From Carpediemonas membranifera BICM (taxonomy: Eukaryota; Protista; Fornicata): a DNA stretch of 10,106 bases. Below, in pieces: positions 1-10,106 of this stretch. The stretch spans positions 1,185-11,290 of the forward strand of contig JAHDYR010000051.1 in assembly GCA_019828565.1 (NCBI GenBank). The letters run 5' to 3'. Position numbers and translations under genes: made by a program. The notes under the pieces are model-generated. The model saw only the letters and a list, made by a program, of their open reading frames with translations. It was not told where the DNA came from and ran no database searches. The stretch's first letter is position 1, and every line of letters starts with the position of its first letter.

Positions 1-1759
1 GAGTGACAAAAGCGGTTTTGGGGATATCTTCCTCGTGCATCCGCATCTGGTAGTAGCCTTGTCTGAGGTCTAGGCCTGCAAAGTATTTGCAGCCTGATGC
101 TCGGTCTACAAACTCGCGCGTGTTAGGCAGGGGGAAGTTATCCCTCACTGTCTTGGAGTTTAACTCCTTGTAGTCAATGCAAAGACGGATCTTGGTCGAT
201 CCTTTGTGGCCCTGCCTGACTACTACGATCGGCGAGCTGTACGGCCCAGTCGAGTCCTGGATTATCCCGTCTCGCCTGAGTTGTTCTAGCTCTGTCGACA
301 CCAGGCCTTGGGTCACTGGGTCGAGTCTGCGAGCGCGGCATTGTACAATTGCCCGCTCGTCTATCAGTTCAATCGACATGGGTTCCAGTCGAGACCCTTC
401 CTTGGGTAGTTCTTCCTCGAAGATATCGTCAAATGAGTTGATTATCTCGAGAATCTCGGGTCGGATCTTCGACTCCGGGACGTGGACACCACAGTAGTCG
501 TCGGTTATCGCCATGTTTGCGTCCTCCGTGAGATATTCATGGTAGAACGGCAGCCAGTCCTCGTCCTCCTCAATTGAGGAGAGCTTGTGCAGGTTAAGGT
601 TGAGTGTGCCATCGCCAATGAGTGCGAGTGACCTCAGCAAGTCACACCCGATGAGAGCCTTGAAGAACTCACCGGGGAGTACGTAGTACTTCCATGTAAC
701 CTCCAACGGTGTGACACCTAGTGCTGGGAATGCTGCCTTAAATGTGACTGCTTGATCTGTCACGAGGGAGCGTCCGTCTCCTAGCGTGACCTTGATCTTT
801 TCCTCGAGAGAGGTCTGCACTGTGTCCTTGGGTAGGGTACGTAGTGCCTTCGAACTAATGAAGCTTCGGCTTGCACCAGTGTCTACAACGAACGAGTAAG
901 TTTTGCCTTTTACAGTAGCGGGGGTCGTCAGTGGACCCTTCCCGCCCTTCTCGTTAGTCGACGCGCTGTCGGCGTTGTTGTTCTCGCTGTAGCGGGGGTG
1001 CTTATCGCATCTGAAGTCCATGTGGGGACCGCCACAGAAACGACAGGGGCGCGACGGCTTCTTGGGTCCGTCGGCCGGCGGGCGCTTGGCCGCGTCCGGG
1101 CGGTACTGGGCCTTCCTGGCCTGGGCCGGGGCCTTGGGTCCGCCGGCCGGGGTTTGCGAGAGGGGTTGATCATGGTCATACGCCCTAGCAGCCCTAAGAG
1201 CCACCGCTACGGTGTCCTCGAAGGTCTTGACGTTGTGGAGAGCAAGCAAGGTCTGTGCCTTCTTGCGGAATGCTGTCGGGTTCAGGGACTCCCGGAAGAG
1301 CCGTGCAGCCAGCTTATCAAAGCTTGCGAGCAGTTCGTCGGCATTGGGGTTGTCGTCGATGGGGTCCAAGAACCCTTCTGGGTCTGGCGTCTTGGAGTAG
1401 AGCTCGATGCGCTTGCGGAATGCTGCCGCTTGTAGTCTCGTGCCAGCTTCGAAGTTGCGTGCGGTGCTCGGCACCATGGGGAAACGAAGGTCTTGGAGCT
1501 CTTCGACGAGTGCTAGGATGGAGTGGGGAAGGAGCCGCTGGCGACACCATTCGGTGAAGTTCTTGAGAGTGTAGTTCTTGTCGGATGTGTCTATGCCTTC
1601 GGCCTTGAGTTCGAGGGCAAATGACTCCTCAATGAGGACGGACAGTGGGATGCTTGGGTTTTGTATAGTAAAAATCGTTGCTCGGCGCTCAAACTCCTCA
1701 AGAGTCTCTAGTGTTAGATTTGAAGGAGAAAGCTCAGGAATTTGAACAGTTAACGACAT
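1..1759 (-). CDS. Gag-Pol polyprotein, single ORF, 3'-truncated by the window edge (586 codons visible)
   Basis: Hand translation from the ATG at 1759 (MSLTVQIPELSPSNLTLETLEEFERRA...) has no stop to the edge. Motifs: zinc knuckle CRFCGGPHMDFRC (1045-1007), aspartic protease FVVDTGASRSFIS (catalytic D at 883-881) and LIGCDLL, RT motifs GIIQDSTGPYSSPIVVV, IRLCIDYKELNSKTVRDNFPLP and KYFAGLDLRQGYYQMRMHEEDIPKTAFVT. It is absent from the ORF track, presumably because it has no stop inside the window. Confidence 0.96.
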   Translation of the reverse strand, partial: MSLTVQIPELSPSNLTLETLEEFERRATIFTIQNPSIPLSVLIEESFALELKAEGIDTSDKNYTLKNFTEWCRQRLLPHSILALVEELQDLRFPMVPSTARNFEAGTRLQAAAFRKRIELYSKTPDPEGFLDPIDDNPNADELLASFDKLAARLFRESLNPTAFRKKAQTLLALHNVKTFEDTVAVALRAARAYDHDQPLSQTPAGGPKAPAQARKAQYRPDAAKRPPADGPKKPSRPCRFCGGPHMDFRCDKHPRYSENNNADSASTNEKGGKGPLTTPATVKGKTYSFVVDTGASRSFISSKALRTLPKDTVQTSLEEKIKVTLGDGRSLVTDQAVTFKAAFPALGVTPLEVTWKYYVLPGEFFKALIGCDLLRSLALIGDGTLNLNLHKLSSIEEDEDWLPFYHEYLTEDANMAITDDYCGVHVPESKIRPEILEIINSFDDIFEEELPKEGSRLEPMSIELIDERAIVQCRARRLDPVTQGLVSTELEQLRRDGIIQDSTGPYSSPIVVVRQGHKGSTKIRLCIDYKELNSKTVRDNFPLPNTREFVDRASGCKYFAGLDLRQGYYQMRMHEEDIPKTAFVT

Positions 1760-1903
1760 CAGCACAGCTAATACTAGTATTGTCGGTTGAAATCATTTAC
1801 AGTAAACCGCAGCGGGGTAAAAGTGGTCAAAACTGGACGGAGCAGTTTATAGACCGGTGACATGGCGTTTCCGTTCATTCTGTGAAGGGTGCACTGCTTT
1901 ATA

Positions 1904-1914
1904 TGGCGACACCA
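1904..1914 (-). promoter_or_regulatory. Putative primer-binding site (TGGTGTCGCCA), 2 nt inside the 5' LTR
   Basis: The minus strand reads ...GACACA-AT-TGGTGTCGCCA. TGG complementary to the tRNA CCA end, 1-3 nt after the LTR's CA, is the canonical arrangement. The primer tRNA (3' end ...UGGCGACACCA) is not identified. Confidence 0.7.
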
Positions 1915-1916
1915 AT

Positions 1917-2010
1917 TGTGTCGAGTCGAGACGGCCATTGACCGTATCGAGATCAGGGGATTATATGCAGAGGGTAATTATATGTATATATATTATATGT
2001 ATATATCACA
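1917..2010 (-). repeat. Putative 5' LTR, 94 bp
   Basis: The minus strand begins TGTGA and ends GACACA (4-bp terminal inverted repeat TGTG/CACA). It is bounded by the PBS on one side and resumed transposase sequence on the other, and has an AT-rich 5' part. The matching 3' LTR is outside the window, so this cannot be confirmed here. Confidence 0.7.
1977..2006 (+). repeat. Perfect 15-bp tandem duplication (ATTATATGTATATAT x2) inside the LTR
   Basis: 1977-1991 and 1992-2006 are identical. A partial third copy, ATTATATG, starts at 1960. Confidence 0.9.
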
Positions 2011-2557
2011 ATTCTACGCAACGGAGATTGCCCCGTACTATTCCACCGATCAAGTCTTCTTCCTCGACGAGACTAGCTTCGACCCCCGTCACCTGGCGGT
2101 CAAGCGAGTGCGCGGCCCAAAAGGCGTTAGGACATATGCTTGCCGCAAGGGTGGCCCGGTCGGCCAGCGTTACTCGGTGTGCGCGACTCTTGGCGTCGAA
2201 GGGATCAAGCACAGAGTCATAACGACAGGTACATTTACTGCTGACAAGTTTCTAGACAATACCATAGAGTTGCTGGGGATGATACCTGGGTGCGTCCTCG
2301 TGATGGACAATGCCTCCATACACGCACTCAAGGGCAAGCTTGACGCCCTAATGCAACTCTATGATGTCCGCATCGTCTTCCTCCCTAAGTATTCGCCATT
2401 CTTGAACCCAATCGAGGTTGTGTTCGCGTGGATCAAGGCGTTTGTTCACACGCACTTTAAGGACATGGGGCGTTTGCCGGCAATACTCGCCGCCTTTGAT
2501 GACGTTGCCAAGAAAAACATAAGAGGTCTCTACGAGAAGCATGGATATTCCCATTAA
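2011..2557 (+). pseudogene. IS630/Tc1-mariner superfamily transposase (DDE_3-like, DD35E), C-terminal catalytic half; N-terminus displaced by the gypsy insertion
   Basis: Motifs QVFFLDETSF (D 2066-2068), VLVMDNASIH (D 2306-2308) and IVFLPKYSPFLNPIEVVFAWIK (E 2414-2416), with 35 residues between the second D and E. There is no HTH region, and the upstream 41 codons of the listed ORF 1889-2557 are LTR/PBS sequence. Confidence 0.92.
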
Positions 2558-2563
2558 AGCTGT

Positions 2564-3013
2564 TTATTCTCTCAATTCTTGGCTGGATGTAACAGATAGA
2601 GCTGGCTGAGAAGGTTCGCTGCGCTCTGCTTCCTCCAAAGACGTAAGGAACGAGATAACGCGAGAGTACCACTCGGGCTTCACTGGGATGGAGATAAAGC
2701 CGTGCGACACTTCTCTCCGCGGTGCAGGCTGATAGTCAGAGGATGAGGGCGTCGAGTGCGGCTTCAGGAGACCGGCGGGAGGATTAGCGACAGTGGCATG
2801 TCCTCGCATGATCTCGAATGCCCATGCGGCAATCATCCTTCCAGGGAGAGCCCGTGCAATCTCCGAGTTCTCCACCAACGTCCTCATTCCCTGTGTTATC
2901 GCGGAGTTATCAACATTACCATCCTCAGCTGTAGATAAAACATCTTTGAATGGGCATCCAGCCCTGTTGTGGTTCTTGCAGCTGCACAGGCTACACGTTA
3001 CAGTTCTCACCAT
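2564..3013 (-). CDS. 149-aa protein with N-terminal CCHC zinc knuckle
   Basis: CSLCSCKNHNRAGC is C-X2-C-X4-H-X4-C. The ATG is preceded by an AT-rich intergenic stretch. Its stop lies 6 bp from the transposase stop (convergent). Confidence 0.75.
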   Translation of the reverse strand: MVRTVTCSLCSCKNHNRAGCPFKDVLSTAEDGNVDNSAITQGMRTLVENSEIARALPGRMIAAWAFEIMRGHATVANPPAGLLKPHSTPSSSDYQPAPRREVSHGFISIPVKPEWYSRVISFLTSLEEAERSEPSQPALSVTSSQELRE

Positions 3014-3103
3014 CTGTCGTCAATCAAAAAGTTCCAGGCCTAATCAAAATGATGTTCATTTTTAGAGTAAAAGAGCAATATATGATAACATAACATTGCA
3101 TGG

Positions 3104-4023
3104 TCAGTTTCGAGGAATGGCGCAAGATGCTACGATCTCGATCTCTGGCAATGACAGAGCTCCAACACAGGCAGACATCGACAGATTATTCCATCCTCGC
3201 TGCCGTGTTCGATCCCGGGCACATGAGTATTCTTTTCTGTAGCTCGCAAACCGGCTGCACTGGCCTGAAGCGTAGCTGAAGGGTAGCTTGCAGCCTTGAG
3301 TCATGCGCAGTTTGGAAGTGCTTACGGCGGGGTTGGACTTGGTTTGGGCCTTCCGCTGCTTACGCTTGCGGGGCCGCGGCTTGACCTGCAGTATCTTGAA
3401 CTGCTCCACCTTTCGGGCGAGGTAGCGAGGGTCATCGATGGCGAGACTCTTGAAGCGAGCAACCGGGTGCTCCTCTTCATCGGCCTCAAAGTAAGTCTCG
3501 CCATAATCGATGCGCAAGAACTCGCCGCGAACGATGTTGGCAGTGGCTCTGACCGAGATAACTGGCAGGCCATCCACCAAGACGTCCACAAACTCACAGT
3601 TGACATCGTCAGGGCTGTGGTTAATCATGTGGACACCCGCTGTGGCCGACATGGCATCGACGGCGACCTGACTGTCAGCGAATGACATGCTGTGTAATGG
3701 TAATGGAATAAAAGCGAAACAAACACCATCTGGCCGTCGTTGCTGGCCGTCTCGGCATCGGAAATCTGCTTGCCGAAGTATATGCCGAGACATGTGCCAG
3801 CTGAGATATCCTCAGTGGCAATCATGCCTCGGCCGACGCTCTGCGTCCGATTGAGGGCCGGATGGTCGGGTTCCTGGGTCAACCGGGGGTCGCAACGGGT
3901 CTCGGATGAGATCCAGGCCGGAGCAGGAATGGCCTGAAGGCTTATCTCATCCGAAATCAGCCGCCTGACGTCCTGCAGGTCTGAACCCGGGTAAACATGC
4001 GTCCACCTAGGGTGGACGTGCAT
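3104..4023 (-). CDS. SET-domain lysine methyltransferase-like protein (SET-A), join(4023..3725, 3689..3104), about 294 aa; true start may be further upstream
   Basis: SET-N (VGRGMIATEDISAGTCLGIYFG) is in ORF 3625-4023 and SET-C (GVHMINHSPDDVNC...VISVRATANIVRGEFLRIDYGETYF) is in ORF 3104-3793. Removing a 35-nt GT-AG intron joins them in frame. A basic NLS-like KPRPRKRKQRK follows the domain. Confidence 0.88.
3690..3724 (-). other. 35-nt spliceosomal intron in SET-A
   Basis: Minus-strand sequence GTTTGTTTCGCTTTTATTCCATTACCATTACACAG is AT-rich against GC-rich exons and bounded GT...CAG. Removal gives DGQMV-MSFADSQVAVDA and restores the frame. Confidence 0.85.
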
Positions 4024-4164
4024 GACGGACCCCTCGACGGAGTCCTCCTCGGGTTCAGACGAGCTGGATAAGGCGGAAGGCGACTCGGGAGGCGGAGGAG
4101 GAGGTGATCAGCTGCAGTTACAGTTGTTTCCGCAGAACGTTGATCCTGCGGAGAAGCAGATGAC

Positions 4165-5400
4165 TCAAAAGTTTCGTGGGCGGATTTTGAGTTTGGTTGA
4201 TGAAAGGATGACGTCGCCGATCACGAGACAGCGACCCTTCTCGGTGTTGAGGACCACTTTCCTCTTGATGTCCTCGACCTGTTTGGTCCACACATTGACT
4301 GACACTATGTCAGCTGCGGGATGCGTATCTTGTTTCGGGTGTTGGGGAGCGTTGGGGAGAGGATCGAACGGGTTGTCCATGCACAGCGTACGATAAATCC
4401 AGAAGCAGTCTTGCAGGTGGAGCTCATTGGCCAGTACCTGCTCTGGAGTGAGGATGATGCAGGTGTGCCTGTACGGTTTCGTCGAAATCGTCTTCATCAG
4501 CTCGGTTGTCTCGGCCGTGTCGTTATCTCTAGTACACGTGGCGAAGTAAATCATACGCACACGTGTTTGATCGACGACTGTAGGCTCCTTGAATGCGGCC
4601 GTGATCAACTCCACAAAGTTGTGGAGGAACAGGGCATCGTTTGTGGCCGCATCAATGACCAAGCGAGAAGTACTAGTCTCCGTATGGCCAGAAATGACCC
4701 AATACGTGTCGAAGTTGGCGTAAAGATCGGCCAGGGTCCTCAATTTGGAAACCAAATCTGCTGTCGAGGAGAACGACACGGCCTCGATTGTGAGGTACTG
4801 TACTCGAATTTGTGCGACCTCGGGCCATTCGTCACGGTCCCTCTGGGCCAAAGCCTGGATCGCATTGCGATCATGCTGAAACAGCCTGACGCGAGACATC
4901 AGCTGCTCAGCCGGTTCATCAGGATTGGCCGTGACAGGAGCGGCCGGGGTGCTGCCCGGGATGGCCAGGCGGTCCGCGATGTGGTTCTCCATCAGGGCGA
5001 TGGGACCGTCATCAGCGGACAACCGGTCACAAACCAACTGGGCCACAGTCTCGGCGGAGACTGTTGTGGCATGGGCGGAGACCACATGAGACAGCATCAC
5101 GAAGCGCAGATCGACCAAGTCGGCATCCGTGTTCATGAGCGAGAGGATGCGGGTGTGCTCGTCGCATGCGGGGGCGATGTCGACCGAAATCTCCTCATTC
5201 GGGTCAATCCCGTCAATGACGAGAAGACCCTCATGATCCAGATGGAAACCCATCCAGGAGCCACTGCGCACGTTGAAGTTGCGGTTCAAGCCGGGGTTGT
5301 CGACGCGCGGTGCCAAGAGGATGGGAGAAGCGTGATAATTATCCTCACCCTCGACAGTGGCGGAGAAAACGGCGGTGATGACAAACAATTGAGTAACCAT
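4165..5400 (-). CDS. 411-aa protein with probable caspase/CHAT-like (clan CD) peptidase domain
   Basis: Long ORF with an ATG next to an AT-rich divergent intergenic region. YWVISGH (H239, 4686-4684) and RMIYFATC (C289, 4536-4534) resemble the hydrophobic strand-GH and strand-xxC dyad motifs of CHAT/caspase-fold proteases, 50 aa apart. The ORF is solid; the fold call is moderate. Confidence 0.6.
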   Translation of the reverse strand: MVTQLFVITAVFSATVEGEDNYHASPILLAPRVDNPGLNRNFNVRSGSWMGFHLDHEGLLVIDGIDPNEEISVDIAPACDEHTRILSLMNTDADLVDLRFVMLSHVVSAHATTVSAETVAQLVCDRLSADDGPIALMENHIADRLAIPGSTPAAPVTANPDEPAEQLMSRVRLFQHDRNAIQALAQRDRDEWPEVAQIRVQYLTIEAVSFSSTADLVSKLRTLADLYANFDTYWVISGHTETSTSRLVIDAATNDALFLHNFVELITAAFKEPTVVDQTRVRMIYFATCTRDNDTAETTELMKTISTKPYRHTCIILTPEQVLANELHLQDCFWIYRTLCMDNPFDPLPNAPQHPKQDTHPAADIVSVNVWTKQVEDIKRKVVLNTEKGRCLVIGDVILSSTKLKIRPRNF

Positions 5401-5625
5401 GGGGTGCTATCAACTTATGCTTTGGGTTTTTTTTTCTGCGGAGGCCAGTGGGCCTTGCTGTTGCCTTCGGTGAGCAAGGCGGCTGCGAGGTTAGTAAGCA
5501 GTTGTTGCATTGCCAATTTATTGATTGTCTGCATTTTGAAAATGTATAGTGCACTAAACATAATCTAGTTTTCCTTATTTTTTTCTTGCACGGATCTTGG
5601 CCGATAAGCAAACAAGCAAGCAAGC
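5401..5625. promoter_or_regulatory. Divergent (likely bidirectional promoter) intergenic region
   Basis: 225-bp relatively AT-rich gap with T tracts between head-to-head ATGs at 5400(-) and 5626(+). AAGC repeats lie directly before the 5626 ATG. No specific element identified. Confidence 0.45.
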
Positions 5626-8124
5626 ATGTCGGAAACCACGGTTTTAACCTTTGGCGAACCTGTTTCCCAGGAGAGTGCCAACCTCCTCTTCAACCCAGAC
5701 GGCTCACATCCTATCCCGCAGCCGGTTCTGGACGCTATGATGTCTCCCCTCATGCCAGCCCAGCGCGAGAGTCTTCCTGCCCTGGTGCACACGCATCATG
5801 ACCAGATTGCTGTCAATAACCGGGGTCTGGTCATCAAGCAGCGGAAGAAGCAGTCAGGAGCAGCAGGCCGTCTCGTCTCGAACAGTGTTGCTGCCGGACT
5901 CCACGTGAGCAAGACCAGGGTCGGCAATGGTCTTTTCTGCTCGACGAAGATCGCTGCGGGCCATCCGATTGGGCTGTACATCGGTTTCTTCAGAGACCCC
6001 ACCCCCGCGGCCTCGATGACCCTCGCAACCGACGAGTACTCCATCTGCATCAGTCTGCCGACGGATGATGCAGACTGGACGGACAAGCAGTACGTGATTG
6101 ACGGTATCACAGTGAAGGACGACCCATCCCCTTCCTGCTGCTTCGTCAATTATCGGTCGGGATCCAGGGCACCCCGCATCAGATACTGGCTGATTGGGCA
6201 GGCGGCTGTGCCGATTTTCGTCTGCGATGAGGCCGTCAAGGCGTCGACGGAGCTCGTGGCTGACTACGGGGAAACCTTCCTGCATCTGATGGAGATGGCA
6301 AACATTCCCGTTGAGTCAACCGTGTTCGACGTCCCGACTTCCGGGCGCCAACCCAAGCAGGGCAAGTCGGAGACTCAGACACTCCCCGTTCATATTGATG
6401 AGGAACATTTGGAGGCGATGATGATCGCATCTGGTATGCATCCGGCCGCCACTCCTCCGGCCGCCACTCCTCCGGCCGCCACTCCTCCGGCCGCCACTCC
6501 TCCGGTCGCCACTCCTCAGGCCGCCACTCCTCCGGTCGCCACTCCTCCGGCCGCCACTCCTCCGGCCGCCACTCCTCCGGTCGCCACTCCTCAGGCCGCC
6601 ACTCCTCCGGTCGCCACTCCTCAGGCCGCCACTCCTCAGGCCGCCGCCGTGCAGACGGCTGAGAAGAAGAAGTATCGTCATCTTTCCTGCGATGCTTACC
6701 TTGGCGGGTCTTCGATCAGGCCACACGGCGAGCATGGCTGGGTTCTTTCTGGGCGTCCCAATGATTTGTGGATGCGGGACTGCGTCGGTATCAGCACGGT
6801 CGTGTCCCAAAATGCGATCCTGTTCATTCAGGTAGACGCAGCTGGACAGGTCCTGTCTGAGACACTTGCTCAGCGGACCCTTTCGAACGTTAGGTTCACG
6901 ACTCTTGGCCAAGGTCCGGCACGCTACCGCACCGTCTGCATGCCGTTCCAGCCCATGCCGCCGACTGACCTTCACCTTCTGTCTGTTGAGAATGCATATA
7001 ACGTTCTCCAGACCCAGCGGGTCCTTTATGGAGCTGGCCTTCAGCCGCTGCTCGAGTTGTTGTGTCAGTACTACTTTGGCAAAACCTCTGTCACTGTAGT
7101 GAAGACGTCTGCCGTCCCCACCGTCCTCGCCATCCTCTCCCAGATCTCGTTGGTGTTGGTGGATGGTGTGTATGATTGCCCGACCGGTCTGTGGGTTGTC
7201 AGAGTTAGCACAGATGTCGCTACACTCAAGTACAAGTCAAGTGTGGGTGTCATCATAGTCGTCAATGATGACGATGACGACGCAGACGTGCCAGCCAATG
7301 TTGACGTGTGCCGACTCACGTTGACTTCTCCTGACCAGACACCGCTGCTCAACATGCTCCCCCTCATGGCTGACCTGCTCGACTATGTTGTTGTCCTGCA
7401 GTCCGGCGTGGCTTGCACACATTTGTCCGGTCTTCTGACTCCTTACCCGACGCAGTTCCTGGAGTCGCTGAAGGACTTGTGTCAGCCGACTCGAGTTCCG
7501 AATCTGTCCTCCGTGAACATGCTTCACGACCAGATGAAGCAGAAGTACCACGTCAGCCCTACCAAAGGCTCGGAGGCGGTTGAGGAAGTTGTGAATGAGG
7601 AGGTTGTGGTGTATAACGAGTTGAGCAATGAGTTCACCACCACAGTCGTCGATTGCGCCTACCGCAACAAGTGCCTCGTCTATTCCATCTACGGGATGCT
7701 TTCGGGCGGCGAGAAGATGTCTGATGACCAACTGACAACGCTCGGCGACCGCCTGTCACAGTTTGTCCATGACGATCATGTTGTGACCGCGGTGCCCAAC
7801 ATCGCGGATATCGAGCGAAGATACCGCAACGACACGTTCATGCAGGATGAGGATGCACGTATTCTCGCGCCGATGATGTGCACGGAGTTCTCACTTCGTC
7901 CGGAGTCTTTCTACATCGTCAGCGACTCGATGGTCGTAATCTGCAAGCCTGCGCAGGTGGCATGGAACGTTTCCTTCAGTACCTCCATGTGCCATGATAC
8001 GCTGCCCGACCGCGTGATTCATTTTAGCCGCAACCACTTCACGGTGAAACAGAGGAGCGCCGGAGCAAGAAAGCGCGGGGCAATGCCCACACGCGCCGAG
8101 AAGAAGTCGAGGTATTGCCTATAA
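5626..8124 (+). CDS. 832-aa multidomain protein (SET-B): SET domain (aa ~91-218), PAATP repeat linker, unassigned middle region, OTU-like cysteine protease region at the C-terminus
   Basis: SET motifs RVGNGLFCSTKIAAGHPIGLYIG, YVIDG, CFVNY and TELVADYGETF. C-terminal DCAYRNKCLVYSI (C683) and VIHFSRNHF (H804) resemble the OTU Cys-box and His-box. There is a basic tail RKR...KKSR. SET call strong, OTU call tentative. Confidence 0.82.
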   Translation: MSETTVLTFGEPVSQESANLLFNPDGSHPIPQPVLDAMMSPLMPAQRESLPALVHTHHDQIAVNNRGLVIKQRKKQSGAAGRLVSNSVAAGLHVSKTRVGNGLFCSTKIAAGHPIGLYIGFFRDPTPAASMTLATDEYSICISLPTDDADWTDKQYVIDGITVKDDPSPSCCFVNYRSGSRAPRIRYWLIGQAAVPIFVCDEAVKASTELVADYGETFLHLMEMANIPVESTVFDVPTSGRQPKQGKSETQTLPVHIDEEHLEAMMIASGMHPAATPPAATPPAATPPAATPPVATPQAATPPVATPPAATPPAATPPVATPQAATPPVATPQAATPQAAAVQTAEKKKYRHLSCDAYLGGSSIRPHGEHGWVLSGRPNDLWMRDCVGISTVVSQNAILFIQVDAAGQVLSETLAQRTLSNVRFTTLGQGPARYRTVCMPFQPMPPTDLHLLSVENAYNVLQTQRVLYGAGLQPLLELLCQYYFGKTSVTVVKTSAVPTVLAILSQISLVLVDGVYDCPTGLWVVRVSTDVATLKYKSSVGVIIVVNDDDDDADVPANVDVCRLTLTSPDQTPLLNMLPLMADLLDYVVVLQSGVACTHLSGLLTPYPTQFLESLKDLCQPTRVPNLSSVNMLHDQMKQKYHVSPTKGSEAVEEVVNEEVVVYNELSNEFTTTVVDCAYRNKCLVYSIYGMLSGGEKMSDDQLTTLGDRLSQFVHDDHVVTAVPNIADIERRYRNDTFMQDEDARILAPMMCTEFSLRPESFYIVSDSMVVICKPAQVAWNVSFSTSMCHDTLPDRVIHFSRNHFTVKQRSAGARKRGAMPTRAEKKSRYCL
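6442..6645 (+). repeat. Coding 15-bp minisatellite, 13 full units plus a partial (consensus CCGGCCGCCACTCCT = PAATP; variants PVATP, QAATP)
   Basis: Read directly from the sequence; in frame within the 832-aa ORF. Confidence 0.97.
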
Positions 8125-8345
8125 ATGTGAGATATGCCTGCATATGCTCGGCCTCGCAGTCAGACGAGGTGACCAAGCCTCATATCACGCATCACAAGGA
8201 AGGCGTAGGCCATTTCGTGGGCCATTGGTAAATCCCGGGAGATATTCACGTATTTGTCCCCTTTTTCCATGTATAGCCGTAAGATCGCCTTGAGAGGTCT
8301 GATCTGAGCCTTTTAGCCGGTTAGTTTGCCCAATCTTTGGAGTCT

Positions 8346-8364
8346 GGTAAGGTAAGGTAAGGTA
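8346..8364 (+). repeat. (GGTAA)n microsatellite, about 4 units
   Basis: GGTAAGGTAAGGTAAGGTA in the convergent intergenic gap. Confidence 0.8.
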
Positions 8365-8401
8365 CTCTCTCGCACTCCTCCATCTCAGCCACTTCGCCAG
8401 A

Positions 8402-8438
8402 GCCCTTCAACGCCTTGATCGCCCTTCAACGCCTTATC
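8402..8438 (+). repeat. 19/18-bp tandem duplication
   Basis: GCCCTTCAACGCCTTGATC followed by GCCCTTCAACGCCTT-ATC, just downstream of the SET-chromodomain stop. Confidence 0.85.
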
Positions 8439-8449
8439 GTTTATGTTCA

Positions 8450-9209
8450 TTAAACCTGGGCTTCTTGCTCATGAGCGAAAGGAAGACCATCCACTTCGGC
8501 TTGACCCAAGCCAGCATGTTCGGGTGGCATCCAGCTGGGATCGTATCCGTACTTCCACTGTACGAGAACTTCAGTCACCCCCTCAGTGGAAACGCGTTTG
8601 CCAACGATATTCTCGATCTCGTAGATCGTGCTGATCATATCAAGGCGGCTGCGGGTAATCTTCTTACCGTGGGCGTCATCACGCCAGAAGCGAGAACCGT
8701 ACGGAAGTGATAGGAACCCGTTCTTGGGAACCTCCTCCGTCGTCACAACGGCCACAACCGGGATGCTGTAATAGCTTGCGACGATCGACACGCAGTTGTG
8801 GACCTTAGTGTCTGAGTAAACCTGTAATAGTAAAAGACAAACCGTCGTTGATGCGGTGGACACCCGGGTCACTCATCAGCTGGTTAGAGCAGACTGCCGC
8901 CTTGCCGAGTTCCACGAGGGACTCTGAGGACTGGACAGGGCAGGTGACCAAGGTCCCAAGGAAGATCCCGACGAAGGAGTGGGCAGGAAGACCCAAAGGG
9001 CACACAAGACCGTGTCCAGCATGCTTTCCCGGCTGGCTCCTCAGCTGCTGTGGCTGAACGGAGAAGGGAACGTTCACATTGAGACCATACTGGTCAATGC
9101 AGACGGGACAGACAAGCATGACGGTATCGGAGTCAATGCCAATGGCAGTCCGGACTGGATCCTCCTTCTGGCAATAAACCAGAAAGGCAGCGTCGTCAAC
9201 GGAATGCAC
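8450..9209 (-). CDS. SET + chromodomain protein (SET-C), join(>=9209..8843, 8811..8450); start uncertain (first in-frame ATG 9119, or ATG 9307 via a further intron)
   Basis: SET-N (SQPGKHAGHGLVCPLGLPAHSFVGIFLG) and GVHRIND are in ORF 8805-9209. SET-C (HNC...PVVAVVTTEEVPKNGFLSLPYGSRFW) and the chromodomain YEIENIVGKRVSTEGVTEVLVQWKYGYDPSWMPPEH (8623-8516) are in ORF 8450-8872. A 31-nt GT-AG intron joins them in frame. Confidence 0.85.
8812..8842 (-). other. 31-nt spliceosomal intron in SET-C
   Basis: Minus-strand sequence GTTTGTCTTTTACTATTACAGGTTTACTCAG has the same GTTTGT donor as the 35-nt intron. Removal gives RIND-DTKVHNC and restores the frame. Confidence 0.82.
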
Positions 9210-9346
9210 ATCGACATCACCTCTCTTCTCCGGTAGAAACTGGCTACCTTACAATCGTCAGTCGGGTTGGTCAAGCTAGTAGCGGCTATCAGTGTAACAT
9301 CTCCCATTACCTGTATTCTTCCGGATTCGTCTTCGTTTTTTTCCAA

Positions 9347-9378
9347 CCTACCTAACTACCTAACTAACTGACTATCTA
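9347..9378 (+). repeat. Degenerate (CCTA/ACTA)n tetranucleotide tract followed by an A run
   Basis: CCTA CCTA ACTA CCTA ACTA ACTG ACTA TCTA, then about 10 A. Confidence 0.8.
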
Positions 9379-9444
9379 AAAAAAAAATCGGTCGGTCCAC
9401 TGTGCTAGTGAATGGTAGTAAGTACTACCTAAGGCATCATTTTT

Positions 9445-9492
9445 CCTACCTACCTACCTACCTACCTACCTAACTAACTAACTAACTAACTA
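9445..9492 (+). repeat. Compound microsatellite (CCTA)7(ACTA)5
   Basis: Counted directly from the sequence. Confidence 0.93.
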
Positions 9493-9595
9493 TTGCTTTT
9501 TTCACCTTAAATCAACCACGAGCTTGTTTATTTTGAGTCCTGAATTAAGCAATCAAACACTGTGTTTTGAGTGCTGAAAACAGGTGAATTGAGCG

Positions 9596-10106
9596 ATGGA
9601 CGATGAGGGAACGGATGTTACTATTAAGGTGAAGAAGTCTCGTAACAAGGTACTTTGCACGTTTATAGTGCAGATGAAGCAAGAGTGGACAGCTATGGAA
9701 GCCTTCGTGCGTGATATTCGCAACTTGGTCAGCGAAAAGGGGTATAACATTGCAGAGAGCGTTGCAAAGCAGAGAATTCAGGTACGTTACAAGCTTCCCA
9801 ATGATAAGGTCTTCTTAGAAGACATTACTATGGCTGCCTGGAGCAAGTTCACCAGATGCAGCAAGCCTGAGGCATATGTGTGGACTGCTGACCCCAACAA
9901 GACCACAGCTTCATCTCAACCTGTCCACCAACCGCGAAACGCACTCGTCGGCCGAGAGGCTTTGCATGAAGCCCGCGAGATCCTTCGTGCTGCCAATCCT
10001 GGCCTGACCGAATCTCAGCTGATGGGTTGGGCTCACTCCCTGGCGTCAGGAGTTGACGGAGTCACTGCCCTTGATCCACCGGCTGGCGTTCAATACGAGC
10101 GGCCAC
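9596..10106 (+). CDS. Hypothetical protein, 3'-truncated by the window edge (170 codons visible)
   Basis: ATG at 9596 (MDDEGTDVTIKVKKSRNKVLCTFIVQMKQEW...ILRAANPGLTESQLMGWAHSLASGVDGVTALDPPAGVQYERP) is open to the end of the window and divergent from SET-C. It is not in the ORF track. Confidence 0.75.
   Translation, partial: MDDEGTDVTIKVKKSRNKVLCTFIVQMKQEWTAMEAFVRDIRNLVSEKGYNIAESVAKQRIQVRYKLPNDKVFLEDITMAAWSKFTRCSKPEAYVWTADPNKTTASSQPVHQPRNALVGREALHEAREILRAANPGLTESQLMGWAHSLASGVDGVTALDPPAGVQYERP

Follow-up and report, generated by a model that had tools for sequence, protein, structure and literature searches.

Is a DD35E transposase that is closely followed by a row of chromatin-related genes the motor of one large DDE element, or have separate repeats come to lie side by side? 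We addressed this question in a 10,106-nt stretch of Carpediemonas membranifera BICM (contig JAHDYR010000051.1, positions 1,185–11,290 of the forward strand; hereafter the window), which a preliminary description had read as a single cargo-laden transposon. The gene content claimed there proved mostly real, whereas the single-element reading is doubtful. The features of the window are as follows, with the basis of each call in parentheses.

2–1759, minus strand: Ty3/gypsy-type gag–protease–RT ORF that runs off the left end of the window (Pfam gag-asp_proteas, 5e-7; RVT_1, 1.5e-6)
1781–1862, minus strand: candidate short 5′ LTR of the Ty3/gypsy-type element, 82 bp, TGTC...GACA (sequence; drawn from a single copy in the window, the second LTR being outside it)
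1863–1880, plus strand: six-codon transposase remnant WRFRSF (matches the P0176–P0178 residues directly before FYATE)
1881–2010: 130-bp insert, TGTGA...TCACA (ATTC duplicated at 1877–1880 and 2011–2014)
2011–2557, plus strand: IS630-type DD35E transposase, C-terminal 181 aa, broken copy (Pfam, triad, paralogue comparison)
2565–2566: first TA past the transposase stop, candidate target site and right end of a simple element (TA listing, relatives)
2564–3013, minus strand: 149-aa ORF with one CCHC zinc knuckle and weak codon bias (sequence motif)
3104–4193, minus strand: SET-A, with a 35-nt intron (3690–3724) inside its SET domain (Pfam SET, paralogues)
4165–5400, minus strand: 411-aa ORF with coding-type bias, GC3 0.69 (codon statistics, Atlas lead)
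5626–8124, plus strand: 832-aa intronless SET-B gene, annotated protein P0014 (annotation, profiles)
about 5923–6270, plus strand: degenerate SET-B domain (Pfam SET, SET-A-family profile)
6441–6645: 15-bp tandem repeat in the SET-B gene (repeat scan)
Cys 7672 and His 8035, plus strand: OTU-like C-terminus of the SET-B gene (by eye)
8450–9119, minus strand: SET-C with chromodomain, J8273_6916 (P0172), 212 aa (annotation)
about 8513–8629, minus strand: chromodomain of the SET-C gene (PDB match)
8812–8842, minus strand: SET-C intron, 31 nt (gene model)
9330–9492: two CCTA/ACTA microsatellite runs (repeat scan)
9531–9586: putative right boundary of the SET block (loose contig ends, repeat pair)
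9596–10106, plus strand: 243-aa gene, first 170 codons (repeated in the genome)

The DD35E transposase of the preliminary description was confirmed at 2012–2557 on the plus strand with Pfam DDE_3 (E 7.7e-20), and its triad is present (D 2066, D 2306, and E 2414, with 35 residues separating the last two). Full-length members of the family matched NCBIfam IS630 at 96–107 bits (cut-off 100), and matches to HTH_33/38/23 below cut-off were found in the N-terminal part of P0177 and P0178; these are absent from the present copy, which comprises the C-terminal half only. The best database relatives were only ~36% identical. Five other accessions on three listed contigs of the assembly showed 0–1 differences in 181 aa (P0176–P0178 among those compared), and by this comparison the family is young and repeated. 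All listed copies share the same final residue. Copy counts here and below refer to annotated proteins of the assembly only, and accession order was taken as a proxy for genomic position. Since repeat masking was used in gene prediction for this assembly, as passages of PMC8516963 state, unannotated neighbor genes would escape such counts.

The preliminary description overlooked a break in the transposase, which lies upstream of 2011. The gene is interrupted by the 130-bp insert with its 4-bp duplication and by the Ty3/gypsy element, whose ORF adjoins and truncates it; when the insert is removed, the remnant WRFRSF reads on into 2011. The insert contains a 15-bp AT-rich tandem (1977–2006) and is likely a solo LTR. 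An LTR at 1917–2010 with a tRNA primer site was also considered and rejected, since the transposase codons and the ATTC duplication delimit the 130-bp insert. Another transposase copy, P0178, is likewise fused to a retro integrase–chromodomain piece, so the family sits among retroelements elsewhere as well.

At its other end, the transposase stop converges on the stop of the zinc-knuckle ORF across the 6-bp gap noted before, and both stops overlap AATAAA/ATTAAA-like hexamers. The other gaps measure 90, 141, 225, 325, and 476 bp, and "tightly packed" was therefore an overstatement. TA sites occur after the transposase stop at 2565, 2590, and 2597, the first of them 8 nt past the stop and forming part of the zinc-knuckle ORF stop codon. 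In IS870, the stop codon of an IS630-type gene is reportedly formed by the target site (a literature search found no paper on this). Multi-copy prokaryotic relatives of the transposase usually end in TA shortly after the stop: counted from the first stop-codon base, their shared sequence runs for 10–52 nt in seven of nine groups, the seven representing six distinct families, while one other group shares >400 nt and one is uninformative. The preliminary description had stressed that no terminal inverted repeat follows the stop. This proves nothing, since IS630 relatives usually end within that short distance and a TA is available here; nor is such an absence observable, because the partner end lies outside the window.

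Among the neighboring genes, SET-A is the best supported. Active SET lysine methyltransferases carry the consensus motifs GxG, YxG, NHS, and a final (D)Y; SET-A retains GxG, YxG, NHS, and DYG and is alone among the three SETs in keeping the full core set. In agreement with its earlier assignment, Pfam SET matched both exons (9.6e-5 and 0.0076) and the spliced paralogues (1.4e-10 and 2.6e-11). The best solved-structure matches were SETD8/KMT5A (E 2e-7) and Legionella RomA/LegAS4 (E 3e-5), likewise minimal SETs without pre-SET or cysteine-rich post-SET, although the similarity is low, is restricted to the SET core, and gives no orthology or substrate. Its sequence predicts a catalytically active lysine methyltransferase, with histones as the most likely substrate.

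SET-A is open from ATG 4023, and its 5′ remnant (4024–4193) contains two frameshifts relative to paralogue P0170, which had been overlooked. One of them falls at a short A run. Four other annotated proteins on four contigs are copies of SET-A, about 4–5% from the window copy, which shows 7–10 differences in 190 aa from three full-length copies; those three differ from each other by 2–5. The copies on the five contigs are 95–99% alike, and several of their models appear frameshifted or shortened. Paralogue models part from the window sequence above ~4193 on the upstream side and past 3293 on the downstream side, where the SET-A tail is unlike theirs. Contigs from four runs (X1–X4) cover 3106–3476, 8369–8404, and 9587–10106 (the uncovered rest was not read as silence), and over 3106–3476 they show 0 differences from SET-A. 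The mobile-DNA setting proposed for the locus is supported, and SET-A is a dispersed, repeated gene.

SET-B and SET-C had also been described as SET genes. Both are indeed SET relatives, but degenerate. SET-B matched Pfam SET over the whole model (E 0.027) and a SET-A-family profile at 10.7 bits; SET-C gave no Pfam SET match, aligned with SET-A over 115 aa at 23% identity (E 1e-6), and scored 19.4 bits with the same profile. In neither case did any of 500 shuffles reach the score. A bacterial SET profile, built from 8 of 30 loci chosen by motif, detected SET-A (0/500 shuffles), found SET-B marginally (2/500), and missed SET-C. In SET-B, NH is changed to NY and the His is lacking; in SET-C, NH has become ND and the YxG tyrosine F, leaving both the His and the Tyr missing. 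Judged by these residues, each is predicted to be weak or dead and to act, if at all, as a binding module, in SET-C together with the chromodomain. A methyl-lysine-reading chromodomain combines the chromo fold with a three-residue aromatic cage. The chromodomain reported in the SET-C gene was confirmed by PDB matches to cpSRP43 (the best, E 1.9e-9) and CDYL (2e-5), the Pfam match (E 3.5e-4) lying under the cut-off; in the cage, the first Tyr and the Trp are present and the third position is shifted. cpSRP43 is not known to be a methyl-lysine reader.

The two protease labels fared less well. In the 411-aa ORF, called CHAT/caspase-like, a His (4684–4686) and a Cys (4534–4536) are, by eye only, spaced as in such proteases, and an Atlas lead of 0.83 points to DUF6642/CHAT. 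The ORF had no match in Pfam, PDB, NCBIfam, or PHROG; two home-built CHAT profiles (one of 30 long-type, one of 20 weaker-scoring cyanobacterial domains) scored it at −2.0 and −1.8 bits, values that many shuffles exceeded, and hhalign of the CHAT profile against it returned a probability <1%. The label was thus not confirmed. Nor was the OTU-like label of the SET-B C-terminus, which had no Pfam or PDB match and only an Atlas lead of 0.83 (rank 8), to a cluster of 60% viral membership in which 19% of members carry OTU. No DUF6642 or OTU sequence was found in 401 sampled prokaryote genomes, where the controls were silent too. Single-sequence structure predictions reached pLDDT 31.5 for the 411-aa ORF (unusable) and 34.1 for a second model. 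With the full 832-aa protein, all matches listed in a 50%-representative search except the protein itself covered the Pro/Ala repeat, which swamps the search and makes it uninformative for the remaining domains. Since both proteases are unconfirmed and core SET motifs are complete in SET-A only, the statement that the locus "writes, reads and erases" chromatin marks went too far.

The predicted zinc knuckle was borne out by a CX2CX4HX4C motif read from the sequence at 2954–2995 (minus strand); the only Pfam match of this ORF was a zinc-knuckle-containing eIF3g fragment (E 0.049). Because AG precedes its ATG, the ORF may be a last exon. TBE elements are said to have a zinc-finger ORF as a companion gene. 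Exact look-ups of the guessed zinc-knuckle, 411-aa, and SET-A ORFs among annotated proteins gave no match, probably owing to differing gene models, and a similarity search for SET-A relatives did not return the window's own SET-A. A 415-aa ORF at 4321–5568 (plus strand) was rejected as an antisense shadow.

At the right edge, contigs covering the 243-aa gene diverge at 9587, with loose ends in X1 and X4 (two contigs, one sample). Splicing was ruled out as the cause, since no AG precedes this point. Two 14-nt direct repeats (at 9531 and 9565; the pattern was derived from the site itself) are followed by an end reading CAC inward, the junction is neither TA nor TT, and the window holds no inverted partner of the 9586 end. 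Over 170 aa, the 243-aa gene product matches P0165 and P0167 without a difference, and it belongs to a cluster of five proteins on seven contig records (six besides this one).

With chances we put a little above even, the locus is a nested pile-up of mobile elements, in which a broken IS630-type copy lies beside an older SET block moved by other machinery. The 7-kb block, with its three very divergent SET genes and a chromodomain, is itself likely mobile DNA and probably not cargo of the neighboring transposase. In favor of the pile-up are the unequal copy histories of the parts, the short distance at which most groups of prokaryotic relatives stop sharing sequence, the departure of the SET-A paralogue models on both sides, the CAC end without a TA, and the P0178 fusion. 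We infer the following order. The block (about 2565–9586) would first have come to the 5′ end of a 243-aa gene copy; a simple element of roughly 1–1.5 kb would then have inserted at a TA on the left margin of the block (2565–2566 or just beyond), which would account for the 6-bp gap; and two retro-type insertions would finally have killed that transposase copy. SET-A may help its carrier to shape its own chromatin. Against the pile-up, the shared final residue and hexamer-overlapping stops would fit a co-evolved tail-to-tail pair, the window shows no gene for a transposase, helicase, or recombinase that would belong to the block, and the block's left end is not seen.

A more ambitious interpretation is conceivable, if doubtful: that the block is a chromatin-modifying cassette (an active SET writer, two pseudo-SETs, a chromodomain reader, and OTU-like and caspase-like proteases) moving as one unit on an IS630-type or CAC-ended element. 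As one mobile unit, it would surpass every histone-modifier cargo so far known from a DNA transposon, and working proteases would raise cargo complexity to a new level; otherwise, the locus shows clearly how nested repeats can mimic a cargo transposon.

Rather improbable is one large IS630-type element with the whole block as cargo, its other copies being internally deleted, diverged, or unannotated. The convergent 6-bp gap, the common transposase terminus, the dispersal of SET-A, the few and short introns, and the existence of multi-gene members in the superfamily (TBE; described in parts of PMC4724952) speak for it. However, copy number, divergence, and adjacency are not shared at the annotated-protein level: the transposase shows 0–1 differences and SET-A 7–10; the SET-B gene has one member, its residues 350–832 lacking any other match among 7,994 scored candidates of 457–1456 aa, and SET-C found only itself among 657 candidates of 45–340 aa. 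Two contigs carry both genes, and there the accessions of SET-A and the transposase are separated by 97, 136, and 140; between two transposases that are just 4 accessions apart, neither SET-A nor SET-C occurs. A TA is lacking at 9586, the sole candidate for a far end, and transposase relatives normally end within ~50 nt of the stop. One DDE element carrying the entire set, as originally proposed, is therefore not supported.

Less probable again, the SET genes could form a host gene cluster specific to this lineage and situated among repeats, for example near a telomere, with SET-A spread by segmental duplication rather than transposition. SET-B and SET-C are single and about 20–25% alike to SET-A, so the duplications would be old; the long ORFs are uninterrupted and show coding-type bias, and no mobility gene is assigned to the block for certain. 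The near-identity of SET-A on five contigs, the damaged look of several models, and the repeats on both sides argue against this, as does the failure of searches with the SET-block proteins to return a relative from any other organism; no SET resembled an ordinary host methyltransferase in the searches run.

That the block is a piece of an endogenous DNA virus or of a Polinton-like element is very improbable. Its genes are compact, intron-poor, and orphan, the SET-B C-terminal part leads to the largely viral Atlas cluster, and viral Rep genes are reported in C. membranifera (PMC8516963, in passages); against this, no ORF tested within the window matched a capsid, pPolB/polymerase, or packaging ATPase, three viral-contig scans (queries transposase, SET-B, and SET-A) found no relative, and two introns are of spliceosomal type. 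An Rfam search of the window had no match, plasmid and phage searches gave chance-level matches only, and a metagenome scan gave a single match (30%). It is hardly credible that misassembly accounts in part for the arrangement seen: the contig is only 11,290 bp with both window ends within repeats, and one SET-A frameshift lies at the A run, but the 130-bp insert has a clean duplication and independent contigs match the locus-specific SET-A tail exactly.

Compared with known systems, the transposase shares with IS630/IS630-Tc1-mariner elements the DD35E triad, DDE_3, an N-terminal HTH in full copies, and dispersed near-identical copies, but its host is eukaryotic, it is interrupted twice, and the TA at 2565 is only a candidate end. 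The ciliate TBE is also a multi-gene Tc1/mariner-type element; its genes, as far as PMC4724952 describes them, co-travel in many copies, whereas here copy number and divergence are not shared. Helentrons and proto-Helentron-Pi carry SET and OTU-like protease genes, and their non-autonomous partners carry microsatellites (passages of PMC4067079 and PMC6431247); Helitron-related helicases are reported in Carpediemonas (PMC8516963, likewise in passages). The window differs in having no Rep/helicase, although one could lie beyond the contig, no clear subterminal inverted repeat pair, and no TT at the 9587 junction, and its OTU-like part is a candidate only. Oomycetes, red algae, and fungi are known to have transposons that carry chromatin enzymes. 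SET genes ride on HarbingerS and Phytophthora MuDR (as cited in PMC12730594) and on the red-algal Plavaka PAG2 (bioRxiv 10.1101/2025.02.11.637652); there too an accessory SET lies on dispersed mobile DNA, where it has been suggested to work against silencing or to direct it, but inside defined ends with its own transposase, whereas here three SET genes, two of them degenerate, adjoin an IS630-type transposase. C. membranifera is reported to lack ORC and Cdc6. A dispersed, recently copied SET-A, a small enzyme amenable to assay, would extend SET-carrying mobile DNA to a free-living metamonad, in a lineage whose machinery for replication and segregation is greatly reduced.

A DDE_3 domain (Pfam, E 7.7e-20) with D35E spacing is encoded at the left of the SET block, supporting the DD35E transposase of the preliminary description. 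The window holds the final 181 residues of this protein only, and the left end of its element lies outside the window. The features at this junction are as follows.

Left of 1863: Ty3/gypsy-type ORF (Pfam), adjoined by a candidate 82-bp LTR
1863-1880: the six codons for WRFRSF, the upstream reading in other transposase copies
After 1880: 130-bp insert that starts with TGTGA and ends with TCACA, with ATTC duplicated on both flanks
2012-2557: DDE_3 domain of the transposase

Because its upstream codons are split by the 130-bp insert and a Ty3/gypsy-type ORF lies to their left, the window copy is dead. The transposase family is young, since five other accessions show 0-1 differences over the 181 residues. 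At 1781-2014, two separate retro-type insertions lie less than 20 bp apart in the same transposase gene, one solo-LTR-like with a 4-bp duplication and the other a gypsy element whose candidate LTR is very short; no similarity between the two was found, nor a tRNA primer site after the candidate gypsy LTR. Another transposase copy (P0178; KAG9394030, contig of 323,035 bp) has a chromodomain-bearing LTR element at its 5' end, and its model joins a complete transposase to a chromodomain and the tail of a retro integrase. Two near-identical transposases (P0176 and P0177; KAG9394417 and KAG9394421) lie four accessions apart on one contig and might flank three genes in a composite arrangement.

The earlier statement that no terminal inverted repeat follows the transposase stop is no observation, because a terminal repeat is unrecognisable without its partner. 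We measured the stop-to-end distance in multi-copy prokaryotic relatives, using nine groups chosen for having at least two copies. In seven of the nine (six distinct families), the copies stopped matching 10-52 nt away from the stop codon, counted from its first base, with TA at the end of the shared sequence wherever that end was printed; of the other two groups, one shared over 400 nt and the second gave no information. Unlike the other groups, two Nitrosopumilus IS630-like copies (L005 and L006) share more than 400 nt past the first in-frame stop, which might mean that the element is longer or that the gene carries a frameshift. The first TA after the window transposase is at 2565-2566, within the codon that terminates the zinc-knuckle ORF, and a simple IS630-type element ending there would yield the 6-bp gap between the two genes. 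Since the relatives are mostly only 24-40% identical, the measured distances leave this simple-element reading admissible and do not prove it.

At the right edge of the SET block, contigs from two runs of one sample (X1 and X4; presumably RNA) match the 243-aa gene from 9587 on and carry a different 21-23 nt ahead of it, with neither AG nor TA at the junction. The window sequence at this edge ends in two 14-nt direct repeats, a pattern derived from the site itself, and reads CAC inward. CACTA- and Transib-type ends read CAC inward. The junction, seen in one sample, suggests a separate end for the SET block, one that an IS630-type transposase would not be expected to generate. J8273_4922 and J8273_1529 fall into one cluster with the last ORF; its recorded 170-aa product ends on the final codon of the window, which probably places the window end at the contig end. 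The 243-aa gene (9596-10106 in the window) has several identical copies and two truncated ones, and contigs of all four runs cover it. No family match was found for it, and it may be part of a mobile element of its own.

Among the three SET genes described initially, SET-A is certain, because its paralogues, once spliced, match Pfam SET at 1.4e-10 and 2.6e-11; SET-B and SET-C are genuine SET relatives in degenerate form. Judged against the SET consensus, the four core motifs are all intact in SET-A, the His of NHS is missing from both SET-B and SET-C, and SET-C lacks the YxG tyrosine as well. The predicted junction of the 35-nt SET-A intron (3690-3724) is present in the paralogue P0170, and the closest solved structures, at low similarity, are Legionella RomA/LegAS4 and SETD8. 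Relative to P0170, the reading frame of the window SET-A is shifted twice upstream of ATG 4023, and its sequence diverges from the paralogue models above ~4193 and below 3293. Parts of 3106-3476, including the tail particular to this copy, are matched without differences by contigs of all four runs. A perfect inverted repeat of 8 bp around a 14-nt loop (4163-4192) lies where SET-A homology starts, and its octamer recurs in both repeats at 9531 and 9565. The chromodomain of the SET-C protein (P0172, J8273_6916, recorded on a contig of 11,290 bp) proved homologous to known ones, its third cage residue not being clearly placed.

The 411-aa ORF has a His and Cys spacing that is CHAT-like as judged by eye, and its best named family in the Atlas resource was DUF6642/CHAT at 0.83, graded there as a lead only; Pfam, PDB, NCBIfam, PHROGs and two home-made profiles gave nothing above shuffles. 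The OTU-like end of the 832-aa protein has the same standing, an Atlas lead without a Pfam or PDB match. The CHAT-like and OTU-like labels applied at first are both possible and putative. The 832-aa protein has a linker of (A-T-P-P-A) type, encoded by 13.7 copies of a 15-bp unit at 6441-6645. A possible decayed small gene lies at 8160-8450 (minus strand), with a 19-bp tandem duplication (8402-8439) and 22 nt that resemble an intron; it shares 36 nt (8369-8404) with a depth-47 contig that has unrelated flanks.

Among annotated proteins, the window parts do not travel together. Four further SET-A copies lie on contigs of 166,045, 1,549,057, 1,840,870 and 925,995 bp; the three full-length ones are 2-5 of 190 residues apart mutually and 7-10 of 190 from the window copy. 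The 832-aa gene and SET-C occur once each (candidates limited to 457-1456 and 45-340 aa, respectively), and seven contig records hold the 243-aa gene. These counts cover annotated proteins under incomplete repeat annotation, with the zinc-knuckle and 411-aa genes not included, and the search behind them did not return the window's own SET-A. Accession gaps on common contigs were 97, 136 and 140 from transposase to SET-A, 24 from transposase to the 243-aa gene and 73 from SET-A to the 243-aa gene; if accession order tracks position, they correspond to tens to hundreds of kb at ~2.9 kb per gene.

Together, these results leave the observations of the preliminary description partly confirmed and its interpretation partly supported, and we lean modestly towards nested mobile DNA with a SET-rich block whose carrier is unseen. 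A single IS630-type cargo element holding all the genes, as first proposed, is unlikely: copy numbers, divergence and accession neighbours differ among the annotated proteins, while the stop codon position common to all listed transposases counts against separate elements. That the genes form a host cluster is doubtful, a viral fragment is very improbable, and an assembly artefact is scarcely credible.

Our literature search, conducted outside most subscription journals and Repbase, turned up neither a SET-bearing IS630-type element nor this block. The C. membranifera genome is described as 24.2 Mb in 69 contigs with 8,300 proteins, its gene prediction preceded by repeat masking; ORC and Cdc6 are reported lost, and unexpressed helitron-related and geminivirus-like genes are present (PMC8516963). 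Several transposon types are known to carry SET genes: HarbingerS and Phytophthora MuDR (as cited in PMC12730594), red-algal Plavaka (bioRxiv 10.1101/2025.02.11.637652) and proto-Helentron-Pi; Helentrons carry OTU genes (PMC4067079, PMC6431247). Retrotransposons with a chromodomain and DNA methyltransferases have been described (bioRxiv 10.64898/2026.05.21.726589), and the composite Tn630 is known from bacteria (PMC11544213).
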